Source of the DNA: a bacterium
GTDB taxonomy: Bacteria; Patescibacteriota; Minisyncoccia; JAUYLV01
Direction of reading: 5' to 3'
DNA length: 64,000 nucleotides
Assembly (NCBI GenBank): GCA_030649025.1
Contig: JAUSGO010000004.1
Coordinates: 6,824-70,823 of the forward strand
This document shows positions 1 through 64,000 of the stretch, one piece after another. Position 1 is the stretch's first letter; each line of letters starts with the position of its first letter. The notes beneath the pieces are model-generated. The model was not told the DNA's origin and made no database searches. It saw nothing but the letters and a program-made list of their open reading frames with translations. The position numbers and the translations under genes are program-made.

Positions 1-168
1 TCTAAGGGCTTTAAGAGAGAACGGATACAGAATAACACGGATAAGAATGGTAAGAAGTATGATGGCAACTCCAATATCGTGGTGCGGCAGGATATTGTAA
101 ATGCCGATAAGCGCATTAAAGATCGGCCGATACAGCGCTTCATTGAAAATACTTATAAAAATATTCAT
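1..168 (-). CDS. yidC: membrane protein insertase YidC/Oxa1 (short form), N-terminal part; continues off the left edge
   Basis: Reverse-strand ATG at 166-168. Translation MNIFISIFNEALYRPIFNALIGIYNILPHHDIGVAIILLTILIRVILYPFSLKALR is YidC-like. It lies downstream of yidD-rnpA-rpmH as expected. Confidence 0.55.
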   Translation of the reverse strand, partial: MNIFISIFNEALYRPIFNALIGIYNILPHHDIGVAIILLTILIRVILYPFSLKALR

Positions 169-279
169 AATATTGGGCCTTCGCGCTAATAAAGCGCCGA
201 TGGCATAGAATGATTTTTAAAACACGGCCTTTTGGTGCCCACACACGCGCTTGCCGGACACATACTATCGGTGTCGGAA

Positions 280-519
280 TCAGACGGGGTCGTATCCTCC
301 TTGGGAGAACGGGTTACAGCGCATTATTCGCCAAGCGCTTCGCGCTATCCCTTTCAAAAAACCCTTTGTTTGTATCGCCTGCTTAGTGTACGTCGAGCAC
401 GACGGATAATATTTACACGACCCGCTCAAAAATGGCAACGAGATGATTCCGTGGTCCGGCGAGACGGTCTTTTGGTATAACTCAATAAGATTTGTTGCGG
501 TTTTTGAGAGTGTTCGCAT
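280..519 (-). CDS. yidD: membrane protein insertion efficiency factor YidD
   Basis: 79-aa ORF with a YidD-like C-terminal ...[13 protein letters not shown]. Overlaps the rnpA 3' end, as in the canonical rpmH-rnpA-yidD-yidC order. Confidence 0.8.
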
Positions 520-832
520 GATAAGTAAGCTCCTTTACTAAATCAAAAAAATCTGCGTCCTGGATGTTTTTTGAAGGAAAGATAAGCAGATCATATCCGA
601 AGAGGGCGGGCATACATTTCTTGACAACCTCCCTTGTTCTTCGTTTTATAGAGTTTCTTGTAACCGCCTTTTTTGCTTCTTTGGCGCTCACTATAACGGC
701 TATGCGAGGCGGCGCTATCCTTGTTGTTCTTGAAGCCTTCAGGCGGAAAAATCTTCCTCGGGTCTGCGTTCCTTTTTCCAACACAAAAAGAACGTCCTGT
801 CTCTTTTTCAACCTGTTAATGCCGGAGAGCAT
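482..832 (-). CDS. rnpA: RNase P protein component
   Basis: Internal Met of the 180-aa ORF: [21 protein letters not shown]...[27 protein letters not shown], the RnpA signature. 117 aa. Confidence 0.85.
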
Positions 833-849
833 AGAAGGCGGTTTCAGGA

Positions 850-987
850 CTACACAACTAACTTCTTTCTGTGTTTCCGGCGTCGTCTTTGCACCACCCG
901 TCTTCCGCCGGTACGTCGCATGCGTTTTAAAAACCCGTGTACACGACGCCTTCTGCGCTTCTTTGGTTTGTAGGTAAGGGCTAGCAT
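850..987 (-). CDS. rpmH: 50S ribosomal protein L34
   Basis: Not in the ORF track (45 aa). Reverse translation [45 protein letters not shown] matches the L34 consensus; 17 nt upstream of rnpA. Confidence 0.9.
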
Positions 988-1176
988 TCTTGTAAAGAAT
1001 ACATTCTTCGTGTATGCTCGTCAATAGTTAATTTTCATCCACAACTTCTGCACAGATGGGGATTATTTTTTAAGTTTTTTTCTGCGTGCTATACTACCTT
1101 CCGTTGTGTGAATTTATTTTCATTGTTATTGCCTGCGTTCTTCGCATGCATTATAAGATAATTTTTTCTCCTGCAT
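988..1176. promoter_or_regulatory. rpmH-dnaA divergent intergenic region; dnaA promoter with a DnaA-box-like TCATCCACA (about 1049-1057)
   Basis: Position between divergent rpmH and dnaA. One 8/9 match to TTATCCACA. Confidence 0.35.
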
Positions 1177-2571
1177 ATGACCAATGAAGATCTCTGGCAG
1201 ACCGTGTTGGGCGAAATGGAACTTACGCTTTCCAGGGCAAATTTCGTTACCTGGTTTAAAAACACTTCTATTTCTGCTCACGAAAGCGGCGCCGTGATCG
1301 TCAGCGTCCCGAACGGGTTCACACAAGAGTGGTTGGAGAATAAATATAACAAATTTATCCTTAAATCGTTGCGCAAAACATCTCCGGACGTTAAAGAGGT
1401 GAAGTATGTCATAGGCTCCTACAGTCCGCCTCCGCGCCGAGAACACCTTGATGTCTCCCCCGAGACTCAAATGGACAAGGAATCTTTTGCCTACGACGAC
1501 CAGCTTAGCGTCGGTGAACTTGAACAGCCGGTTCTGGTAAATAAAGCGAACCTCAATACCCGCTATACCTTTTCTTCGTTTATCGTTGGTTCTTCAAACG
1601 AATTGGCAAACGCAGCTTCCCTCGCCGTTGCAGGAAGCCCCGGTACGGTATACAACCCCCTACTTATCTATGGGGGAGTTGGGCTTGGAAAAACGCATCT
1701 TATGCAGGCGGTCGGAAACGAAATACTCGCAAAGCGCCCCGGAGCGCAAGTTAAGTACATAGCCGCGGAACGTTTTACGACGGAGCTTATCAATTCGCTC
1801 CAAGATAAGCGTATTGAAGAATTTAAACAGCGCTATCGGGCTTGCGATGTGCTTATTATCGACGATATCCAATTTCTTTCCGGAAAAGAAAAGACTCAGG
1901 AGGAGTTTTTTCATACCTTTAATCATCTTTTTGCCAACAATAAACAGATCATCCTTTCTTCCGACCGCCCTCCAAAAGCCATAGGAGGCATCGAGGAGCG
2001 ACTACGGAGCCGTTTTGAGGGCGGCATGGTCGCCGATGTTGGCATACCAGAGCTTGAGATGCGTGTTGCGATTCTAAAGAAAAAATCAGAAGAAAGAAAT
2101 ATTGCGCTTCCCGATGACGTGCTTATGTATATTTCTACGAAAATCCAGAAAAATATTAGAGAGCTCGAGGGAGCGCTTAATAAAATAGCCGCTTACGTAC
2201 AACACACCAAAACAGTTCCTTCTCTTAAAATAGCAGAGAAAATCCTCTCAAGCCTTATAAATCAGCCAAAACGGATGATTTTGGTACGGGATATTATGAA
2301 GGCTGTGTCGGATTTCTACGATATCGGCCTCGATGAAATTGTAAACCAGTGCCGGAGAAAAGAGGTGGTAAGACCGCGACAAATAACCATGTATCTTCTG
2401 CGCGAAGAGCTGCAAAGCTCTTATCCGGCCATTGGAGCCAAGCTCGGCAACAGAGATCATACGACCGTTATGTACGGCTGCGAAAAAATTACAAAAGAAC
2501 TGGAAAACAACCTTACGCTACAGGAAGAGGTCCGGCTCATTCGGGAGCGCCTGTATGCAAACATGGGATAG
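1177..2571 (+). CDS. dnaA: chromosomal replication initiator DnaA
   Basis: Walker A GVGLGKTHLMQAVGNE, Walker B/sensor LIIDDIQFLSGKEKTQEEFFHTFNHL, and a C-terminal DNA-binding domain. Confidence 0.97.
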   Translation: MTNEDLWQTVLGEMELTLSRANFVTWFKNTSISAHESGAVIVSVPNGFTQEWLENKYNKFILKSLRKTSPDVKEVKYVIGSYSPPPRREHLDVSPETQMDKESFAYDDQLSVGELEQPVLVNKANLNTRYTFSSFIVGSSNELANAASLAVAGSPGTVYNPLLIYGGVGLGKTHLMQAVGNEILAKRPGAQVKYIAAERFTTELINSLQDKRIEEFKQRYRACDVLIIDDIQFLSGKEKTQEEFFHTFNHLFANNKQIILSSDRPPKAIGGIEERLRSRFEGGMVADVGIPELEMRVAILKKKSEERNIALPDDVLMYISTKIQKNIRELEGALNKIAAYVQHTKTVPSLKIAEKILSSLINQPKRMILVRDIMKAVSDFYDIGLDEIVNQCRRKEVVRPRQITMYLLREELQSSYPAIGAKLGNRDHTTVMYGCEKITKELENNLTLQEEVRLIRERLYANMG

Positions 2572-2791
2572 AGTGTGTACAAAAAAAATAATTTTATTTT
2601 TCTCTTTTTTTGTTCACTGAAATATTCCGCTTATAGCCAGGCCCTCCACACCTTTATAAAATTCTTACAGTATATTTTTTGTATAAACAGCGATAAAAAA
2701 CTATTTTCCCCTTTTCCACAGCGCATAATAATAATCATTATAAATATTATATATAAAGAAATCTTATTATATATAATACCGGTGTATAACT
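2572..2791. promoter_or_regulatory. predicted oriC / DNA-unwinding element in the dnaA-dnaN spacer
   Basis: 220-nt spacer that is strongly AT-rich (ataataataatcattataaatattatatataaagaaatcttattatatataat), with a DnaA-box-like TTTTCCACA at about 2717-2725. Classical location for oriC. Confidence 0.45.
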
Positions 2792-3889
2792 ATGAAATTT
2801 TCCTGCATCAGATCATATTTTCTAAACGCGGCAAGCTCCGTTGAAAGAATAATAGAAAAAAATAGCACGCTTCCCATTCTTCAAAATATTTTTATTAAAG
2901 TTGAAAAAGGGAAGACCACACTTTCCACGACAAACCTTGAAATAGGCATACATGCTTCATTCCAATCAAAAGCGGACGAGGAAGGATCTTTTACCGTTCC
3001 TGCAAAAACCCTATTGAATTTTCTTATGTATGTGGATACAGAAAAGATAACAGTCCACACAAAAGGAACAAATCTTATTATAAATGCCGGCTCTCATAAG
3101 GCGGACATTAAAGGACTTGACGCAACTAATTTTCCTATCATTCCTGAAATAACCGAAAGCTTTTCTACTTCTCTGCCTGCAGAAGAATTTTTTTCAGCTC
3201 TTTCTTCCCTAACTTTTCTTTCTTCAATGGGAGACCTGCGGCCGGAGCTTGCGGGAGTTTTTTGCAGTTTTGAAAAAAACCAACTGCGCATGGCTGCAAC
3301 AGACAGTTTTCGTCTCGGAGAATTTATTTTAAAAATCCCTACCCCAAAGAAAGAAACGACCTGTATTATACCTACGCGAACCGTAAACGAAATAATCCGC
3401 TTATTCACCGGGGCCGAAGCCGTTACCTTAAAACTAAGTGCCAATCAAATTCTCATCAAAACACAGGAAAAAGAGCTCATCTCCCGCCTCATCGAAGAAA
3501 AATACCCCGATTATACGGCAGTTATTCCGACATCAAGCACAACCAGAACATATCTTAAAAGGGAAGAGTTTATGCAGGCCTTGCGCGCCGCAAGCGTTTT
3601 TAGCGGAAAGACGCGTGAGGTAAAAATTAATATTTTTCCGGAAGAAAAAAAATATATTATAGAAAGCCGCAATGCCGACATAGGAGAACACAAAAGCGAA
3701 ATTTCTTGCGACGGAAACGGAAAAAACGTGACGGTATCGGTTAACTATCAGTATTTCCTTGATGCCCTCGGGAAGATTTCCGACGAAATGATTTCTTTTG
3801 AGAACAACAACGAAACAGACCCCATTCTTCTTAAGGGGCTTGCGGGCGCCGGACCAAGATATATTATTATGCCGTTGCGCTCGTATTAG
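2792..3889 (+). CDS. dnaN: DNA polymerase III beta sliding clamp
   Basis: 365 aa immediately after dnaA. N-terminus MKFSCIRSYFLNAASSVERIIEKNSTLPILQNIFIKVEKG is typical of DnaN. Confidence 0.95.
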   Translation: MKFSCIRSYFLNAASSVERIIEKNSTLPILQNIFIKVEKGKTTLSTTNLEIGIHASFQSKADEEGSFTVPAKTLLNFLMYVDTEKITVHTKGTNLIINAGSHKADIKGLDATNFPIIPEITESFSTSLPAEEFFSALSSLTFLSSMGDLRPELAGVFCSFEKNQLRMAATDSFRLGEFILKIPTPKKETTCIIPTRTVNEIIRLFTGAEAVTLKLSANQILIKTQEKELISRLIEEKYPDYTAVIPTSSTTRTYLKREEFMQALRAASVFSGKTREVKINIFPEEKKYIIESRNADIGEHKSEISCDGNGKNVTVSVNYQYFLDALGKISDEMISFENNNETDPILLKGLAGAGPRYIIMPLRSY

Positions 3890-3915
3890 GCGGTTCGCGC
3901 TACAAAAAACCTCCT

Positions 3916-4215
3916 ATGAAGCGACTCGGAGAGCTGTTGAAAAGCGTATATGAAAAAAAATCCGAAACATACGACGAGATCGAACGCATAAACATTTTTC
4001 TGAAAAAGCACCACGGCACTTTATCCCCCACTCTTCAAAACCTTCTTGATAGGCGTACAGGAATTTCGTATAAGAATAATATACTTACCATCTTTGTTCC
4101 AAGAGGGCTCTTTTCCCCAGAAACACACTTCGCCGCCCACGAACTCAAAGAATTTTTTCTAAAAGAATCCGAAAAAAAACTTCGCGCGGTGCGATTTGCT
4201 CCGGAACAGCAATGA
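3916..4215 (+). CDS. small conserved protein downstream of dnaN (possible DUF721/DciA-like)
   Basis: 99 aa at the position where recF/DUF721 genes often sit. Weak pattern similarity only. Confidence 0.35.
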   Translation: MKRLGELLKSVYEKKSETYDEIERINIFLKKHHGTLSPTLQNLLDRRTGISYKNNILTIFVPRGLFSPETHFAAHELKEFFLKESEKKLRAVRFAPEQQ

Positions 4216-4260
4216 AAAGCGTGTACCGCACAAGAAAAACGCCAGCAATCTGCTGGCGTT

Positions 4261-6429
4261 TTATTTTTTGGAAAAACCCGTCTGGCCCTGTGTTATCGCG
4301 TCCCGTATCATTTGCTCGGAAAACTCGGGACACGTAGGTAGTTTTTCCGGAGGCACGTCTTGGTAAAGATCCTCCATGATGGTTTTTGCGATCTTTCCGG
4401 GTCCTTTGCCGCCCGGTTCTTTGTGCGGATCGTTTACGCCATGTGCATCGTCTCCGATAGAGGTGTTGTCTTCAAAACCAAGCCACACAAGCACCGTATA
4501 TCCTTTCTGGCCACACGTGGAGATGCTGATCCAAGCATCTTTGAAGTTATTTGTTGTTCCTGTTTTTGCAATTACGGGGAAAGGAAGAGGCGGTCCGTTT
4601 TTAAGCCAGGGGCTTCCTTTCCCGAGTATGTAGTGCGCAGTGCCGTGTTGCCACAGTATCGGGCCGCGAAGCATGGCAAGAAGCTTGGCCTCAGTGTCTT
4701 GAGGAATTACTTGCGCACAATCGTTTTTAAAGTCCTTCCCAGGAAATTCTTCCGGTATTCCTGTCGGATACATCACCCGATCAACAATACGCCCCTTGTC
4801 AATTAAGCACCCGCCGTTTGCGATTGTTGCGTATGCAAGCGCGATATTAAGCGGCGTAGCTTCCACGGCGCCAAGTGCTGCCGTTGGATAGTGATGAACG
4901 TCTCCTTTTGCGTCGACGTAAGACGAAAAATTCCCCTTCAGACCCGCTTGTTTGGCAATCCTTATCACATCGTTAATGTCGACCATATGCAGAACCGCCC
5001 ACATTGTCGCAGCGTTCCGTGATTCCGCAAGCGCAAGCCAACAAGGAATTATCCCTTTGTGCTTTCCGTCGTAATTATTTATTGTTTTTCTTTTGCCATT
5101 GCCCATTTTCACACTTACATATCCATCATTGAGCAGACAGGGTTTTTCGTCGTCTCTGCCGATTCCCCACCCATGAGCAAGCAAGGCAAGGTAGACAAAC
5201 GGCTTGAACGCGGAGCCGAGCTGGCGATTTGCCTGCCAGAGATAGCGAAATCCATACCAAGGATTTGTTCCGCCCTCAGAGACAGCGACAATGTCGCCGT
5301 TGTTTTTAAGAACCAAAGCAAGCCCCGTTATCTTTTTTTGTTTTTCCGGCTGGTCGTAATGGCGCTGGCGGTATGCCAGAAGACCATTTTCCAAAGCCGC
5401 ATCCGCGATGTTCTGAACGGACGCATCGATGGTTGTGAAGACGGCCGGCCCAAAAAGATATAAGCGGTCCCGGTCTTCCTTGGAAAGGCTTTCAAGGGCA
5501 AAGCCGACCGCTGACGGAGCAAAGCTGCGCGCGTTCCACGGATTAGTGCGCAGGTCCCTTACTCCAAGAGGTTTTTTAATGTACGTCTCAAATTGATCTC
5601 GCGTAAGATAGCCGTTCCTATGCATCCGATCGAGTACGATGAATCTTCGTCCAAGAGCCTCTTCCTCGTTCCCTTTTTTGAAGGGAGAGTATTTGACGGG
5701 ATTTTGGATGAGTGCCGCAAGAAGCGCGGCTTCGTGCGGCTCTAGATCCGCAAGCTTTTTCCCGAAATAGAAATCTGACGCCGCAACAAATCCGTATTGC
5801 GGTGCGCCTCCTTTGGGACTCGGGAACCTTCCAAGAAAGACCAATGAAGCGTACTGTTCAAAAATTACCTCTTTGGCTTTTCTCCGATTCCATCCGAAGT
5901 GGCGCCAGAGCACAAACTCCCAACGAAGCGCCATGCGCGCTTCCCGGATTTTTCTAAACCACCTTTCGTGTTTCCCAGATGGTTTTTTATGCCATTCGCG
6001 ATACATCTCTTCCTGTAAAAAACGCATCCTAACAACCTGCTGGGTCATCGTTGAAGCTCCGCCCTTAATTTTCCCCGCAAGAGAATTCTCGATTGCCATA
6101 ATAATCATTCGAAACGGATTAACTCCCGGATGCCACCAAAACTCTTTATCCTCTGCGGAAAGTACGGCGTATTCAAGGGTTTTTGGAATATTTTTGTAAG
6201 GAACGAAAGTCCGGTATTCTCTACCGAACTCTCCAAGAGGCACGCCATCCGATGTGATTATTTTCCCGGAAAGCTGTGGAGAAAATCCGAACATTTCTTC
6301 TTCGGTCGGCAGATCGTATGGAAGCACGTAAACCCACAATGCAACGAACACAGAAAAAAACGTCAGAATGGTCGCTATCCTGTGTTTTTTTACCGTTCTC
6401 CAAAGACGTTCGACGCGCAGAAAACGCAT
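4261..6429 (-). CDS. class A penicillin-binding protein (glycosyltransferase GT51 + transpeptidase), PBP1A family
   Basis: N-terminal TM, GT51 motifs EDKEFWWHPG and GGASTMTQQ. Transpeptidase motifs SAFKPF (SxxK) and KTGTT. Confidence 0.9.
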   Translation of the reverse strand: MRFLRVERLWRTVKKHRIATILTFFSVFVALWVYVLPYDLPTEEEMFGFSPQLSGKIITSDGVPLGEFGREYRTFVPYKNIPKTLEYAVLSAEDKEFWWHPGVNPFRMIIMAIENSLAGKIKGGASTMTQQVVRMRFLQEEMYREWHKKPSGKHERWFRKIREARMALRWEFVLWRHFGWNRRKAKEVIFEQYASLVFLGRFPSPKGGAPQYGFVAASDFYFGKKLADLEPHEAALLAALIQNPVKYSPFKKGNEEEALGRRFIVLDRMHRNGYLTRDQFETYIKKPLGVRDLRTNPWNARSFAPSAVGFALESLSKEDRDRLYLFGPAVFTTIDASVQNIADAALENGLLAYRQRHYDQPEKQKKITGLALVLKNNGDIVAVSEGGTNPWYGFRYLWQANRQLGSAFKPFVYLALLAHGWGIGRDDEKPCLLNDGYVSVKMGNGKRKTINNYDGKHKGIIPCWLALAESRNAATMWAVLHMVDINDVIRIAKQAGLKGNFSSYVDAKGDVHHYPTAALGAVEATPLNIALAYATIANGGCLIDKGRIVDRVMYPTGIPEEFPGKDFKNDCAQVIPQDTEAKLLAMLRGPILWQHGTAHYILGKGSPWLKNGPPLPFPVIAKTGTTNNFKDAWISISTCGQKGYTVLVWLGFEDNTSIGDDAHGVNDPHKEPGGKGPGKIAKTIMEDLYQDVPPEKLPTCPEFSEQMIRDAITQGQTGFSKK

Positions 6430-6585
6430 AACATCCTCCTGATCTTTCCCGACTCAAGGCCGGGACCCCGACTTCTTTAATTCAAAAAAACAGAAGCGTT
6501 GGGGTAGTTTTCAAGGTGCAAAATCACTATCAGCTATATCGTATATGGAGAAAAAACACAACACCCGCGTTCCTATCAAAAATCC

Positions 6586-6608
6586 CTCTCACAAGAGGGG
6601 TTTTTGAT
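6586..6608. terminator. bidirectional rho-independent terminator (ccctctcacaagagggg flanked by an A-run and a T-run)
   Basis: Perfect 6-bp stem with a 5-nt loop, aaaaat before and ttttt after; downstream of ndk on the minus strand. Confidence 0.5.
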
Positions 6609-6807
6609 AGCTTCGCGGACTTCAGGTACACCGTATTCAGCTGGTCTCCAGGTGGGTGCCCGCAATCTTCTTTATCTGAACGTCCTTGGACGGACACTCA
6701 TCAAAAGAAGATACTATGGGGTTCCCAAAGAAAGAAAGATTGTACTAAAACGTTTATACCCAAACACTCCGTGAAGCTATGTATAGTATACCACAACCCG
6801 TGCCAAA

Positions 6808-7416
6808 TTAATACATCACGTCTTCTTCAGCGCGTTTGTAGTCATGAAGCTCCTTTTCCGAAAACCAATACGCAAGCTCTTTCTCCGCCTCTTCCGGAGT
6901 TCCGGATGCGTGTGCAAGGTTTCGTACCGTACGATGGTCTCGGTTGGCGCAAGCGGCGGAATCCGTTGAAAAATCACCGCGAATTGTTCCCATCTCGGCC
7001 AGGGCCGGCATCGTATGCCCGCAAAGCTTACGGATGCCCTCCACCACATGCACCCCCTTGATGGCCACCTTCATAATGGGACCGGAAAGCATGAATTCCA
7101 CGAGCCACGACCTTACCATTCGGCCGATTTCCAGATCGTCATCCGTTCCCATTTCTGCCTTTACATCAATGCCATATTTCTCATAAGTTGCTTTCGTTTT
7201 CCCCGCCAAACTTTTCGCATACGCGTCGCTATTATCATAATGCCCTTCTATTTGTTCCCGCGTCGCCCACACCATTGCAAGGCCGATGATCTTAAAGCCT
7301 CGCATCTCAATACGGCGAATAATCTCTCCGGTTAGCCCGCGCTTTACGCCGTCGGGCTTAACAAGCAGCAGCGTGCGTTCTTCTCTGGGGTGTCGAGGAT
7401 GGACAAGCTCGCTCAT
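6808..7416 (-). CDS. ndk: nucleoside diphosphate kinase with an internal insertion
   Basis: LLLVKPDGVKRGLTGEIIRRIEMRGFKI ... HASGTPEEAEKELAYWF. 202 aa is longer than the usual ~140 aa. Confidence 0.85.
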   Translation of the reverse strand: MSELVHPRHPREERTLLLVKPDGVKRGLTGEIIRRIEMRGFKIIGLAMVWATREQIEGHYDNSDAYAKSLAGKTKATYEKYGIDVKAEMGTDDDLEIGRMVRSWLVEFMLSGPIMKVAIKGVHVVEGIRKLCGHTMPALAEMGTIRGDFSTDSAACANRDHRTVRNLAHASGTPEEAEKELAYWFSEKELHDYKRAEEDVMY

Positions 7417-7464
7417 GAAAAATTTTTTAAAAATGGATTTTTACTGATGTGCGTATTCACTGGG

Positions 7465-7800
7465 CTACTCAAGCTCTCTGTAGAAGCGCCCCGTCGGCGT
7501 CTGCTGGACATCGTGTTGACCGGACAAGACAGGAGAAAAAAAATCTTCTCTTTGTACTTCTTCGATTTCTCGGTTAATTTCTTCTATTTTTCCTTTTTGC
7601 ACCGCATCTGCCCAGGAAGCGCCTTCGGGCCTGCCGATCACGAACGCCTTCTTGTTTTCGACGTTTTTCTGGTGGGCTTGGCGCGCCGTGTTCATATAAT
7701 CCCCGAATACGGAGATAACAAATTTCGGTTGGCCCTCTTCAAGGACCAGAACCTTTCCACCGTGCTCTAGAAATTCTTTTATCTCTTGAGTTAATTCCAT
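7465..7800 (-). CDS. hypothetical protein with a Phd/YefM-antitoxin-like N-terminal pattern
   Basis: IKEFLEHGGKVLVLEEGQPKFVISVFGDY resembles the YefM core. No adjacent toxin gene. Confidence 0.35.
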   Translation of the reverse strand: MELTQEIKEFLEHGGKVLVLEEGQPKFVISVFGDYMNTARQAHQKNVENKKAFVIGRPEGASWADAVQKGKIEEINREIEEVQREDFFSPVLSGQHDVQQTPTGRFYRELE

Positions 7801-7884
7801 ACCACTACAATGCTAGCAGATAAGACGGCGCCGGACAAGCCCGCGCCACTCCTTTGAGAGTAGCTGTGAGCCAGCCTTGGCCCA

Positions 7885-9990
7885 TTATTTTTTTCTTCCA
7901 TTAATGATTTCTTCGGCAACATTGCGTGGCACCTCCTCGTAACTGGAGAACTCCATTGTGTAGGAAGCTCTGCCCTCCGTCATGCTGCGGAGCTTTGTGG
8001 CATAGCCGAACATTTCTGCAAGTGGTACCGCCGCGTCAACAATTTTCAACTGGGCCCGCTGTCCCAGGTTTTCTATGCGCGCCCGCTTGCTGGATAGATC
8101 CCCGGTAACGTCTCCAAGGAATTTTTCTGGCGTTACGGCCTCTACTTTCATTACCGGCTCCAAAATAATGGGCTTTGCGCGTCTCACGCCTTCTTGTAAC
8201 GCCATGGATGCCGCAATTTTAAAAGCTATCTCGGAAGAGTCCACGTCGTGGTATGAGCCATCATAAAGAGTAACCCGCATGTCTTGCAACGGGTATCCGG
8301 CAACAACTCCCCGCTCCATAGCTTCCTTTACGCCTTTTTGCACCGCCGAGATGTACTCCTGCGGGATAACGCCCCCCCGAAGCTTGCTTTCAAATTCGAA
8401 TCCGGCTCCGCGTTCCAGGGCCTCGAGCCTCAGCCAGACGTGGCCGTACTGCCCATGTCCTCCCGTCTGCTTGATGTATTTTCCTTCGGCTTCAGCCGTC
8501 CCTTTGATGGTCTCTTTATATGCGACCTGTGGCGTACCGACGTTCGCTTCCACCTTAAATTCCCGCTTCATGCGATCAACAATGATCTCGAGGTGCAATT
8601 CGCCCATGCCGGAGATAATCGTGTCACCGGTTTCTTCATCTCCCTTGATGCGAAACGTCGGATCTTCGTCGGACAGGCGTTTTAACGCCAACCCCATTTT
8701 CTCCTGGTCGGCCTTCGTCTTTGGTTCAATTCGCTGGGAAATTACCGGTTCCGGAAAAATAATTTTTTCAAGTATGATGGGATTGTCCAGGTCGCAGAGC
8801 GTATCCCCGGTCGTAGTGCCCTTAAGCCCTACCGCGGCGGCAATGCCACCGGCCCAAACTTCTTTGATTTCTTCCCGGTGGTTTGCATGCATCTGCAAAA
8901 TGCGCCCGATGCGCTCTTTGTCACCGGTCCCTGCGTTATACACATAGGACCCGGCCTCTACCCTTCCAGAGTAGACCCGGAAGTAAGTGAGCGAGCCGAC
9001 AAACGGATCGGTGGCCACTTTAAATGCCAAGGCCGAAAACGGAGCCTGGTCGTCGGCAGAACGAACGAGATCTTCTCCCGTTCTTGGATGAGTTCCTGTA
9101 ACCGGGGGACGATCCAGGGGCGATGGTAAGTAATCCACCACCGCGTCAAGCATGAACTGTACGCCTTTATTTTTTAAGGCGGAGCCAACCAAAACAGGAA
9201 TAAGTGCGTTGTTAATGGTGGCCCTGCGAATAATTCGTTTTACTTCTTCGATAGGCGGCTCGACTCCGGCCAAATACTGCTCCATGGCCTTATCGTCCTT
9301 TTCCACAACTTTTTCAATAAGTTCATGGCGAAGTTCTTTGGCGCGTTCCTGCAGATCCGCCGGGACGACGCTTTCCACAATGCGCTCCCCGTGTTCCCCT
9401 TCAAACCGATATGCTTTCATGAGAAGCAGATCCACCACTCCTTCAAATCTATCTTCCTCGCCAATAGGAAGATGCATGCGTATGGCGTTCGGGGTCAGCC
9501 GTTCAAGAATAGAAGCGAAGCTTCGCTCAAAGCTCGCGCCCGCCCTATCGAGCTTGTTGATAAAGCAGATGCGCGGTACGTGGTATTCGTCCGCATAGTG
9601 CCAGTTGGTTTCGCTTTGAGGTTCCACTCCCGCAACGCCATCGAACACTACCACAGCCCCGTCCAGCACCCGCAGGGAGCGTTTTACTTCAACCGTAAAG
9701 TCGATATGTCCCGGCGTATCTATAAGGTTAATGCGATACTCGTGCGTCTTTTTGTCTTTGCCGTAGGGCGTCCAAAAACATGCAGTAGCCGCCGAAGTGA
9801 TGGTGATGCCGCGCTCCCGTTCCTGCTCCATCCAATCCATCACGGTATCGCCCTCGTGCACCTCGCCAATTTTATGCGAGATGCCGGTGTAAAACAAAAC
9901 ACGCTCGGAAACGGTGGTTTTTCCGGCGTCGATATGAGCAATGATGCCAATATCTCGTATACGCTCGAGAGGATAGTCTCTCATAAACAA
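7885..9990 (-). CDS. fusA: elongation factor G
   Basis: [23 protein letters not shown], 701 aa, downstream of rpsG in the str operon. Confidence 0.97.
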
Positions 9991-10095
9991 AAACTCGTTA
10001 TGTCGTTAACGAGTTGGCGAGCTCCCGCCTGAGGCGGATCCGCCTTTGGTGGAAATATGCCGATAGAATTGACCCGTTAACGCGTTAATGAAAAT

Positions 10096-10563
10096 TTACC
10101 AGGAGAAGTGTGCAAATGCCTTGTTCGCTTCCGCCATCCGGTGAGTGTCCGCCTTTTTCTTTATCGCGTATCCCGTGTTATTGGCCGCATCGATAAGCTC
10201 TTCCGCAAGCTTTTGCGCCATAGGCTTGCCCTTCCGGGTCCTTGCCCCGTTAATAAGCCATTTGCACGCCAAAAACATTTTCCGTTCTCCCCGCACTTCA
10301 CGCGGAACCTGATAGTTCGCGCCGCCCACGCGTCTGGATTTAAGTTCAAGCTGCGGCGTAGCGTTTTTTATGGCGGCGTCAAAGGCTTCAAGGGGATCCT
10401 TTTTTGTTTTTTCGCCCATGCGGACCAGCGCCGTATACATAATTCGCTCCGCAGTGGATTTCTTGCCCCGCTCCATAAGGTAATTAATAAATTTTGCGAC
10501 GACGGCGCTCGCGTACTTTGCGTCCGGCTGAATGGTTGTTTTTAGTTTTCGTTTACGCCTCAT
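10096..10563 (-). CDS. rpsG: 30S ribosomal protein S7
   Basis: 155 aa, S7 consensus throughout. Confidence 0.95.
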   Translation of the reverse strand: MRRKRKLKTTIQPDAKYASAVVAKFINYLMERGKKSTAERIMYTALVRMGEKTKKDPLEAFDAAIKNATPQLELKSRRVGGANYQVPREVRGERKMFLACKWLINGARTRKGKPMAQKLAEELIDAANNTGYAIKKKADTHRMAEANKAFAHFSW

Positions 10564-10581
10564 ACTCTATGATTTATTATC

Positions 10582-11001
10582 TTATTTTTTATCCTGCGGC
10601 CGTTTCACGCCATATTTGCTTCGTTCTTGTTTTCTATTTTCCACTCCTCCCGCATCCAAAACTCCCCGCACAATGTGATAGCGCACGCCGGGAAGATCTT
10701 TGACGCGTCCACCACGAATAACCACCACCGAATGTTCCTGTAAGTTATGCCCGATACCGGGAATGTAGGCCGTAACTTCCATGCCGTTCGTAAGCCGCAC
10801 GCGGGCGATTTTGCGTAGGGCGGAATTCGGTTTTTTAGGGGTCATGGTTTTTACACTGATGCACACGCCGCGCTTGAAGGGCGAACTATAAAGTTTCGGC
10901 CTGTTTTTAAGCACGTTAAACCCGCGGGTCAGCACGGGGCTTTTTGATTTTACTTTTTGCGACTTTCGGGGACTCTTAATAAGCTGGTGGATTGTAGGCA
11001 T
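10582..11001 (-). CDS. rpsL: 30S ribosomal protein S12
   Basis: Start at [13 protein letters not shown] (internal Met of the track ORF), then ...[19 protein letters not shown]. Confidence 0.95.
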
Positions 11002-11188
11002 GATGTTAGAAAAGATAGCACACGACCAATCTAAAGACAAGCGAAAGCGTAACAAGGTCTCTTCGCGCTGTCAAATAAAAACTTTTGAATAAAAAACAAT
11101 CCTTGACAATCGTGGCTAATTTGTTAGTCTAATTTCTTCCGGTTCATTGAAATTTAAGAACAAGTTCACAAAGAAGGGGGCGCTTATT

Positions 11189-12388
11189 ATGCATCAAGAA
11201 GTTGCGATAATCGGCTCGGGAATGACGCAGTGTCGGTCGCGGTGGGTCGAGAGAACATTTTGGAACCTTGCACAAGAGGCGGTTGCCGACGCCGTAAAAG
11301 ACGCGGGCATCCATATCAACGAAATAAAGGCCGGTGTTGCGGGTATTTACAACGACATCTTTGAATTTCAGGCAATTCCCGAATCGGGTCTCCAGGGCAT
11401 TGTCGGACTTGCGAACAAGCCTCTGATACGCGTTTCAAACGGTGGGGCAACGGGAGCCTACTCAATGCTTGCGGGCCATAACATGGTCGCAAGCGGCCAG
11501 TATGACCTTGTCGTGGTTTTCGGCGTTGAAAAGGCGCTGGATTGCTATGACTATGAGGCGCGTAGCGCCACACCTGCCGTGGTGCAGACCATTGGTTATT
11601 CGTGGGATCCGTGGTTCGAGCGTCCGCTTGGTGCGCATGCCTCGGAAAGTTACGCGGAGGTTGTACAAGCGTACATGGACGAACATCCAGGAGACCTCGC
11701 TCCGATGGCTCGCGCGAAAGTTGTGGAATTGTTGTGCCAGCACGCGCAGAACAATCCATACGCTCAGCGTCTGGGAGAGAAAGTAACGGCAGACCAAGTG
11801 CTTCGGTCGCGCTACATCGTCTATCCGATCAGGTCGCTTGAGACCTGCGTATACACCGAAGGGGCCTGTGCGCTTATTTTTGCCTCCGAAGACGTGGCAC
11901 GCAGTATGCAACGCATCGGAAAGACCCCCGTCTGGATTTCTGGCGTCGGCGCGGCAAATGAGCCGTATTTTGTGGGACGCGATATCAGCCGCTATAAAGT
12001 CCTGCATCGCATCTATTCCGACTATCTTGCCACAAAGCAGGCTCTTGAGATGGCGCATCTTTCCATTAACGACATTCAGATCATTGAGCTGCACGATGCG
12101 TACATTCCGCAGTTCATGATAACGCTTGCCGAGATGGGTGTTACACCGCTTGGTCGGGCAAATGACCTAGTGGAAGAAGGTATTATTATGCCCGGCGGAC
12201 GCCTCTTGGTAAATCCTTCCGGAGGTCTTGTCTTCGGCGGCCACTTTGTGGGCGGCTCGAACATGATGTCAACTTGGAGCGTGATGCGTGAATTCCGCGA
12301 ACGCAATCTTCAGTTTGGCATGATTCATGGCACGGGCGCATCGCTTTCGATGTATGGCTCCGTATTCGTGCTCGAAAGGAGGTCGTAA
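11189..12388 (+). CDS. thiolase-fold protein (SCP-x/archaeal type) lacking the nucleophilic cysteine; Ltp2-aldolase-like
   Basis: Start MHQEVAIIGSG preceded by the SD agaaggggg. Thiolase N- and C-terminal domains (GQYDLVVVFGVEK; NPSGGLVFGGHFVGGS). The position of the nucleophilic Cys reads RVSNGGATGA (Cys replaced by Gly), and no Cys lies near the C-terminal acid/base position. Confidence 0.8.
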   Translation: MHQEVAIIGSGMTQCRSRWVERTFWNLAQEAVADAVKDAGIHINEIKAGVAGIYNDIFEFQAIPESGLQGIVGLANKPLIRVSNGGATGAYSMLAGHNMVASGQYDLVVVFGVEKALDCYDYEARSATPAVVQTIGYSWDPWFERPLGAHASESYAEVVQAYMDEHPGDLAPMARAKVVELLCQHAQNNPYAQRLGEKVTADQVLRSRYIVYPIRSLETCVYTEGACALIFASEDVARSMQRIGKTPVWISGVGAANEPYFVGRDISRYKVLHRIYSDYLATKQALEMAHLSINDIQIIELHDAYIPQFMITLAEMGVTPLGRANDLVEEGIIMPGGRLLVNPSGGLVFGGHFVGGSNMMSTWSVMREFRERNLQFGMIHGTGASLSMYGSVFVLERRS

Positions 12389-12389
12389 C

Positions 12390-13445
12390 ATGGCAACCGA
12401 GAAAAAATTCGTCATTCCGCCAGCCATGCTACCCGAAGAGGGTATGCACGAGGTTGTGGGAAGAGACGGGGAGACGTATCTTGTCCGAAACGATGCAATG
12501 TTCACCGGCATACAGCATGCCCAGGGGGAATTTTCCGCATTCTTCCTTGCTCTGCGCGATGAGTGCCGCATCTTCGGGCACCGATGTCCGAGTTGTAGAC
12601 ATATCATCGTGCCGCCATTCGAGAAGCTCTGTCCTCCGTGCAATTTCGAGAAAATGACAAAAGAGTACGTGCAGGACGTCGGGATAACCGTAGCGACGCC
12701 CGTCATTACTGTTTTTGCTCCGGCGCGATTCAAGGAAGAAGTTCCGTTTGCGACCGGTAGAGTATACTTAGCCACAGAAGACCACAACTTTGCCGACACA
12801 GCCCTGTTTCTGCGCATGCAGACAACCAAGGGCGCTATTCGTCCGGGGATATTTGGAAAAGAAACTCCGGTGAAAATCGTGTTCCGTGATGTGCGGCGTG
12901 GCGAGATTCGCGATATCTTTGCGGTTCCGCAATCGGAACTTACCGAGACGCAAATAGCCAAAAGCCCGCTCTTGGAAAGCGACCTTGAGTGGAACAGGGT
13001 TGAGGAGCCTCATTGGACCGCAACACCTGAACGCATGGAGGCGCGTCAAAAAGTAGCCAATGGATTTAAGCTTCTTGGCGAACGCATCGCCGCAAGCTCT
13101 CGCGCAACAAAGGACCTGGCAAACTGGAAACGTAATATCGTGGTTCATACCGGCGGCGGAACGTTCTGGTTTGCTATTCAGGACGGAACGCTTGCCGTGC
13201 ATGATGGGCCCTTCTATAGCAATCTTTATGGCGCGGCAGATCTTGTGCTGACCATTGAAGAGCCTGCACTGTTGCTTCATTGGGTAGAGGACGCACTCAA
13301 CACAAGCGGAGAGGGACTGACCAGTCCTCCTCTGACTGACTTTGTCATCGAGGGAACGCTCTTGCTCAACAAGACAGAGCTTGAGACGATCACGCGGCTC
13401 GACCGCATAACCCGTTCGCTTCGCCGGGACGCAAACAAAAAGTAA
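12390..13445 (+). CDS. DUF35 (zinc-ribbon + OB fold) protein fused to a C-terminal SCP2 sterol-carrier-like domain
   Basis: Strong SD aaggagg 8 nt upstream. 4-Cys ribbon CPSCRH...CPPC followed by an OB-like segment. C-terminal TFWFAIQDG...AADLVLTIEEPALLLHWVED...FVIEGTLLLNKTELE matches the SCP2 pattern. Confidence 0.7.
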   Translation: MATEKKFVIPPAMLPEEGMHEVVGRDGETYLVRNDAMFTGIQHAQGEFSAFFLALRDECRIFGHRCPSCRHIIVPPFEKLCPPCNFEKMTKEYVQDVGITVATPVITVFAPARFKEEVPFATGRVYLATEDHNFADTALFLRMQTTKGAIRPGIFGKETPVKIVFRDVRRGEIRDIFAVPQSELTETQIAKSPLLESDLEWNRVEEPHWTATPERMEARQKVANGFKLLGERIAASSRATKDLANWKRNIVVHTGGGTFWFAIQDGTLAVHDGPFYSNLYGAADLVLTIEEPALLLHWVEDALNTSGEGLTSPPLTDFVIEGTLLLNKTELETITRLDRITRSLRRDANKK

Positions 13446-13572
13446 CTTCTTGGCGCACTTTCCGTGCGCCTTTTTATTTCGCAAAACACATTGACGGTCC
13501 GTTGGCGCAATGCTAAACGGTATTATATATGGCTCTTTTATAATTTTTGCATCATTCCATCGGAGGGATCTC

Positions 13573-15552
13573 ATGACGAAAGACCAATTTGACTGGATGC
13601 CGACCAAAACGCATCTGCAAGATTCGCGCATCGGGAGCTTTATGCAGAAACACGGTATCGCAGACTTCAGGAAGCTTATAGAAAAATCGAATGCCGATGT
13701 ATCTTGGTTCTGGACCGCCGCACTGGAAGATCTCGGATTCGAGTGGCATACGCCGTATCATGCGCTTTTTGACGACTCGCTGGGAATGCCGTGGGTAAAG
13801 TGGTTTTTGGGCGGGAGGCTCAACATCGTCCATCACTGTCTGGACCGCCATCTTCGCGACGGAAAATCCAAAAAAGATGCTCTTGTCTGGGAGGGAGAGG
13901 ATGGTCTGATCCGCAAAATCACATATGGAGAACTCGCGCATTTGGTAGAAAAAATTTCTGCGGCTATGACGAGCGTCGGGGTGGCGAAGGGTGATGTTGT
14001 TGCAATGTGCATGGACCTCACCATTGAAGCGGTTGCTGTCATGTTCGCCTCCTTTAAAATAGGCGCAACGTGCCTTCAGACCGGAACGTGGCACGCGCCC
14101 GCGGAGCTTGCCGAAACTTTGCGTCGCGGTGCTCCAAAGATGCTATTTATTCACGAAAGTTTGCGTCGCGGAGGAGAAGAAAAAAGTCTGCAGGCGGCGA
14201 TTGAATCCATAGGATCCGACAGTACGTTGCCCGTAACCGTCGTAGTTGTGCCAAGGATTGGCGCAAGCAAGGAAGAACGAGAAAGCGTTTCAGGTCCTTC
14301 CGGCGGGCGTATAAATAAATTTGGAATTCTGCTGGCGTCCGCAGAGAATAAGCCCGCTGTTAAAACACTGGCACTTGACGCGGAGACGCCGTCGCTCATC
14401 CTTTTTTCTTCCGGCACGACCGGGCGCCCCAAGGCCATTGTCCATACTCACGGAGGAGCACTCGCACAGGTTGTAAAGGAGGTGGGATACGCTTTTGACT
14501 GCCGCGAAAACGACGTTTTCTGCTGGACGACAAATCTTGGATGGATGATGGCGCCATGGGAAATAATCGGAACGATGTTCTTTGGCGCTACGCTGGTCCT
14601 TATCGAAGGATCTTGCGCGTACCCGACGCCGCACCGAATCTTTGAAATCATCCAGCGGCAGCGCATCTCCATCTTAGGCACAACGCCCGGCCACCTTCAG
14701 AAACTGCGGGACTGCTCCGAGCAGTACGGTCGGCATGATCTTTCGAGCCTTAGGATCCTTGGCTCCACTGGAAAAGTTCTTGACGCAGAACTTTGGAGCT
14801 GGTTCTTCACGACATTTGGAGACAAGAAGCTTCCCATCGTCAATATATTCGGCGGCACCGAGGTGCTTGGATGCCTTGGGTCCGCTCTTCCCATTATGCC
14901 CCTTAAGGCAGGAACGGTCGGGATGGCGGCTCTTGGAACTGGTTCAGACGTTTGTGATGATGGAGGAAATTCTGTCCGCGGACAGGCGGGAGATGTGGTT
15001 TGCCGCTCCCCTATTCCTTCCATGACCAGGAGCTTTTTCGGAGATCCTCAGGGATATTTAGATGCCTATTTCTCTCATGGGACGCATCTTTGGTGGCATG
15101 GCGACCGGGCGATCATTGACGAGGATGGTCTCTGGTTCCATCTCGGGAGATCGGATGATCTTATTATAAGGGATGGGGTGAAACATGATCCGGTAAAAAT
15201 TGAGAGCGCGCTCAAGGCATTTCCCGGACCACCGCGTATTCGGGACGTCGCCGCGATAAGCACGACCGACAAGAACGGTCACGACCGCATCGTTTGTTTC
15301 GTCGTAATAGACGGGGCATTCGTGGAAAATGTGAAGGAATTTTTGCACGATGTGCGGGCCCACACGAAAATAACCTATGGAGCGCTCGGACAGCCCGATG
15401 AGGTTTATGTCGTCAGAGAGCTTCCGGTGAACCAGGCAAACAAGGTGCCGCACAAGGCATTACGGCTTATGCTTGAAGGAAAGGATGTGGGCGAAGTAGC
15501 GCTACAGAATCCTTGGGCACTTGAAGAAATACGCAGGGCGCTGAATTGTTAA
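13573..15552 (+). CDS. AMP-forming acyl-CoA (acetyl-CoA-like) synthetase
   Basis: Start MTKDQF after the SD ggaggg. WFLGGRLNIVHHCLDRHL, AMP-binding motif ILFSSGTTGRPKAIVHTHGG, 659 aa. Confidence 0.85.
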   Translation: MTKDQFDWMPTKTHLQDSRIGSFMQKHGIADFRKLIEKSNADVSWFWTAALEDLGFEWHTPYHALFDDSLGMPWVKWFLGGRLNIVHHCLDRHLRDGKSKKDALVWEGEDGLIRKITYGELAHLVEKISAAMTSVGVAKGDVVAMCMDLTIEAVAVMFASFKIGATCLQTGTWHAPAELAETLRRGAPKMLFIHESLRRGGEEKSLQAAIESIGSDSTLPVTVVVVPRIGASKEERESVSGPSGGRINKFGILLASAENKPAVKTLALDAETPSLILFSSGTTGRPKAIVHTHGGALAQVVKEVGYAFDCRENDVFCWTTNLGWMMAPWEIIGTMFFGATLVLIEGSCAYPTPHRIFEIIQRQRISILGTTPGHLQKLRDCSEQYGRHDLSSLRILGSTGKVLDAELWSWFFTTFGDKKLPIVNIFGGTEVLGCLGSALPIMPLKAGTVGMAALGTGSDVCDDGGNSVRGQAGDVVCRSPIPSMTRSFFGDPQGYLDAYFSHGTHLWWHGDRAIIDEDGLWFHLGRSDDLIIRDGVKHDPVKIESALKAFPGPPRIRDVAAISTTDKNGHDRIVCFVVIDGAFVENVKEFLHDVRAHTKITYGALGQPDEVYVVRELPVNQANKVPHKALRLMLEGKDVGEVALQNPWALEEIRRALNC

Positions 15553-15620
15553 TGAGCGCTTGCAGCAAGGCATGTAATCCAAAAACTCCGTTCAAAATTC
15601 GAACAAGTTTTTATTAAAGA

Positions 15621-15652
15621 CGGCGCACACCACTGCGCCGCTTTTCTTTTTC
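15621..15652 (+). terminator. rho-independent terminator (ggcgcacaccactgcgcc + gcttttcttttt)
   Basis: GC stem plus T-run directly after the synthetase gene. Confidence 0.6.
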
Positions 15653-15795
15653 ATCCACGCACCAGTCCCGCCAAGGCGGGACGGTACGGGGTTTCGCCCC
15701 GCACCAGAACACCGCGTCAAGAAACCATTAGTTCTGTTGGCGAAGCTTCATTTTTTCTGCTAAGCTCTATTTAGGATATTTAACCATCCATTCAT

Positions 15796-16401
15796 ATGTC
15801 CGGTGACGCTTCCCAAAAAGAAAAAGAGCTTTACAGCAAATTCAAAAATGCCTATGAAGCACATGAAAAACGTGTATGGGAAATTGAAAAAATCATGGCC
15901 AGGCTTAGCCAGGCAAAAAAAGAAGGGAGAAAAGATCCAGAAAGAGAACGGCAGCGCGAGGAAGCTTCTGCTCTTGTCCAAAAAGAGCTTGACGTCATCC
16001 AGCGGCTTGTTTTAGAGGCAAAAGAAGCGCTGGGTTCGCCAAAAAGCTTTCTCGGCGAGTCGGTTGATGCGAACGGGCTTACCTCGACAATTAGAAAACT
16101 CATTGAGCGGGAAGCGATTGAAAAGGCTGACCTCGCGTTTCCCTACACATTTCGAACAGCTCTTCTTAACGCCTTTCTGGAACGCGAAAAGCAAACAAGG
16201 GCATCGATTTATAAAAAACATGTTCGTAAGGGGTTCGGAAGTTCCGTTGAGAGTCTTATAGAGGAAGAACAGCAGAAAAACGAAGCCTATAGAAAACAAC
16301 TCATGGATAAGTATCCGGACCTTCTATCCCCTAGTGATGTCGAGCTATTCAGCATGGCCTTTAAGCGCCGCATGGCTCGACATGGCGAAGAGGCCGTTTA
16401 A
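15796..16401 (+). CDS. hypothetical coiled-coil protein
   Basis: 201-aa ORF, charged and helical; no family recognised. Confidence 0.45.
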   Translation: MSGDASQKEKELYSKFKNAYEAHEKRVWEIEKIMARLSQAKKEGRKDPERERQREEASALVQKELDVIQRLVLEAKEALGSPKSFLGESVDANGLTSTIRKLIEREAIEKADLAFPYTFRTALLNAFLEREKQTRASIYKKHVRKGFGSSVESLIEEEQQKNEAYRKQLMDKYPDLLSPSDVELFSMAFKRRMARHGEEAV

Positions 16402-16414
16402 GTCGTAGATTATT

Positions 16415-16487
16415 GGGCGCATAGCTCAGCGATTAGAGCATCCGCCTTACACGCGGAGGGTCCTAGGTTTAAATCCTAGTGCGCCCA
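16415..16487 (+). tRNA. tRNA-Val (anticodon TAC)
   Basis: Manual fold: acceptor GGGCGCA/TGCGCCC, D-stem GCTC/GAGC, anticodon stem TCCGC/GCGGA with loop cTTACac, T-stem CCTAG/CTAGG. T-loop TTTAAAT is non-canonical. Confidence 0.75.
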
Positions 16488-16541
16488 CAATAAATTGTTC
16501 CATGTGAAACGTTAGTGTGTTTTTCTATGAAACAGGGCCAC

Positions 16542-16559
16542 ATGTTTCATGGGAAACAT
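16542..16559. promoter_or_regulatory. palindromic operator-like site ATGTTTC-atgg-GAAACAT immediately upstream of the yraN start
   Basis: Perfect inverted repeat. The same 16-mer form TGTTTCATGRGAAACA recurs at 16986-17001. Confidence 0.5.
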
Positions 16560-16568
16560 TTTTTAATC

Positions 16569-16976
16569 ATGGATAGCCGTACGGAAATAGGCAGATCAGG
16601 AGAAGGTGCCGCATCAAGTTTTCTTATCAACAATAATTACCGCATCATCCACAGAAACTTCCACCTAGGAAGAATGGGGGAAATAGACATAATAGCAGAA
16701 AAAAGTGTTGGATTTTGGCCATTTTTAGAGAAAAGTCTAGTTTTTGTAGAAGTAAAAACGCTTGTCATAGGAAGTTTTAAGAAGGAATATGATCCAGAAA
16801 TGCGCGTAGACGGCAAAAAACAAGAAAGACTTATAAGATTGGCCAGTCTATACCTCTCTAAAAACAAGATTAAGGCGGACACGCCGTGGCAAATTGATGT
16901 AATTGCTGTTGAAATAGAAAGTTCCACGGGAAACATAAAAGAGATTCGTCATCATGAAAACGCTGTTCATTTATAG
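16569..16976 (+). CDS. yraN: YraN-family (UPF0102) endonuclease
   Basis: MDSRTEIGRSGEGAASSFLINNNYRIIHRNFHLGRMGEIDIIAEK...FVEVKT...PWQIDVIAVE. The start was chosen at the internal Met; the track ORF begins at 16515. Confidence 0.7.
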   Translation: MDSRTEIGRSGEGAASSFLINNNYRIIHRNFHLGRMGEIDIIAEKSVGFWPFLEKSLVFVEVKTLVIGSFKKEYDPEMRVDGKKQERLIRLASLYLSKNKIKADTPWQIDVIAVEIESSTGNIKEIRHHENAVHL

Positions 16977-16985
16977 AACTCTTCG

Positions 16986-17001
16986 TGTTTCATGAGAAAC
17001 A
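16986..17001. promoter_or_regulatory. second copy of the TGTTTC-N4-GAAACA palindrome, just downstream of yraN
   Basis: TGTTTCATGAGAAACA, perfect inverted repeat. Confidence 0.5.
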
Positions 17002-17009
17002 TTTTTATA

Positions 17010-17043
17010 ATTCCACGTGAAACATTAATGTTTCACGTGGAAT
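17010..17043. repeat. 34-bp perfect palindrome ATTCCACGTGAAACATT|AATGTTTCACGTGGAAT
   Basis: Exact self-complementarity. It carries the same GAAACA/TGTTTC half-sites in the opposite arrangement. Confidence 0.8.
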
Positions 17044-17103
17044 AGATGTTTGCGAACAAATTACTTATTTGATAGCATGATGCTGAAGTAAAATTTAATA
17101 CTT

Positions 17104-17174
17104 GCGGGTATCGTATACCGGTATTATGCCACCTTGCCAAGGTGGAGAAACGGGTTCAATTCCCGTTACCCGCT
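17104..17174 (+). tRNA. tRNA-Gly (anticodon GCC), no encoded CCA
   Basis: Manual fold: acceptor GCGGGTA/TACCCGC, anticodon stem CCACC/GGTGG with loop ttGCCaa, T-stem ACGGG/CCCGT with loop TTCAATT. D-stem is weak (3 pairs) but the D-loop contains GG. Confidence 0.7.
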
Positions 17175-17292
17175 CACCAAAATAAAACTGCCCCTTGTGA
17201 GTAGTTTTATTTTGGTCGAACTTGGGGAATTAAAGGGAGGTCCGGTGGACTTCCCAGGTTTTTCTGAGCCGGAGGAACGAGGAGAGGAAAAG

Positions 17293-17310
17293 AATTCCCG
17301 TTACCTGCTT
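17293..17310. repeat. displaced copy of the tRNA-Gly 3' end (AATTCCCGTTACCtgc vs AATTCCCGTTACCcgc)
   Basis: 13-14-nt exact match to the T-loop/acceptor 3' half of the tRNA-Gly at 17104, about 120 nt downstream of it. Confidence 0.6.
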
Positions 17311-17397
17311 CAAGATGCGACTCAATATGTTCTATAAAATTGGTATTCGCGACGAAGTCCCGATCCGCCAGAGGCGGAGAGGGAAAAATCCTCTCAG

Positions 17398-17868
17398 TTG
17401 CGGCTTTTTCTGTTTACGGATGATGAGAAGTTTGAACCTTTTTATGTTATAATTACCAATATGAACGAGAATCCGGTATCAGTTGTTGTTTTTTACGATA
17501 TCAGTCACAAGCTGCTAATGCACAAAAGAAAGTCTTCTCCGGAAAAATGGGCCTTTATTGGTGGCGGCATCAAAACAAAGGAAGACCCCCTAGTAGCAGC
17601 GAAAAGAGAGGTTCAAGAAGAGCTAGGATACGAAGCAAAAAATTTACGTTTTTTTAGAAAATACGAAGTTTCTCGGGCTGGAGACATTAGCGCTGTTTAC
17701 GTTTACATTGCTCCATTTCCAGGATTCGACCAATTCCACCACACAAAAGAAGGAGACATTAGAAGTGACCTGCATTTAGTTACCATAGAACAAGCGAAAA
17801 CTTTGCCAAGCTTCCCGGTGGCCTATCAAATAATGGAAGACGTTGTAAATTTCTTGAATAGGGCATAG
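17398..17868 (+). CDS. NUDIX hydrolase
   Basis: Nudix box GGGIKTKEDPLVAAKREVQEELGY. Confidence 0.8.
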   Translation: MRLFLFTDDEKFEPFYVIITNMNENPVSVVVFYDISHKLLMHKRKSSPEKWAFIGGGIKTKEDPLVAAKREVQEELGYEAKNLRFFRKYEVSRAGDISAVYVYIAPFPGFDQFHHTKEGDIRSDLHLVTIEQAKTLPSFPVAYQIMEDVVNFLNRA

Positions 17869-17894
17869 CAATTTCCAATGCTGCTATTCCAATA

Positions 17895-17919
17895 GGTTCG
17901 AACAACGCATAACCCGTTC
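17895..17919. repeat. 25-bp direct repeat GGTTCGAACAACGCATAACCCGTTC (copy 1)
   Basis: Exact second copy at 18778-18802. The pair flanks the 18052-18630 gene and its promoter. Confidence 0.85.
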
Positions 17920-17971
17920 AAGTTGATCCAGTCGAAGTGTTTATGGGTGAGGAGAAATCTGATCGCAAGGA

Positions 17972-18000
17972 TCTGGACAGGAAAGTCAAAGTATGCTAAA
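17972..18000 (+). promoter_or_regulatory. promoter for the 18052 gene: -35 TGGACA, 17-nt spacer, extended -10 TGcTAAAAT
   Basis: Sequence match; followed by the SD ggaaggagg before the ATG at 18052. Confidence 0.5.
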
Positions 18001-18051
18001 ATGTCCTGTTCGTTCAAATTCAGGAAAACTTTCCGGAAGGAGGATGCATAA

Positions 18052-18630
18052 ATGGCTGGTTGGTCAGGAATTTACACAAATGATCAGGAGGTTGCCAGAA
18101 GCCTTATTCGGCAACTTACTGAAATGGGGTTGGTGATAGAAAGCAGAGCGTCAACTGACCCGAGCATCTCACTTTGGAAGAACGGGGTCTGGTTTTGGCT
18201 GGATCTGCCGGGTTACTTCCATCCTCTTTCCAAGAAACTGTTTGAGCTTGCGCGCGACATTATGCAGCCGAGGGAAAAACAAGAAGTATACATAAGCCCG
18301 AAAGACCTGCAAAGTCAAAACGCCGACAAGTCACAGGAGGGCGCGGGAGCCGTGCTGGTCTATCAGGCTGCCAACAACACTACTGAAAGCGGGTTCTACG
18401 TTGAGTTCGCCGACGGGGCGGAAACCGAGGCCCACTTCTTTGAGAACCCAGAGGATAAATGCAGTGATGGCTCAAATGAGATTGCCGCAGAATACTTCCT
18501 GAAACGCCACAATCTGGAAATTCACACGGACTTTCCCGATAACTGGAGAGTCGTAGAAGATTATGAACTGACAGAAAAAGCTCTACAAGAAGTGGAAAGA
18601 GAACATAGTTCTATACCAGCGGCGCGATAA
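18052..18630 (+). CDS. hypothetical protein (192 aa) with canonical promoter and SD, flanked by 25-bp direct repeats
   Basis: ORF with strong translation signals; no family recognised. Confidence 0.5.
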   Translation: MAGWSGIYTNDQEVARSLIRQLTEMGLVIESRASTDPSISLWKNGVWFWLDLPGYFHPLSKKLFELARDIMQPREKQEVYISPKDLQSQNADKSQEGAGAVLVYQAANNTTESGFYVEFADGAETEAHFFENPEDKCSDGSNEIAAEYFLKRHNLEIHTDFPDNWRVVEDYELTEKALQEVEREHSSIPAAR

Positions 18631-18777
18631 TCTCGCTCCGTTTTTTCTTTTCCAGCAGAAAAACTTGGCACCCCAAACCAGAGTTGTTATGGGCGACACG
18701 GTTGGGGGCAGTCACAAATCGTAATCGCTAAGACGATTTCTGGTTCATGGGCACAAACCACCCACGCCCACCACAGC

Positions 18778-18802
18778 GGTTCGAACAACGCATAACCCGT
18801 TC
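18778..18802. repeat. 25-bp direct repeat GGTTCGAACAACGCATAACCCGTTC (copy 2)
   Basis: Exact match to 17895-17919. Confidence 0.85.
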
Positions 18803-18833
18803 CAAAAGAAAAAGTCCCTTAGCGGGACTTAAA

Positions 18834-19229
18834 TTAATGAATTCGGACGGTTACCCTGAAAGATCTTGTCGGTGATTTTTGTTTTCCGAACGGCCGCCGA
18901 TACTCCAGCTCAACCACGCAAGAGTCTTTCTTCTTGGCTTTGAGCCTGAAAATCTCCACGGTCTTCATGTTGGGGTATCCCTGCTCCGGCTCCCGGAGAT
19001 TCTTGCCGACAAACTCCAGCAATCTCTTATCGTATTCGGCAAGTTGCCACGAGTAGCCGGTTCCCGGTTGACCTGGAAGTTCAATGACCAAAAAACTTCC
19101 TTTTGCCACCTCAACGGTCTTCCCGTTGTCGGCCTCCGTAACCAGCGCCGTTCCGGGCTCCGAAGCGATTGAAAAAGAGCAAATTGACAGCAAGGCGAGA
19201 AAAAGAACGGAAACAAAAAGTCTACTCAT
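18834..19229 (-). CDS. secreted chagasin-family (I42) cysteine-peptidase inhibitor
   Basis: Signal peptide MSRLFVSVLFLALLSICSFSIA, then ...GSFLVIELPGQPGTGYSWQL, which is chagasin/ICP-like. Start taken at the internal Met because the longer ORF runs into the repeat at 19322-19355. Confidence 0.65.
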   Translation of the reverse strand: MSRLFVSVLFLALLSICSFSIASEPGTALVTEADNGKTVEVAKGSFLVIELPGQPGTGYSWQLAEYDKRLLEFVGKNLREPEQGYPNMKTVEIFRLKAKKKDSCVVELEYRRPFGKQKSPTRSFRVTVRIH

Positions 19230-19321
19230 TGGGGCCTCCCTCCTGCGCAGAAAATTGAAGAACACCAGAAGAATATCATAAATATGTGGACATAGTCGAG
19301 CGCGAGAGCAAAAACGTTCAC

Positions 19322-19355
19322 ATGCCACCTTGCCAAGGTGGAGAAACGGGTTCAA
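19322..19355. repeat. 34-bp exact copy of the tRNA-Gly anticodon-arm-to-T-loop segment (ATGCCACCTTGCCAAGGTGGAGAAACGGGTTCAAT)
   Basis: Identical to 17128-17161 inside the tRNA-Gly. It ends exactly at the T-loop, where the fragment at 17293 begins. Confidence 0.85.
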
Positions 19356-19435
19356 TAAAATGTTCGTAGGCGACGACTGCTTGACTTTGAGATAAATCTT
19401 GCTAGGATAAGGATGACTTTACGGAGGCAAGAAAG

Positions 19436-19705
19436 ATGATACAACTGTTACTGCTTGGGCTCGGATCGTTTATTGTTGTAGCGCTGCTGGTTTTGGTCGG
19501 TCTGAAAATTGGATTGAAAATCGGGGGTTCTTTTTTGAACTTCCTCATGGTTTTTCTGCTCTTCGCGCTTAGTGTTGTTGGAACAGTCGCTCTTTACCAC
19601 CCACACATTCTGTACTTTCTTTACTTCCTTGCTTTTGTTCCGTCGCTTTTTGGAGCGGTCTTGGGCATCGGATGGAAGCTATTACGGGGACAATCCGCAC
19701 AATAA
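19436..19705 (+). CDS. small hydrophobic membrane protein (hypothetical)
   Basis: 89 aa, two predicted TM helices; SD ggagg 9 nt upstream; putative -35 TTGACT upstream. Confidence 0.5.
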   Translation: MIQLLLLGLGSFIVVALLVLVGLKIGLKIGGSFLNFLMVFLLFALSVVGTVALYHPHILYFLYFLAFVPSLFGAVLGIGWKLLRGQSAQ

Positions 19706-19712
19706 GATTTCA

Positions 19713-19745
19713 CGGTGGCAATTTTTGCCACCTTTCTTTTTGCGC
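19713..19745 (+). terminator. rho-independent terminator (ggtggcaatttttgccacc + tttcttttt)
   Basis: Perfect 6-bp stem followed by a T-run. Confidence 0.55.
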
Positions 19746-19810
19746 ACCTGCCAGCGCAAAGACGATTCAGAACGGCGCCCCCGCACGCCTTATCGATTTT
19801 TTACGCGCTT

Positions 19811-22800
19811 TTAGGACGGGTCCATCAAAGCGCGCAAGCGGCAGAATTCGCAGTCTTTTTCATCGCACCGCCGGTTCCAGAATTTCAAGTGCGTGATTTC
19901 ATCGGCAACGCGCTCAATGGTCTCTATCAACTCTTTTTTTTCTGCTTCGGTAATCTCAAACAGCTCTCGCCGATACTTACCCCGCTCATCCGGCTCCAGA
20001 AAATCAATAATGCCGGCTTTCATGTGATATGTTTTTTCGGGCTTCAAATCGAGAAGTAATTTGTAGAATACAAGTTGTCGCTTATATTGGCCACTCCGCT
20101 TGTCCCGGGTTTTGCCTTCTATCCAATTGCGGCTCTGGGGTTGTTTGGTTTTGTAGTCCACTACAGCCACGCTTCTTCCGTCGGCATCCAGCTCCAACTT
20201 ATCAAGGTTTCCGGTAAGTTTGATGTCTTTACCGAGCAACACTCCCGGTACCCTGAATTCGTTTATGGTCTGGGCGCTCCATGTCTCGTGCCAGGCATCA
20301 AAGTACCCTCCGAGCGACACGCCTCCTTTTTTTATAAGCGCCTCTTTGTCGCGTCTGCCAAGAGCCTTGTGGGCCATGTCTTGTCGGAATGCATCGAGTA
20401 AAAAATTCTTGTTCGTGTCCTTTCCCTGATTTCTTGCGTCAAAAAACATCTGCAAAGCTTTGTGCGCAGCAATGCCATATATTTGGAGCGATGTCGGGGA
20501 GGAGAACCAGCGCAGCAAATTCTGATAAAAAAATCGCCACGGACACGACAGATAGTTATTGAGCGCTGTCGCATTCAGTCCTCGCTTCCTGAAAATTTCC
20601 GAGAAATATTCTCTTCCGGGTGCCGCAAGTTCGTGCGGTGGAGCCATAAACGCCTCTCTTCTCTCCGAGAATGCTTTTTCAAACTCATCTCCGGCGTGCG
20701 CCTCGCGCAGATTCTCCCGTATTTCTTCTATGAATTGGCTCGGGACAAGCTCTCTGCCATCGGAAGAGGTCTGGCTATAAGTAATACACGAGACGCGTTT
20801 TGCTCGGGTAAGCGCCATGTAAAAAAGCCTTCGCTCGTCCTCGTTTTTCTCCATTTCTGAAACGTCCGACACCGTCCGGAACGGAAGTTCAAAATATTTG
20901 CGCGACCGCTTATTGCCCCAGTGGCCGTCCGATGCCCCGACAATGAACACCGCTTCAAATTCCAGTCCCTTGGCTTTGTGCGCGGTCATCAGGCGCACCG
21001 CCTCCTCAAGACGCGCGCCGCGTTCTCTGATCGTAGCTCCATGCGAGCGTAGCACCTCCAGATATTCCATGAGATCGCGCAATGCGGCGTCCTGGTGGTT
21101 TTCGGATATCTTTTTTACTTCATCAAAAAACGCGCCGACAGCTTCCATGTTTTTGGCATAATTGCCGTGTTTGAGTGCGTGCTCGAGAAATCCGGACTCA
21201 CGCATGAGCCTGGAGATGAATTTCGCAAGTTCCTCGTTCTCGCTCTGTTGTTTCCAGCGTGCCAATTTCTCGTACAAATCTTTGATTTTTGCCGGTTCGC
21301 GAACGCCAAGCATATCCAAATTCTCTGATCCAGAAACCAGCATCCAAAGCGATACGCGCTTCTCGTCATCCGTGGCGCGGATGAGTCGGTAGATATCCAT
21401 GGGGTCGAGTGCCAAAAAATCAATGTGTAGAATTCGTGCCAGCGCCTCGTCTTCTCCAAAGCGCCAGATCGCATTGCATAAGGCCACGAGTTTCATGATA
21501 AGGCGATTGGCCAGCACGTTTCGGTCCGACTCGATGACAAAAGGTATGTTTTGCGCGGCAAAAAAATCGGCGATGGGCAGCGCATCCCTATTCTCGCGAT
21601 ATAGTATCCCCATATTCTTCCAGGGAACGCCTTGGGAAAAGAGCTCCTTTACACGTCCGGCAAGAAAAAGAAGTTCTGCCTCCGGCAACGAGAACTTCCA
21701 GACCTGTACAAGATCCTTCCCCTTTTTTTCTGCCGCCTGAAGCGAGCCTCGCCTTAGAGGGCGGGCGGCTCGCAGGGGGAGCGACAGCACCGCTTTGTTC
21801 TTTTCTATGAGCGATTGCGCCGAATCCAGGATGGTCTGCGTAGAGCGGTAATTTTCTTCCAGTGAAATGAACTTTGCATCCGCGTATTTATTCTTAAAGT
21901 AAAGAAAATTGTCGAGCGATGCTCCCTGGAACCGGAAAATCGCCTGCTTTTCATCTCCCACCACAAAGAGGTTCGGGTTCGGATAGAAACTTGCCAAAAG
22001 CTCGAGCACTTTGTTCTGGGCACCGTTGGTATCCTGATGCTCGTCAACGAGGATATACTGATAACGTTCCTGCAGTTCTAGCAGAAAATTCTTGTCCGAC
22101 TCCATGGCCTTTATGGTTTCCAGGATCATGTCGTCGAAATCATACAACTTCCGCGTCCGCAGCACTTCCTGATACCGGACGTATATTTCGGAAAGCTCTT
22201 TGTTCCGGTTCAGCTTTTCCAGCCGTCTTTGTGCCGAACCCTTCATTTCATTCTTGTATTTCCCTTTGGTGTGGTGCAGATCGTCGCGCGACTCAAACTC
22301 CTCTTTCTCCCTTTTTACCAATTCGGCAAACGCGTCGAGACCGAATCCTTCTCGCTTGATGTCTTTGATGGCCTTGAGAATTTCCGGTACATAGTAGAAT
22401 TTCTCCGCGAACGGCCGGAGGTTCGTCCAAGAACCTTCTTCGATGATAGCGCGCAGGATGGCCATGGCATCGGCGGGCATGCAGTGTCTGCCGCCCATAA
22501 TAGCCGGATATTTTTCCGGATATTGCTGGATAAGCGCGTTGCAAAACCCATGGAACGTTCCGATGCGGACGTAATAGCCGCGGCTGCCGATAAGCGCAAC
22601 AAGCCTGCGGCGCATGTTCGCGGAAGCAGCTTCGGTGAAGGTGAGCGCCAGGATCGCTTCGGCGGGCGTGTCGGTGCGGGCTAAAATATTGGCAATGCGG
22701 AGCGTCAAGATCTGTGTTTTGCCAGTACCGGGTCCGGCGACAACCATGACGGGTCCTTCAATGTTTTCCACCGCCTCGCGTTGCCGGGGATTTAGTTTTT

Positions 22801-22870
22801 GCATCTCCGTTTCAAAGGGGGTCATGTTGTCGGATGTTACACCTCTCTCCATAGTAGTATAGAGCAGCAA
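19811..22870 (-). CDS. UvrD/PcrA-type SF1 helicase fused to a C-terminal Cas4/AddB-like PD-(D/E)xK nuclease with a 4-Cys Fe-S site
   Basis: N-terminal LNPRQREAV...VVAGPGTGKTQ (Walker A) and UvrD motifs. C-terminal CPWRFF first-Cys motif, VVDYKT nuclease core, terminal C-x4-C-x2-C (RRCDEKDCEFC). 1019 aa. Confidence 0.85.
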   Translation of the reverse strand: MLLYTTMERGVTSDNMTPFETEMQKLNPRQREAVENIEGPVMVVAGPGTGKTQILTLRIANILARTDTPAEAILALTFTEAASANMRRRLVALIGSRGYYVRIGTFHGFCNALIQQYPEKYPAIMGGRHCMPADAMAILRAIIEEGSWTNLRPFAEKFYYVPEILKAIKDIKREGFGLDAFAELVKREKEEFESRDDLHHTKGKYKNEMKGSAQRRLEKLNRNKELSEIYVRYQEVLRTRKLYDFDDMILETIKAMESDKNFLLELQERYQYILVDEHQDTNGAQNKVLELLASFYPNPNLFVVGDEKQAIFRFQGASLDNFLYFKNKYADAKFISLEENYRSTQTILDSAQSLIEKNKAVLSLPLRAARPLRRGSLQAAEKKGKDLVQVWKFSLPEAELLFLAGRVKELFSQGVPWKNMGILYRENRDALPIADFFAAQNIPFVIESDRNVLANRLIMKLVALCNAIWRFGEDEALARILHIDFLALDPMDIYRLIRATDDEKRVSLWMLVSGSENLDMLGVREPAKIKDLYEKLARWKQQSENEELAKFISRLMRESGFLEHALKHGNYAKNMEAVGAFFDEVKKISENHQDAALRDLMEYLEVLRSHGATIRERGARLEEAVRLMTAHKAKGLEFEAVFIVGASDGHWGNKRSRKYFELPFRTVSDVSEMEKNEDERRLFYMALTRAKRVSCITYSQTSSDGRELVPSQFIEEIRENLREAHAGDEFEKAFSERREAFMAPPHELAAPGREYFSEIFRKRGLNATALNNYLSCPWRFFYQNLLRWFSSPTSLQIYGIAAHKALQMFFDARNQGKDTNKNFLLDAFRQDMAHKALGRRDKEALIKKGGVSLGGYFDAWHETWSAQTINEFRVPGVLLGKDIKLTGNLDKLELDADGRSVAVVDYKTKQPQSRNWIEGKTRDKRSGQYKRQLVFYKLLLDLKPEKTYHMKAGIIDFLEPDERGKYRRELFEITEAEKKELIETIERVADEITHLKFWNRRCDEKDCEFCRLRALMDPS

Positions 22871-22910
22871 AAAGAAAAATACGCTGCAATTTGTGCAACG
22901 TATGTTCGAG

Positions 22911-24191
22911 TTAAGACGGCTTCACGATAACCGTTACGAATTTTTCTGGTTTCAGCGTTTGCGCGCGAAGCGCCTCGACCTCTTCAAGAGTGATAGAAGA
23001 GATAATTTTGCGTTGTCGCGGGAAGTAGCGCTCCAAACTTTTGAGCGGCCAGTGTTTTTGTGCTGTGCCAAGAATATGTCCTGACCAGTCTTCCAGTTTC
23101 TCCGGCGTGAGCATATGCAGGTCGTCAAGCGACTCCTGTACTTCCTCGAAAGTGCTTTGATCTTGCAGGGGCGTAAAGACCGAGCTCTCAATAAGTTCCC
23201 GGACCGTATCAATGCGCGAAGAGAGGGTTTCCACATAGGCCGCGAAATAGTAGCCAAGCGGATGGGCGCCCGATATTCCGCCCCATAACGCATATGCAAA
23301 ACCTCTTTTCTCTCGCACCTCGTTCCATAACCGCGACGTCTGGCCGCTCACCAAAAGCCGCATCAAGAACGTTGACATCTGACGCGTCCGCTCGTTCTTG
23401 AAGATGGGAAACTTGCAACCAAAAAGCAGGGTTGCCTTTTCGCTTTTAGGCCGCTCAATAACAACCTCCTGCTTTTCGGGCAGCACTCCGTACTCGTCGT
23501 TCCATGCATTGTGCAGCACGTGCCCGCGTGGCAGAGCAAGGTGTTTTTCCAGTAGCGAGAGGACCTGGTCGTGGCGGACGTCCCCGATGGCAAGCGCGAT
23601 GGTGTTTTTCGGGACAAACCACTTCGCCTTCTCGCGCAGAAGATCTTCCCTGGTAACATTCTGGACTCCTGAGGGCGAGCCTACGCCATGAATGCGCAGA
23701 GGATTTTCCCGCCAGAGCTCCTTCCAGAGCGCAATGTAGGCGAGGTAGTTGTCTTCGTCGTGGTCGCGCGCTATCTCATTGAGCACGACCTCTTTTTCTC
23801 TTTCAACCTCTTCGACGGGGAATCGGGAGTTGCAGTAGATATCGCACATCAGATCACACAAGAGCGGAAATTTTCTTGCGATCGCTTCTCCCTCAAATCC
23901 TATCTCAATGTGCCCGGTATGGGCATTGCGCTCAAGTAAATTCCGTCGAATGAAGGAGTTAATATCCGCAATGCTTCTTCTGGCAGTTCCTTTGAACGCC
24001 ATATGTTCAAAATAATGGAAAAGCCCTTTTTTGCCGGGTGGGTCATAAGCAGACCCTACTCCCGCGACCAGTTCTAGATGCGTTTTTTTTGAAGGAACGC
24101 GGCAGGAGATGATGCGCAGGCCGTCATCACGAACCGTTTCTTGGATTTTCATGAACCACCCCCGTATGCTTGCCAGCCCAGTATGGACCAT
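22911..24191 (-). CDS. M16-family (pitrilysin/insulinase-like) zinc peptidase
   Basis: Inverted zinc motif HYFEHMAFKGT (HxxEH). The start may be the internal MKIQETV. Confidence 0.8.
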   Translation of the reverse strand: MVHTGLASIRGWFMKIQETVRDDGLRIISCRVPSKKTHLELVAGVGSAYDPPGKKGLFHYFEHMAFKGTARRSIADINSFIRRNLLERNAHTGHIEIGFEGEAIARKFPLLCDLMCDIYCNSRFPVEEVEREKEVVLNEIARDHDEDNYLAYIALWKELWRENPLRIHGVGSPSGVQNVTREDLLREKAKWFVPKNTIALAIGDVRHDQVLSLLEKHLALPRGHVLHNAWNDEYGVLPEKQEVVIERPKSEKATLLFGCKFPIFKNERTRQMSTFLMRLLVSGQTSRLWNEVREKRGFAYALWGGISGAHPLGYYFAAYVETLSSRIDTVRELIESSVFTPLQDQSTFEEVQESLDDLHMLTPEKLEDWSGHILGTAQKHWPLKSLERYFPRQRKIISSITLEEVEALRAQTLKPEKFVTVIVKPS

Positions 24192-24252
24192 AAAATCTCA
24201 TTGTCAATCATTCATTCTTGTTCAAAATTCTCTTACTGGGTATACTCAAACA

Positions 24253-25575
24253 GTGAAATTGGATAAAAACTTTTTAAAAGATACGCTTATATCGTCGAGG
24301 GGCATTCTTGTCGGCACAACATTCGCAAGTTATGTTCTCGGTCTTCTGCGCGACCGGCTTTTTGCGCATACCTTTGGCGCGGGACAGGAGTTGGACGCTT
24401 ACCAGGCGGCTTTTTTACTTCCGGATTTTCTTTTGAATTTTTTGATCGCCGGGGGGCTTGCTGCGGCGTTTGTGCCGCTCTTTCTTGAAGCGAAATCAAA
24501 AGATCCGAAACAGGCTATACTGTTTGCCAGAACAATAACCACGATCTCCGCGCTTTTAATGCTTGGGGTTGGCGCGCTGCTTTTCATCTTTGCGCCCTAT
24601 CTTGCGACACTCGTTGCTCCCGGGTTCGGCGCAGAAAACCATATACTTCTGGTGCGTCTCGTGCGCGTGCTTGCGTTTTCTCCCACGATATTTGCGGCGT
24701 CAAACGCCTTGGGCGGCATTCTTGTCGCCGAAAATCGATTTCTCACCTATGGACTTGCACCGGTGTTCTATAACGCGGGCATTATCGTAGGAACATTCTT
24801 TCTCGCGCCCCATTTTGGTATTTTGGGCGTTGCATACGGCACCATAGGCGGCGCCCTACTGCATCTTGCCGTTCGACTTTTGGAACTTAAAACATTGCGC
24901 TTTCCCATCCGCCCCGCGTTCCACATGAAACTTCCCCAATTCATTCCGTTTTTACGCCTGTCCCTTCCTAAAATGTTCGGTCACCCTGTGGAGATGGCAA
25001 CATTTTGGGGATTTACCGCGCTTGCCTCGACTCTGCCAAGCGGCAGTATCGCAATATTGAACTTCGCGAGAAATTTTCAAAGCGTTCCCATAAGCCTTAT
25101 CGGTATCTCGTTTGCGACGGTGTCGTTTTCGCTTCTTGCCAAGGCCCACGCCGAGAAAGACCGCGATCGATTCAATGCCGAGCTTAATCGTACGATGCGG
25201 CATATCGTGATGTTGAGCGTGCTTGCGGCACTAGGCATGTTTTTTTTCCGAAACCTCATTATCTCGCTTCTCATCGGCGGGGGATCGTTTGACGAGCATG
25301 CAGTGCGTGAAACTGCGCTGCTGCTTGGCGCGTTCACCCTCTCGATTCCCTTTGAAGCCGTAAGCCATCTGCAGGCGCGCGCGTTTTATGCGGCGAAAAA
25401 TACACTTTTACCTGTTTTGGCGGGCGCATTCAATCTCATAATCTCCGTTTTTTGCGCATGGATGCTTATTGGTACATTCGGGCTTTTGGCCCTTCCGCTT
25501 GGGTATGCGATAGGAACCCTTGCAAAAGTCATTGTCCTTGGCATTCTTTTGCCAAGACAACTTAAGAATATTTAA
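24253..25575 (+). CDS. murJ: lipid II flippase MurJ (MviN family)
   Basis: Multi-TM protein with a typical MurJ N-terminus SRGILVGTTFASYVLGLLRDRLFAHTFGAG. Start placed at the GTG, since the longer track ORF overlaps the divergent M16 gene. Confidence 0.8.
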   Translation: MKLDKNFLKDTLISSRGILVGTTFASYVLGLLRDRLFAHTFGAGQELDAYQAAFLLPDFLLNFLIAGGLAAAFVPLFLEAKSKDPKQAILFARTITTISALLMLGVGALLFIFAPYLATLVAPGFGAENHILLVRLVRVLAFSPTIFAASNALGGILVAENRFLTYGLAPVFYNAGIIVGTFFLAPHFGILGVAYGTIGGALLHLAVRLLELKTLRFPIRPAFHMKLPQFIPFLRLSLPKMFGHPVEMATFWGFTALASTLPSGSIAILNFARNFQSVPISLIGISFATVSFSLLAKAHAEKDRDRFNAELNRTMRHIVMLSVLAALGMFFFRNLIISLLIGGGSFDEHAVRETALLLGAFTLSIPFEAVSHLQARAFYAAKNTLLPVLAGAFNLIISVFCAWMLIGTFGLLALPLGYAIGTLAKVIVLGILLPRQLKNI

Positions 25576-25655
25576 ATTTTTTTCTCGGATTTTGAGCGCA
25601 GAATTTGTCAGCAATAAAACCCGGCCATTGGTGATGGTCGGGCGTTTAGTACACC

Positions 25656-26759
25656 TCAGAATTGTGTGATGATGAGCACCCAGTCGTTCACGTACTCGTC
25701 ACGCAGTGTTCCGTTGGCGTCCTTTGTGGCACGGATAGCAAACACCTTCCAGGTGTTCTTAATGTGTTCCATGAGTAGGCGGTTGAATGTTTCGTCTCCC
25801 GGACTTGAGAAGATGTGCGTGTCTTCAATGTTGCCGCCCAGTGAGACCTTCAGAGCAAAATACATCGTTTTCCCTCGAAATTTTCGAATAGCTCTGTTTA
25901 GCTCCCGGTTTTGTGTATCGGCCGGAGGATCAGGACGGCTGAAAACAAAAGCTCTTGTGTCGCTTCTGCCTCTTCCGAAACCCGCGCCGATGCCGCCGCC
26001 CTCTCCACCGCCCGTCCCGCCGCCGCTGCCGGGGCCGTAACCGCCGCCGCTGCCGGGGCCTATGCCCGTCCCAGTGCCCGCGCCGATACCACCCGCAGAT
26101 CCCTCGCCATCGGAAGTGGGATTGGGTATGGGGGCCATGGCATCTCCCACAGTATCGGGAAGTGCGGGAATGGGAATTTGTGATGCGTCAATTGAGCCCT
26201 GCAAAGAAGGAGGTTCGGGAATATCCGGATCTATATTCGGCGATGCAACGGAAGGCACGACAATCTGCGCCCGCTTAATGTCGGGAAGTTTTCCGGCAGA
26301 GGGCGGCTTGGGAGAATTTTTCCCTCCGCCTCCGCCGCCTCCGCCAATATCCGTCGAATCCATTTTTGGCATGTAAAGCAGGATGTACGGCGGACGGGTT
26401 TCGGCAACCATCGGTCTTTTTTGGGTCTTGCGGCCCATGAGCATCGCCAAGAGCACGACAATGGTTATGGTCATCGGATAGACCAAGCAAGTCGTTGCAA
26501 GCTGCGCTACCCATCTGTGACGGTTTTCTTTTTCTACCTGGACGACAAGATTTGTCGTCGGTTCGCAAATGCCCAGCGTGATAATGCAGGTGTTTCGATG
26601 TATATTCGTGTTTTCAAGTAGCCGCTCGACACTTCTCAAGGAAGCACGATCGGCTAAGTTTCGCATTATTTTGAGAAACACCGATGCGCCCTCCTTGTGA
26701 GATTGATGTGGATGTCGCATATCGTAGCACCATAACCGGCTATTGACAAGTTTTTCCAT
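25656..26759 (-). CDS. membrane-anchored Gly/Pro-rich protein with a TonB-C-like C-terminal domain (hypothetical)
   Basis: TM segment LVYPMTITIVVLLAMLMG, poly-Gly and Pro-rich low-complexity tracts, and a C-terminal ~90 aa loosely TonB-C-like. Start uncertain. Confidence 0.45.
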   Translation of the reverse strand: MEKLVNSRLWCYDMRHPHQSHKEGASVFLKIMRNLADRASLRSVERLLENTNIHRNTCIITLGICEPTTNLVVQVEKENRHRWVAQLATTCLVYPMTITIVVLLAMLMGRKTQKRPMVAETRPPYILLYMPKMDSTDIGGGGGGGGKNSPKPPSAGKLPDIKRAQIVVPSVASPNIDPDIPEPPSLQGSIDASQIPIPALPDTVGDAMAPIPNPTSDGEGSAGGIGAGTGTGIGPGSGGGYGPGSGGGTGGGEGGGIGAGFGRGRSDTRAFVFSRPDPPADTQNRELNRAIRKFRGKTMYFALKVSLGGNIEDTHIFSSPGDETFNRLLMEHIKNTWKVFAIRATKDANGTLRDEYVNDWVLIITQF

Positions 26760-26821
26760 ATAGCTATACTAGAAGGGTACAAGCCGCCTTAATAAAGGGT
26801 GGTTTTTTGATTAAGAAATTT

Positions 26822-26930
26822 AAAAATCAAAGATCAAAAATCAAAATTAAGGAGTGAAAATTTTTCTTCAAAAAACTTTCACGATACTCCAAAATTTTGC
26901 ATTTTGAGATTTGCATTTTGAATTTTACTA
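26822..26930. repeat. ~110-nt intergenic repeat element, copy A (before nusA)
   Basis: About 85% identical to 50869-50995. Contains ATCAAAA tandems, AAGGAG, a hairpin GTGAAA..TTTCAC and TTTTGCATTTTGAG x2. Confidence 0.85.
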
Positions 26931-26932
26931 CC

Positions 26933-28306
26933 GTGGATCAAAAACAATTTCTTTCGGCGCTTACGCAGATATCCGAAGAAAAGGGCATATCGCGGGAACG
27001 CGTTATTGAAACAATAGAAATGGCTGTCGCCGCGGCCTATAAGCGCGAATATGGCCGCAGAGGACAGATCGTGCGGGCAAAAATGGATCCCGAAACGGGC
27101 GTGATGTCATTCACGCAGGTGAAGTTGATTGTGGAACCCTCAATGCTAAAAACAGAGGAAGAGATTGCCCAGGAGGAAAAAGAAGCGACGGAACGCATTG
27201 CCGCGGCTGCGACGGCAACGCCGGAGGAAAAAAGACTTCAAAAGAAGCGGGAAATGGAGGCCGAAGAACTACTCGAGAAAATTCCCGAATCGGAAGAGGA
27301 GAAAAAAATAAGATTCAATCCCGAGAAGCACATTCTTCTGGAAGATGCCCGGAAAGAAAATAAGGATATTCAGGTCGGCGAAGAGTTTATTACTTCGCTC
27401 GAGACGCATTCGGATTTCGGGCGCATTGCGGCCCAGACCGCAAAACAGGTTATTATCCAGCGCATCCGCGAAGCCGAACGAGATGCGATATTTGCCGAGT
27501 ATAAGGGAAAGGAATGGGAACTGGTGAGCGGTATTGTGCAGCGCATTGAAGGACAGAGTGTTTTTGTGGACCTTGGCAAAACCATCGCAACGCTTTTCCC
27601 CGAGGATCAGCTGCCCACGGAAAACTATCGCATAGGCCAGCGCTTGAGATTCCTGCTCATCAGGGTTGAAATGACGCCCAGAGGCCCCTTGGTACTGCTT
27701 TCCCGGTCGCATCCCATGGTGCTTCGCAAGCTCTTCGCCCTGGAAGTTCCCGAAATAGCCGCAGGAACCGTGGAGATCAAGTCTATAGCGCGCGAAGGCG
27801 GCTCACGAACAAAGGTGGCGGTGGCGTCAAAAGAAGAAGGCATTGATCCCATCGGTTCCTGCGTCGGACAGCGCGGCACGAGAGTGCAGACGGTCATTAA
27901 CGAGATCGGCGGAGAAAAAATAGATATCGTCGAGTGGTCCGAGAATCCGGAAGTGTTCGTTGCCCACGCGCTTTCCCCCGCAAAAGTTCTCGATGTAACG
28001 CTCTTTCCGGACGAGCGCAAGGCGATAGTGGAGGTGCCGCCGGACCAGCTTTCGCTTGCCATCGGGCAGAAAGGACAAAACGTGCGGCTTGCCGCAAAAC
28101 TAACCGGCTGGAAAATAGATATCAAAGGCGCGGAATTACCGGCGGAGGCAAGCGTTGAAGAAGACGTCGCGACAGAAGGCGACGCCCAAGAGGCCACGCT
28201 CTCTGAGCCCGAGACAGAAACGCCCGCTTCGCAAAGCGCTTCTTCGGCAAGCGAAGAAATTCAGCCAGCCGCGGAAGAGAAGGTAACAGATGCGGCAAAG
28301 GAATAA
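26933..28306 (+). CDS. nusA: transcription termination/antitermination factor NusA with an acidic C-terminal tail
   Basis: S1, KH and acidic domains; ...ISEEKGISRERVIETIEMAVAAAYKRE. GTG start chosen because the preceding 36 nt belong to the non-coding repeat; the track ORF starts at 26897. Confidence 0.9.
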   Translation: MDQKQFLSALTQISEEKGISRERVIETIEMAVAAAYKREYGRRGQIVRAKMDPETGVMSFTQVKLIVEPSMLKTEEEIAQEEKEATERIAAAATATPEEKRLQKKREMEAEELLEKIPESEEEKKIRFNPEKHILLEDARKENKDIQVGEEFITSLETHSDFGRIAAQTAKQVIIQRIREAERDAIFAEYKGKEWELVSGIVQRIEGQSVFVDLGKTIATLFPEDQLPTENYRIGQRLRFLLIRVEMTPRGPLVLLSRSHPMVLRKLFALEVPEIAAGTVEIKSIAREGGSRTKVAVASKEEGIDPIGSCVGQRGTRVQTVINEIGGEKIDIVEWSENPEVFVAHALSPAKVLDVTLFPDERKAIVEVPPDQLSLAIGQKGQNVRLAAKLTGWKIDIKGAELPAEASVEEDVATEGDAQEATLSEPETETPASQSASSASEEIQPAAEEKVTDAAKE

Positions 28307-28321
28307 ATTAGGGGGTGGTCT

Positions 28322-28741
28322 TTGAAAATTGAAAGAAGGAAGTTTTTTGAGTGGGACAAGACAACGCAAATGCAACTGAAGCGGGCAACGCTGCCCGGGG
28401 GATACTTGAAGCATTTCATACGGTTATTTCCTGAATCGCCGACGATTGTTGTATTCGAACAGAAGCGTATTAAGGGGTGGGCCTTTGCATTCTTTCACGA
28501 GGGTACGACGGATCTGTTTCTTTTTGTTCACAGACAATACAGAAGACAGGGCGTGGCGACGTTGCTTATTACGGAGGCCATGAAAGACTTTCCGACAATC
28601 ATGCTTGCCAAATGGAATGGGGTGACGGCGCGGTTTTTTCAAAAAATGCACAGAACACATCCTTCGAAAGTGCAGGTCTATGATTGGTGGAAAAGCCTTT
28701 CGAGGTACTCGAAACTTCTTCAACTCACGCCAGCCTCATAG
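28322..28741 (+). CDS. GNAT-family acetyltransferase-like protein
   Basis: Motif A-like FVHRQYRRQGVATLLITEAMK; TTG start. Confidence 0.5.
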   Translation: MKIERRKFFEWDKTTQMQLKRATLPGGYLKHFIRLFPESPTIVVFEQKRIKGWAFAFFHEGTTDLFLFVHRQYRRQGVATLLITEAMKDFPTIMLAKWNGVTARFFQKMHRTHPSKVQVYDWWKSLSRYSKLLQLTPAS

Positions 28742-28806
28742 CCCGCCGTCTACCCGGCGGTTTTTTGTTTGTCTCCGGTGCGGATTCCTGGTATGCTAAA
28801 AAATGC

Positions 28807-29910
28807 ATGAAACAAAAAATAAAAGTCGGCATTATTTTTGGTGGCAAATCAGCAGAACACGAAGTGTCTTTGCAGTCTGCAAAAAATATCATTGCGGCTC
28901 TCGACAAGGAGAAGTATGAATCGGTGCTTGTGGGCATTGATAAAGAGGGCCGGTGGCACCTTGCCGATGATTCTGAATTTCTGCTTCATGCCGAAGATCC
29001 AAAGCTTATTGCGCTGAATAAATCAGCCGCTACCCCTCTTACCGTTTCTCCCGGAGACGGCAAGCGGGGCCTCGTTGCCTTTCCTCTCAGGAAGGATGGA
29101 GAAGGATCCATTGATGTATTGTTCCCCGTGCTTCACGGGCCGTTCGGGGAAGATGGAACCGTGCAGGGGTTGTTGAAACTTCTCGACGTGCCCTTCGTTG
29201 GCGCTGGTGTTTTGGGTTCTGCCGTGGGCATGGATAAGGATGTTGCAAAGCGGCTTTTTCGAGACGCGGGAATTCCTACGGCAAAATTTATTGCATACCG
29301 CGCATCCGGCGGGATTCCTGATTTTGACGAGGTGGAAAAACTGGTCGGTCTGCCTCTTTTTGTAAAACCGGCAAATCTCGGCTCTTCCGTGGGCATCCAT
29401 AAGGTAAAGAACAAAAACGAATTTACCCGGGCATGCCAGGACGCGTTCCAGTATGACGAAAAGATCCTTGTCGAAGAATTTATCAATGGACGGGAAATAG
29501 AATGCGCAGTTTTGGGCAATGATGACCCGATAGCGTCGCTTCCGGGAGAGGTGATACCGCGGCACGAATTTTATTCCTACGAGGCCAAATATATCGACGA
29601 GCAGGGCGCAACCCTGCAAATTCCTGTAAAACTTCCGCCCGCTGTTGTAAAAAAAATCCAGCAGTTGGCTCTGCGAGCTTTTAAGGCGCTGTGTTTAGAA
29701 GGTATGGCGCGCGTGGATTTCTTTTTGAGAAATGGCACCGAAGCGCTTATAAACGAGGTGAATACCATCCCGGGTTTTACCAATATCAGCATGTATCCGA
29801 AATTGTGGGAGGCAAGCGGCCTCTCATATGCGAAACTCATTGATAAATTAATCGAGCTTGCCATGGAGAGGCATGAGAAAGAGAAAAAACTAAAAACATC
29901 CGTTGGGTGA
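28807..29910 (+). CDS. ddl: D-alanine--D-alanine ligase
   Basis: MKQKIKVGIIFGGKSAEHEVSLQSAKNIIAALD and an ATP-grasp core; 367 aa. Confidence 0.92.
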   Translation: MKQKIKVGIIFGGKSAEHEVSLQSAKNIIAALDKEKYESVLVGIDKEGRWHLADDSEFLLHAEDPKLIALNKSAATPLTVSPGDGKRGLVAFPLRKDGEGSIDVLFPVLHGPFGEDGTVQGLLKLLDVPFVGAGVLGSAVGMDKDVAKRLFRDAGIPTAKFIAYRASGGIPDFDEVEKLVGLPLFVKPANLGSSVGIHKVKNKNEFTRACQDAFQYDEKILVEEFINGREIECAVLGNDDPIASLPGEVIPRHEFYSYEAKYIDEQGATLQIPVKLPPAVVKKIQQLALRAFKALCLEGMARVDFFLRNGTEALINEVNTIPGFTNISMYPKLWEASGLSYAKLIDKLIELAMERHEKEKKLKTSVG

Positions 29911-29923
29911 TGCGGCATACGCC

Positions 29924-29952
29924 TTCAAGGAAGCGAAAGAGCGTGCGAGCGT
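29924..29952 (+). terminator. rho-independent terminator after ddl
   Basis: 8-bp stem (with one G-U pair), loop tgcgag, then tttgtttcttttgg. Confidence 0.5.
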
Positions 29953-30040
29953 TCTTTTTTGTTTCTTTTGGCGCCGCCTTGACGGGGCATCATGGTAAGA
30001 GTATGATAAGTATGAAATATCATTCACTAAGCATTCCCCT

Positions 30041-30361
30041 ATGAAGCTCGATAAAGCGTTCTTAGAGCGCGCAAAAAAACTGCATAACCAAGACCGGCTT
30101 TACGGAACGACCACGATGGGTGCACGGGGGCAGGTGGTCATTCCCGCAAAAGCCCGGGCGGATTTCAAGTTGAAGGCCGGAGATCAACTGCTCGTTCTTG
30201 GGAAGTTCGGCAAGGTTTTGGCGTTCATGAAAGCGGATCAGATGGAAGAGTTCGTTAATATGATCATGGATCATGTTGCGGGCACTTCTGCGGAGTCTTT
30301 AGCCAAAACACACATCACAAAGTTATTCGGCTCGCTTAAAAAATCTAAGAAAAATTCATAA
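30041..30361 (+). CDS. AbrB/MazE/SpoVT-family DNA-binding protein
   Basis: TTTMGARGQVVIPAKARADFKLKAGDQLLV, the swapped-hairpin pattern. Putative promoter TTGACG-17-TATGAT at about 29979-30007. Confidence 0.6.
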   Translation: MKLDKAFLERAKKLHNQDRLYGTTTMGARGQVVIPAKARADFKLKAGDQLLVLGKFGKVLAFMKADQMEEFVNMIMDHVAGTSAESLAKTHITKLFGSLKKSKKNS

Positions 30362-30364
30362 TAT

Positions 30365-31915
30365 ATGAAGCTACGTACAAAAATCGTTCTGGGAATTATT
30401 GTTGTCACAACTATCGGCGGCATTTCATACCGTCTTATTTGGGGCGGGAACGCCGCCGGCAATATCCAGACCGACTGGGTGAAAAAACAAAACCTGCGAT
30501 CCACGGTGCTTACCACGGGACAGGTTGTCTCTTCAACGGACCTTGCTTTGGGCTTCAAGGCAAGCGGTGTTGTAAAGAAGATTTCGGTCAGAGAGGGCGA
30601 TGTGGTGAAAGAGGGAGAAACTCTGGCCATGCTTGATCAAACCGATGCCTATGCTTCTTTAACGTCCGCCCAAGGAAGCCTCGCGCAGGCCAAAGCTAAT
30701 TACGACAAGGTGCTTGCCGGTGCCTCGAGCGAGGCGATAGCGGTTGCAGAAAAAGCGGTTGAGGCGTCCCAGGTTGCACTGGATAATGCAAACACGAACC
30801 TTCAGAGCATCAAGGCTACACAGGAGACCGCCGTGGTTAATGCTTATGCCACACTGCTTAATACGTCTTTTTCGGCGGTGGCGGGTTCCGGCAATCTGGA
30901 TAACGTTGTTCCCACCATTACCGGCACCTACATTGGTTTGCAGGAAGGAATATATCAGATCAGTCTTTTAAACAGCGGCAACGGTCTTCGTTTTCAAACT
31001 CAGGGACTTGAAAGTTCTTCGGGCGATGTAAAAACAACGCCGGTTTTTATGGGCACGAAGGGTCTCTACATCACGTTCGCATCGACCCCATCCATCGCAG
31101 ACACCTGGACCGTGAACATTCCAAATACTTATGCCTCTGCTTATGTTTCCAACAACAATGCCTATCAAGCAGCGCTAAAAGCGCGCGAAAGCGCCATAGC
31201 GAGTGCTCAGGCGCAGGTGAGTTCCGCCCAGGCAGCTCTGCTTCAGGCTCAAGCGTCCGAAGCTTCTACGCGTGCCCAAGCGCGGCCGGCCGATATTGCG
31301 GTTGCAAAAGCACAAATACTTTCTGCGGAAGGTCAGGTGAAGACCGCACAAGCTCTTGTGGAGAATACGACACTGAAAGCTCCGGCGGACGGTACGATAA
31401 CCCAGGTGGATATCAAGGTGGGCGAACAGACTACGGCATTGAAGGAGATTATTGTGTTGCAAGATGTGGGAAATTTGCATGTAGAGGCGAATGTCTCTGA
31501 GGCGTCGATTGCATCGCTCAAATCCGGTCAAGACGCGGATCTTACGTTTGATGCGCTGGGTCCGGACCGGCATTTTGCAGGGAAGGTAGAAAGCATTAAT
31601 CCGGCCTCCGTGGTCATTTCGGGCGTGGTGAACTATAAGATCACGGCAAGCTTTGAACCCATTCCCGACATCAGGCCCGGCATGACGGCCAACATGACCA
31701 TTCTTGCCGCGAAGAAAGAAGGAGTCCTTGCCGTGCCGCAGCGCGCGGTCATCAGCAAGGACGGTAAAAAATTCGTTCGGGTCATTGATGACGCAAAGAG
31801 GAAGGCCTATCACGAAACAGAGGTGGGAACGGGACTTGAGGCGGATGGCGGGCTTGTTGAAATAATCTTTGGTCTTTCGGAGGGGCAGGAAGTGGTGACA
31901 TATATCAAGGCATAA
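30365..31915 (+). CDS. HlyD-family membrane fusion/periplasmic adaptor protein (MacA/YknX-like)
   Basis: N-terminal TM, biotinyl-lipoyl-like hairpin, long coiled coil, beta-barrel C-terminus; precedes the ABC ATPase and FtsX permeases. Confidence 0.8.
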   Translation: MKLRTKIVLGIIVVTTIGGISYRLIWGGNAAGNIQTDWVKKQNLRSTVLTTGQVVSSTDLALGFKASGVVKKISVREGDVVKEGETLAMLDQTDAYASLTSAQGSLAQAKANYDKVLAGASSEAIAVAEKAVEASQVALDNANTNLQSIKATQETAVVNAYATLLNTSFSAVAGSGNLDNVVPTITGTYIGLQEGIYQISLLNSGNGLRFQTQGLESSSGDVKTTPVFMGTKGLYITFASTPSIADTWTVNIPNTYASAYVSNNNAYQAALKARESAIASAQAQVSSAQAALLQAQASEASTRAQARPADIAVAKAQILSAEGQVKTAQALVENTTLKAPADGTITQVDIKVGEQTTALKEIIVLQDVGNLHVEANVSEASIASLKSGQDADLTFDALGPDRHFAGKVESINPASVVISGVVNYKITASFEPIPDIRPGMTANMTILAAKKEGVLAVPQRAVISKDGKKFVRVIDDAKRKAYHETEVGTGLEADGGLVEIIFGLSEGQEVVTYIKA

Positions 31916-31916
31916 T

Positions 31917-32633
31917 ATGCATTTGATCCGGGTAGAAAAATTGATGAAGGATTACACGAATGAAGATGTGGTAACGCAAGTGCTGCGCGGGATTGATTTT
32001 ATCGTGGAGCCCGGCGAGTTCGTTGCCATTATGGGGCCGAGCGGCTCCGGAAAGTCTACGCTCATGCATATTTTAAGTTTTCTGGACCGGCCGACCTCGG
32101 GGTTTTTTGAGTTCGAAGGCAAGGATACAAAAGATTTTTCCGATGAGTATCTGGCCGAGCTTCGGAATGAGCGCGTTGGATTTGTATTCCAGTCATTCAA
32201 TTTACTTAGCCGGACCACGGTGCTGGACAATGTGAAGCTGCCTCTTATCTATAGTAAGAAGAAAGAACAGGACCGGCTTGCCAAGGAAGCGCTTGAGGCA
32301 GTCGGCCTTTCGCATCGGCTCGATTATTTCACCAATCAGATCTCCGGCGGCGAAAAACAGCGCGTGGCCATTGCCCGGGCTTTGGTGTGCGATCCGGCGG
32401 TTATATTCGCCGATGAGCCGACGGGAAACCTGGATTCAAAATCGGGACATTCCATCATGCGCATTTTACAGGAGTTGAATGCACAGGGGCGCACCATTAT
32501 CCTTGTCACTCACGAAACCGACACGGCAAACCACGCAAAACGCGTCATTCGCATCAGGGATGGCGCGATAATTTCGGACGAACCGGTCAAAATTCGGACC
32601 ATGGCTACGGCGGAAAGCGAATTAACGAAATAA
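31917..32633 (+). CDS. ABC transporter ATP-binding protein (MacB/LolD type)
   Basis: Walker [15 protein letters not shown], signature [15 protein letters not shown], Walker [12 protein letters not shown]. Confidence 0.9.
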
Positions 32634-32634
32634 A

Positions 32635-33906
32635 ATGAGCTTTCTCTCCACCATAAAACTGGTTGTCCGCACACTGCTCGCCCGCAAGGGGCGTTCTTTT
32701 CTTACGATCCTGGGCATCATCATCGGTGTCGGCGGGGTCATAACCATCATCGCGCTGGGAGCCGGGGCGCAAAGCCTGGTGCTGGGACAGGTGACGAAAC
32801 TCGGGACCAATCTTCTCTATGTTCAGCCCTGGACCGGAAGCGAGAACGGTCCTCCTTCCACCGTGTTCGGCGTGGTCATAACCACCCTGACCAACGAAGA
32901 TGCCGATGCTCTGCGCGATAAGGGACGCGTGCCACATGCCGTGGCAGTCAACCCATCGGTACAGGGTACGGCCACAATCACCTGGGGCACCGCAAACGTA
33001 GATACCAATTTTACCGCAACGGATTTCAACTATCCTGTAGGCGTCAACTTTACTATGCGCGAAGGGAGATTTTTCAGCGAGCAGGAAGATCGGGGCGATG
33101 CCAACGTTATTGTATTGGGCAGCACCGTGGCAGAAGAGCTTTTTGGCGGCACCGGAATAGACCCGGTGGGGCAGACAGTGAAGGCAAAAACCGCTTCGCA
33201 AAAAGAACCGGGCGGCATACCCTTGCGCGTTTCGGGCGTTATCAATTCTCGGGGAAGCTCCTTTTTCCAGGATCAGGACGATATGGTGTTCATGCCCCTG
33301 GGCATCGGGCAAAAACAGATGCTTGGCATCCGGTATCTGCAGGGCATCGGTATCAAAGTAGATTCGGCCGATACGGTCTCTTCAACGGCGGCGGATATAA
33401 CACAAGTGCTGAAAGAAAGACATCGTATCAAGGAAGATGTAGATCTGGATTTTATCATTCGCAACCAGGCGGAAGCCATCAACATTTTAAGCACCATTAC
33501 CAATGCGCTAAAACTTTTCCTAGTCTCCATGGCGGGGATCGCTTTGGTTGTTGCCGGAATCGGCATTTTAAACATCATGCTTGTGACAGTTGCCGAGCGC
33601 ACGCGTGAAATTGGGCTCCGCAAGGCCGTGGGCGCTACGAACGCCGCTATCCGAAACCAGTTTTTATTTGAGGCCGGTACCTTGACGCTTCTTGGCGGAA
33701 TGTTCGGGATCGTGGGAGGGGTTGTTGTCTCGTATCTTGCGGCTATCATCATGCGCTCTTTAGACTACGACTGGGCTTTTGTCATCTCGCCGTCGTCGGT
33801 GGTGCTGGCAGTGGGCGTTTCCATTCTCACCGGTGTCGTGTTCGGCCTGTACCCGGCCCTCAAGGCATCTCGGCTCAATCCGATAGATGCGTTGAGATAT
33901 GAATAA
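32635..33906 (+). CDS. ABC transporter permease, FtsX/MacB-like with a large extracytoplasmic domain
   Basis: N-terminal TM, periplasmic domain, C-terminal FtsX 3-TM bundle. Confidence 0.85.
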   Translation: MSFLSTIKLVVRTLLARKGRSFLTILGIIIGVGGVITIIALGAGAQSLVLGQVTKLGTNLLYVQPWTGSENGPPSTVFGVVITTLTNEDADALRDKGRVPHAVAVNPSVQGTATITWGTANVDTNFTATDFNYPVGVNFTMREGRFFSEQEDRGDANVIVLGSTVAEELFGGTGIDPVGQTVKAKTASQKEPGGIPLRVSGVINSRGSSFFQDQDDMVFMPLGIGQKQMLGIRYLQGIGIKVDSADTVSSTAADITQVLKERHRIKEDVDLDFIIRNQAEAINILSTITNALKLFLVSMAGIALVVAGIGILNIMLVTVAERTREIGLRKAVGATNAAIRNQFLFEAGTLTLLGGMFGIVGGVVVSYLAAIIMRSLDYDWAFVISPSSVVLAVGVSILTGVVFGLYPALKASRLNPIDALRYE

Positions 33907-33912
33907 TGGTAT

Positions 33913-35169
33913 ATGTTGAAAGCGCTGAAACAATCTATAAAGGCCCTGAGGTCAAATTCCGTACGCACGGTACTCACAACGCTTGGCATCGTTATTGGTA
34001 TTGCTACCGTCATTTTAGTGCTCTCGGCCGGGGCTGGTTTTCGAGGATTGGTGAATAACGAGATTGCTTCGCTTGGCACCAACACCCTGGTCATCGCAAC
34101 AAAAGTTCCGCCTACTACCAAGAATCGGGCCTCGGCTTCGGGGCTTGGTCCGGGCAGCGGGAATTTTAATGAAACGGTGGCCGTCACTTCGTTCAAGTTG
34201 CGCGACCTTGACGACATAAAGCGTCTGCCAAATGTGGCAGACGCATACGGTATTGTTGTGGGGCAGGGAACGGCAAGTTACCGCAATAATAAAAAAAGCG
34301 CCATGTATATCGGCGCGGGCGCTTCCAGGTTCAACATCGATAAAGGGACTCTCGGCGAAGGCCGTTTTTATACCGATGGAGAGGACGTGGGAGCGGCGCA
34401 GGTAGCGGTGCTCGGTTCCTCCATGGCGAGAGAACTTTTTGGGCAAGATCTGCCTCTGGGGAAATATTTGCGCCTGGGTTCTCTTAATTTCCAGGTGATC
34501 GGCGTGTATAATTCGAGGGGCGGAGTTGGTCCGGGCAATGATGATGCCATATTCATTCCTCTCATAACCGCGCAAAAGAAGATGCTTGGCATTGACCATA
34601 TTGCGCGGGCGGTGGTGGCAATGCAGGATACGGACCTGTCAGACGCTACGGCGGAGGACATCCGACTGGTATTGCGCCATAACCACGATATTACGGACAC
34701 CGCAAAGGACGACTTTACGGTGGCAACGCAGGAGGACGTTCTGGCAACGCTCGGTACTGTTTTCAACGGCATCACCATCCTGCTCATTGCCATTGCGGCC
34801 ATTTCCCTTGTCGTCGGCGGGGTCGGTATTATGAATATTATGTACGTGGTGGTAACGGAGCGCACGGCGGAGATCGGCCTCAAAAAAGCCATTGGAGCAA
34901 AGAACGGCGACATCTTGAACGAATTTCTTATTGAATCGGTTCTGGTGACGGTGCTGGGCGGCATTATCGGCATATTTCTGGGTGCGTTTCTTGCGTGGCT
35001 TGTTTCCGTTATTGCATCCGCCAATAATCTTACCTGGGCTTTTACCGTGCCCCTTTATGCCATCGGTATCGGCGTTGGAGTTTCGGCAACCATCGGTATA
35101 AGCTTCGGAGTGCTGCCCGCCAGAAGTGCCGCAAAACTTGATCCGGTAGAAGCGCTGCGGTACGAGTGA
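33913..35169 (+). CDS. second FtsX/MacB-like ABC transporter permease
   Basis: Paralog of the previous gene with the same architecture. Confidence 0.85.
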   Translation: MLKALKQSIKALRSNSVRTVLTTLGIVIGIATVILVLSAGAGFRGLVNNEIASLGTNTLVIATKVPPTTKNRASASGLGPGSGNFNETVAVTSFKLRDLDDIKRLPNVADAYGIVVGQGTASYRNNKKSAMYIGAGASRFNIDKGTLGEGRFYTDGEDVGAAQVAVLGSSMARELFGQDLPLGKYLRLGSLNFQVIGVYNSRGGVGPGNDDAIFIPLITAQKKMLGIDHIARAVVAMQDTDLSDATAEDIRLVLRHNHDITDTAKDDFTVATQEDVLATLGTVFNGITILLIAIAAISLVVGGVGIMNIMYVVVTERTAEIGLKKAIGAKNGDILNEFLIESVLVTVLGGIIGIFLGAFLAWLVSVIASANNLTWAFTVPLYAIGIGVGVSATIGISFGVLPARSAAKLDPVEALRYE

Positions 35170-35205
35170 TTTTCTTTTTGCCATAAGCGTTTGAATAGCA
35201 AAAAA

Positions 35206-35236
35206 AACGGCACCGCATAAGTGCCGCTCATTTTTT
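35206..35236. terminator. bidirectional rho-independent terminator (aaaaaaaa-cggcaccgcataagtgccg-ctcatttttt)
   Basis: 6-bp GC stem flanked by an A-run and a T-run. Confidence 0.6.
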
Positions 35237-35252
35237 CCTTGTTGCCTAAAGG

Positions 35253-35513
35253 CTACGAGGACTTTTTTGTTCTTCTGAAGCCCAACAATCCCGGATATTT
35301 TTGAAGAAAAGCCTCAACCTTTTTCTTGGTGGTCTGGACAACGATGCGCCGCCCTCTTTCTCCACGCGACCGGTCGGGTTGCATACCATGTTCGACAACT
35401 CTGATGCCGTTATTCCGAAGCAATCCCTCGGCAGTTCCGGGCATCATTCTGGCGGTGTTCCAATAAGCCCCAAAGCGCAATCCAGTAGTTCTGGCCATCA
35501 TCTCTCCCTTCAA
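35253..35513 (-). CDS. hypothetical small basic protein
   Basis: 86-aa ORF; no family recognised. Confidence 0.3.
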   Translation of the reverse strand: MKGEMMARTTGLRFGAYWNTARMMPGTAEGLLRNNGIRVVEHGMQPDRSRGERGRRIVVQTTKKKVEAFLQKYPGLLGFRRTKKSS

Positions 35514-35684
35514 GTAGTTTTTCTAGAATTTTCCTGTTCTCAAACAACAAGATAGTATAGAGCACACAGAGATTTTTGCAATAGAGCGATGGATTCATTT
35601 GACACGGACACCCCGATTCATATAAAATAAATATTCTCAAACGAGAAGAGTTCTTTAAGAATAATTTAATAGAAGGAGGGCTTT

Positions 35685-36680
35685 ATGAGGGGTCGCGTCA
35701 GGGTTTTCCTGTTTTTGCTGTTATGTGTTCCGCAAGCCAGCCTTGCCTATGATAGTTGCGATGCCATCTTGTCCGAAGCAGACATCCGTTCCACCGTGGA
35801 CATTCTTGCTCATCCGGCGCTTGCTGGCCGCGGAACTGGTCAGCGGGGGTTTTATGTTGCAGGACTCTTTCTTGCCCGGGAATTGCGCAATGCCGGATTT
35901 ATGCCGTTGCCGAATAACACCGAAGGATATTTTCAAACGTTTAGAGCGTATACCGGAGCGAAGGCCGGCGGAGAAATATCACGAAATGTTATCGGCTATC
36001 TCCCGGGAAAAGTTTCTGGAGAATATGTTATTATCGGCGCCCACTACGACCACCTCGGTGAAGAAATGGGAACAACATATCTTGGTGCCGACGACAATGC
36101 ATCCGGCACCTCAGGAGTCCTTGCAATTGCAAGACAGCTGGGTGCATGTGTCGGCTCCGGGAAAAAGCTTCGCAGAAGCGTCATCGTCGGATTTTGGGGA
36201 GCCGAGGAAATGGGCCTTGTCGGTTCGGAGTATTTTGTCGCAAGCAACATCGTGCCACTCAAAGAGATTGTCACGGTCTTTAATCTCGACATGGTGGGCC
36301 GCAACAACCCGCGACAACTTACAGCCATCGGAGCAGAACGTCCGATAGATTTTCCTCGCGCAAATCCGATACTCGAAAAACTTCTTCAGGAAGAGAACGC
36401 GAAGCTTGTTTTGCCTTTTGCCATCGGGTACGAGGACGGCGGCGTCGGATACTTCAACAGAACCGACAGCTACTCGTTCTTTGACGCCAGTTCTCCGAAA
36501 AACCGCCTTCCCGTTTTGACCCTTACTTCGCTCCTCCACAAGGACTACCACAGGCCGACGGATACTCCGGAAAAAATAGATGCCGGAAAGGTCCGGAACG
36601 TTGCACAACTTTTGTACCAAATCGTCGTGCGTCTTGCGACAAGCGCTCTTCGCCCGGCATATACGACGCAAACACATTAA
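35685..36680 (+). CDS. M28-family zinc aminopeptidase, secreted
   Basis: Signal peptide; HYDHLG...DDNASG...GFWGAEEMGLVGSEYF metal-binding motifs. Confidence 0.85.
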   Translation: MRGRVRVFLFLLLCVPQASLAYDSCDAILSEADIRSTVDILAHPALAGRGTGQRGFYVAGLFLARELRNAGFMPLPNNTEGYFQTFRAYTGAKAGGEISRNVIGYLPGKVSGEYVIIGAHYDHLGEEMGTTYLGADDNASGTSGVLAIARQLGACVGSGKKLRRSVIVGFWGAEEMGLVGSEYFVASNIVPLKEIVTVFNLDMVGRNNPRQLTAIGAERPIDFPRANPILEKLLQEENAKLVLPFAIGYEDGGVGYFNRTDSYSFFDASSPKNRLPVLTLTSLLHKDYHRPTDTPEKIDAGKVRNVAQLLYQIVVRLATSALRPAYTTQTH

Positions 36681-36832
36681 TGCGGGTGGAAAGCACAACA
36701 TAGCCCTCGGTAACGCCGCGGGCTTTTTGATGTTTTGTCCACGCCAGGGCGGGGCTACGAAACGAAACCCCGCACGCAGTTTGCCAGATGTATTGGAACA
36801 TACTTCTGCAAAGACAGAGAACTGCCTTTGTG

Positions 36833-36887
36833 CGCGAAGCGCGTGCGCCGAATAGGCGCATCCCGTTGCGCCCGCAGCGCTTCGCCT
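36833..36887. repeat. GC-rich structured repeat R1 (CGCGAAGCGCG-GCGCCGAATAGGCGC-ATCCC...AGCGCTTCGCC)
   Basis: Shares a ~55-90-nt pattern with 37573-37628. Contains nested hairpins (gcgcc-gaata-ggcgc; gcgaagcgc/gcgcttcgc). Confidence 0.7.
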
Positions 36888-36987
36888 CACAATAAAATTG
36901 CAAACTGTCGTGCTGGGCTGTTGATTTTTTCCGCGCGACGTGCTTAATTAAAGCGAAGTTCTTTTCATTTCACCACGGAGGTGCGCC

Positions 36988-37431
36988 TTGCCCCATAAAT
37001 ACTGGAAGAAGGAAGACGAGAAGGCCGTAAAACTCGCAAGATCTTATCCGGAGCTCTGTACGGTTGCAAAACGCGTTCTTGGGAGAATCGGGGAAGACGT
37101 TTGTTTCGTATGCGGACCCATCACCACGGGCGGCGCCGGATCCGTAAAGAAAAATATCGTTGTATTGAAGCGGCGCATTACACTTCTTCGCAAAGAAGGC
37201 AAAAACGTTTTTGATCAGATGGCGTTTGAAAAAGCGCTTTGGCGTATAGAAAAGCTGGTGAGGGGCTCGGAAAAAGACCTTCTCAATGGATTTTATCGGC
37301 CTCTGTTTGAGCTGGGAAAGATCAAAACATTTTATTTCGTTTTCGGATGGGAGACCTCATACGGGGCGCAGTGGGAATATAACCAGGCACGGCGCCTGGG
37401 CATCCGGACGGTTTTTCTTGGGAAATTATAG
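36988..37431 (+). CDS. hypothetical protein (147 aa) flanked by direct GC-rich structured repeats
   Basis: ORF with CxxC (CFVCGP); no confident family. Confidence 0.45.
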   Translation: MPHKYWKKEDEKAVKLARSYPELCTVAKRVLGRIGEDVCFVCGPITTGGAGSVKKNIVVLKRRITLLRKEGKNVFDQMAFEKALWRIEKLVRGSEKDLLNGFYRPLFELGKIKTFYFVFGWETSYGAQWEYNQARRLGIRTVFLGKL

Positions 37432-37572
37432 ACACGCCGGAAATCACCCTTCTTTAGGAGGGGATTTTTTATTGTTTCGTCTGCCGAATGGCAGCAACGA
37501 AACAATAACCCAGTTCCAATTTTGCCTTTCATTTCTTGCTATACCGCGAATAAAGATTTGCATTTTTTAACA

Positions 37573-37628
37573 CCCGCGAAACGCGGGCGCCGAATAGGCG
37601 CATCCCATCATGCGCGAAGCGCTTCGCC
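37573..37628. repeat. GC-rich structured repeat R2 (CCCGCGAAACGCGG-GCGCCGAATAGGCGC-ATCCC...GCGAAGCGCTTCGCC)
   Basis: Direct repeat of R1 about 740 nt downstream. The conserved core is GCGCCGAATAGGCGCATCCC plus AGCGCTTCGCC. Confidence 0.7.
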
Positions 37629-37714
37629 AATGTTCTGCCACGCAAAATTGGTGCTCGGGTATTTTTTAAGGCAATTTCCAAAACAACTTCTCCCTGCTAC
37701 ACTGGGGTCGTGCT

Positions 37715-39556
37715 ATGGACAAGCGATTCATAAGAAATTTTGTCATTATTGCGCACATAGATCACGGCAAGTCGACCCTTGCCGATCGGTTTTTGGAATT
37801 GACCGGAACGGTGGAGACGCGGAAGATGCATGCGCAGTATCTGGACACCATGGATATTGAGCAGGAACGAGGCATCACTATTAAGATGCAGCCGGTACGG
37901 ATGCAATACGTCTTGGACGGGGATCCGTACACGCTCGATCTTATAGATACGCCCGGGCATGTGGATTTCACCTACGAAGTATCCCGTTCGCTTGCGGCGG
38001 TGGAGGGAGCCGTTCTACTTGTGGATGCAACGAAAGGCATTCAGGCCCAGACTCTCGCGAATCTGAGGCTTGCGCAAAAAGAAGGGCTTGTCGTTGTTCC
38101 TGCTATAAACAAAATAGACCTTCCCAATGCCGATCCTGAAAAAGTAAGCGAGGAGCTCACGGCGCTGCTTGGTATTGAAGCGTCCGCTATATCCCATATT
38201 TCCGCAAAGGACGGCATAGGCGTCAAAGAACTCCTTTCGCGCGTGATCAAGGAAGTTCCTTCGCCAAAAACCGAAACGCAAAAAGTCGCGCGTATACGCG
38301 CTCTTGTGTTCGATTCATCTTACGATACATATAAGGGCGCACTTGCGTATGTTCGTGTGGTGAATGGCCGGGTGAGAAGAGGAGATGCTATTTCCTTTTT
38401 TGCGACGGGTGCTTTGTGCGAAGTATTGGAAGTGGGATATTTCAAGCCCCATATGCTTGTGACAGAGGCGATTGAAGAGGGAGAGATAGGCTATATTGCT
38501 ACCGGCTTGAAAGATGTAAGCAAATGCCGCGTCGGAGATACCATCACAAACAATGCCCAACTTTCGATTTCCTCTTCGAATCGGGGACCGGGGGAAAATT
38601 TTCAAACACATATTGAGCCATTGCCGGGCTATGCCGAACCTCGGCCCATGGTATTCGCAAGTTTTTATCCCACGGAAGGAGACGACTTTGACATGCTTAG
38701 GGATGCGCTTTCCAAGCTTAAGCTGAACGACGCAGCCATTACTTTCGAGCCGGAAACATCGGAGGCGCTGGGCAGAGGATTCCGTTGCGGGTTTTTGGGA
38801 ATGCTGCACCTGGAAATAGCCAAGGAGCGCCTGCGGAGAGAATTTGATATTGATCTGGTGGTCACCACGCCGTCGGTGCTTTATAAAGTAACGTGCAATG
38901 ACGAAAAAGTCCTGGACATCGCCGCCGCAGGGTTTTTGCCGGACCCCGCGCTTGTCAAAGAAATCCATGAGCCGTGGGTTGAGCTCGATATTGTCACTCC
39001 CCTCTCATTCATGGGCAACATCATGGAGCTTGTAAAAGCATTCCGCGCAATCTACAAAGAAACGGAGTATTTGAGTAAAGACCATCTCGTATTGCACTAC
39101 GAGGCTCCGCTCGCCGAGATCATCACGAATTTTTACGATCGCCTTAAATCGGTTTCGAGCGGATATGCTTCCATGAATTATAACCTCTCCGGATACCGCC
39201 AGGGAGATTTGATAAAGCTCGACATTCTGGTTGCGGGAGAGAGCGTGGAGGCTTTCTCGCATATTGCGCCAAGACAATCTGCTGAAAATCGGGGAAGACG
39301 CATCGTAGAGCGCCTAAAGGAACTCATTCCCCAGCAGCTTTTTGCCGTGTCATTGCAGGCGGCGATAGGCGGAAAGGTCATTGCGCGCGAGACGATTTCG
39401 GCCATGCGTAAAGATGTGACGGGGTATCTCTACGGAGGAGACTATACGCGCAAGCGCAAGCTCTTAGAGAAACAGAAGAAGGGCAAGAAAAAAATGAAGG
39501 CCATTGGTCGTGTGAACATCCCCTCAAACGTATTTTTGGAGATGCTGAAAGAGTGA
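37715..39556 (+). CDS. lepA: elongation factor 4 (LepA)
   Basis: NFVIIAHIDHGKSTLADRFL...DTMDIEQERGITIK; LepA-specific C-terminal domain; 613 aa. Confidence 0.95.
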   Translation: MDKRFIRNFVIIAHIDHGKSTLADRFLELTGTVETRKMHAQYLDTMDIEQERGITIKMQPVRMQYVLDGDPYTLDLIDTPGHVDFTYEVSRSLAAVEGAVLLVDATKGIQAQTLANLRLAQKEGLVVVPAINKIDLPNADPEKVSEELTALLGIEASAISHISAKDGIGVKELLSRVIKEVPSPKTETQKVARIRALVFDSSYDTYKGALAYVRVVNGRVRRGDAISFFATGALCEVLEVGYFKPHMLVTEAIEEGEIGYIATGLKDVSKCRVGDTITNNAQLSISSSNRGPGENFQTHIEPLPGYAEPRPMVFASFYPTEGDDFDMLRDALSKLKLNDAAITFEPETSEALGRGFRCGFLGMLHLEIAKERLRREFDIDLVVTTPSVLYKVTCNDEKVLDIAAAGFLPDPALVKEIHEPWVELDIVTPLSFMGNIMELVKAFRAIYKETEYLSKDHLVLHYEAPLAEIITNFYDRLKSVSSGYASMNYNLSGYRQGDLIKLDILVAGESVEAFSHIAPRQSAENRGRRIVERLKELIPQQLFAVSLQAAIGGKVIARETISAMRKDVTGYLYGGDYTRKRKLLEKQKKGKKKMKAIGRVNIPSNVFLEMLKE

Positions 39557-39668
39557 AGGGTGAGGTGGACAGTTTTTTTGTTTTCATGATACACTGTACA
39601 ATTCCAGCATAGTTGCCAGTTTTTGTGGCTGTGTCTGGGAAGATTTTTGAAAAAGAAGGGGGGGTCCT

Positions 39669-40289
39669 ATGAAGAAACTTTATTGGCACTTCAGTTTTTT
39701 CGGCATAGCGGCCTTAATTTTTGGCGGCATTGCCACCGCAGAAACCTGGAAGAGCACATATCTCGCCGTTACGATGATCGGCACCGGCACGTTGCTCTTT
39801 ATCGCGGTCTGCTACAAGGACGATCCTGGCTACCACAAAATGCTTGCAGTCTACGACGAAAAGGGGATATTCCTGGGTTTTGAAAATGGCCCCGTCTGGC
39901 TCGGATTGTCCCATAGGCGACGCGTAGTTCCGATAGTCACCGGCGCATTTCTTAGCTCCGGATTTAAGTATGTGACCGAGAACCCCCGCATCACGCAGTT
40001 CCGGTACAATGTCAAGGTGGTTCCGAAAGATCTCTCTGAAAAGACAGCTCGACTTCTGGAGGCTCGCTTCGGAGTGGATTTTCCCGAAGCACTCATGGAA
40101 AGGCATATCGAACAATGCCTCTTCGAGCTCAACAGCGATTTCACGAAAGAAGAGTACCAGCGCTTCAGGAAACCCCATGTAGAAGCGGAAGAGTTGGCGT
40201 TCCAGAATTTCATGCAAGGGAGGCTCGACCCCATACTTGCGGAAGTGGGATTACGGATTGCCGATGCCAGATTTTCCATTTCTTTTTAA
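39669..40289 (+). CDS. hypothetical membrane protein
   Basis: 206 aa with two N-terminal TM helices; no family. Confidence 0.45.
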   Translation: MKKLYWHFSFFGIAALIFGGIATAETWKSTYLAVTMIGTGTLLFIAVCYKDDPGYHKMLAVYDEKGIFLGFENGPVWLGLSHRRRVVPIVTGAFLSSGFKYVTENPRITQFRYNVKVVPKDLSEKTARLLEARFGVDFPEALMERHIEQCLFELNSDFTKEEYQRFRKPHVEAEELAFQNFMQGRLDPILAEVGLRIADARFSISF

Positions 40290-40294
40290 TTAAG

Positions 40295-40321
40295 CTCATT
40301 GGGGGAGATCTCGTCTCCCCT
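40295..40321 (+). terminator. rho-independent terminator (ggggagatctcgtctcccc + tatttt)
   Basis: 7-bp GC stem followed by T-rich sequence. Confidence 0.55.
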
Positions 40322-40357
40322 ATTTTAATATACAGAATCCATAAGACCGGAGGCTTA

Positions 40358-40385
40358 TTGACACCGCTTCTTTTATGTATATAAT
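40358..40385 (+). promoter_or_regulatory. sigma70-type promoter of the tuf/S10 operon: -35 TTGACA, 16-nt spacer, -10 TATAAT
   Basis: Perfect consensus hexamers about 130 nt upstream of tuf. Confidence 0.65.
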
Positions 40386-40476
40386 TAGATAGTAATTGTG
40401 AGGTATTTATAAATATTGGCATATTTTAGGCAAAAACAGTAAACAAATAACAAAAAGCAAATAACAAGATCATCCC

Positions 40477-40504
40477 GCTATTTGCTATCTGCTATTTGCT
40501 ATTT
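40477..40504 (+). repeat. 4x heptamer tandem repeat (GCTATTT/GCTATCT/GCTATTT/GCTATTT) 12 nt upstream of the tuf ATG
   Basis: Direct reading. Related array TGCTATT/TGCCATC/TGCTGTT/TGCTATC before rplO. Confidence 0.8.
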
Positions 40505-40516
40505 ACTGAAATCGTT

Positions 40517-41710
40517 ATGGCTGAAAAATTCGATCGTTCAAAGCCCCATGTTAACGTTGGCACCATTGGCCATGTTGACCATGGGAAAACCACTCTTACC
40601 GCCGCGATTCTTCACGTTCTCAACATGAAGGGATTTGTGAAAAAAGTTGAGGGAGTGAATGACATCGACAATGCTCCCGAAGAGCGCGCCCGCGGTATTA
40701 CCATTGCACTGCATCACTCCGAATATGAATCCGAAAAACGCCACTACGCTCACATTGACGCACCGGGACACGCAGATTATATCAAAAACATGATAACCGG
40801 GGCCGCTCAAATGGACGGCGCAACGTTGGTCGTTGCGGCAACCGACGGTCCTATGCCGCAAACACGAGAACACATTCTGCTTGCGCGTCAGGTCGGCGTG
40901 CCGTCACTGGTGGTATTTCTTAATAAAGTGGACATGGTCGAGGACCCCGAGCTCATTGATCTTGTGGAGGCGGAAGTTCGTGAACTTCTTACAAAGTATC
41001 AATTTCCTGGCGACAAAACCCCGATTATTCGTGGTTCCGCGCTCAAGGCCCTTGAAGCAAAGTCCGTTGACGATCCGGCGGCAAAACCAATCTTGGATCT
41101 TATCGCGGCTCTGGACGCCTTTGTGCCGGATCCGGTGCGCGATATCGAAAAGCCGTTTTTGATGCCCGTTGAGGACATCTTCTCTATTGAGGGCCGGGGC
41201 ACCGTTGTAACTGGCAGGATTGAGCGCGGGAAGGTCAAGTTGAATGATGAAATTGAGATCATCGGGCTCCGTCCGACCTCAAAAACCGTGGTTACGGGCA
41301 TTGAAATGTTCAACAAATCCCTTGATGAAGGCATGGCCGGTGATAATGCGGGCATTTTATTGCGCGGCACGAAAAAAGAAGAAATAGAGCGCGGGCAGGT
41401 TTTGGCAAAGCCGGGTTCGGTCACGCCGCATACCGAGTTTGACGCAGAAGTATACGTGCTTTCGAAAGAAGAGGGAGGCCGTCACACCCCGTTCTTTAAG
41501 GGCTACAAACCGCAGTTTTACATTCGCACCACCGACGTTACGGGAGAGGTATTTTTGCCGGAAGGGACGGAGATGGTCATGCCGGGAGACACCGTTAACA
41601 TCAAGGTGGCGCTTATGTACCCGGTCGCACTTGAAGAAAAACAACGGTTTGCTATTCGAGAAGGCGGAAAAACGGTGGGCGCGGGTGTCGTGACGAAGAT
41701 TAACAAATAA
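40517..41710 (+). CDS. tuf: elongation factor Tu
   Basis: [31 protein letters not shown]; start at the internal ATG of the track ORF. Confidence 0.97.
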
Positions 41711-41781
41711 AAAACGATATTTTTTGAGTACACGATTAAGAAAAACAAGGCAGTTAAGTTGGTTTTGTAGTTCTTTGCAAC

Positions 41782-42147
41782 ATGGGCACCGCTCAAACAA
41801 AAATAAAGAATGACGATACGATGAAAGCCGAGGAAGAGCAAAAGTCTCGCCTACGCATACGTATTCGGGCCTATGACAACAAGATCATCGACCAATGCGC
41901 AAAGCAGATCATGGAGACCGCAGAGCGCGTGGGCGCGGAAGTTTCCGGACCGGTTCCTCTGCCTACCGAAATCCGTAAATACACGGTAAACCGGGCAACT
42001 TTCAAATACAAAGACGCAAGGGAACAGTACGAAATGCGGGCCCACAAGCGCCTGATTGACATCTTGAATCCGAATCCCAAGGTCATTGACGCGCTCACCA
42101 ATCTGAATTTGCCAGCCGGCGTTGATATCGAGATAAAAATGACTTAA
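41782..42147 (+). CDS. rpsJ: 30S ribosomal protein S10
   Basis: [38 protein letters not shown]. The start may be the internal MKAEEE at 41821. Confidence 0.9.
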
Positions 42148-42327
42148 GGGGGATTTGAATGCGCAGCAGCGACGGAGAATATACGAAAAATAACGAATAG
42201 TTTTTAGCGGGCAATGTTCGGTGGACAAACTCTAATGAGGAAGTCCGGTTCACAACCTATTTAATGTTCTAAAGACTCGTCTTGCGGGAATTGTTTACCG
42301 GGCGATGTCCGGTTTTTTTTATTGCTT

Positions 42328-42930
42328 ATGAAATGTTTACTTGCTCAGAAACTTGGCATGTCGCAGATCTATACGGACGCTGGCATCGTTATGCCCGTCA
42401 CCGTTGTTTCTGTTGCGCCGAATACGGTCATACGGGTCCGTTCAAACGATGCACGCGGCTATGATGCGGTGCAAGTTGGCGCGGGATCCAGAAAAAAACT
42501 CACAAAACCGATGGCCGGGCAATTTAAAGAACTCGGAAAATTTAAATGGGTGAAGGAATTCAGAACAAGGGCAGGAGATCTGAAGCGTGGCGACATTATA
42601 GGTATTTCGGTATTTACCGAGGGAGACGTAGTGGATGTTACCTCGACGAGCAAGGGGAAGGGGTTTGCGGGCGTGGTGAAGCGGCATCATTTTCGCGGAG
42701 GACCGGCGTCGCACGGCCATCCACACAATCACCGCGCTCCGGGATCCATCGGATGCCGTTTTCCGCAACATGTGCACAAAGGAAAGCGCATGGCGGGTCA
42801 CATGGGCTTTGAAACCGTGACGGTAAAAAATCTAAAAGTGGTGCGGATCAATGAGGAACAGGGTCTTATGGCTATAAAGGGAGCGATACCGGGAAGCAGG
42901 GGGACGCTGGTGAAGATCATGGGAAGATGA
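42328..42930 (+). CDS. rplC: 50S ribosomal protein L3
   Basis: MKCLLAQKLGMSQIY...GKGFAGVVKRHHFRGGPASHG. Confidence 0.93.
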   Translation: MKCLLAQKLGMSQIYTDAGIVMPVTVVSVAPNTVIRVRSNDARGYDAVQVGAGSRKKLTKPMAGQFKELGKFKWVKEFRTRAGDLKRGDIIGISVFTEGDVVDVTSTSKGKGFAGVVKRHHFRGGPASHGHPHNHRAPGSIGCRFPQHVHKGKRMAGHMGFETVTVKNLKVVRINEEQGLMAIKGAIPGSRGTLVKIMGR

Positions 42931-42987
42931 ATTATGCTTAATTACGGATTACGCATTACGAATTAATTCGCAATACGCAATTCGCAA

Positions 42988-43632
42988 TTGAGTGATTCAG
43001 CAATGCAGGCAAAACTCTACAACCAAGACGGAAAAGAAGCCGGGACAACCGAATTGCCCGATGCGATATTTAATGTTCCGCAAAACTCCGCACTGGTAAA
43101 GCAGGTTGTCGAGGTGGAGCGGGCTAATAGACGAAAACCCCTTGCCCACACCAAGGTACGCAGCGAGGTGCGCGGCGGAGGCAAAAAACCGTGGAAGCAG
43201 AAGGGCACGGGAAGGGCGCGTCATGGCTCAATTCGTTCGCCGCTGTGGAAGGGAGGCGGAACAACTTTCGGGCCGCGGAACGAGACAGTTTTTAAAAAGC
43301 ACATCAATAAAAAAATGAGACGAAAGGCTCTTTTTATTGTACTTTCGGCAAAAGTAAAGGACGGGGAATGCGTTTTTATTGATCGGATACAGCTCAACGA
43401 GTCCAAGACAAAGGCGTTTTCTAAAATCATAAAAAATTTTAAAGAAACATTGGGCAGGTCGCTTGCATTTGTAAGTTCGGGTGATGCCGTGCTTGAACGG
43501 GCCGCGCGCAATATTGAAAAACTTTCCGTATACCAAGCCTCTCAGCTCAATGCGCTCGATTTGTTACAAAAGAAGTTTCTCTTTATACCGAAGTCAGCAA
43601 TCGAAGTTATTGAAAAAACTTTTTTGAAATAA
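42988..43632 (+). CDS. rplD: 50S ribosomal protein L4
   Basis: ...RGGGKKPWKQKGTGRARHGSIRSPLWKGGG. Confidence 0.93.
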   Translation: MSDSAMQAKLYNQDGKEAGTTELPDAIFNVPQNSALVKQVVEVERANRRKPLAHTKVRSEVRGGGKKPWKQKGTGRARHGSIRSPLWKGGGTTFGPRNETVFKKHINKKMRRKALFIVLSAKVKDGECVFIDRIQLNESKTKAFSKIIKNFKETLGRSLAFVSSGDAVLERAARNIEKLSVYQASQLNALDLLQKKFLFIPKSAIEVIEKTFLK

Positions 43633-43636
43633 TCCC

Positions 43637-44053
43637 ATGTCCATCGTACAAACTTTAAAAAAGAAAATTGTTCGCAAGGAAACCGGGAAAGAAGAAGCTC
43701 CTTCCTCCGCTTCCGCGACCCCGGGCCATATGAACGAAGCGGATCGGATAGGAGAGTCCGTCCAAGAAAAGAAGGGGCAAGCCACGGCCGTTTTAAGAAA
43801 GCCGCGTGTCACGGAAAAAACTGCGGAGCTTGGCATCGAGCGCATCTATACGTTCGACGTAGATCCTAAGGCTTCAAAACATGAAGTGCGCCTGGCAGTG
43901 GAAAAAATGTACGGCGTCAATGCCGTAAGCGTGCGCACCATTACCGTGCATCGCAAAAAACGGACGCGTGGGAAACTTGAGGGATGGAAGAAGGGATATA
44001 AAAAGGCACTGGTGAAAATAAAAGAAGGACAAACAATAGAGATTTCAAGCTGA
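43637..44053 (+). CDS. rplW: 50S ribosomal protein L23 with an N-terminal extension
   Basis: VLRKPRVTEKTAELGIERIYTFDVDPKASKHEVRLAVEKMYGV. Confidence 0.9.
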   Translation: MSIVQTLKKKIVRKETGKEEAPSSASATPGHMNEADRIGESVQEKKGQATAVLRKPRVTEKTAELGIERIYTFDVDPKASKHEVRLAVEKMYGVNAVSVRTITVHRKKRTRGKLEGWKKGYKKALVKIKEGQTIEISS

Positions 44054-44092
44054 TTAGCTTATTAGCTTCTTAGGGAATTCAAAAAAAAGTCC

Positions 44093-44124
44093 TAAAAAGC
44101 TAAAAAGCTAAAAAGCTAAAAAGC
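44093..44124 (+). repeat. 4x octamer tandem repeat TAAAAAGC ending 1 nt before the rplB GTG start
   Basis: Direct reading: cc-taaaaagc x4 - t - GTG. Confidence 0.85.
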
Positions 44125-44125
44125 T

Positions 44126-44956
44126 GTGAAGTATTTCAAACCAATAACGCCAGGACAACGGCAAAAAACCACAGTAGACTACAGCGCTCTGACGCCGCGG
44201 ACAAAGCCCGAAAAATCTTTGCTCGCGCCCTACGCAAAAAAAAGCGGGCATGGAGCTCTTGGCCGCATTACGGTCCGCCATAGAGGCGGGGGGCACAAGC
44301 GTAGGTACCGGATTATCGATTTCAAAGGCGATAAATTTGACGTGCCGGCCACAATTTCTTCAATAGAATACGATCCGAATCGCTCGGCCTTTATCGCATT
44401 GCTTTCATATAAAGACGGAGAGAAGCGGTATATTCTTGCGCCAAAAGATGTCGGAGTGGGAAACGTCGTACTCGCCTCTAAGAATCGCTTGCCGGCAGAA
44501 CCGGGCAACCGCATGCCGTTGAAGTTTCTACCCGTAGGGACCTTTGTGCATAACGTGGAGCTGTTTCCTGGGCGTGGCGGGGCGGCAGTGCGTTCGGCCG
44601 GCTCATATGCGGAAGTGCTTGCACAAGAAGGACGATTCACGAATCTTAAGCTTCCCTCAATCGAAGTACGAAAATTTTTTTCCGAGTGCCTTGCGACCAT
44701 AGGACAGCTTTCTAACTCCGAACATAATTTGGAAAATCTTGGCAAGGCCGGGCGTGCACGATGGAAAGGAATCCGTCCCCAGGTGCGAGGGAGCGCGATG
44801 AATCCGGTTGATCATCCGCATGGCGGAGGCGAGGGCAGGCAGCCCATCGGGCTTCCCGGTCCGAAGACCCCCTGGGGGAAACCGGCGCTTGGCGTGAGAA
44901 CAAGAGACAGAAAAAAACAAAGTTCAAAGTATATTGTGTCGAGAAGAAGGAAATAA
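44126..44956 (+). CDS. rplB: 50S ribosomal protein L2
   Basis: GTG start VKYFKPITPGQRQ; GHKRRYR; HPHGGGEG. Confidence 0.95.
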   Translation: MKYFKPITPGQRQKTTVDYSALTPRTKPEKSLLAPYAKKSGHGALGRITVRHRGGGHKRRYRIIDFKGDKFDVPATISSIEYDPNRSAFIALLSYKDGEKRYILAPKDVGVGNVVLASKNRLPAEPGNRMPLKFLPVGTFVHNVELFPGRGGAAVRSAGSYAEVLAQEGRFTNLKLPSIEVRKFFSECLATIGQLSNSEHNLENLGKAGRARWKGIRPQVRGSAMNPVDHPHGGGEGRQPIGLPGPKTPWGKPALGVRTRDRKKQSSKYIVSRRRK

Positions 44957-44964
44957 ATTATTCA

Positions 44965-44987
44965 GTTAACGCATTTGCGCGTTAACG
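44965..44987. promoter_or_regulatory. 23-nt hairpin motif GTTAACGCATTTGCGCGTTAACG (8-bp inverted repeat GTTAACGC/GCGTTAAC) preceding the 4x octamer array before rpsS
   Basis: A near-identical motif GTTAACGAATTTGCGAGTTAACG occurs at 54041-54063 before map. Confidence 0.6.
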
Positions 44988-45000
44988 GGTTCCGTAAAAA

Positions 45001-45032
45001 CTCGTTAACTCGTTAACTCGTTAACTCGTTAA
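45001..45032 (+). repeat. 4x octamer tandem repeat CTCGTTAA ending 2 nt before the rpsS GTG start
   Basis: Direct reading. Confidence 0.85.
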
Positions 45033-45034
45033 CG

Positions 45035-45376
45035 GTGTCACGAAGTCTTAAAAAGGGCCCGTATATTGAACCAAAATTGCTTAAAAAACTAGGCAGGGTT
45101 CGTATTGGCGACAAGGTAGTGATAAAGACGTGGTCGCGCGCCTCCACAATCTCCCCCGAGATGGTCGGCTTTACCATCGGCGTACATAACGGCAAGATTC
45201 ATATTCCGATATTCATTACCGAGGAGATGGTAGGTCATCGACTTGGCGAATTTTCTTCAACGCGCAAGTTTGTTCGTCACGGCGGACGCATGCAAAAAGA
45301 ACAAGAACTGAAAGCCAAGGAAGCCGAGCAGGAATCCGAAAAGGCAGCAAAAACAGCGGCCACAGAGAAGAAATAA
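45035..45376 (+). CDS. rpsS: 30S ribosomal protein S19 with a Lys/Glu/Ala-rich C-terminal tail
   Basis: GTG start [18 protein letters not shown]... Confidence 0.93.
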
Positions 45377-45466
45377 AGATCAGCTTATAGGTTATAGCTG
45401 CTAACTTGTAGGGATGAAGAAAGAACGAGTTAAGCTCAAAAAGCTATAAGCTCTAAGTCATAAGGT

Positions 45467-46003
45467 ATGTCAGCGATTGTTGCAAAACTTAATCATTTTA
45501 GAATGAGTCCGCGCAAGGTTCGGCTGGTTGCGGATCTCGTGCGCGGCAAGGATGTGGACGATGCAGAGGCTCAACTGGAACATATGCGGAAGCACGCCGC
45601 CCTGGCAATAAAAAAACTGTTACGATCCGCCATTGCCAACGCTGAGCACAATTTTCAAAAAACTCGATCCGCACTTTTCATCCAGACGCTTACGGTAGAT
45701 GGCGGGCCGACGCTAAAACGTTTTCGCGCACGGGCATTCGGGAGAGCTGCGGACATCCATAAGCGGACAAGCCACATAACGCTTGTGCTTGGAGAACGTA
45801 GCGAGGCGCTAAGGAAGAAACGTTTTGTTCTGCCTGAAGCAAAAAAATCAAAAGAAGCGACAACTCTTGAAGATCTTAGTCAAGAGAAAAAGAAACCGGA
45901 AACAGGCTTCTCCCCAAAGGAACTACGGAAAGAACCGCGGGGCGGGATTCAAAAAAAAGTCGCCGACATGGGCAGAAAATTTTTTAGAAGAAAAAGTGTG
46001 TGA
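45467..46003 (+). CDS. rplV: 50S ribosomal protein L22 with a C-terminal extension
   Basis: MSAIVAKLNHFRMSPRKVRLVADLVRGKDVDDAEAQL. Confidence 0.93.
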   Translation: MSAIVAKLNHFRMSPRKVRLVADLVRGKDVDDAEAQLEHMRKHAALAIKKLLRSAIANAEHNFQKTRSALFIQTLTVDGGPTLKRFRARAFGRAADIHKRTSHITLVLGERSEALRKKRFVLPEAKKSKEATTLEDLSQEKKKPETGFSPKELRKEPRGGIQKKVADMGRKFFRRKSV

Positions 46004-46032
46004 CAAGTAAATCGGGCTGAAGCCACTCTTAT

Positions 46033-46686
46033 ATGGGACATAAAATTCATCCAATATCATTCCGTTTGGGATACATCGAACCGTGGCGATCGCGGTGGCT
46101 CAACCGAAACCGCAAAAGCTTTAGGGCGTCTTTGGAACAAGACGTGAAGATTCGTCGCTATTTGGAAAAAAAGTTTCGCGGGGCAGCGGTAGACGTAATT
46201 GAAATTGAGCGCACTCCGAACTTGGCCACGATCATCATTAAAACAGCGCGCCCCGGCATTGTCATAGGAAGGGGCGGAGGCGGAATTGAAGATTTGCAAA
46301 AACAGCTAGCCCACATCGTTGGAGTAGAAGATAAAGGAAAAATAAAAGTTCAGGTCGAAGAGGTTAGAAGTGCCGAATCGTCTGCGCGCATTATGGCAGA
46401 GACCATCGCCGAGCAGCTTGAAAAGCGCATGCAGCATCGACGGATCATGAAACAAGCCATTGAAAAGATTATGGCAAACAAAAAGGAGGTGGAGGGGGTC
46501 AAAATCAGGCTCGCCGGACGCATCGGAGGAGCCGAGATCTCGCGTGCCGAATGGCTTGCAAAGGGGCGATTACCGCTGCACACTCTGCGTGCAAGAATTG
46601 ATTTTGCAACGAGCGAGGCTCACACCACCTATGGCGTTATCGGCGTGAAAGTATGGATATACAAAGGACAGGTATTTCAGAAATAG
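46033..46686 (+). CDS. rpsC: 30S ribosomal protein S3
   Basis: MGHKIHPISFRLGYIEPWRSRW; KH domain. Confidence 0.95.
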   Translation: MGHKIHPISFRLGYIEPWRSRWLNRNRKSFRASLEQDVKIRRYLEKKFRGAAVDVIEIERTPNLATIIIKTARPGIVIGRGGGGIEDLQKQLAHIVGVEDKGKIKVQVEEVRSAESSARIMAETIAEQLEKRMQHRRIMKQAIEKIMANKKEVEGVKIRLAGRIGGAEISRAEWLAKGRLPLHTLRARIDFATSEAHTTYGVIGVKVWIYKGQVFQK

Positions 46687-46745
46687 GTTATAGCTGATAG
46701 GTTTTAGCTTGTAGAGTTTTGAGGGATGCGCATACCCTCACTCGA

Positions 46746-46773
46746 AGCTATAAGCTATAAGCTATAAGCTATA
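46746..46773 (+). repeat. 4x heptamer tandem repeat AGCTATA ending 2 nt before the rplP ATG
   Basis: Direct reading: g-aagctata x4 - ac - ATG. Confidence 0.85.
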
Positions 46774-46775
46774 AC

Positions 46776-47180
46776 ATGTTATCTCCGAAGAAAGTAAAAC
46801 ATCGAAAATGGCAAAAGGGTCGCACGCGAGGAATCTCTTCGCGGGGAACCGTCTTGGCGTTTGGGGTATTTGGGCTTAAAGCGAATGGATCGAAATGGAT
46901 CACCGCGCGTCAAATAGAAGCGGCCCGTCGGGCAATGACGCGTTTTGTCCAGCGCGGGGGCAAGATATGGATTCGGGTGTTTCCGGATAAACCGGTTACA
47001 AAAAAGGGGACGGAGGTGCCCATGGGAGGCGGCAAGGGCGGCGTGGACCACTACGTTGTTCCCGTTCTTCCCGGAAGAATTCTTTTCGAAATTGATGGTG
47101 TTAGCGAGACGCTGGCCAGGGAAGCCATGCGGCTTGCGGCACACAAACTTCCGATACGCACGCTTTTCGTAAAAAAATGA
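46776..47180 (+). CDS. rplP: 50S ribosomal protein L16
   Basis: [19 protein letters not shown]. Confidence 0.95.
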
Positions 47181-47211
47181 TTGATCTCTATTTAGGATTT
47201 AAAGTAAGCCC

Positions 47212-47523
47212 ATGAGCGACAAACACACCAAAAAACACAAAATATTCCGCGGCGTTGTGGTTTCGGATAAGATGCAAAAAACGATAGTGGTGCGAGTAGA
47301 CCGCATTAAGGAACATCCGAAATATGAACGCAGATATCGTGTATCGAAGAGATATAAAGCCCATGATGAAAAGGGGGAGTTTCGCACCGGAGATATCGTG
47401 CTTATTGAAGAGGTGCGCCCTTTGTCGCGAGACAAAAGGTGGCGTGCCGTGAAGAAAATAGGAGAAAATAGAACGGAAGTCCTCGAAGCAAATCCCAAAG
47501 ACGATCCGAGTAACTCTGAATAA
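47212..47523 (+). CDS. rpsQ: 30S ribosomal protein S17
   Basis: [33 protein letters not shown]; follows L16 directly with no L29 gene between. Confidence 0.93.
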
Positions 47524-47604
47524 CAAGACTTGTAGCCTCTTAACTTCTTAGCTTCTTGGGCGGATTCCTAAAAAGCTGAAAGTTAAAAGCTGGAAGTTGT
47601 TTGA

Positions 47605-47970
47605 ATGATCCAGGCCGGCACATGGTTAAACGTTGCAGACAACACGGGAGCGCGGCTCGTGAAGTGTTTTAAGGTTTATGGAGGAACGCGCCGAAGATAT
47701 GCGGGCCTGGGTGACATTATTATGGCCTCCATAAAGGAGGCAGAGCCCCGTAAGGCGGTAAAGAAAAAAGACGTAGTGAAGGGTGTTATTGTGCGCACGA
47801 AAGCCGCAACCAGGCGCTCCGATGGTTCTTATGTTCGATTTGATGACAATGCTATGGTGATCCTGGATGGCAAGGAGCCAAAGGGCGGAAGAATATTTGG
47901 TCCGGTTGCCCGGGAGCTTCGCGAAAAGGGGTTCATGAAAATAATTTCATTAGCACCCGAGGTGGTGTAG
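47605..47970 (+). CDS. rplN: 50S ribosomal protein L14
   Basis: [24 protein letters not shown]. Confidence 0.95.
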
Positions 47971-47980
47971 TAATGCACGT

Positions 47981-48286
47981 ATGCGAATCAAAAAAGGAGA
48001 CACTATAAAAATGATTTCGGGAAAAGACCGGGGGAGAACGGGAAAGGTTTTACGTACCGATCCTCACAAGGAACGCGTTGCGATCGAAGGACTGAATATG
48101 ATAAAAAAACATCTCCGACCGCGCAAACAGGGAGAGAAGGGACAGATAGCGACCATACCGTCCCTGGTACACGTTTCAAAAGTGATTATTATTTGCTCGA
48201 AGTGCGGGAAAGAGACCCGCATCGGATACGGCGGAACAGAGGGAAGAAAGCACCGAATCTGTAAAAAATGCGGCAGCGAGATTTGA
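47981..48286 (+). CDS. rplX: 50S ribosomal protein L24, zinc-ribbon variant
   Basis: KOW N-terminus GKDRGRTGKVL. The C-terminus reads CSKCGKETRIGYGGTEGRKHRICKKCGSEI, i.e. CxxC...CxxC replacing the usual DPKTG...RIAKKSG. Confidence 0.9.
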   Translation: MRIKKGDTIKMISGKDRGRTGKVLRTDPHKERVAIEGLNMIKKHLRPRKQGEKGQIATIPSLVHVSKVIIICSKCGKETRIGYGGTEGRKHRICKKCGSEI

Positions 48287-48359
48287 TAGGGGGCCGATGG
48301 CCTATAAGAACAAGAAAACAAGCAAAAATCTTTTTCTATAAGCTCTATACCATAAGTCC

Positions 48360-48917
48360 ATGATGTCATTATTCGAAAAATATAAAAAACAAGTTGTGCC
48401 GGCGATGCAAGAAAAGCTCGGTCTGAGAAACGCTTTGGCGCTTCCCGCCATTGAAAAAGTTACAGTGAATTCGGGAATAGGAAAATTTCTTAAAGATCCA
48501 AAAATCCTCGATGACATTGAACGAGATCTTACCCGCATTATTGGGCAAAAACCCATGCGCACAAAAACAAAAAAAGCCATAGCTTCATTCAAGACGAGAC
48601 AGGGCATGGAAATTGGTTTTAAGGCCACGCTCCGCGGACGACGCATGTGGGATTTTCTGGAGCGCCTTATCGGAATTGCGCTTCCCAGAACCCGAGATTT
48701 TCGAGGAATTCCGGATACCTCTTTTGACAAGGACGGCAATCTTTCCATCGGCATTCGGGAACATATCGTATTTCCGGAAACTTCAGGGGATGACGTGAAG
48801 ACTATTTTTGGCTTCCAGGCGGTTTTGACCACCAAGGTCCACAAAAAAGAGGATGGCGTCTTGCTGCTCAAATTGTTAGGATTTCCCATAACAAGCATTA
48901 AAAATACAAAATCCTAA
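48360..48917 (+). CDS. rplE: 50S ribosomal protein L5
   Basis: LPAIEKVTVNSGIGKF... Confidence 0.93.
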   Translation: MMSLFEKYKKQVVPAMQEKLGLRNALALPAIEKVTVNSGIGKFLKDPKILDDIERDLTRIIGQKPMRTKTKKAIASFKTRQGMEIGFKATLRGRRMWDFLERLIGIALPRTRDFRGIPDTSFDKDGNLSIGIREHIVFPETSGDDVKTIFGFQAVLTTKVHKKEDGVLLLKLLGFPITSIKNTKS

Positions 48918-48964
48918 ATATTCGGAATATAACCACCCGCATTCGTTAGTTTTAATTTGAGGGT

Positions 48965-49150
48965 ATGGCAAAAAAATCCCAAATTGCACGAGCAAAAAAG
49001 AAACCGAAGTTCTCTACGCGAATCGTGCGCAGATGTTTCCGTTGCGGACGGCGGCGGGGATATTTGAGGGATTTTAACTTGTGCAGAATCTGTTTCAGGG
49101 AGCTGGCGCGCAAAGGCGAGGTTCCGGGTATACGGAAATCTTCCTGGTAG
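48965..49150 (+). CDS. rpsN: 30S ribosomal protein S14 type Z (zinc-binding)
   Basis: 61 aa with CFRCG...CRIC. Confidence 0.93.
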
Positions 49151-49229
49151 CCGGTGAGAACAATCTAATTATTTTCTTCTTTCAATTCCGTTTTCATCAG
49201 TTCATAAGGAGACTCTAACATTTATTTTT

Positions 49230-49616
49230 ATGGACCCCATCGCAGATCTACTGACGTGCATTCGAAATGCAAATGCAGTAGGAAATCCCGTAGCAGTTAT
49301 TCCGTTTTCAAAATTATCGTTCGCCATCGCGGAAGTTTTGGCGCACAAGAAATGGATTGACGGCGTGACAAAGCCGGGGAAGAAGGCAAAAAAGACCCTC
49401 GAGATTGCGCTCAAATATTCCGGCAAGACTCCCGCCATAACCGGTGTTCGCAGAATTTCCAAGCTCGGAAAACGCGTATATAAAGGATGGAAAACGCTAC
49501 GTCCAGTACGCCAAGGATATGGGATGGCGCTTATTTCAACTCCACAGGGACTTCTTACCGACACGGAGGCAAGAAAATTAAAAGTAGGAGGAGAGGTATT
49601 ATTAGAAATCTGGTAA
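49230..49616 (+). CDS. rpsH: 30S ribosomal protein S8
   Basis: MDPIADLLTCIRNANAVGN. Confidence 0.95.
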   Translation: MDPIADLLTCIRNANAVGNPVAVIPFSKLSFAIAEVLAHKKWIDGVTKPGKKAKKTLEIALKYSGKTPAITGVRRISKLGKRVYKGWKTLRPVRQGYGMALISTPQGLLTDTEARKLKVGGEVLLEIW

Positions 49617-49860
49617 GGGCTTTGTCTGCGTTTCGGAGCGCCTTTGTCGCGAACGAAACGCAGGAACAAAACCTTACCCCCTCACTCATCCCGGCAAGAC
49701 ATTCTCGATGTATGTAGCTGGAAAGGCGAAGCCGCCTTCGGCTCTCGGCCCTATATATCGAAAAGCTCTCGTAAGGATGAGTGAGGGGGTGCTCACTGTT
49801 GTAGCTAAAAATCATTCGCTCAACATTGGGTCTCGCTCATAATTTTTAGACAACATTGGC
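49617..49860 (+). other. 244-nt structured spacer between rpsH and rplF, with a 15-bp perfect inverted repeat (49677-49691 / 49775-49789) and additional hairpins; candidate cis-regulatory RNA or ncRNA
   Basis: CCCCCTCACTCATCC ... GGATGAGTGAGGGGG enclosing 83 nt. A 10-bp hairpin CTGCGTTTCG/CGAAACGCAG lies just after the rpsH stop. CAACATTGG is repeated twice before the rplF ATG. Confidence 0.45.
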
Positions 49861-50409
49861 ATGTCAAGAATCGGAAAACAACCCATTAAGATCCCCGCCG
49901 ACATTAACGTTGAAATTCTGGGCAACGTTGTTAAAGTTATGGGCTCCAAGGGAACGCTCAAACGCCTTTTGCATGACGAAATTCACGCCGAGTTTCGGGA
50001 TCACATGTTGTATGTTACGCCCAGCTTCCAGACAAAACGCACTGCGGCGCTCTGGGGCTTGGAACGGGCACTTTTAGCCAATATTGTTCATGGTGTTGCG
50101 AATGGATATGAAAAGCGGTTAGAGCTGGAGGGGGTCGGATATCGCGTGCAATTGGTCAACGATAAAGAGCTTGCGCTTGCGCTCGGCTTTTCTCATCCCG
50201 TGACGGTTATTGCGCCGGAAGGCATTACCTTTAAGACAGAAAAAAATGTCATTATCGTCTCCGGGATAGATAAGGCGCTTGTGGGGCAAGTTGCCGCAAA
50301 CATTCGAGCAAAGAAACCCCCAGAACCCTATAAGGGCAAGGGCATACATTATATGGGAGAAGTTATTAGGAGAAAGGCCGGCAAAAAAGCCACTGCGGCA
50401 GCTAAATAA
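49861..50409 (+). CDS. rplF: 50S ribosomal protein L6
   Basis: MSRIGKQPIKIPADINVEI. Confidence 0.95.
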   Translation: MSRIGKQPIKIPADINVEILGNVVKVMGSKGTLKRLLHDEIHAEFRDHMLYVTPSFQTKRTAALWGLERALLANIVHGVANGYEKRLELEGVGYRVQLVNDKELALALGFSHPVTVIAPEGITFKTEKNVIIVSGIDKALVGQVAANIRAKKPPEPYKGKGIHYMGEVIRRKAGKKATAAAK

Positions 50410-50494
50410 AGCCTTTAGCCGATTAGCCCACTAGTTTCCTAGGAATAATAACCTAGTTGATCTAATAGGCTCATAGGCTAGTAAGCTAAACACC

Positions 50495-50872
50495 TTGAGG
50501 AAGAATCGTGCAAAACACAATATACTCATGCGTACGCGCAGGCATGGGCGCATTCGCGGCAAAATACAGGGGACCGCGGATCGGCCAAGGCTCTCCGTGT
50601 TCCGTTCCGCAAAACATCTCGCCCTTCAACTTATAGATGATGAGGCTCAAAGAACGATTGTTGGGATTACCGACGAGAAGAAAACTAAAAAAATAAACAA
50701 GGGCTCTGGGGCGGCAAAAGTTGAAAAGGCGAGGGCGGCCGGCAAAGTGCTGGCGGAAAAGGCTTTGGCAAAGGGGATTAAAAAAGTGGTATTTGATAGA
50801 GGCGGTTATGCGTATCATGGAAGGGTTCGGGCGGTTGCGGAGGGCGCAAGAGAAGGAGGACTTCAGTTTTGA
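50495..50872 (+). CDS. rplR: 50S ribosomal protein L18
   Basis: L18 consensus; 125 aa. Confidence 0.93.
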
Positions 50873-50995
50873 AAATCAAAAGTCAAAAATCAAAAGTCAA
50901 AAATCAAAATTAAGGAGCGAAAGTTTCTCTTGCAAGAAAAACTTTCACGATATTCCCAAGTTTTGCATTTTGAGTTTTGCATTTTGAATTTGTAA
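50869..50995. repeat. ~125-nt intergenic repeat element, copy B (between rplR and rpsE)
   Basis: About 85% identical to 26822-26930; starts at the rplR stop and ends at the rpsE ATG. Confidence 0.85.
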
Positions 50996-50996
50996 A

Positions 50997-51488
50997 ATGG
51001 CCAGACAACAACATCGGCAAGAAAAACAAAAAGGCGAGTTTGAACAAAAAACACTCGAAGTCAGCCGCGTGACACGCGTCGTTGAAGGCGGAAAGCGTTT
51101 TTCTTTTCGCGCTGCGCTGGTTATCGGCGATCTCAGGGGGCGCGTAGCTTTGGGTGTCGCAAAGGGCGCCGACGTCTCGCTTGCCATTGAGAAGGCGGCA
51201 TTCCGCGCGAAGAAAGATCTTTTTTCCGTTCCGCTCACGAAGGAGGGGTCTATTTCTCATGAGGTGCGTGCGAAATACGGCAGCGCCAAGGTCTTGTTAA
51301 AGCCGGCGGCAGAGGGCCGCGGTATTGTGGCTGGTGGCGCCATGCGCACGGTATGCGCGCTTTCGGGAATTCGACATGTAACCGGGAAAATACTTAATTC
51401 TACAAACAAGATAAACATTGCGCGGGCCACCATTGCGGCGCTCAGACAACTTAGACCGTCAAAAGAGCAAACAACAAAAAACAAATAA
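50997..51488 (+). CDS. rpsE: 30S ribosomal protein S5
   Basis: ...VTRVVEGGKRFSFRAALVIGDLRGRVALGVAKGADV. Confidence 0.95.
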   Translation: MARQQHRQEKQKGEFEQKTLEVSRVTRVVEGGKRFSFRAALVIGDLRGRVALGVAKGADVSLAIEKAAFRAKKDLFSVPLTKEGSISHEVRAKYGSAKVLLKPAAEGRGIVAGGAMRTVCALSGIRHVTGKILNSTNKINIARATIAALRQLRPSKEQTTKNK

Positions 51489-51503
51489 CAGGCTTCAGCC
51501 GCT

Positions 51504-51531
51504 TGCTATTTGCCATCTGCTGTTTGCTATC
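51504..51531 (+). repeat. 4x heptamer tandem array TGCTATT/TGCCATC/TGCTGTT/TGCTATC ending 5 nt (CGTTA) before the rplO ATG
   Basis: Direct reading; same family as the array before tuf. There is no L30 gene between rpsE and rplO. Confidence 0.8.
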
Positions 51532-51536
51532 CGTTA

Positions 51537-51971
51537 ATGCAGCTGCATAATCTTTCGGGAAAGAAAAACAAAAAAAAGCGAGTTGGTCGCGGCGGGAAAC
51601 GCGGTACATATTCGGGTCGTGGCGGCAAGGGGCAGACCGCGCGAGCGGGGCATCGGATACGGCCGGCAATTCGAGATTATCTCAAGCAGATTCCCAAGCG
51701 TCGCGGGCGGCACAAACATGGTTTTATAAGCGTTCAACGCAAGCCGGCAATAGTGTCCCTTAGAGATATCGAGAAGGTTTTCACGGTCGGCGAAACGGTG
51801 AGTCCAAAGACTCTTACGCAAAAGAGCCTGGTATTTCCTTTTGGTTCGATAATGCCGAAAGTCAAAATTCTTGACGGAGGAAAGCTTGGCAAAAGCCTTG
51901 TTGTGCGAGGTTGTGCGGTGTCGGCAAGCGCAAGAAAGGCCATAGAGGCAGTTGGCGGCAAAGTTCTCTAG
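51537..51971 (+). CDS. rplO: 50S ribosomal protein L15
   Basis: MQLHNLSGKKNKKKRVGRGGKRG; internal Met of the track ORF. Confidence 0.93.
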   Translation: MQLHNLSGKKNKKKRVGRGGKRGTYSGRGGKGQTARAGHRIRPAIRDYLKQIPKRRGRHKHGFISVQRKPAIVSLRDIEKVFTVGETVSPKTLTQKSLVFPFGSIMPKVKILDGGKLGKSLVVRGCAVSASARKAIEAVGGKVL

Positions 51972-52021
51972 TATTAAGAATTTGTATGTTAAAATAGGCT
52001 GGCATATCAGCGACCGCTCTC

Positions 52022-53293
52022 ATGGAAAAGATTCTTCAACTTTTTAGAGCAAAAGATCTGCGCGACAAACTGCTATACATCGCGGCGCTTCTTACGGTAT
52101 TCCGGATTGCTTCGGCGATTCCCGTTCCCGGAGTTGACATAGCCCGCCTTAAGCGTTTTTTCGAGGATAATCAGGTTTTTGGGCTTTTCAATTTATTTTC
52201 TGGGGGCGCGCTTTCAAACTTTTCATTGGTCATGCTTGGGGTCGGTCCGTATATTACCGCCTCCATCATTATGCAGCTCCTTACCATGATTTTTCCGAAA
52301 CTGAAAGAAATGTATCAGGAAGGAGGAGAAATGGGGCGTCAAAAATTTAATCAGTATTCCCGCCTGCTTACGGTTCCCCTTGCGGTCTTGCAGGCTTACG
52401 GCACCATCACACTTCTGCAGAATCAGCAGGTGGTGGTCCCACTCCAGCCGCTCACGCTTGTTACCACGATATGCACCATAGCAGCCGGAAGCCTTCTTTT
52501 GATGTGGCTTGGCGAGCTTATTTCGGAAAAGGGCATGGGGAACGGCGTCTCTCTTATTATTTTTGCGGGCATCGTGGCGGGCATTCCCTCGTCAATTCAA
52601 CAAACGCTTCTTTCGGGGAATGCGGGTTCAAACATTCCCCTCTATGTTGTTCTTGCGGTCGTTACCGTAGTGGTTATTGCGGCGGTTGCGTTTATAACCG
52701 AAGCGGAACGGCTCATACCCGTTACCTATGCAAAACGAGTGCGGGGCATGAAAATGTTCGGCGGCGCCTCTACATACTTGCCGCTACGCATAAACCAGGC
52801 CGGTGTCATACCCATTATTTTCGCGCTTTCCATTATGCTGTTCCCCGGCATGATCGCAAGCTTTTTTTCGCAATCTTCTGTTCCCTGGATCGCAAGCGTC
52901 GCACACTTTATGGCGGGGCTTTTCACCGATCAGAAGATATACGGAATAGTTTATTTTCTGCTTATTATACTCTTCACATATTTCTATACCGCAGTGACGT
53001 TCGAACCCCACCAGATAGCAGAGAATGTGCAGAAACAGGGGGGGTTCATTCCCGGCATCCGCCCGGGGAAGCCAACAGCGGATTATTTTGCGTATATCAT
53101 CAACCGCGTCACGCTTGCCGGAGCGGTGTTTTTGGGTATTATTGCGATTCTACCCTTTATACTACAGGCCGCAACCGGGCTTTCCGCGCTCACCATAGGC
53201 GGCACCGCAGTGCTTATCGTGGTCTCCGTGGTTTTGGAGAGCATGAAGGCGGTGAAAGCACAGCTTACGATGCGGCAATACGAGTCATTCTAA
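52022..53293 (+). CDS. secY: preprotein translocase subunit SecY
   Basis: 10-TM SecY; 423 aa. Confidence 0.95.
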   Translation: MEKILQLFRAKDLRDKLLYIAALLTVFRIASAIPVPGVDIARLKRFFEDNQVFGLFNLFSGGALSNFSLVMLGVGPYITASIIMQLLTMIFPKLKEMYQEGGEMGRQKFNQYSRLLTVPLAVLQAYGTITLLQNQQVVVPLQPLTLVTTICTIAAGSLLLMWLGELISEKGMGNGVSLIIFAGIVAGIPSSIQQTLLSGNAGSNIPLYVVLAVVTVVVIAAVAFITEAERLIPVTYAKRVRGMKMFGGASTYLPLRINQAGVIPIIFALSIMLFPGMIASFFSQSSVPWIASVAHFMAGLFTDQKIYGIVYFLLIILFTYFYTAVTFEPHQIAENVQKQGGFIPGIRPGKPTADYFAYIINRVTLAGAVFLGIIAILPFILQAATGLSALTIGGTAVLIVVSVVLESMKAVKAQLTMRQYESF

Positions 53294-53377
53294 AGGCTTA
53301 TAGCTTTTGGCCCATAGCTCATAGGTTTCATGCGGCTACCACGATTCTTCCTGTCGGCTATTAATCATTAGTTATCG

Positions 53378-54037
53378 GTGATCAGTTTGGATATGCCGTT
53401 AACCGTTATTTTTCTCGGGAAGGCCGGAGCGGGCAAAGGAACCCAGGGGCACCTGCTCGAGCAAAAAATTAAGATGAAAGTCGTCGGCACCGGAGACCTA
53501 CTCCGAGCGTTTACGGCTCTTGATATACCTGCGGCGCGGCGTATTGAAAAAGAGGTCTTGCTTGCGGGCAAACTTGCGCCTTCATGGTTTGTGAGCTACT
53601 TATGGATGCACGAGGTGCTTCATGCCGAACCCAAAGAAAGCATTCTTTTTGACGGCAGTCCGCGCATGCTCCCTGAGGCGCTCCTTATAGACGATGTGCT
53701 TGATTGGAATGGCCGCATACCCCCCAAAGTCTTTCTATTGGACATTAGCGACGAAGAGGCAACGCGGCGGCTGCTTTCGCGAAAAATGTGCGAAATGTGT
53801 AAAAAGATCTATCAGGGAGATTCTGCCGAGGTTGTATCTGGGGTGTGTCCGTGCGGTGGAAAACTTGTAAAACGTCGTGATGATGTTCCGAAGGCCATCC
53901 AGAGCCGCCTGGCGTATTTCAAGACGGATGTTGTGCCGGTGATTGAACATTATCAAAAAAAAGAATGGCTCATCCGTATCAATGGCGAACAGTCGCCAGA
54001 GAAGGTGCACGAAGACATTCTTAAGCATCTTGGTTAG
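53378..54037 (+). CDS. adk: adenylate kinase with a zinc-binding lid
   Basis: P-loop GKAGAGKGTQ; lid CEMCKK...CPCGG. Confidence 0.93.
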   Translation: MISLDMPLTVIFLGKAGAGKGTQGHLLEQKIKMKVVGTGDLLRAFTALDIPAARRIEKEVLLAGKLAPSWFVSYLWMHEVLHAEPKESILFDGSPRMLPEALLIDDVLDWNGRIPPKVFLLDISDEEATRRLLSRKMCEMCKKIYQGDSAEVVSGVCPCGGKLVKRRDDVPKAIQSRLAYFKTDVVPVIEHYQKKEWLIRINGEQSPEKVHEDILKHLG

Positions 54038-54040
54038 TCG

Positions 54041-54063
54041 GTTAACGAATTTGCGAGTTAACG
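54041..54063. promoter_or_regulatory. second copy of the 23-nt GTTAACG hairpin motif (GTTAACGAATTTGCGAGTTAACG), preceding the 4x octamer array before map
   Basis: 21/23 identity to 44965-44987. Confidence 0.6.
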
Positions 54064-54072
54064 CGTTATTTT

Positions 54073-54104
54073 AACCCGTCAACCCGTCAACCCGTCAACC
54101 CGTT
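54073..54104 (+). repeat. 4x octamer tandem repeat AACCCGTC (last unit AACCCGTT) ending 5 nt before the map GTG start
   Basis: Direct reading. Same octamer family AAC(T/C)CGT(T/C) as the array before rpsS. Confidence 0.85.
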
Positions 54105-54109
54105 AATGG

Positions 54110-54871
54110 GTGTTTCAGCCCAAATCTCCACAGGAAATAGCGATAATGGCACGCGGCGGAGCGATACTCGCAAAAACATTCCGAAGGCTACGGCACGCGG
54201 CATATACGGGAATCACCACAAAAGAACTTGACGAGCTTGCGCGCAAGCTCGTTTTGTCATACGGCGCAAAGCCCGCGTTTCTCGGCTACGCATCGGGCGC
54301 TTCAGGTAAGAAATTCCCAGCATCTCTCTGCGTCTCGGTTGGCGATGAAGTTGTGCATGGTATTCCCGGAACTCGCTTCTTGAAAGATGGTGATATCGCG
54401 GGACTTGATCTGGGCGTACTGTACAATGGTTTTTATACGGATTCTGCGATTACGATAGGCATTGGCGCCATTTCAAAGAAAGCCCAGCGACTCATTGAGG
54501 TAACGGAGCGGGCGTTATATCTTGGCATTGACATGGCCCGCCTTGGCAATACTACTGGAGATATTGGGCAGGCGGTGCAGTCCTATGTGGAGGCACAGGG
54601 ATTTTCCGTTGTGCGGGATCTTGTGGGGCATGGCATAGGGAGGGAGCTTCACGAAGAACCTCAAGTCCCGAATTATGGGAAAGTGGACCGCGGTATAAAA
54701 CTTGAAGAAGGCATGGTGGTCGCCATTGAACCCATGGTGACCGAGGGCAGTTGGCAGGTTGTGCTTTCTCCGGACGGCTGGACGTATAAAACCGCGGACG
54801 GCTCTCTCTCGGCGCATTTTGAACACACCGTAGCAATCACCAAAAAAGGCCCGAGAATTCTTACGAAGTAA
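54110..54871 (+). CDS. map: methionine aminopeptidase type I
   Basis: GTG start; SPQEIAIMARGGAILAK; metal ligands D..D..H..E..E. Confidence 0.93.
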   Translation: MFQPKSPQEIAIMARGGAILAKTFRRLRHAAYTGITTKELDELARKLVLSYGAKPAFLGYASGASGKKFPASLCVSVGDEVVHGIPGTRFLKDGDIAGLDLGVLYNGFYTDSAITIGIGAISKKAQRLIEVTERALYLGIDMARLGNTTGDIGQAVQSYVEAQGFSVVRDLVGHGIGRELHEEPQVPNYGKVDRGIKLEEGMVVAIEPMVTEGSWQVVLSPDGWTYKTADGSLSAHFEHTVAITKKGPRILTK

Positions 54872-54946
54872 TCCCTCGTCAAGTGCGAGGGATTTTTGTA
54901 TAATAAATAAACACCCTACGATTTAGACATTAAATATTCTCTGCCT

Positions 54947-55759
54947 ATGCCCACCATCCCCTTTCTCTCCATTGTTATTCCCGCCTACAATGAGGAAAAG
55001 CGCATTGCCAATACGCTTCTTATTGTGGATAAGTACGTAAACTCCAAGCGGTTTAAGGACATTCTGCGCTCGGAAGGATACGTTCGGGACGGTGAAGGAT
55101 ATGAGATCGTCGTGGTGTCTGATGGCGCAAAAGACAATACCGTTAGCATCGCGACAAAATTCACCACACTTATTCGCAATCTGCGACTCATAGCTAATAA
55201 GGAGAACCACGGAAAAGGATACGTGGTGCGACAGGGAATGATGGAGGCAAAAGGATTGTATCGCCTTTTTACAGATGCGGATAATGCAACGCCGATCGAA
55301 GAAGTTGAAAAACTGCTTCCGTATCTCAAAGGAGTTAAGTGGAGCGTTGGCACGAGCAAGGATTTTTCTCAATACGACGTTTCCATCGGCTCAATAGGCC
55401 TCAAGGAAAGCTCCGTAGGGAAAGCAGAGCCCCTGCTTCGCGTGGTGCTGGGAAAGATGGCAAATTTTCTCATCCAGGTTGTTGCGGTATGGGGTATTCA
55501 TGACACGCAGCGCGGATTTAAGCTGTTCACGGCGCAAGCCGCGAAAGACATTTTTCCACGTCTTCGCATTGACCGATGGGCATTCGACATTGAAGCACTC
55601 GCTCTTGCGCGAAAACTCAACTATCGCATTAAAGAAGTGCCGGTGCGATGGTTCCACGATCCGGACAGCAAGGTTACGGCAAGCGCCTACATAAAGACAC
55701 TTTTTGAACTTTTCCGGATAAAGTGGCTTCTTATCACGAACGCACATATAAAAAAATAA
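54947..55759 (+). CDS. GT2-family glycosyltransferase (polyprenyl-phosphate sugar transferase-like)
   Basis: SIVIPAYNEE and DADNATP motifs. Confidence 0.8.
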   Translation: MPTIPFLSIVIPAYNEEKRIANTLLIVDKYVNSKRFKDILRSEGYVRDGEGYEIVVVSDGAKDNTVSIATKFTTLIRNLRLIANKENHGKGYVVRQGMMEAKGLYRLFTDADNATPIEEVEKLLPYLKGVKWSVGTSKDFSQYDVSIGSIGLKESSVGKAEPLLRVVLGKMANFLIQVVAVWGIHDTQRGFKLFTAQAAKDIFPRLRIDRWAFDIEALALARKLNYRIKEVPVRWFHDPDSKVTASAYIKTLFELFRIKWLLITNAHIKK

Positions 55760-55835
55760 TTTTCAATGAATCAATTTTCAAAGCGTCCTCCAAAATTTTT
55801 ATTTGAAAATTAAAAATTGAAAATTAAGAATTGTC

Positions 55836-56879
55836 TTGAAAGGTCCAGCGGTAAAAAAAGCACCCGGGACACTGGGGAGCAGTCGGTCTTCAGAGTTAAG
55901 GCAAGACCTTGTTTCTTTGGATTGGGTGACCATCGCCACGGGACGAGCAAGGCGTCCACACGCTTTTGCCGCGACAAAGGAGTTTGTTCATGATGACATT
56001 ACGACGTGCCCTTTTGAAGACTTGGAGAGATCGGGCAACGAGAAGCCGGCATTGGTGTATCGCGACAAGCGGCGCGACTGGTCGCTTGCCGTTGTCCCGA
56101 ATAAATATCCGGCCTTCACTAATGGCAGAACCGGATGCCCGCCGGTATTTCCCGTTGGGCCGCATCAGGTTATGGAAGGCATCGGGTTTCACGAGGTTTT
56201 TGTATTGCGCGACCACCTCAAACAACCGGCGGAACTTCCCGTAACGAAAGTTCGCGAGCTGCTGCACGCTTACATGGAACGGTACCGCGCTCTTAAGGGC
56301 GAAGGATGCGTGCGGTATATCTCAATATTCCATAATCACGGGAAAGATGCCGGCGCCTCACTGACTCATCCTCATTCACAGCTTATCGCCATTCCCGTTA
56401 TTCCTCCCGATGTACACAGAAGTCTTGAGGGGTCGGAACGATACTATTTGGGAGAGCGCAAATGCATACATTGCGTGATGCTTGAATACGAACGAAAAGA
56501 AAAAAAGCGCGTCGTGTTTGAAAACGACTGCATGATGGTTATAGCCCCCTATGCTTCACATTCGGCATTCGAGATGCGCATATTTCCCAAAGCCCATCAT
56601 CCGCACTTTGAGGCAATGAGCGGACAAGAGGAGCAGTGTGCGGCAGAGGCGCTTAAAGTGACCCTTTGGAAGCTTTTCCGGGGCCTCAAAAATCCCTCCT
56701 ACAATTACTTTGTACACACGGCCCCCCCGGCGACAGAACACGGCTCCGACCACTATCACTGGCATATCGAGATCGTTCCGAAGTCCCAGATTTGGGCCGG
56801 ATTTGAGATTGGTACCGGTATTGAAATTTCTGCTATTTCCCCGGAGGATGCCGCGACATTTCTTCGCTCTGTTAAATAA
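55836..56879 (+). CDS. galT: galactose-1-phosphate uridylyltransferase (HIT family)
   Basis: CPFE...KYPAF...HPHSQLIAIP (HxHxQ). TTG start; an alternative TTG at 55914. Confidence 0.8.
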   Translation: MKGPAVKKAPGTLGSSRSSELRQDLVSLDWVTIATGRARRPHAFAATKEFVHDDITTCPFEDLERSGNEKPALVYRDKRRDWSLAVVPNKYPAFTNGRTGCPPVFPVGPHQVMEGIGFHEVFVLRDHLKQPAELPVTKVRELLHAYMERYRALKGEGCVRYISIFHNHGKDAGASLTHPHSQLIAIPVIPPDVHRSLEGSERYYLGERKCIHCVMLEYERKEKKRVVFENDCMMVIAPYASHSAFEMRIFPKAHHPHFEAMSGQEEQCAAEALKVTLWKLFRGLKNPSYNYFVHTAPPATEHGSDHYHWHIEIVPKSQIWAGFEIGTGIEISAISPEDAATFLRSVK

Positions 56880-56928
56880 TGGGTTGAGTATTTTCCGGAG
56901 ATCTTCCACAGTGTGCCCGCCCCCGTGT

Positions 56929-57717
56929 ATGAAAAAAAAACTTATTGTAGCAAACTGGAAGGCGTACCTCGCGTCACAGAAAGAAGTCAAAGAGTACGTT
57001 TCGGTGTTCTCCAGAAATTTCGGAAAGTCCGGCGCTAAAAACGCCGCAGACGTTGTTTTTTGTCCCCCGTTCTTATATCTTGCGGCATTCCGGTCGGCGC
57101 ACATAGGGGGTGTTGCCGTGGGCGCTCAAGATGTATTTTGGGAGGAGCGGGGTCCTTATACGGGAGAGGCGACAACGAGCATGCTTAAAGATGCGGGCGC
57201 CTCCTATGTTATCATTGGCCACTCGGAGCGGCGGAGATATCTTGGGGAAAACGACGAAATGGTAAGTAAAAAATTGCGTGGGGCGCTTGAAGCGAAGATC
57301 AATGTAATACTATGTATTGGAGAGTGGACAAAAGCCTCCGACGATGTAGGCGAGAAAAAAACACTAGACTTTATCAAAAACCAGCTACACTGCGCTCTTG
57401 CGGGCGTTTCCAGGACCCTCCTAAAACGGATGGTGGTGGTGTACGAACCCGTGTGGGCCATTAGCGGGAACTCTGGCATTGCCGACACGCCCGAGAATGC
57501 TTCGCGCATGATCATGTTTATCAGACGCATTATTGCGAAGCTCTACGATGGGCATACCGCAAGATCTTTAGCCGTTCTTTATGGGGGGAGTGTATCTTCG
57601 CAAAATGCGGCCGGATTTATCCGTCAGGACACTATTGACGGAGTTTTGGTTGGCAGCGCAAGCGCGAATCCAAATGAATTTTTGAAAATTATAGCGGAAG
57701 CAACTCGTAAAACATAG
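56929..57717 (+). CDS. tpiA: triosephosphate isomerase
   Basis: MKKKLIVANWKAY...IIGHSERR...ILCIGE. Confidence 0.93.
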   Translation: MKKKLIVANWKAYLASQKEVKEYVSVFSRNFGKSGAKNAADVVFCPPFLYLAAFRSAHIGGVAVGAQDVFWEERGPYTGEATTSMLKDAGASYVIIGHSERRRYLGENDEMVSKKLRGALEAKINVILCIGEWTKASDDVGEKKTLDFIKNQLHCALAGVSRTLLKRMVVVYEPVWAISGNSGIADTPENASRMIMFIRRIIAKLYDGHTARSLAVLYGGSVSSQNAAGFIRQDTIDGVLVGSASANPNEFLKIIAEATRKT

Positions 57718-57752
57718 TTTGTGCGAGTAAAAATTCCAAACAAAAGTTCTAC

Positions 57753-58925
57753 ATGATGCGCTCTCTAACCACTCAAGACGTGAAAGGCAAGCGTATTCTT
57801 GTGCGCATTGATGTAGACGTCGAGCTCGCGGGGGACCGCAAAACCATTGCGAGTGATTTTAAGTTGCGCTCGCAAATTTCCACGATCGAGTGGCTGCGCA
57901 GAAATGGCGCGAAGGCGATCCTTGTGGGCCACTTCGGTCGCCCGGACGGCAAGAAAGACGCGAATCTTTCGCTTGCCCCCATGGCAAAAATATTTTCCGA
58001 ACTTTTAAGAAAGCGGGTAAAACTGCTCGGGGACTGTGTGGGCGACGAAGTAGAAGATGAGGTCCTGCACATGAAGAACGAAGACGTCGTTCTACTTGAG
58101 AACGTGCGGTTTCACAAAGGGGAAACCGAGAACGACATGGTATTTGCGCGTAGACTTGCTCGCCTCGCGGACATCTACGTCAATAATGCATTTGCAAACT
58201 GCCACCGAAAACACGCTTCCATGGTCGCCATCGCCGGGCTTCTACCCTCCTATGCGGGCATACTTCTTGAGAAGGAGGTCTTGGCGCTCTCCCTGGTGCT
58301 TAAAAATCCAAAAAGGCCGCTTGTGCTTGTTATTGGAGGAGCAAAAATAGAAACAAAACTTCCTATTATAAAAAACTTCTTAAAAAATGCTTCAGCAATT
58401 CTCGTTGGCGGGGCGGTTGCGAACACTTTTTTTGCGGGAAAAGGATACCGGACGGAGGCGTCAAGAGTCGAACGGGATTTCATTCCTGTAGCACGGCGCC
58501 TGCTTAAAAACAGAAAGATCGTATTACCCATAGATGTGGTAACCTCTCCAAATCCTCACGGGAAAAAAGGCATTGCGTTCCGCGATGCCAAAAAAATACA
58601 ATCCGGTGAAATGATACTCGATATAGGACAGAAATCTCTTGAGCGCTTCTCCGCCCATATCCATAAAGCCGGAACGGTGGTGTGGAACGGTCCCATGGGG
58701 CTTTTTGAAATTGCGGCTTTTGCGCACGGTACGGATGCTTTGGCCAGGATCATCGCCTCAAGCAAAGCGTACAAAGTTGTCGGGGGCGGGGAGACCGGTA
58801 TCGTACTGAAGAATCTTGGCATAGAGGATAAGATAAACCACATCTCAACCGGCGGTGGTGCCATGCTTGAGTTCCTTGGCGGAAAGAGGCTTTCGGGACT
58901 GGAGGCCCTGGGGTATTACAAATAA
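57753..58925 (+). CDS. pgk: phosphoglycerate kinase
   Basis: KRILVRIDVDVE...; 390 aa. Confidence 0.95.
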   Translation: MMRSLTTQDVKGKRILVRIDVDVELAGDRKTIASDFKLRSQISTIEWLRRNGAKAILVGHFGRPDGKKDANLSLAPMAKIFSELLRKRVKLLGDCVGDEVEDEVLHMKNEDVVLLENVRFHKGETENDMVFARRLARLADIYVNNAFANCHRKHASMVAIAGLLPSYAGILLEKEVLALSLVLKNPKRPLVLVIGGAKIETKLPIIKNFLKNASAILVGGAVANTFFAGKGYRTEASRVERDFIPVARRLLKNRKIVLPIDVVTSPNPHGKKGIAFRDAKKIQSGEMILDIGQKSLERFSAHIHKAGTVVWNGPMGLFEIAAFAHGTDALARIIASSKAYKVVGGGETGIVLKNLGIEDKINHISTGGGAMLEFLGGKRLSGLEALGYYK

Positions 58926-58962
58926 CTTGCCGCCTTGCGTGAATATGATACCGTAAGACGTT

Positions 58963-59700
58963 ATGCAAAACGTCTTTTTTGATACGGCCAAAACCTTCTT
59001 GCTGGACCTTCTTTTTCCCGTCGAATGCTTTGGGTGCGGCATAGCCGGTACGTATCTTTGCGCGCCGTGCTTTGCGAAGCTTCCCCTGCAAGAATTATTT
59101 ATCTGTCCGGTGTGTGAGAAGCCCTCGTTTGAACATGCGGTCTGCGTCGAATGTACCAAAAGAACGAAGCTCGACGGCCTTATTGCCGCATCGTTTTATG
59201 ACATAGCGCTCCTGCGCCGCCTCATCTTTGCCTATAAATATAAATTCGTAAAGCCGCTCGCCCTTCCTCTTTCACAGCTTATAGTAAAGTGCCTGACCCT
59301 GCACAACCATTCGCTTTTTCACAGAAACGACCTTGTACTTGTTCCCGTGCCGCTTTCCAAAAGACGTGAGCGCTGGCGCGGCTTTAATCAGGCGCGCGAG
59401 ATTGCCGTGTTGCTTGGGAAGGCTCTGCAAATTTCTCTTTGCGATAACGCGCTTTTCCGAACGCGGAATACCGTGCCGCAAATAGAGGCAGTGTCGCGCA
59501 AAGAACGCTTTGAGAACATTCGCGGTGCATTCAAGGTCGCCGACCCCCTCCAGATTAAAAATAAAACCATCCTGCTTGTGGATGATGTGGCCACATCTCT
59601 TGCAACGCTCAATGAATGTGCCCGCGTTCTAAAGGGGGCCGGCGCAAAAGAGGTATGGGGCATTGTGGTCGCAAGAGAGTATGTTAAGAAGGAGAATTAA
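58963..59700 (+). CDS. ComF-family phosphoribosyltransferase
   Basis: N-terminal double CxxC zinc finger plus PRTase motif ILLVDDVATSLATL. Confidence 0.8.
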   Translation: MQNVFFDTAKTFLLDLLFPVECFGCGIAGTYLCAPCFAKLPLQELFICPVCEKPSFEHAVCVECTKRTKLDGLIAASFYDIALLRRLIFAYKYKFVKPLALPLSQLIVKCLTLHNHSLFHRNDLVLVPVPLSKRRERWRGFNQAREIAVLLGKALQISLCDNALFRTRNTVPQIEAVSRKERFENIRGAFKVADPLQIKNKTILLVDDVATSLATLNECARVLKGAGAKEVWGIVVAREYVKKEN

Positions 59701-60256
59701 AGAGGAGGGTTTTTAACTTCGTTCGTTCGATAACTAAGCCCGCTATCCAGGCGCTTAAAAGTCCGACAGCAATGCCGCCGAAAATATCTGTGGGATAGTG
59801 GATGCCGGCGGCTATACGGGCGATGCCAATGAGGGCGGCGGAAATAAAAAAATACACACCCAGGCGCCGGTTTCGGAAATATACAAACCACGCTATGCCG
59901 AAAAAGAACGCGGCATGTCCAGATGGGAACGAGGCGGAGGTTTCGTGCGCGATAAGCGGAATAAAGTGCAACGCCACAAAAGGCCTGGGGCGGTTATAGA
60001 AAAAGCGAACAAGCTCGGTAAGCGCAAGCCGCGAGATAAGGGCTGTCGCTATGGAGCCCCAGGCCATAAGGCGCGTTCTTTCCTCGTCCCCCGGCATCCT
60101 ACGTTTGCCAAGCCATGGCCGCAAAAGAAGCGCGCCTACAACCGCGTACTGAAGCCACGAACCAAAGAAAATTACAAGTATATTGGCGAGCGCCGATCTG
60201 TCGGCAAGGTTATGTAGGGCGAGCACGATAGATGTGTCCATGAATGAGAAATTCAC
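59684..60256 (-). CDS. PAP2-family membrane phosphatase
   Basis: PSGH and HYPTD motifs; multi-TM. Confidence 0.8.
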   Translation of the reverse strand: MNFSFMDTSIVLALHNLADRSALANILVIFFGSWLQYAVVGALLLRPWLGKRRMPGDEERTRLMAWGSIATALISRLALTELVRFFYNRPRPFVALHFIPLIAHETSASFPSGHAAFFFGIAWFVYFRNRRLGVYFFISAALIGIARIAAGIHYPTDIFGGIAVGLLSAWIAGLVIERTKLKTLLFNSPS

Positions 60257-60262
60257 GTTGAT

Positions 60263-61477
60263 CTAATACGGAAGAGGAAACTTTTTGCAGAGCTTAAGTA
60301 CGTCTTTGTGTATCGTATTTAACGGACGTTTTTTTGTGAGCGCATCATGTATAAGCTGTGCAAGAGAATGCATTTCGCGCTCTCCCATGCCTCTGGAAGT
60401 GACCGATGGCGTTCCCATGCGAACCCCTGAAGGATCGAAGGGTTTCGTGTCTCCCGGAACGGTGTTGCGGTTTGCGATGATGCCGACTTCTTCGAGTAAA
60501 TCCTGGGCAATTTTTCCCTGAATATTTTTTTGGCGTAAATCGAGCAAGAGCAAGTGCGTATCGGTGCCTCCGGTCACCAGCGTATAACCAAGCCGCAAGA
60601 GCTCGTCGGCGAGGGCGATTGCGTTTTTTATAACCCGGATCTGGTAAGTTTTATACGAGGGCTTCAGCGCCTCTTCGAGCGCTACTCCGATTCCGGCGAT
60701 CGTGTGCAGGTGCGGACCTCCCTGGAGGCCCGGGAAGACGGCCTTGTCGATCTTTTCCATCACCTCTTTTTTGCCTACGATGACGGCGCCGCGAGGTCCG
60801 CGCAGGGTTTTGTGTGTGGTGAATGTTACAATGTCCGTGAACGGGAATGGCGAGGGATGCAGGCCTGCTCCGACCAGTCCTGCAATATGCGAGATGTCCG
60901 CCATGGAATATGCTCCAACTTCTTTTGCGATGTCATGGAATTTTTTAAAATCAATGCGTCGGGGATAAGCCGTTGCGCCAGAAACGATGAGCTTTGGCAT
61001 GAAACGCTTTGCGGTATCGCGTACGGCCCCGTAGTCCAAAAGCCCCGTCTCTTGATTGACGAAGTATTTTATGGATGTAAATAGCTTGCCGGTTGCCGAG
61101 ACTTTGTGTCCATGAGTGAGATGCCCGCCGTGGGAAAGCTCCAGTCCCATAAATGGGTCTCCGGGGCTCAAAAGCGCCATATATACGGCAAGATTTGCGG
61201 GTGAGCCCGAATGCGGCTGGACATTTACGGCATAACTCTCGTCAAGCAAAAAAACTTTTCGTATAAGTTGTTGAACGTACGTTTCTAACTCATCCGCGAC
61301 AGCGTTTCCCGGATAGTAGCGTCGTCCCGGATAGCCTTCGGCGTACTTATTGATGAATGGCGAGGCAATGGCATTGAGCACTGCCGGGGAGGCGATGTTC
61401 TCCGAAGGTATCAAGTCGAGCGTCATCCGCTGTCGCCCAAGCTCTTTCTTAATTAGTGCGGTAATGTGCGATTTCAT
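60263..61477 (-). CDS. glyA: serine hydroxymethyltransferase
   Basis: LIPSENIASPAVLNAIASPFINKYAEGYPGRRYY; THKTLRGPRG. Confidence 0.95.
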   Translation of the reverse strand: MKSHITALIKKELGRQRMTLDLIPSENIASPAVLNAIASPFINKYAEGYPGRRYYPGNAVADELETYVQQLIRKVFLLDESYAVNVQPHSGSPANLAVYMALLSPGDPFMGLELSHGGHLTHGHKVSATGKLFTSIKYFVNQETGLLDYGAVRDTAKRFMPKLIVSGATAYPRRIDFKKFHDIAKEVGAYSMADISHIAGLVGAGLHPSPFPFTDIVTFTTHKTLRGPRGAVIVGKKEVMEKIDKAVFPGLQGGPHLHTIAGIGVALEEALKPSYKTYQIRVIKNAIALADELLRLGYTLVTGGTDTHLLLLDLRQKNIQGKIAQDLLEEVGIIANRNTVPGDTKPFDPSGVRMGTPSVTSRGMGEREMHSLAQLIHDALTKKRPLNTIHKDVLKLCKKFPLPY

Positions 61478-62127
61478 TTCTTTTTTAGATCGTTAAAAAG
61501 GCGTATAAGTTCTTGCGGAGACACGGGGCCGACGCGGACCATCTTTGGTTCATTTCCCGTAATGTCTATAACGGTTGAGGCAGGACTTGGACGGAGCGTG
61601 CCCGCATCCACAATAAGATCGGGAAGATGTTTTTTATTTTTAAATTGGGCGCGAAGGGCCCTGATATCGGAAACGGGAGGCTCGCCGGAAATATTTGCGG
61701 AAGTTGTTGTTAGAGGAAAGTCGATGCGTGAAAAAAGCATTTCAAGAAAATCGTTTTTAAAACAGCGAAGACCAATGGGCCCGCCGCCAGTAAGGATATC
61801 CGGCGCCACAGATCGTTTTGGCAAAATGACCGTGACGGCTCCCGGCCAGACACGTGCCAGGAATTTTTCAGCAACCGCCGAGACAACTGCGATGCGGCGC
61901 GCCATTGCGACATCTTTTACTGCAACAGAGATGGGTTTTTGCTTTACGCGTTCTTTAATGAGGAAAACTTTTTCTATTGCCCGCTCATCAAGCGCGTTGG
62001 TGCCAAGTCCGTACACGGTATCTGTGGGGTACACCATGACGCCGCCTTGCCCCAGAATCTCCGACGCCAATTGGACGGCCCGCTCGACGCTTCGCGGATT
62101 CTGAAGGTCAAGATGAATATTTTTCAT
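61474..62127 (-). CDS. tsaC: L-threonylcarbamoyladenylate synthase (TsaC/YrdC/Sua5 family)
   Basis: VMVYPTDTVYGLGTNALDERAIEKVFLIKER. Confidence 0.85.
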   Translation of the reverse strand: MKNIHLDLQNPRSVERAVQLASEILGQGGVMVYPTDTVYGLGTNALDERAIEKVFLIKERVKQKPISVAVKDVAMARRIAVVSAVAEKFLARVWPGAVTVILPKRSVAPDILTGGGPIGLRCFKNDFLEMLFSRIDFPLTTTSANISGEPPVSDIRALRAQFKNKKHLPDLIVDAGTLRPSPASTVIDITGNEPKMVRVGPVSPQELIRLFNDLKKK

Positions 62128-62723
62128 GATGATGCGCGCATGGTCCCGCCACCCATTTTTTGTTCGAAATAGGAAGCGTATTCTGAAAAAAAATTACGTC
62201 GATCCGGATGCCGAGTTGCGAGATATTTGAAGTTGAGGGCGAATTGATCTAACAGGAAACTGGTTTCCGCTTCCGGTTTTTGAAAATACGTATGAGGTTT
62301 ATCGCCGCTATTATAATGTTCAAGCGCCATTTTCCATTTTTCCGGATTTCCGCCGGAAAGCAATGCGCGCGGCATAGGATCCACATAGAGAGGCCTCCCC
62401 CTTTCATCATAAAGCTTCTCTACGATAGGCATGCGCGCGATGCTTGCAAGCTTTGCCTGCCGAATATCGGAATCTCTAGCAAATGATAGCTGGATGGCTA
62501 TTTGTTTTCCGTTTTTCAGTGTAACGACCAGGTCGATAAGCTCATGGTCCTCCGTTCTCGTTCCGCTTCTTACCTCTCGAAACAGGTCTTGTCCGGCGTA
62601 TGCTAAAAATTCTCTGAACACCGGTTCGAGCTCCTTGCCGAGCTTCTCCTGCTCGGCCCTTCTTTGTTCGAAGTCGATACGACGCACATAAAGATCTTCG
62701 ATTGCGGAGGCACGCATAGCCAT
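62124..62723 (-). CDS. hypothetical protein, first gene of a three-gene operon with tsaC and glyA
   Basis: 199-aa ORF with 4-nt overlaps to the downstream genes. Confidence 0.45.
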   Translation of the reverse strand: MAMRASAIEDLYVRRIDFEQRRAEQEKLGKELEPVFREFLAYAGQDLFREVRSGTRTEDHELIDLVVTLKNGKQIAIQLSFARDSDIRQAKLASIARMPIVEKLYDERGRPLYVDPMPRALLSGGNPEKWKMALEHYNSGDKPHTYFQKPEAETSFLLDQFALNFKYLATRHPDRRNFFSEYASYFEQKMGGGTMRASS

Positions 62724-62725
62724 AC

Positions 62726-63037
62726 TTGATTAGTTATCCACCCAAGCATACCATGTCCATTGACGTCCTTTCAATGAGGTGTACACTAGGAACATTACCA
62801 ATAGTTATTGCCATGCTTGGAGAATCTATAACAAAGAAAGAGTTGGAAGATTTGCTCGGAGAGTCCCAGCAGACCATTATTGAAGCCGTTGATTATAAGT
62901 TCCAGGACATCGAAAAACACCTCATGCGTATCGAGGATAGTCTTGACAAGACCTATGGACGCACATTAGAGCGTCACGAGTCGCTTTTAACAAAAATAGC
63001 CCGCAAGTTAGGGCTGGAGGAGGAACTTAAGGCCTAG
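62726..63037 (+). CDS. hypothetical small coiled-coil protein
   Basis: 103-aa ORF; no family. Confidence 0.35.
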   Translation: MISYPPKHTMSIDVLSMRCTLGTLPIVIAMLGESITKKELEDLLGESQQTIIEAVDYKFQDIEKHLMRIEDSLDKTYGRTLERHESLLTKIARKLGLEEELKA

Positions 63038-63162
63038 AATCAAGAAAAAGGCGTAGAGGCTTTAGCATGGACCGCCGGAAGGCGGTGTTGTTTTTATGGA
63101 CGCGCGCATAAAGAATTGGTCTTTGGCATTTTTTATTCAAGTACCGGCGACCAATCTTGGTA

Positions 63163-63190
63163 TTGACTTTTAAAATAGTTATGCTATACT
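63163..63190 (+). promoter_or_regulatory. sigma70-type promoter: -35 TTGACT, 16-nt spacer, -10 TATACT, then SD GGAGG 4 nt before the ATG at 63235
   Basis: Hexamer matches and spacing. Confidence 0.55.
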
Positions 63191-63234
63191 CTTTTGTGCC
63201 GTAGAAACTTCTTTTCAAAAAGAATAGGAGGACA

Positions 63235-64000
63235 ATGCGCAACGACTTTGCGAAGGTCATTGTGGAGCGGCCGCGAACGGGGTCGCATCTGCCGAACCTG
63301 AAAACGCGTCTGCCGCGCATTCACTCTTGGGACACGGAAGCGGATGAGTACACCGGTCCCCTTCGGATTTCCCGGCGTGCGCGCTGGCATTCCCGGGACG
63401 CCAAGGGCCAGACGGATTTTTTGAGTCCGCTCACGCGCTTCTTGCACGCGCAGGTAGGCAAACCGTGGAATCGGGTCTGGAGCGAGATCAAGCATCGGTT
63501 TGACGAACGGTCGCTAGTGCAGTGGCACTTCGTGCAGCACGTGAAGCAGATGGTGGAGCTGAATTGCTTCATTGGCAAGGGTAGTGCGGTGTACGATGGC
63601 AGTCCCCGTGACGGCGGCACATTCACTCGGGTGGACGGGTTTTACGTCCATCCGGAAACCAAAACGCTAGAGTGGGCGGATTCTTGGAGAAATTCCCTCA
63701 GCAAGCATCCCGAGCACCCCGTCATACTCATTGTCCCCGACGCAAATACCGAGTATCGGCGTATCGGGGGTATCTGGTACGTGTTGACGTACGCGTACTA
63801 TGATCCGGAAGAAACTGTTTCGGAGCGCTTCGATGGCTTATTGGGTAAATTCGTTCCCGTTTTGCGCAAGGAACAGAAGGACGCTCCCAGGCGATACCTC
63901 CTGCGCCGGAAGCAAGCCAACCGAAAAGAGCTTCTGGAGATCAGGAAATATCTTGCGGATGCGCCGCAGCTAATCAAAAAGCGCGACTGGCAGAAACTCA
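63235..64000 (+). CDS. hypothetical protein, 5' partial (open to the window end), in a segment of visibly higher GC content
   Basis: Not in the ORF track because it has no stop before the window end. Uninterrupted reading frame MRNDFAKVIVERPRTGSHLPNLKTRL...; the apparent GC rise from about 63.2 kb is judged by eye. The antisense ORFs listed in this area are probably artefacts. Confidence 0.55.
   Translation, partial: MRNDFAKVIVERPRTGSHLPNLKTRLPRIHSWDTEADEYTGPLRISRRARWHSRDAKGQTDFLSPLTRFLHAQVGKPWNRVWSEIKHRFDERSLVQWHFVQHVKQMVELNCFIGKGSAVYDGSPRDGGTFTRVDGFYVHPETKTLEWADSWRNSLSKHPEHPVILIVPDANTEYRRIGGIWYVLTYAYYDPEETVSERFDGLLGKFVPVLRKEQKDAPRRYLLRRKQANRKELLEIRKYLADAPQLIKKRDWQKL

Follow-up and report, generated by a model that had tools for sequence, protein, structure and literature searches.

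A thiolase-fold protein without catalytic cysteines and its DUF35-SCP2 partner in a CPR bacterium: a putative C–C lyase of CoA thioesters

Several enzymes combine a thiolase-fold protein with a DUF35 subunit, including an archaeal acetoacetyl-CoA thiolase, BbsAB and two side-chain aldolases, Ltp2-ChsH2 (steroid C3 side chain; 6OK1) and Sal-Shy (bile-acid C5 side chain; 9MYR). Catalysis by Ltp2 uses Tyr294 and His296 of a YDHF motif together with Tyr344, while Sal needs Tyr302 and Cys304, the C304A mutant being dead; in both, a glycine takes the nucleophile position and contacts the substrate hydroxyl through its backbone NH (PMC12329534). In DUF35-associated thiolases, the histidines of the HDxF and GHx motifs are essential to thiolysis (PMC12960953). 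The peroxisomal type 1 SCP2-thiolase SCPx (6HSJ) is a true Cys/HDCF enzyme fused to SCP2 and lacking DUF35; TbSLP of Trypanosoma and MsTLP1 of Mycobacterium are Cys-less proteins from the SCP2-thiolase-like branch. TbSLP slowly decarboxylates malonyl-CoA (0.005 s-1), an activity that Sal does not have (PMC12329534), and MsTLP1 is an inactive thiolase-like protein (PMC3406046).

The stretch of DNA analysed here (the window, 64,000 nucleotides from a CPR bacterium) carries three neighbouring genes (Table 1) that agree 100% with the models annotated by NCBI (399, 351 and 659 aa), with the ligase starting at 13573 and not at 13510.

Table 1. Features of the locus, in window coordinates
Feature	Position	Strand	Description
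SD-like GAAGGGGG	11173..11180	+	Upstream of gene 1; read from sequence; 5/6 vs AGGAGG
Gene 1	11189..12388	+	SCP2-type thiolase-fold protein without catalytic cysteines, 399 aa
C15	11231-11233	+	Family-specific; codon in gene 1
G86	11444-11446	+	Key codon in gene 1
H302-D303-A304	12092-12100	+	Key codons in gene 1
H352	12242-12244	+	Key codon in gene 1
SD site of gene 2, AGGAGG	12377..12382	+	Inside 3' end of gene 1
Gene 2	12390..13445	+	DUF35-SCP2 fusion, 351 aa
DUF35 part of gene 2	12561..12935	+	C4 zinc ribbon then OB fold, ~residues 58-182
SCP2-fold domain of gene 2	13026..13439	+	~Residues 213-350, long leading helix included
Terminator-like hairpin	13452..13479	+	GGCGCAC-TTTCC-GTGCGCC and T-run, between gene 2 and ligase gene
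SD site of ligase gene, GGAGGG	13562..13567	+	Read from sequence
Gene 3	13573..15552	+	ACS/AACS-family AMP-forming acyl-CoA ligase, 659 aa
Gly427	14851-14853		Codon in gene 3
Terminator-like hairpin	15621..15649	+	Downstream of ligase gene; terminator scan

The gene 1 protein matches Thiolase_N, Thiolase_C and Thiolase_C_1 in Pfam, and its AF2 model (pLDDT 86) has 6et9_C as its top Foldseek match (1.7e-34). A first-pass annotation had described a thiolase fold devoid of both the nucleophilic and the C-terminal cysteine, and the alignments bear this out. G86 lies under the catalytic Cys in three independent HMMER alignments to solved thiolases (rvsnGgatga in gene 1 versus nvnnnCstgs and rveaaCasgs), a MAFFT alignment that includes 11 true thiolases likewise places this glycine, and no cysteine, at the nucleophile position, and the acid/base motif of SCP2-thiolases, HDCF, reads HDAY, with A304 replacing the cysteine. 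Without these two residues the covalent ping-pong thiolase cycle is impossible. G86, H302, D303, A304 and H352 are invariant across 39 family members (55-100% identity), as are N342 and S357, and the GGATG loop is strictly conserved across phyla. The invariant loss of both cysteines, together with the retention of H302, D303, H352, N342 and S357, speaks for an active site in continued use. Tyr54 and Tyr222 are also conserved in the family.

Kinship with Ltp2, proposed by the same annotation with cysteine loss as its hallmark, does not hold. The catalytic positions of Ltp2 and Sal correspond to His302, Ala304 and His352 in gene 1, so that both catalytic tyrosines of Ltp2 are replaced by histidine, Tyr302/Cys304 of Sal by His/Ala, and the glutamine of Sal at the GH position by histidine. 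Ltp2 and Sal match gene 1 at E-values of only 5e-17 and 5e-13 and rank 28 and 32 in Foldseek, compared with 4e-29 for SCPx (the best sequence match) and 1e-26 (phmmer) for the archaeal acetoacetyl-CoA thiolase, which ranks first in Foldseek; a further true thiolase with a stand-alone DUF35 subunit ranks 10 (phmmer 8e-21). In sequence as in fold, the gene 1 protein is thus nearer to true thiolases than to either aldolase, and its identity as an Ltp2 was rejected on this ground and on the missing tyrosines. The two thiolases with stand-alone DUF35 subunits share the HDxF His/Asp and GHx motifs with gene 1, but keep the CxS nucleophile and the HDCF cysteine. Several separate Cys-less clades surround the gene 1 family, which removes cysteine loss as a mark of Ltp2. 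Like gene 1, TbSLP and MsTLP1 are Cys-less and fall in the SCP2-thiolase-like branch; TbSLP lacks a DUF35 partner and reads YDCF, and MsTLP1 is monomeric with a fused beta-barrel and has lost all thiolase fingerprints, whereas the gene 1 family keeps HDx[FY] and GH.

The unusual length of gene 2 had been attributed to a DUF35-SCP2 fusion. At threshold, Pfam finds neither domain in the window protein (zf-ChsH2 E=0.25; SCP2 no match), but zf-ChsH2 is matched in 34/36 family members (best 8e-7) and SCP2 in 14/36 (best 6e-4), and fold searches with the AF2 model (pLDDT 82) match DUF35 and SCP2 domains; the fusion therefore stands, on family and fold matches. The zinc ribbon is C4 (C66, C69, C81 and C84), in contrast to the C3H1 site of Shy-DUF35. 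All solved DUF35 domains that resemble gene 2 are subunits bound to a thiolase-fold enzyme, and gene 2 homologues (~350 aa) adjoin a gene 1 homologue in ~74/81 loci, an adjacency spanning at least 8 phyla. We infer that the products of genes 1 and 2 assemble into a two-subunit thiolase-fold/DUF35 complex in the architectural class of the archaeal thiolase, BbsAB, Ltp2-ChsH2 and Sal-Shy. The domain arrangement differs from each described relative: in the Ltp2 system the fusion partner of DUF35 is a MaoC hydratase, the DUF35 subunits of the two true thiolases are ~130 aa without SCP2, and SCPx, which likewise joins a thiolase fold and SCP2 in one functional unit, carries SCP2 on the thiolase instead of on DUF35. 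The archaeal complex requires HMG-CoA synthase, which is missing here, as is any steroid-catabolism context around the pair. In design the pair can be likened to the steroid side-chain aldolases, yet it is a separate family.

With the cysteine pair gone and the histidine pair kept, non-covalent, enolate-based cleavage or formation of a C–C bond on a CoA thioester is most likely. The best explanation, a tentative one, is a putative Cys-independent, retro-aldol-type C–C lyase. H302 (HDxF) and H352 (GHx), which act in SCP2-type thiolases by polarising the thioester and stabilising its enolate, would serve a favoured reaction in which 3-hydroxyacyl-CoA is cleaved to acetyl-CoA and an aldehyde or ketone, as by Ltp2 and Sal. 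The residue set would be unlike theirs, a His/His pair perhaps aided by Tyr54 and Tyr222. The SCP2 domain may accommodate either the acyl-CoA itself or a hydrophobic portion of substrate or product; a lipid substrate is putative. The catalytic tyrosine of both characterised thiolase-fold aldolases is missing from gene 1, which counts against an aldolase, and His302 and His352 may simply form an oxyanion hole, leaving no evident general base.

Gene 3 was correctly recognised as an AMP-forming ligase: Pfam detects ACAS_N, AMP-binding and AMP-binding_C, and full-length alignments to PDB entries reach 1e-75 to 4e-87 for Acs and 5e-61 for AACS. Among NCBIfam models, acetoacetate-CoA ligase (365 bits) and acetate-CoA ligase (380 bits) score nearly equally, both far under their cut-offs of 639 and 657; gene 3 falls below every NCBIfam cut-off. 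Its Gly427 aligns with Trp414, the acetate-gate residue in S. enterica Acs ('vdtWWqte' in Acs versus 'vniFGgte'), and the motif N[IV]xGGTE occurs in 120/120 best homologues. The gate tryptophan is near-universal in Acs, and glycine occurs there in medium-chain ligases (PMC10455477). The ligase, with an acyl pocket widened by this glycine, would activate a free acid bigger than acetate to its CoA thioester. By sequence it falls in the short-chain ACS/AACS branch, a poor fit with an SCP2 lipid pocket and a further point against the lyase.

The near-equal ligase scores also bear on an unlikely alternative, in which the pair acts on a small 3-oxoacyl-CoA (acetoacetyl-CoA, for example) as a thiolase or Claisen enzyme and forms, with an AACS-like ligase or CoA-transferase, a module for ketone-body or acetoacetate utilisation. 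The retained HDxF and GHx histidines, the true thiolases as nearest sequences and folds, and family I CoA-transferases beside the pair in Terriglobia are consistent with it. A relocated nucleophile, Cys15, or direct attack by free CoA, with a second CoA site from DUF35-SCP2, would have to replace the cysteines that are invariantly Gly and Ala. C15 is invariant in the family, but the sister Cys-less clades with a His/His pair, like true thiolases, have Phe there; C15 is therefore no general solution and more probably lines the acyl pocket. The ligase scores far below both cut-offs weigh against this module as well. No thiolase-superfamily enzyme is known to work without a covalent acyl-enzyme.

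One nucleotide separates the stop codon of gene 1 (12386-12388) from the ATG of gene 2 (12390), which, with the SD site inside gene 1, suggests translational coupling. That the ligase completes one operon is a different matter. A terminator-like hairpin follows gene 2, ahead of the ligase gene (13452-13470: -13.7 kcal/mol, z -3.3; 0/200 shuffles folded equally well), making a single three-gene operon doubtful, and an equivalent hairpin is present at a Yanofskybacteria locus (L006); the hairpin was counted against the lyase too.

The ligase recurs beside the pair but is optional there, which adds to the doubt about a three-gene operon, and its order is shuffled between loci. ACS-like ligases adjoin the pair in three arrangements (the window and L006; L093; L008, L030 and L094), and family I CoA-transferase A/B genes occupy the slot in some Terriglobia (L007, L009 and L011), where they may fill the ligase role. 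Three loci (L005, L086 and L089) read TetR-TRAP-ECH-PaaK-like ligase-pair(-ACAD), and a sister relative (P0250; Cys-less, His/His, 35% identical) lies in an ECH-thiolase-like-DUF35 arrangement flanked by aldehyde:ferredoxin oxidoreductase and Mo-hydroxylase. The informative neighbourhoods point to acyl-CoA metabolism, with an ACAD within 5 kb of the pair in 9 loci and an ECH in 6. 3-Hydroxyacyl-CoA dehydrogenase is absent from all Pfam-annotated loci and from the 25 commonest flank families, which suggests a hydratase-then-lyase logic as in the steroid side-chain pathway. Against the lyase reading, neighbours are unrelated in most loci (~60/84), ECH adjoins the pair in only 6, and neither hydratase nor ACAD lies near the pair in the CPR window. 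An 'aromatic ammonia-lyase' at L001, once a context clue, was dropped as the gene is HutH.

Decarboxylation of malonyl-, methylmalonyl- or 3-oxoacid-CoA by a ketosynthase-like His/His dyad, with the nucleophile removed as in KS-CLF 'KSQ', would also fit two kept histidines and a lost cysteine, and TbSLP is a precedent, but its rate is very low and Sal lacks this activity. Only 2/84 loci (L001 and L054) have a B12 subunit of the methylmalonyl-CoA-mutase type upstream, and flank families show no recurrent carboxylase or malonyl-CoA-linked genes; this reading is very unlikely. Distinctly improbable, too, is a non-catalytic, SCPx-like carrier, a pseudoenzyme scaffold whose DUF35-SCP2 partner hands over lipids or acyl-CoAs. 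Loss of both cysteines, the lipid or acyl-CoA binding of the SCP2 fold in characterised relatives, the MsTLP1 precedent, the absence of metabolic partner genes at most loci and the minimal window genome all agree with a carrier. MsTLP1, however, lost all fingerprints, whereas the present family strictly conserves H302, D303, N342, H352, S357 and the GGATG loop; the informative loci place the pair in a same-strand run with ligase, ECH and ACAD, and existing annotation gives neither protein a signal peptide or membrane segment.

The pair forms a tight, isolated and uncharacterised family set apart from Ltp2 and Sal. Its carriers, all of them MAGs, are confined to uncultured bacteria (CPR, Terriglobia, Tectomicrobia, Nitrospinota and Desulfobacterales). 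The strong SDs noted earlier as a hint of horizontal acquisition are confirmed (at least 5/6 of AGGAGG in 3/3 module genes versus 4/41 other window genes), and homologues from Nitrospinota, Tectomicrobia and Terriglobia are 76-90% identical at the amino acid level. The gene pair is conserved, and was probably acquired horizontally, in a small-genome, groundwater-type bacterium, where its design and context make retro-aldolase activity plausible; if it were instead a carrier, it could help CPR cells, which must scavenge lipids.

Gene 1 encodes a thiolase-fold protein (Pfam Thiolase_N, Thiolase_C and Thiolase_C_1) of a distinct, conserved Cys-less clade whose members are SCP2-type and DUF35-associated. 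Its closest solved relative is the zebrafish SCP2-thiolase (4e-29), followed by the archaeal DUF35-associated acetoacetyl-CoA thiolase (1e-26), with the Pyrococcus thiolase, BbsB and PhlC also near, whilst Ltp2 (5e-17) and Sal (5e-13), the characterised thiolase-fold aldolases of steroid and bile-acid side-chain cleavage, are more distant in the PDB sequence search than the true thiolases. The ordering in a Foldseek search with the AF2 model of gene 1 (pLDDT 86) agrees with that by sequence, 6et9_C being ranked first, Ltp2 28th and Sal 32nd. The sole low-confidence stretches of the model (pLDDT <50), residues 117–149 and 57–63 (window ~11537–11635 and ~11357–11377), hold the family-invariant residues D118, D121, E144 and R145 and may become ordered solely when packed on the DUF35-SCP2 partner.

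The first-pass annotation had described a Gly at the position of the nucleophilic Cys and the absence of a C-terminal Cys, and the alignments and family invariants show this residue-level observation to be correct. G86 lies under the nucleophilic Cys in every printed alignment, and the CxS nucleophile motif of SCP2-type and DUF35-associated thiolases (archaeal ACAT, BbsB) is absent, with G86-A87-T88 in its place. H302-D303-A304-Y305 aligns with HDCF of the SCP2-type thiolases; within the family the His and Asp of this HDxF motif are kept, position four holds F or Y, and x, which is the acid/base Cys in thiolases, is invariably Ala. The GHx motif of SCP2-type thiolases is present as the invariant G351-H352. 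Across 39 family members (55–100% identity), G85-G86-A87-T88-G89, H302-D303-A304 and G351-H352-F-V-G-G-S357-N358 are all invariant.

Assignment of gene 1 to the Ltp2 aldolases, as had been proposed, is not borne out. Catalysis by Ltp2 involves Tyr294 (base) and His296 (oxyanion) of a YDHF motif together with Tyr344 (acid), Sal relies on Tyr302 and Cys304 (YDCY), alongside Gln352, and is inactive as C304A, and SCP2-thiolases carry HDCF and the GH histidine (PMC12329534). The Tyr294/His296 positions of Ltp2 are not matched in gene 1: with the C-terminal 126 residues as query, the match to 6ok1 (query 11–86 against chain 276–350) places H302 opposite Tyr294. Tyr344 is also unmatched, gene 1 having H352 in GGHFVGG at this position as mapped from match coordinates and spacing, and HDAY does not supply the Tyr302/Cys304 pair of Sal. 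The motifs fall at equivalent positions, and the spacing between the motif and the second site is +50 in all cases (Ltp2 294 to 344, Sal 302 to 352, SCP2-thiolase 306 to 356, gene 1 302 to 352), as read from our own alignments for the zebrafish enzyme (H306–H356) and gene 1 (H302–H352). At this constant spacing, gene 1 thus carries the thiolase histidines where the aldolases have tyrosines, and the Cys essential to Sal is missing; common to all three are the Gly in the nucleophile slot and a DUF35 partner. Ltp2 works only when complexed with a DUF35 domain; for gene 1 the link to its DUF35 partner is seen at gene level, as adjacency with 1 nt between stop and start. The steroid side-chain setting of Ltp2 (ChsH1/H2 MaoC hydratase, ChsE ACADs) has no counterpart here, neither MaoC nor steroid genes having been found in the window or at annotated homologue loci. 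With His302, Ala304 and His352 at the catalytic positions, true thiolases nearer and no steroid or MaoC context, gene 1 is, as judged from its sequence, not a member of the Ltp2 or Sal families.

Loss of both cysteines had been taken as a hallmark of Ltp2. In a profile search over 1.8 billion cluster representatives, the gene 1 family as a whole falls into a single 50% cluster at 704 bits, with 341 bits for the full-length match that follows, and 40 of the next matches, aligned with the family, fall into three residue patterns: the true-thiolase pattern C86/H302/C304/H352, a large "Y/N" set with G/Y/A or P/N, and several Cys-less "H/H" clades with G or A/H/A, P, L or I/H, among which the gene 1 family is found. 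Since several distinct Cys-less patterns surround the family, the loss of both cysteines is not specific to Ltp2. Members of the Y/N set (P0264–P0316) have Tyr at the first motif position (YDAF, YNPF) and Asn replacing the GH histidine, and are nearer to the Ltp2/Sal pattern than gene 1 is, being identical to neither.

Tyr54 and Tyr222 are kept in the H/H clades and missing from true thiolases, which makes them candidate acid/base residues. Cys15 was considered as a relocated nucleophile; it is family-specific, true thiolases and the sister Cys-less clades alike having Phe there, and a general catalytic role is therefore unlikely. The locus of P0250, a member of a sister H/H clade (L091, 1–13191), encodes an aldehyde:ferredoxin oxidoreductase, a UbiD-family decarboxylase, an enoyl-CoA hydratase-family protein (ECH), the thiolase-like protein, an ordinary DUF35 protein of 153 residues and a three-subunit Mo-hydroxylase, a gene set that looks like an anaerobic aromatic-acid pathway.

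The partner encoded by gene 2 is a novel fusion of DUF35 and SCP2, as had been suggested, whose domains were resolved solely through family-wide scanning and structure prediction. Searched alone against Pfam, NCBIfam and the PDB sequences, gene 2 gives nothing usable (DUF5332 at 0.0046, 6esq_E at E=0.46); zf-ChsH2 scores 11.6 bits (E=0.25) against a gathering cut-off of 23.2, and OB_ChsH2_C has no Pfam match. The window protein itself thus falls below the DUF35 threshold, but a per-member Pfam scan matches zf-ChsH2 in 34 of 36 family members (E<=1) and SCP2 in 14 of 36. The family alignment contains four invariant cysteines (CxxC...CxxC), and the protein combines a rubredoxin-like zinc ribbon of C4 type and a downstream OB fold, as in DUF35, with the alpha/beta fold of SCP2 sterol-transfer domains. 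No description of the clade or of its DUF35 plus SCP2 architecture was found in the literature searched. The SCP2 domain, which would bind a lipid or acyl-CoA, suggests a hydrophobic moiety in the substrate. A role for the pair as a non-catalytic SCPx-like carrier is quite unlikely, given the invariant residues of gene 1.

Gene 3 is an AMP-forming ligase, as first annotated, with ACAS_N, AMP-binding and AMP-binding_C domains. Among NCBIfam models it scores highest on acetate-CoA ligase, with 380 bits, ahead of acetoacetate-CoA ligase at 365, and each score is far short of its cut-off; it misses the equivalog cut-off for acetyl-CoA synthetase (Acs) with 370 bits vs 725, and that for acetoacetate-CoA ligase with 320 vs 521 bits. 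The Trp that gates acetate, Trp414 of the S. enterica enzyme and Trp416 of that from M. thermautotrophicus, is near-universal in Acs, and Gly occupies this position in medium-chain ligases (PMC10455477). Alignment of S. enterica Acs "vdtWWqte" with "vniFGgte" of gene 3 places Gly427 at Trp414, and N[IV]xGGTE occurs in all 120 closest homologues of gene 3. Because the gate residue is that of medium-chain ligases, a plain acetyl-CoA synthetase is unlikely, and the predicted pocket suggests an acid larger than acetate.

The three genes had been regarded as one operon, which holds for genes 1 and 2, separated by one base, and probably not for the ligase, before which a hairpin and a separate Shine-Dalgarno (SD) site intervene. 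The SD of gene 2 (AGGAGG) lies within the 3' end of gene 1, and that of the ligase (GGAGGG) lies downstream of the hairpin, 5 nt 5' of the ATG at 13573; the longest ligase ORF opens at an ATG at 13510, which is not the start of the NCBI model. The same arrangement of hairpin and then SD occurs at a Yanofskybacteria homologue locus (L006). Genes 1 and 2 therefore form one unit, with the ligase probably transcribed separately. Rfam has no match within the module, the two tRNAs being downstream only.

Features of the module and its surroundings, in window coordinates
Feature	Position	Strand	Remarks
dnaA and dnaN	1177-3889
Region of the cumulative GC skew minimum (~8-10 kb) and orientation switch	8000-11200
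Gene 1, thiolase-fold protein	11189-12388	+	399 aa, exact match to NCBI gene model
Gene 2, DUF35-SCP2 fusion	12390-13445	+	351 aa, exact match to NCBI gene model
GC-rich hairpin and T-run, 3' of gene 2	13452-13479		-13.7 kcal/mol, z -3.3
Gene 3, ligase	13573-15552	+	659 aa, exact match to NCBI gene model
ORF, 201 aa	15796-16401		no Pfam match; between ligase terminator and tRNA-Val
tRNA-Val(TAC)	16415-16488		Rfam; <1 kb downstream of ligase gene
tRNA-Gly(GCC)	17104-17175		Rfam; downstream of ligase gene
ORF, 192 aa	18052-18630		no Pfam match
Chagasin-family peptidase inhibitor (I42)	18834-19355	-	hydrophobic N-terminus

A census of up to two genes per side at about 70 loci revealed no partner family common to most of them, with the upstream side essentially random. 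Context does not reveal the identity of the substrate, although every recurrent theme concerns acyl-CoA. An ACS-like ligase adjoins the gene 1/gene 2 pair in three arrangements: pair then ligase (the window and L006), ligase then pair with a 10-nt gap (Tectomicrobia, L093), and the pair convergent with the ligase, on whose far side an acyl-CoA dehydrogenase-family (ACAD) gene lies (Acidobacteria, L008, L030 and L094). At the Terriglobia loci, what lies between the pair and an ACAD of ~550 residues is either this ligase or, in L007, L009 and L011, a family I CoA-transferase encoded as two subunits; the occupant of this slot is convergent with the pair in each case. This swap of a ligase for an analogous CoA-transferase ties the pair to CoA-ester formation. 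TetR, TRAP, ECH, PaaK-like ligase and the pair, with or without ACAD, recur as an operon in L005, L086 and L089; NCBIfam gave only generic sub-threshold matches for the ECH, PaaK-like ligase, ACAD and TRAP binding protein of this operon. An ACAD lies within 5 kb of the pair in nine loci and an ECH in six, and in the loci surveyed no gene for a 3-hydroxyacyl-CoA dehydrogenase adjoins the pair. A "Lyase_aromatic" neighbour in L001, considered as PAL/TAL in a cinnamate/coumarate scenario, is named histidine ammonia-lyase by NCBIfam (656 bits vs a cut-off of 539), and the scenario was discarded.

Scanning of 185,579 species genomes yielded 127 relatives, the best 80 of which are all from metagenome-assembled genomes (MAGs). 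Carriers among these 80 include Terriglobia and other Acidobacteriota, CPR bacteria (Yanofsky-, Nealson-, Niyogi- and Saccharibacteria), Nitrospinota, Desulfobacterales, Syntrophaceae, Thermoanaerobaculia, Dehalococcoidia, Planctomycetota and others; every carrier found is uncultured, among them Terriglobia from peat and soil, CPR from groundwater, and Deltaproteobacteria of sulfate-reducing and syntrophic types. A gene 2 homologue directly follows that of gene 1 in ~74 of 81 loci, the exceptions being contig ends. Within a tight clade of 399-residue proteins, identity is 76–90% across CPR, Tectomicrobia, Nitrospinota and Acidobacteria, and a rough NJ tree places the CPR sequences as a grade at the base of this clade. 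The strong SDs first noticed in the module are also confirmed: at least five of six AGGAGG positions within −20 to −4 are matched in 3/3 module genes vs 4/41 other window genes, the latter count being approximate as longest ORFs set the start codons of these 41. Cross-phylum identity, the placement of the CPR sequences and the SD contrast together support the earlier suggestion of horizontal acquisition. GC content, considered as a sign of foreign origin, is not distinctive (module 0.53–0.54 vs window 0.495 ± 0.035).

The window is a CPR-like, housekeeping-only landscape, with dnaA, dnaN, PBP, ndk, fusA-rpsG-rpsL, a ribosomal protein cluster, secY, SHMT, PGK, murJ and ddl around the module, and no other acyl-CoA genes are found in its 64 kb. 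The window genome is poor in SD sites. The cumulative GC skew minimum, at ~8–10 kb, coincides with a switch in orientation from rpsL-rpsG-fusA on the minus strand to the plus strand, which carries the module and almost all genes beyond it, and a replication origin may lie close to the intergenic region upstream of the module. Either downstream tRNA could be an integration landmark for an acquired module. The remaining downstream features comprise the two ORFs and the peptidase inhibitor in the table.

Complexes of thiolase-fold and DUF35 proteins have recently proved chemically diverse, their reactions including Claisen condensation and thiolysis as well as Friedel-Crafts acylation and retro-aldol cleavage. 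With no nucleophilic Cys, a ping-pong thiolase cycle is impossible for gene 1. A non-canonical thiolase acting on acetoacetyl-CoA is unlikely. The His pair of thiolases polarises the thioester and stabilises its enolate (PMC3406046). The retained His302 and His352 plus a base would suffice for retro-aldol cleavage of a 3-hydroxyacyl-CoA, and this reaction is tentatively favoured, at somewhat less than even confidence, because it would need only these elements, because some neighbourhoods contain a hydratase and none of those surveyed a 3-hydroxyacyl-CoA dehydrogenase, and because Ltp2 and Sal provide precedents. Gene 1 as a decarboxylase is improbable.

In the overall interpretation first offered, the architecture therefore stands and the Ltp2 family does not. 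A broader and rather doubtful proposal would make the pair the founding example of a third thiolase-fold solution to C–C cleavage: a Cys-free, Tyr-free "His/His" lyase or aldolase, with an SCP2 domain for substrate delivery built into its DUF35 partner. Horizontal transfer would have carried it through uncultured bacteria of soil and groundwater, CPR cells of minimal metabolism among them, where together with the ligase it would make up a self-contained path that converts an exogenous (hydroxy)acid to acetyl-CoA.

The gene 1/gene 2 family adds a widespread, conserved member in which both cysteines are lost, both histidines are kept and the DUF35 subunit has gained SCP2, and none of the characterised thiolase-fold/DUF35 mechanisms is directly transferable to it. 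Its reaction, once known, would give a function to the metagenomic pairs annotated as "thiolase family protein" and "hypothetical protein", and could reveal a carbon source that reduced-genome cells take up from their surroundings.

What the first reader, a model, noticed from the sequence alone, without database searches (positions are those of the whole stretch)
16500..17060. Cluster of GAAACA/TGTTTC palindromes, including a 34-bp perfect palindrome, bracketing yraN between two tRNA genes
The 16-bp palindrome TGTTTCATGRGAAACA occurs immediately upstream of the yraN start (16543-16558) and again just after its stop (16986-17001). A 34-bp perfect palindrome ATTCCACGTGAAACATTAATGTTTCACGTGGAAT follows at 17010-17043, carrying the same half-sites in the opposite arrangement. 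Further half-sites sit at about 16503, 16528 and 17046.

Such dense, exact dyads are typical of operators for a dimeric regulator, of recombination or resolution sites, or of cruciform-forming origin-like sequences. YraN itself is a predicted PD-(D/E)xK-fold endonuclease and could act on them.
Basis: seen in the sequence. Interest (0 to 1): 0.6.

Follow-up and report, generated by a model that had tools for sequence, protein, structure and literature searches.

The report
Chromosome centromere (parS) site cluster
The palindromes around yraN are a tight cluster of parS sites, the well-known bacterial "centromere" sequence where the ParB protein loads to segregate the chromosome, lying 15 kb from the replication-origin genes of an uncultivated Parcubacteria (CPR) bacterium; this is an ordinary kind of element in an unstudied lineage.

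Summary
Both TGTTTCATGRGAAACA dyads and the 34-bp perfect palindrome are at the stated coordinates.

All of them are variants of one 16-bp motif, the near-universal chromosomal parS consensus TGTTNCACGTGAAACA. Six full sites with 1-2 mismatches lie in 16496-17044, one of them inside yraN. One conserved half-site lies between them. The other ~63 kb of the window has no site of that quality.

The window opens with rnpA, dnaA and dnaN, so the cluster is origin-proximal, as parS sites normally are. SecY places the organism in Patescibacteria/Parcubacteria.

Relatives with YraN 52-83% identical keep sites at the same relative positions: 24-31 nt before the start, 56 nt before the stop, and 4-11 nt after the stop. 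Spacers and neighbouring genes diverge. Half-site positions 3, 4 and 6 are invariant in 58 of 58 half-sites.

The perfect 34-bp palindrome is not conserved; only its two component sites are.

The most likely mechanism is loading of ParB-CTP clamps to build the partition complex. This is inferred: no parB gene could be examined.

YraN is reported to be a non-specific ssDNA nuclease of natural transformation. A yraN-parS link outside this clade is not significant (P = 0.07).

Verdict: new member of a known kind, low to moderate interest.

The parts
16496..16511 (.). parS-like site S1, TGTTCCATGTGAAACG (2 mismatches), 8 nt after tRNA-Val
   Evidence: It is conserved as TGTTCCATGTGAAACA (1 mismatch) in the 78% relative L082, while the flanking spacer diverges.
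16527..16534 (.). Conserved half-site ATGAAACA, a degenerate site between S1 and S2
   Evidence: Read directly in the sequence. The half-site is conserved in L082. The corresponding position in L085 holds a full site, TGTTTCCCATGAAACA.
16543..16558 (.). parS-like site S2, TGTTTCATGGGAAACA (2 mismatches), 26 nt (site start) upstream of the yraN ATG at 16569
   Evidence: The identical sequence sits at the identical offset (start-26) in L082 and L085. Equivalent sites lie at start-24 to start-31 in L087, L088 and L094, and at start-45 in L086.
16920..16935 (.). parS-like site S3 inside yraN, AGTTCCACGGGAAACA, read in frame as S-S-T-G-N-I
   Evidence: It lies at exactly stop-56 in the window, L085, L086 and L087. 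The codons ACG GGA AAC are identical in all four genes. In this reading frame the consensus core CACGTGA would create a TGA stop codon.
16986..17001 (.). parS-like site S4, TGTTTCATGAGAAACA (2 mismatches), 9 nt after the yraN stop codon
   Evidence: Equivalent sites lie at stop+4 to stop+11 in L085, L087, L088 and L094.
17009..17024 (.). parS-like site S5, AATTCCACGTGAAACA, the left half of the 34-bp palindrome
   Evidence: L085 has TATTCCACGTGAAACA at the same relative position (stop+37 against stop+33).
17029..17044 (.). parS-like site S6, TGTTTCACGTGGAATA (1 mismatch on the minus strand), the right half of the 34-bp palindrome
   Evidence: L085 has TGTTTCACGTGTAAAG at 21 bp centre-to-centre from its S5 equivalent; the spacing in the window is 20 bp.
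17010..17043 (.). 34-bp perfect palindrome, made of S5 and S6 in mirror orientation around TTAA
   Evidence: pair I4; DNA hairpin of -22.5 kcal/mol for the 81-nt stretch. The perfect symmetry is not conserved in L085, and the pair is absent in L086, L087, L088 and L094. An independent assembly of the same sample, L084, breaks inside it.
16415..16488 (+). tRNA-Val(TAC), the left boundary of the cluster
16569..16976 (+). yraN (UPF0102, PD-(D/E)xK nuclease), embedded in the cluster. A gene caller started it at 16542, inside S2.
   Evidence: Pfam PF02021, E = 2.5e-20; 144-aa gene call; clade alignment.
17104..17175 (+). tRNA-Gly(GCC), the right boundary of the cluster
1177..3889 (+). dnaA (1177-2571) and dnaN (2792-3889), with rnpA at 482-1024 on the minus strand. 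These are replication-origin marker genes about 13-15 kb from the cluster.

Best explanation
**What it is.** The palindromes are a cluster of parS sites, the chromosomal centromere of an uncultivated Parcubacteria-group (CPR/Patescibacteria) bacterium.

**How it most likely works.**
- Each 16-bp dyad is a nucleation site for one ParB (Spo0J) dimer. Each monomer's helix-turn-helix reads one TGTTTCAC-type half-site.
- At parS, ParB binds CTP, closes into a clamp and slides onto flanking DNA.
- Six or seven loading sites within 550 bp would build a dense ParB partition complex about 15 kb from dnaA.
- ParA, if the genome encodes it, and SMC condensin would use that complex to separate and organise the newly replicated origin regions.

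**Shown here.** The sequence matches parS. The sites are clustered and occur only here in the window. The position is origin-proximal. The sequence is conserved at fixed positions across a clade.

**Inferred.** ParB binding, spreading and the segregation role are inferred from established knowledge of ParABS. No parB gene could be inspected.

**Other points.** yraN and the two tRNA genes are passengers inside the centromere. The 34-bp palindrome is simply two adjacent sites in mirror orientation.
For: 1. **Motif identity.** All six sites match TGTTNCACGTGAAACA with 1-2 mismatches, giving 14 strand-matches against 1.67 expected. Twelve of the 14 lie within 550 bp, and no other place in the 64 kb has a match with 2 or fewer mismatches. 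None occurs in the extra 3.6 kb upstream of the window in L001. The review PMC7022226 gives this consensus as the chromosomal parS of most bacteria.
[quoted passage not shown] Clusters of 4-22 sites are documented (PMC7022226 Table 1).
3. **Conservation.** In relatives with YraN 52-83% identical (L082, L085, L086, L087, L088-L095), sites recur at start-24 to start-31, at stop-56 and at stop+4 to stop+11. Several have only 1 mismatch. Spacers, neighbouring genes and even the flanking tRNA species differ.
4. **Pattern of constraint.** Across 29 clade sites (58 half-sites), positions 3, 4 and 6 are invariant. The stems show no compensatory changes. Only the innermost base is relaxed, 39 C against 19 T. 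This points to recognition of the sequence, not of a hairpin.
5. **parS-type, not NBS-type.** The two positions that distinguish parS from the Noc-binding site are parS-type in 52 of 58 and 48 of 58 half-sites.
6. **Explained mismatch.** The mismatch in the intragenic site follows from the reading frame, because the consensus would create a TGA stop.
Against: - No parA, parB or smc gene is in the 64-kb window or in the 3.6 kb further upstream. ParB motifs were found in none of the clade loci. The presence of the cognate protein in this genome is therefore untested.
- No site in the window is a perfect consensus. Five of the six have 2 mismatches, which in model organisms usually means weaker binding.
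- The whole genome is not available, so 'restricted to the origin region' is shown only for about 68 kb.
- oriC itself was not mapped. DnaA boxes are not clearly enriched anywhere in the window.
Confidence: 0.85

Rival explanations
1. The sites are operators of an unrelated dimeric transcription factor that controls yraN and the tRNA genes, and their resemblance to parS is coincidental.
For: One site always lies 24-31 nt upstream of the yraN start in the clade. Sites bracket the gene on both sides. No sigma-70-like promoter was recognised in 16300-17300, so how this unit is regulated is unknown.
Against: Several independent sites match 14-15 of the 15 specified parS bases. Sites also lie after the stop codon and inside the gene, where an operator makes little sense. 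No regulator gene is adjacent in the window. The position is origin-proximal.
Confidence: 0.04
2. The sites are true ParB sites, but the local function under selection is regulatory. ParB bound at, or spreading from, the sites would silence or time expression of the transformation nuclease YraN. The yraN-parS linkage would then be functional, not historical.
For: The linkage is universal in the clade even where all other neighbours have changed, as in L088-L095. Five more distant loci (L098, L120, L143, L163, L171) also carry parS clusters at or inside yraN. P. aeruginosa ParB bound to intergenic parS3 and parS4 represses the adjacent genes (PMC7022226).
Against: Outside the clade the adjacency is not significant when contig length is taken into account. 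Five loci were observed against 2.7 expected (P = 0.07), and only 1 of 97 loci of at least 8 kb has it. None of the 80 yraN loci from the species genome collection has it. Sites that are inside the gene or within about 30 bp of it cannot easily be separated by rearrangement, so inheritance alone explains the linkage.
Confidence: 0.07
3. The palindromes act through structure, as hairpin terminators for tRNA-Val and yraN, as cruciforms, or as recombination (Xer/dif-like or resolution) sites.
For: S2 and S4 are each followed by a T-run, and the scan flags a terminator-like site at 16521-16556. The 34-bp palindrome folds strongly as single-stranded DNA (-22.5 kcal/mol for the 81-nt stretch, z = -6.9).
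Against: The T-runs are not conserved: L082 has TAAATC and L085 has TCTCTC after S2. The perfect 34-bp symmetry is not conserved. The stems never covary and are instead invariant in sequence. One site is inside a coding region. There is no recombinase or integrase gene nearby. Rfam finds nothing except the two tRNAs. From established knowledge, dif sites lie near the terminus, not near dnaA.
Confidence: 0.03
4. yraN plus its flanking inverted repeats is a small mobile or selfish cassette that inserts next to tRNA genes.
For: The yraN+sites unit is found in different gene neighbourhoods and beside different tRNA genes: Val and Gly, Pro, Leu, and Ile. A tRNA gene lies within 1 kb of yraN in 13 of 20 loci with parS sites near yraN, against 14 of 152 loci without (these loci are not independent of one another).
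Against: No transposase or integrase is present. YraN is a broadly conserved housekeeping-type gene. The number and position of sites vary, and some are intragenic. The repeats match the universal parS motif, not a lineage-specific terminal repeat. There is only one copy in about 68 kb.
Confidence: 0.01

Closest known systems
Chromosomal parS centromere sites of the ParABS system (Bacillus subtilis Spo0J/ParB sites, consensus TGTTNCACGTGAAACA)
   Same: Both are the same 16-bp palindromic motif and both are origin-proximal. Multiple copies are normal: B. subtilis has 10 sites, 8 of them in the origin domain, and C. glutamicum has 10 of 10 there (PMC7022226). Sites with a few mismatches also belong to known sets.
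   Different: Here six or seven sites are packed into 550 bp, at 20-66 bp spacing, around one small gene and two tRNA genes, instead of being spread over tens of kilobases. None is a perfect consensus. The clade's commonest variant carries a transition at the central CpG (CACATG, equivalent to CATGTG on the other strand). The host is a CPR bacterium, for which I found no ParB/parS study in the searchable literature.
Tight chromosomal parS clusters: Pseudomonas aeruginosa parS1-4, Caulobacter crescentus (5 sites), Myxococcus xanthus (22), Streptomyces coelicolor (21)
   Same: All are clusters of several parS sites close to oriC that together nucleate one ParB complex. In P. aeruginosa, intergenic sites can repress the adjacent genes.
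   Different: From my own knowledge, not tested here, those clusters are usually linked to the parAB operon or span several kilobases. Here no par gene lies within about 68 kb, and the cluster is an order of magnitude more compact.
Noc-binding sites (NBS, consensus TATTTCCCGGGAAATA) of Firmicutes
   Same: Both are 16-bp dyads recognised by a ParB-family protein. They differ from parS at only two positions per half-site (PMC7383237). Some half-sites here carry one NBS-like base, for example TGTTTCCC and AATTCCAC.
   Different: The discriminating positions are parS-type in 52 of 58 and 48 of 58 half-sites. NBS sites are scattered around the chromosome, not clustered near oriC. Noc is restricted to Firmicutes, and this organism is a Patescibacterium.

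Membership tests
Chromosomal parS (ParB/Spo0J centromere site) | 16-bp inverted repeat matching TGTTNCACGTGAAACA | tested here: met
   Six sites have 1-2 mismatches. Clade relatives have sites with 1 mismatch, and more distant loci have perfect sites. The consensus is taken from PMC7022226.
Chromosomal parS (ParB/Spo0J centromere site) | Located in the origin-proximal part of the chromosome | tested here: met
   rnpA, dnaA and dnaN are at 482-3889, about 13-15 kb from the cluster. oriC itself was not mapped and the genome size is unknown.
Chromosomal parS (ParB/Spo0J centromere site) | Rare or absent elsewhere on the chromosome | tested here: inconclusive
   No site with 2 or fewer mismatches occurs in the remaining ~63 kb of the window or in the 3.6 kb further upstream in L001. 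The rest of the genome is not available.
Chromosomal parS (ParB/Spo0J centromere site) | Sequence conserved by selection in related genomes | tested here: met
   Sites occupy fixed offsets relative to yraN in L082 and L085-L095, while the spacers diverge. Half-site positions 3, 4 and 6 are invariant in 58 of 58 half-sites.
Chromosomal parS (ParB/Spo0J centromere site) | A cognate ParB (ParBc/HTH protein with the GERRxRA motif) is encoded in the same genome | not testable with these tools
   None is in the window or in L001, and no ParB motif is in the clade loci. The other contigs of the MAG cannot be reached, and all homologue searches and collection scans that could have helped were used.
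Chromosomal parS (ParB/Spo0J centromere site) | ParB binds the site and spreads from it (ChIP-seq, EMSA, CTP-dependent clamp loading) | not testable with these tools
   This needs an experiment.
Noc-binding site (NBS) | A at half-site position 2 and C at position 7 (TATTTCCC); scattered distribution around the chromosome; a Firmicute host | tested here: not met
   G at position 2 in 52 of 58 half-sites and A at position 7 in 48 of 58. The sites are clustered. The host is in Patescibacteria. The criteria come from PMC7383237.
Intrinsic (Rho-independent) terminator | G+C-rich hairpin followed by a conserved T-run, with the pairing preserved by covariation | tested here: not met
   The stems are A+T-rich 6-7-mers. 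The T-runs are absent in L082 and L085. There is no covariation. Only one composite hit appeared in the scan.
Dispersed repetitive palindromes (REP/MITE-like elements) | Many copies dispersed through intergenic regions of the genome | tested here: not met
   All copies lie within 550 bp. There are none elsewhere in about 68 kb.
Replication origin (DnaA-box cluster with an unwinding element) | A cluster of TTATCCACA-type boxes | tested here: not met
   The region holds only two boxes with 1 mismatch, both inside yraN (16624 and 16645). Across the window there are 17 against 10.6 expected, with no cluster at this locus.

The most novel reading that the evidence does not exclude
In a branch of the Candidate Phyla Radiation, the chromosomal centromere and the transformation nuclease gene yraN form a functional module. 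ParB loading or spreading would control yraN, or YraN would have acquired a role at the ParB-bound centromere. This would explain why the gene stays wrapped in parS sites while everything around it is reshuffled, and why parS clusters turn up at yraN in several more distant metagenomic lineages (L098, L120, L143, L163, L171).
Probability: 0.08. Interest if true: 0.55.

Novelty: new member of a known kind. Interest (0 to 1): 0.25.

Why it matters
- **Annotation.** It marks the centromere, and by implication the origin region, of an uncultivated Parcubacteria genome. I could find no chromosome-segregation literature for this group.
- **Conservation of ParB recognition.** It shows that the ParB recognition sequence is conserved in CPR bacteria, with a relaxed central dinucleotide.
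- **Worked examples of constraint.** A parS site can live inside a coding region if the frame allows it. The forced G, which avoids a TGA stop, illustrates overlapping constraints on one stretch of DNA.
- **Practical use.** The cluster is a handle for orienting MAG contigs relative to the origin. It also gives a ready-made sequence for ParB-based locus tagging or EMSA once a cognate ParB is cloned.
- **What it is not.** It does not reveal a new kind of system.

Tried and rejected
1. **YraN as the enzyme acting on the dyads.** Rejected. 80 yraN loci from named species (1.22 Mb) have no adjacent sites. YraN is reported to be a non-specific ssDNA endonuclease of transformation.
2. **A general yraN-parS linkage beyond the window's clade.** At first it looked striking: 21 sites in 74 kb near yraN against 11 in 610 kb elsewhere. 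A permutation that respects contig lengths gives 5 loci observed against 2.7 expected (P = 0.07), and only 1 of 97 long loci shows it. I left this as unproven.
3. **Taxonomic placement of the scattered loci that have parS near yraN, using YraN similarity.** Uninformative, because the protein is too short and best named hits are about 40% identical across many phyla.
4. **Looking for parB.** Pfam annotation of 50 window ORFs found none. The contig upstream of dnaA (L001) carries rnpA, yidC, jag, a polysaccharide synthase and a NERD protein, but no parAB. A motif scan (GERRxRA and box I) of all 1.9 Mb held found ParB only in one unrelated Kapaibacterium locus, L013.
5. **Exact-protein look-up of the 135-aa YraN.** It failed because the gene caller used the upstream ATG at 16542. 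One look-up (P0004) returned no DNA.
6. **Synonymous-site test for the intragenic site.** The three codons are identical in four genes, but the base rate is 37%, so this gives about 0.05 on its own and is only supportive.
7. **Terminator, Rfam, DnaA-box and NBS readings.** Tested and rejected.
8. **Literature on ParB or parS in CPR, Patescibacteria or Saccharibacteria.** Nothing relevant was found.

Full report
**1. The observation**

The region was read directly.
- TGTTTC-N4-GAAACA occurs exactly twice in the 64 kb, at 16543-16558 and 16986-17001. The expected number is 0.01.
- The 34-bp perfect palindrome is at 17010-17043 (pair I4).
- tRNA-Val(TAC) is at 16415-16488 and tRNA-Gly(GCC) at 17104-17175.
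- The ORF between them is a UPF0102/YraN protein.

The finding is therefore accurate. It is incomplete in two ways. The 'half-site' near 16503 is part of a full 16-mer at 16496-16511. A further full site lies inside yraN at 16920-16935.

**2. One motif, and it is parS**

All the elements are versions of one 16-bp dyad. Searching the window with TGTTNCACGTGAAACA and up to 3 mismatches gives 14 strand-matches against 1.67 expected, and no shuffle reached 14. Twelve of the matches, representing six sites with 1-2 mismatches, fall in 16496-17044. Nothing else in the window has 2 or fewer mismatches. I first recalled the consensus from memory and then confirmed it. The review PMC7022226 gives TGTTNCACGTGAAACA as the highly conserved chromosomal parS. 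Its Table 1 lists 10 sites in B. subtilis (8 in the origin domain), 10 in C. glutamicum, a cluster of four in P. aeruginosa and 22 in M. xanthus.

The 34-bp palindrome is two such sites, AATTCCACGTGAAACA and TGTTTCACGTGGAATA, set as mirror images 20 bp apart centre to centre.

**3. Context**

Pfam annotation of 50 ORFs shows:
- rnpA (minus strand), dnaA and dnaN at the start of the window (482-3889);
- then a PBP1-type enzyme, ndk, the str operon, a thiolase and an acyl-CoA synthetase;
- then the cluster itself;
- then a Nudix protein, an AddA-like helicase, murJ, nusA, ddl, an ABC exporter, lepA, tuf and the S10/spc ribosomal operons.

[quoted passage not shown] No parA, parB or smc is present in the window. 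None is in the 3.6 kb beyond its left end, seen in a Logan contig of the same sample (L001).

SecY homologues place the organism in Patescibacteria, Parcubacteria group. The nearest named relatives are Candidatus Portnoybacteria and Azambacteria at about 63% identity. The MAG itself is labelled only 'bacterium'. The absence of an L30 gene between S5 and L15 fits a CPR bacterium.

**4. Conservation**

The species-genome collection holds no close YraN; the best hit is 42% identical. Metagenome assemblies, however, hold a graded series of relatives, found through the neighbouring 201-aa protein and through YraN itself.
- In the 78% relative L082, S1, the half-site and S2 are intact while the spacers have diverged.
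- In L085 (79% YraN identity) all six positions are occupied.
- L086 (63%) has three sites, L087 (58%) has five, and L088-L093 (57%) have three each. L094 and L095 (56%) have four each. Many of these have only 1 mismatch.

The offsets are well conserved:
- a site 24-31 nt before the yraN start in every clade locus except L086, where it lies at start-45;
- a site exactly 56 nt before the stop in the window, L085, L086 and L087;
- a site 4-11 nt after the stop in the window, L085, L087, L088 and L094.

In L088-L095 the neighbours are entirely different (an M50 peptidase, a TrmB-type regulator and tRNA-Pro), yet the sites remain.

Over 29 clade sites the half-site is T-G-T-T-T-C-A-(C/T). Positions 3, 4 and 6 are invariant in all 58 half-sites. 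The commonest variant, CACATG (equivalent to CATGTG on the other strand), is a single transition at the central CpG. Invariant stems without covariation point to recognition of the sequence by a protein, not to a hairpin.

**5. What the 34-mer is not**

L085 keeps both component sites (TATTCCACGTGAAACA, then ataat, then TGTTTCACGTGTAAAG) but not the symmetry. L086, L087, L088 and L094 lack the pair. Selection therefore acts on individual 16-mers, not on a long cruciform-forming palindrome. The strong single-strand fold follows from the sequence and adds nothing.

An independent assembly of the same sample breaks inside the palindrome (L084). That is typical assembler behaviour at palindromes. 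L085 shows the two-site architecture with continuous flanks in another sample, so the structure is not an assembly artefact.

**6. The intragenic site**

S3 is read as AGT TCC ACG GGA AAC A, giving S-S-T-G-N-I. In this frame the consensus ...ACG TGA... would be a stop codon. The G that counts as a 'mismatch' is therefore forced by the reading frame.

The peptide (S/C)-F-T-G-N sits in a segment that varies among more distant YraN proteins. Its three central codons are identical in the four genes that carry the site. The base rate of codon identity at identical residues is 37%, so this is supportive but not significant by itself. In L171 a perfect parS lies inside yraN in another reading frame. 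In L143 the same frame uses TGG instead. Both fit the frame argument.

**7. Is YraN involved?**

A bioRxiv study (10.1101/2024.02.06.579203) reports that YraN is a PD-(D/E)xK ssDNA endonuclease that interacts and co-evolves with the ComM helicase. It processes the transformation D-loop and 'shows activity against any ssDNA'. Nothing there links it to dyads.

In 80 yraN loci from named species (1.22 Mb) there are four isolated parS-like sites, none of them near yraN.

In 80 further metagenome loci, however, parS clusters lie at or inside yraN in L098, L120 (nine sites, five perfect), L143, L163 and L171. Their nearest YraN relatives lack such sites. A pooled density comparison suggests enrichment. 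A permutation that keeps each contig's sites and length gives 5 loci observed against 2.7 expected (P = 0.07). Only 1 of 97 loci of at least 8 kb shows adjacency.

I conclude that the linkage is firmly established only within the window's clade. There, sites inside the gene or within about 30 bp of it cannot readily be separated by rearrangement. A wider functional link remains a minority possibility.

**8. Rival readings**

- **Terminators.** The T-runs after S2 and S4 are not conserved.
- **Known RNAs.** Rfam finds only the two tRNAs.
- **Origin.** There is no DnaA-box cluster here.
- **NBS/Noc.** The discriminating bases are parS-type, and Noc is restricted to Firmicutes.
- **Dispersed repeats.** All copies lie within 550 bp.
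- **Mobile cassette.** There is no transposase or integrase, and the repeats equal a universal motif. The frequent tRNA neighbours are noted all the same.

**9. Mechanism**

By analogy with established ParABS biology, ParB dimers nucleate at each dyad. They bind CTP, close into clamps and slide outward, forming the partition complex that ParA and SMC act on. The very dense arrangement, with 20-24 bp spacing inside two sub-clusters, would give a high local loading rate even from sites weakened by mismatches. This step is inferred. ParB could not be looked for in the rest of the genome.

**10. Verdict**

This is a parS centromere cluster in a CPR bacterium, a new member of a well-known kind. It has two small features of interest: its extreme compactness around yraN and two tRNA genes, and a frame-constrained intragenic site. 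Interest is low to moderate.

Noticed in passing
window 16638-16664: Inside yraN, nine consecutive codons (TACCGCATCATCCACAGAAACTTCCAC, Y-R-I-I-H-R-N-F-H) are identical at every base in the window, L085, L086 and L087. The same 27 bases are also present in L082. These YraN proteins are only 58-79% identical, and the base rate of codon identity at identical residues is 37%. The stretch contains a DnaA-box-like TCATCCACA (16645-16653) and a TTCCAC parS-half-like hexamer. It may be a second element under DNA-level constraint.
   Followed up: no
L082 1474-1735 (homologue of window tRNA-Val 16415-16488): In the 78% relative the orthologous tRNA-Val gene is interrupted twice. One insert of about 113 nt sits in the anticodon loop, is closed by a CCCCGCC/GGCGGGG stem, and itself contains a complete, different tRNA-Val(TAC) at 1528-1600. 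A second insert of about 72 nt sits in the T-loop and is closed by TTCCCGA/TCGGGAA. L087 9615-9660 has a remnant resembling a tRNA 3' half. This could be intron-like inserts or tRNA gene replacement in CPR bacteria.
   Followed up: no
window 15796-16401: A 201-aa lysine/glutamate-rich protein with no Pfam match is syntenic with the cluster in the window, L082, L083, L086 and L087. In L086 and L087 a parS site begins at the base immediately after its stop codon. It is found only in this lineage: four clusters among 5.8 billion proteins.
   Followed up: partly
L098, L120, L143, L163, L171 (metagenome loci): More distant yraN loci (34-45% identity) carry clusters of perfect TGTTTCACGTGAAACA sites at or inside yraN. 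L120 has nine sites in 580-1187. L171 has perfect sites inside the gene and at stop+10 and stop+48. Most also have a tRNA gene within about 1 kb. Adjacency to yraN is not significant after allowing for contig length (P = 0.07).
   Followed up: partly
window 17176-17216: A perfect 14-nt inverted repeat, ACCAAAATAAAACT...AGTTTTATTTTGGT, begins at the base after tRNA-Gly (pair I8). It is probably the A+T-rich terminator of the tRNA-Val-yraN-tRNA-Gly unit. A second terminator-like hairpin is at 17235-17255.
   Followed up: no
window 50997-51971: rpsE (S5) is followed after 22 nt by rplO (L15), with no rpmD (L30) gene between them. From my own knowledge, loss of L30 is reported for CPR bacteria, which fits the SecY-based placement.
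   Followed up: no
L084 (Logan contig of the same sample), end at 1959: An independent assembly of the source sample stops inside the 34-bp palindrome. Perfect palindromes of this kind fragment short-read assemblies, which could cause parS clusters to be systematically lost from MAGs.
   Followed up: no
window 10582-11055 and 6808-7416: Ribosomal protein S12 carries an N-terminal extension of about 50 residues; the Pfam match starts at residue 51 of 156. The nucleoside diphosphate kinase ORF matches the NDK model in two separate stretches. The extra residues may partly reflect over-long ORF start calls.
   Followed up: no

Follow-up and report, generated by a model that had tools for sequence, protein, structure and literature searches.

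Permuted tRNA-Gly fragments beside an intact tRNA-Gly gene in a Patescibacteria genome: possible scars of site-specific recombination at an integration hot spot

Introduction

Downstream of an intact tRNA-Gly(GCC) gene in a Patescibacteria metagenome-assembled genome (MAG) lie two further pieces of the same tRNA, and it may be asked whether they mark the ends of an accessory element or were left there by some other history. Genomes of the Patescibacteria (CPR) are tiny, and the literature searched contains few descriptions of mobile elements in them. The initial annotation had read the two pieces as the limits of a single 2.2-kb accessory segment. The stretch of DNA analyzed here, called the window, comprises 64 kb of core, origin-proximal chromosome, and its tRNA-Gly locus was compared with related loci in genome, metagenome, and viral sequence collections.

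Results

The features of the locus are listed in Table 1. The tRNA-Gly(GCC) gene annotated at 17104-17174 was recovered by both ARAGORN and Rfam (58.5 bits), with ARAGORN extending it by one position to 17175. Fragment A is a copy of the tRNA 3' end, as had been claimed, but instead of 14 nt at 17293-17310 it comprises 17 nt at 17293-17309, of which 16 are identical to 17158-17174 (AATTCCCGTTACCTGCT versus ...CCCGCT, a single C-to-T change). It starts at tRNA position 55, the AAT of TTCAATT, halfway along the T-loop. Fragment B was also confirmed as an exact copy of the tRNA, with a length of 35 nt (19322-19356, identical to 17126-17160) rather than the 34 nt (19322-19355) given before. It spans the 3' strand of the D-stem, the anticodon arm, the variable loop, and the 5' strand of the T-stem up to the AAT in the T-loop, and no tRNA 3' end follows it. 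The same AAT, within a 7-nt T-loop, closes fragment B and opens fragment A, and joining B to A recreates tRNA positions 23 to 71 as one contiguous piece, as the initial annotation had noticed. This joint, the circle or attP form, would read ...GAAACGGGTTCAAT followed by TCCCGTTACCTGCTTCAAGA, and the joint of the spacer to the right flank, representing an empty secondary site, would read ...GAGAGGAAAAGAAT followed by AAAATGTTCGTAGG.

Table 1. Features of the tRNA-Gly locus (window coordinates)
Feature	Position	Strand	Remark	Evidence
tRNA-Val(UAC)	16415..16488	+	member of conserved left flank	ARAGORN, Rfam
YraN/UPF0102 endonuclease gene	16515..16976	+	anchor of conserved left flank	Pfam PF02021, E = 3.6e-20
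Intact tRNA-Gly(GCC)	17104..17175	+	putative attachment target; attL-type, regenerated gene	ARAGORN, Rfam
117-bp spacer "X"	17176..17292	+	two strong hairpins	inverted repeat, terminator scan, fold
Fragment A	17293..17309	+	tRNA positions 55-71, mid T-loop to 3' end; putative attR-type junction	
NUDIX hydrolase gene	17461..17868	+	cargo or possibly native flank	Pfam PF00293, E = 1e-15
25-bp direct repeat copy 1	17895..17919	+		
Promoter-like site, GGAGG ribosome-binding site, and ORFan hyp192	17974..18630	+	unit enclosed by 25-bp repeats	
25-bp direct repeat copy 2	18778..18802	+	contained in Logan unitig L001	
Terminator hairpin of inhibitor gene, possibly bidirectional	18812..18830	-		terminator scan, fold
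Chagasin-family (I42) peptidase inhibitor gene	18834..19229	-		Pfam PF09394, E = 2.8e-16
Fragment B	19322..19356	+	exact 35-nt copy of tRNA positions 23-57; putative orphan left half of attachment site	
89-aa membrane protein gene	19436..19705	+	first gene right of fragment B	no Pfam match

The chance of such matches, which the initial annotation had wanted checked, was estimated for both fragments. The 35-nt match never arose in shuffled sequences and has an expected number of about 1e-16, and a match of the fragment A type is expected about 4e-4 times in the window. The 35-mer and the 25-bp repeat are the sole long exact repeats in the 64 kb, and neither the two tRNA-Gly fragments nor the 25-bp repeat is expected by chance.

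With a sequence taken from a metagenome assembly, a contig that is chimeric or was mis-joined at the 35-nt repeat has to be considered, and this was judged very unlikely. Both junctions of fragment B recurred in another assembly, that of the Logan k=31 unitigs of SRR13727527 (possibly the same sample as the MAG), in which L001 corresponds to window positions 18029-19351 and L014 to 19327-26917; both unitigs break off 30 nt inside the repeat, as expected of a de Bruijn graph. Unitigs at k=31 are unable to phase a 35-nt repeat, and the alternative phasing would yield a 2196-bp circle and a truncated tRNA. However, 35 nt is far below the read length or the large final k typical of assemblers (k141 in the contig names of a related MAG), so that the repeat would be phased trivially, and the reported phasing is the one that leaves the tRNA intact. 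Fragment A and the 25-bp repeats are too short for mis-joins.

The tRNA-Gly sequence was found to be 100% identical in L004, L005, L007-L013, and L031. In locus L004 (contig CAYHEP010000015.1, 20.6 kb), it is followed directly by an antisense gene for a 539-aa large serine integrase, whose TAA stop codon lies inside the tRNA 3' end. This protein contains the domains Resolvase, Recombinase, and Zn_ribbon_recom and matched the phrog_95 integrase (1.4e-72) as well as the A118 and SPbeta serine integrases in the PDB. Of the relatives found, L031 is the closest, with a YraN identity of about 79-83%. At the position of the L004 integrase, and in its frame, L031 retains an 89-aa C-terminal remnant of such an integrase (58% identity, E = 4e-31). 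Because the remnant occupies the position of the L004 integrase, the decay of integrase elements at tRNA-Gly is seen directly. A search for recombinases near related loci, in line with what the initial annotation had advised, was thus positive, with intact gene and remnant both located directly 3' of the identical tRNA. The window itself lacks an integrase, as annotated for the segment, and this extended to the full 64 kb: no recombinase domain was detected when about 49 ORFs were compared with Pfam, and tblastn with the L004 integrase and the L031 remnant gave no match.

Homologues of YraN adjoin tRNA-Gly(GCC) in five relatives, with identities of 83% (L031), 79% (L032), 63% (L033), 57% (L012), and 54% (L034). 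The left flank is conserved in all five, the order tRNA-Val, YraN, tRNA-Gly being retained in L032, L033, and L034, and the intergenic DNA between YraN and the tRNA is 67% identical. Homology breaks off precisely where the tRNA ends on its 3' side, and each relative has a different right flank, with the integrase remnant, a GIY-YIG gene, and a HigB/ParD pair among the contents. Mobile DNA has inserted repeatedly at this spot and then decayed. The comparison with related genomes, which the initial annotation had proposed as a search for an empty tRNA-Gly site, showed a conserved left flank and a hypervariable right flank, and no true empty site was present among the five. Nor was an empty site, a second copy of the segment, or a circular or attP-like B+A junction found in the collections searched. 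Viral contigs gave only distant, generic NUDIX matches when compared with the segment proteins and no relatives of the L004 integrase, and matches to the T-arm/acceptor pattern belonged to unrelated phage tRNA arrays. Exact-protein look-ups of window genes returned only Logan SRR13727527, from the same organism, with none for YraN, helicase P0001, and NUDIX. As a synteny anchor, the helicase was discarded; its relatives at 66-67% identity (L002, L003) share no neighbors with the window.

An alternative reading of these data is a canonical insertion plus an unrelated leftover, in which only fragment A is an attachment-site scar. An integrase-bearing element would have entered the T-loop, bringing the present tRNA 3' end and the two spacer hairpins, and would then have shrunk by deletion to 117 bp; the NUDIX gene, the I42 inhibitor gene, and the genes that follow would be native downstream DNA. 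Fragment B would stem from a different, older event, for example as the attR of another element that afterwards lost its 3' part through a deletion at the T-loop. Fragment A is, in position and orientation, a canonical displaced tRNA 3' end, and an integrase element did decay to a small remnant beside the same tRNA in L031. The trailer directly after fragment A is TCAAGA, and a CAAGA trailer follows the native tRNA in L005, L011, L031, and L009, versus CACCAA after the intact tRNA of the window. Because this trailer is of the native type, fragment A may be the displaced original 3' end, with native flank from NUDIX onward. The composition of the segment is likewise not foreign. On the other side, this history requires more events, namely two insertions, two internal deletions, and one deletion ending exactly at the T-loop, and it leaves unexplained that fragment B ends and fragment A starts at the same nucleotides. 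The right flank of the closest relatives has nothing in common with the segment, and the 3' end of the integrase, which adjoins the tRNA in L004 and L031, has left no trace within the 117 bp. We regard a canonical insertion with an unrelated leftover as possible rather than probable.

The spacer is either the native terminator of the tRNA or else the last remnant of an inserted element. Its hairpins, at 17176-17216 and about 17221-17268 with a T-run after the second, give a fold of -50.7 kcal/mol (z = -3.7). The antisense frame across it is open, yet unrelated to the L004 integrase or the L031 remnant, and tblastn with both found no integrase remnant in it. Local alignments of the relatives' tRNA trailers with the spacer and with the flanks of fragment A, fragment B, and the 25-bp repeats gave nothing convincingly significant once multiple testing was taken into account; the two similarities noted, 11 nt shared with L004 and a purine-rich resemblance to L005, were dismissed as chance or low complexity.

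Fragment B is not canonical, as it has no tRNA 3' end and lies on the wrong side for an ordinary attR. Scans with the 35-mer gave no matches in viral contigs, two in genome contigs, and seven in metagenome contigs, all of them intact tRNA genes; a second fragment of this type was absent from the genome, metagenome, and viral collections scanned. A 13-nt tRNA-like match in L010 lies inside a coding sequence and was judged to be chance. A role of fragment B as a regulatory tRNA-like RNA was rejected, as its fold gave no signal (z = -0.14) and it is not conserved. It could be a short patch for which the nearby tRNA gene served as template, through break repair or template switching, its coincidence with fragment A being accidental. 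Its edges are sharp on both sides without flanking tRNA-like sequence, which together with the lack of other such fragments would fit a copied patch, as would the A-rich motifs AAAACGTTCA on the left and AAAATGTTCG on the right, which by eye loosely resemble the 3' end of the fragment itself. However, its junctions have no clear microhomology, and its left edge lies at position 23, which Williams is said to have described in 2002 as a common start of the identity blocks of tRNA-targeting attP sites. Its right edge lies in the T-loop and coincides exactly with where fragment A begins, which is also the crossover position inferred in the tmRNA T-loop for the Dehalococcoides ssrA-specific genomic islands with the serine recombinase DsiB (PMC3146451). 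A copied patch was accordingly considered unlikely.

Both copies of the annotated 25-bp repeat, GGTTCGAACAACGCATAACCCGTTC, were verified as exact at 17895-17919 and 18778-18802, with sharp edges and dissimilar flanks, and they enclose a promoter and gene unit as claimed. The promoter-like site (17974-18002) scored 10/12 with an extended -10 in the promoter scan, and the coding sequence of the enclosed ORFan, hyp192, runs from 18052 to 18630. No homologues of hyp192 were found among 5.8e9 proteins or 1.84e9 representatives, and it had no match in Pfam, PHROG, or PADLOC; its AlphaFold2 model (mean pLDDT 34) was too poor for a structure search. The repeat regions gave no significant fold (z = 0.39 and -1.5), scanning viral contigs with the 25-mer gave no matches, and neither inspection by eye nor folding supported a dif-like, tRNA-derived, or attC-like site. 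Integron cassettes contain a promoterless gene, end in an imperfect-palindrome attC site, and have an integron integrase next to them. The unit has its own promoter-like site, no attC-like fold, and no integrase, and it was rejected as a gene cassette of this type.

Of the other genes, the NUDIX gene was a PADLOC candidate (PDC-S07, E = 5.7e-9), and the I42 inhibitor, 131 aa as called in the Logan contig, has a signal-peptide-like N-terminus. The four proteins of the segment, NUDIX, the I42 inhibitor, and the 89-aa membrane protein among them, are singletons at 90% identity clustering. Proteins of this MAG are recorded in GenBank as MDO8557705-08 (locus tags Q7S09_007xx). GC and GC3 of the segment are not distinctive; the NUDIX gene is low (GC 0.41), but the core genes YraN and dnaN are low too, and composition did not discriminate as a marker of foreign origin.

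Discussion

The features of this locus are read here, with a probability of roughly one half, as attachment-site scars of site-specific recombination at a serine-integrase hot spot. Scars of such recombination at a tRNA T-loop, already suggested in the initial annotation, are supported by the integrase and the remnant beside the identical tRNA in relatives and by the variable right flank. That fragments A and B delimit one 2.2-kb accessory element was, in contrast, left unestablished: fragment A bounds only 117 bp, fragment B has no 3' end, the composition is not foreign, and the search brought to light no empty site, second copy, or circular junction.

The 3' side of tRNA-Gly(GCC) is an integration hot spot in this Patescibacteria lineage, with at least some of the elements using a large serine integrase. 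An incoming element would replace the last ~17 nt of the tRNA by a copy that it carries, leaving the gene intact, and the old 3' end would be displaced downstream; fragment A, with its CAAGA trailer, would be such an end. The left half of the attachment site would be fragment B, which stops at the same T-loop AAT, and the two would form reciprocal halves of one 49-nt site (tRNA positions 23-71) in permuted order. This order, with the 3' piece first, needs either a circle that inserted at a secondary site or a series of events. Because the halves are reciprocal and their order permuted, the simplest single event would be that the 2.06-kb stretch from A to B entered, or re-entered after excision, as a circle carrying NUDIX, the ORFan, the I42 inhibitor, and the attachment site B+A. 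Its partner in recombination would have been a secondary site outside the tRNA, 117 bp downstream of the gene, with only AAT in common. In a later step, insertion of the ORFan between the NUDIX gene and its terminator may have created the 25-bp repeat. The repeats, the hot spot, and the integrase with its remnant in relatives are observed; where the crossover took place, which type of recombinase acted in the genome of the window, and how many events occurred in which order are inferred.

The circle history, taken by itself, is less likely than not. Beyond AAT, the proposed secondary site bears no resemblance to the tRNA site, and it lies 135 nt from the primary one, both of which count against a circle; the CAAGA trailer fits equally well with fragment A as the displaced native 3' end and a native flank from NUDIX onward. 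By a rough estimate, had fragments A and B arisen independently, there would be perhaps a 10% chance of their breakpoints falling within a few nucleotides of each other, which is not negligible. As for the enzyme, a serine recombinase needs a matching central dinucleotide alone, and a tyrosine integrase uses an overlap of 6-8 bp. The junctions share just 3 nt, which favors a serine recombinase. Against this reading, the attP of a large serine integrase is not normally a copy of attB, and identity over as many as 49 nt is more typically seen with tyrosine integrases.

Since the recombinase gene would have been lost, the region would now be a fossil, and the feature beside tRNA-Gly is probably immobile. 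Loss of the segment by deletion between the 35-nt repeats would leave a truncated tRNA, and this would favor its retention.

The type of scar is familiar; the scrambled order of the pieces is unusual. In staphylococci, SCCmec and the recombinase-less pseudo-SCC remnants are serine-recombinase elements at the 3' end of rlmH (orfX). There too, a single essential gene has elements accumulating and decaying at its 3' end, and what they leave are direct repeats and recombinase-less segments that are movable only in trans. The target and host differ, and neither mobilization in trans nor composite tandem elements are in evidence here. The tRNA and tmRNA islands described with Islander (PMC4383910) share with the window an intact, regenerated tRNA gene at one end (17104-17175), a downstream displaced 3' copy in direct orientation (fragment A, 16/17), and a break of synteny exactly at the tRNA, seen here against L031, L032, L033, L012, and L034. 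Unlike these islands, the window has no integrase gene, its canonical repeat bounds 117 bp only, and the far boundary of the 2.2-kb segment is the internal fragment B, permuted and without a 3' end, which the standard model does not yield. The Dehalococcoides ssrA islands resemble the present loci in the mid-T-loop position, at which fragment A starts, in the highly variable DNA downstream of the target, and in a large serine recombinase of ~540 aa lying antisense and adjoining the target 3' end, as in L004 and, as a remnant, in L031 (PMC3146451). They differ in that the target here is tRNA-Gly and not tmRNA, the host belongs to the Patescibacteria, and the window has neither the recombinase nor the rest of the integration module. 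Islands of this type have a conserved motif on the element side, the P half-site, directly before each displaced repeat; the present loci offer a single A-type junction, the far end of the L004 element falls beyond the 8-kb locus, and the viral contigs scanned yielded no free attP.

A more far-reaching version, which is improbable, would make the 2.06-kb stretch a recombinase-less mini-element with a 49-nt tRNA-mimic attachment site (B+A), moved in trans by a large serine integrase encoded elsewhere and inserting at non-tRNA sites with only the central dinucleotide in common. If true, the permuted tRNA pieces would lock the mini-element in place, as its repeat-mediated loss would truncate tRNA-Gly(GCC), a costly outcome if that gene is single-copy, as assumed. 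Through such hitch-hiking elements, ORFan and accessory genes would then be able to enter the very small genomes of Patescibacteria.

Under the preferred reading, of scars at a serine-integrase hot spot, the feature in the window is a fossil and implies no new mechanism unless the permuted fragments prove to belong to a mobilizable element. The L004 integrase, with its tRNA T-loop target, could be of interest as a site-specific tool. One tRNA-Gly gene acts as a landing pad for serine-integrase elements, whose accessory and ORFan genes stay behind as the elements decay in place, and this locus, together with its relatives, offers a concrete site for studying gene gain in the Patescibacteria.

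Structure of the tRNA-Gly(GCC) region

The window is core, origin-proximal chromosome, with rnpA, dnaA, dnaN, PBP, EF-G, S7, S12, EF-Tu, the ribosomal protein operon, SecY, and glycolysis genes. In the region under study, an AMP-binding enzyme, a 201-aa protein, tRNA-Val, YraN/UPF0102, tRNA-Gly, a 117-bp spacer, and fragment A are followed by the NUDIX gene, the 25-bp repeat, a promoter-like site with a 192-aa gene, the second 25-bp copy, a terminator, the I42 inhibitor gene, and fragment B. An 89-aa membrane protein and a UvrD/PD-(D/E)XK helicase (minus strand) lie beyond. Homologues of this helicase assign the organism to Patescibacteria (CPR).

Features of the tRNA-Gly(GCC) region and of related loci
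Feature	Sequence	Position	Strand	Remark
tRNA-Val	Window	16415-16488		ARAGORN and Rfam
tRNA-Gly(GCC)	Window	17104-17175		ARAGORN and Rfam, one gene found by both
Fragment A	Window	17293-17309		17-nt repeat of 17158-17174, one mismatch (repeat finder)
NUDIX hydrolase	Window	17461-17868		
25-nt direct repeat	Window	17895-17919, 18778-18802		Exact (repeat finder)
192-aa gene	Window	18052-18630		
I42 chagasin-family inhibitor	Window	18834-19229	Minus	
Fragment B	Window	19322-19356		Direct repeat of 17126-17160, exact 35 nt (repeat finder)
Motif TGTTTCAnnnGAAACA	Window	16496, 16543, 16920, 16986, 17029		
Perfect 34-bp palindrome	Window	17010-17043		Includes TGTTTCAnnnGAAACA site 17029
AT-rich repeat	Window	26816-26925, 50865-50991		55-60 nt, 83-93% identical
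539-aa ORF	L004	4357-5976	Minus	
GIY-YIG nuclease gene	L032	1090-1365		
HigB/RelE-like toxin, weak ParD/RHH-like antitoxin	L010	6017-6498		Toxin PF05015, E = 7e-7; directly downstream of identical tRNA-Gly
tRNA-Gly(GCC)	L032	914-987		YraN slot
tRNA-Gly(GCC)	L033	2278-2352		YraN slot
tRNA-Gly(GCC)	L034	6524-6597		YraN slot

The initial annotation had described displaced pieces of tRNA-Gly, with lengths of 34 and 14 nt. Both copies are real, but fragment B measures 35 nt and fragment A 17 nt. Fragment B corresponds to tRNA positions 23 to 57 (3' strand of the D stem, anticodon arm, variable loop, and 5' T stem, up to the AAT of the T loop TTCAATT), and fragment A to positions 55 to 71, which start at that AAT and close with the discriminator base. 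The acceptor-stem part of A carries a C-to-T change. The last three nucleotides of B are the first three of A, and the claimed contiguity was borne out, B and A joined giving an unbroken tRNA from position 23 to 71. The exact 35-mer and 25-mer are the sole long exact repeats of the 64-kb window, in which no extra copies of the repeats were found at up to 3 mismatches, nor were any found in shuffled sequence. When chance occurrence was calculated for the two longer matches, the expected numbers were ∼1e-16 for the 35-mer and 2e-6 for any exact 25-mer pair; the figure for a 17-mer carrying one mismatch was 4e-4.

Fragment A is followed by TCAAGA, as against CACCAA behind the intact tRNA of the window, and the trailer CAAGA stands behind the native tRNA in the related loci L005, L011, L031, and L009. 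Therefore, fragment A derives from a tRNA-Gly 3' end with a trailer of the relatives' type and was not copied locally from the 3' end now present. The spacer (17176-17310 region) contains two hairpins of very high stability (-50.7 kcal/mol, z = -3.7), and its antisense frame ending at a TAA inside the tRNA is open over the full spacer and resembles nothing.

Both junctions of fragment B are present in a second assembly, since Logan k=31 unitigs of SRR13727527, possibly the same sample as the MAG, were identical to window positions 18029-19351 and 19327-26917. Both end 30 nt into the 35-nt repeat, one on each side, as a de Bruijn graph predicts with k=31 unable to phase that repeat. Under the other phasing, the tRNA would be truncated and a 2196-bp circle would result. 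An assembly artefact is very improbable, given that the reported phasing keeps the tRNA intact and that read length far exceeds 35 nt. The first unitig starts between the promoter-like site and the ribosome-binding site of the 192-aa gene, with no obvious repeat as the cause, and may reflect a population variant at that point. The metagenome contigs L005, L008, and L009 break within tRNA-Gly or at its end; an identical tRNA occupying several genomic contexts in those communities would have this effect.

Serine integrases behind the same tRNA in relatives

As previously noted, the region lacks an integrase; no recombinase domain was detected among ∼49 window ORFs tested. In L004, from a MAG labelled Saccharibacteria, the identical tRNA-Gly is directly followed by an antisense 539-aa ORF with Resolvase, Recombinase, and Zn_ribbon_recom domains. 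It matched the PHROG integrase phrog_95 (1.4e-72) and the large serine integrases of A118 and SPbeta (PDB). The tRNA 3' end, read as its reverse complement, supplies the final codons (..SG) and the TAA stop of the ORF. This intact ORF is a large serine integrase and a candidate for targeting of the tRNA T loop; the far end of the element is beyond the 8-kb locus. Closer relatives were found by a YraN search. L031 (YraN 83% identical) shares the left flank and has the identical tRNA, and a C-terminal remnant (89 aa) of an L004-type integrase lies directly behind that tRNA (58% identical, E = 4e-31). As in L004, the remnant ends with SG and a stop inside the tRNA. Because the L004 integrase and the L031 remnant adjoin the identical tRNA, serine-integrase elements target tRNA-Gly in this lineage, with decay in place directly visible in L031. 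The proposal that the fragments are recombination scars at the tRNA T loop, with the recombinase lost, is thus supported, and strengthened by the integrase in relatives.

Conserved left flank and variable right flank

The order tRNA-Val, YraN, tRNA-Gly(GCC) is kept in L031, L032 (YraN 79%), L033 (63%), L012 (57%), and L034 (54%), and the YraN-tRNA intergenic DNA of the window is 67% identical to that of L031 or L032. Similarity ends at the tRNA 3' end, and the right flank differs in each: an integrase remnant and a membrane protein in L031, a nuclease gene in L032, a toxin-antitoxin pair in L010, and unrelated genes in other loci. These genes are absent from the window, and its segment genes are absent from those loci. 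Since the L010 toxin-antitoxin and L032 GIY-YIG genes occupy the equivalent place, accessory or selfish genes recur at this site. The comparison with relatives therefore showed the left flank kept and the right flank variable, but an empty tRNA-Gly site was not found in the collections searched, nor was a closer relative, an attP form, or a second copy of the segment. Of 185,579 species genomes, only 2 contained the exact 35-mer, as did 7 metagenome contigs, always as an intact tRNA-Gly identical to that of the window over the tRNA sequence present in the contig, and no second B-type fragment was among these matches.

The tRNA-Gly(GCC) in the YraN slot is out of step with the YraN phylogeny, being quite different in L032, L033, and L034 and identical to that of the window in the more distant L012, L004, and L005. 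The pattern points to replacement of the whole gene, or to horizontal spread of the tRNA allele, at the hot spot. Five sites and no others in the 64 kb, all grouped about YraN and ahead of tRNA-Gly, carry the palindromic motif TGTTTCAnnnGAAACA (9 strand-matches versus 2.2 expected). Because YraN is flanked by the same motifs in L031 and L032, the motif probably serves as a conserved operator or regulatory site. One copy of the AT-rich repeat, which has AAAATCAAAA periodicity, precedes nusA, and the other falls in the ribosomal-protein region; the repeat may represent a common promoter or leader element.

The 25-bp repeat and the ORFan unit

The annotated promoter-plus-gene unit within an exact 25-bp repeat was recovered. 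The repeat has sharp edges and flanks without similarity, and the 883 bp between its copies hold a promoter-like site (10/12, extended -10), a GGAGG ribosome-binding site, and the 192-aa ORF. No homologue of this ORF was found in 5.8 billion proteins (word-indexed search) or 1.84 billion cluster representatives (full HMMER), and no match in Pfam, PHROG, or PADLOC; its single-sequence AlphaFold2 model was useless (pLDDT 34). Copy 1 lies 27 nt past the NUDIX stop, and copy 2 lies immediately ahead of the hairpin terminator, which also serves the inhibitor gene. The 25-mer was absent from viral contigs and had no significant fold. In the simplest reading, the ORFan unit would have been inserted between NUDIX and its terminator by recombination via a 25-bp identical site, for which we infer either a site-specific mechanism or a Campbell-type one through short homology.

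Origin of the fragments and implications

Fragment A is predicted by the standard model, in which the element's own 3' copy regenerates the tRNA and the old 3' end is displaced downstream. Two details fit a serine integrase acting mid T loop, one of them the geometry, which matches that of the Dehalococcoides ssrA islands. Fragment B is outside this model: it is the left half of the site, has unrelated sequence behind it, and comes after A. From left to right the locus runs tRNA, spacer, A, 2.0 kb, B, right flank, so that B+A stands circularly permuted. By route (i), which follows the idea in the initial annotation, a non-tRNA site 117 bp past the tRNA would have recombined, through the T-loop AAT, with a circle whose attachment site was B+A. 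This would be one non-canonical event, and excision with nearby re-insertion is equally possible. Because serine recombinases need only the central dinucleotide, route (i) fits the only 3 nt common to the junctions. It takes fewer steps than route (ii), by which several canonical events and deletions may have occurred: a first element would bring B...A', a second, integrase-bearing one would enter the regenerated tRNA and decay to the 117-bp spacer, and the 3' part beside B would be lost in a further T-loop event. More simply, the DNA from NUDIX onward may be native. Route (ii) or this simpler form fits the CAAGA trailer and the unremarkable segment composition; the NUDIX gene has a GC of 0.41, a value as low as in the core genes YraN and dnaN, and the two remaining genes of the segment are of average GC. 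That the fragments delimit a single 2.2-kb mobile segment is plausible, though not proven.

When the repeats of a canonical island recombine, the tRNA is restored. In the window, by contrast, deletion between the 35-nt copies would remove the tRNA 3' end and leave the 5' part of the tRNA, with B, fused to the right flank, and segment loss by that route should therefore be counter-selected. The phenomenon appears to belong to the well-known class of tRNA/tmRNA-linked islands, with serine-integrase mid-T-loop islands as the nearest precedent, a class little documented in the host phylum.
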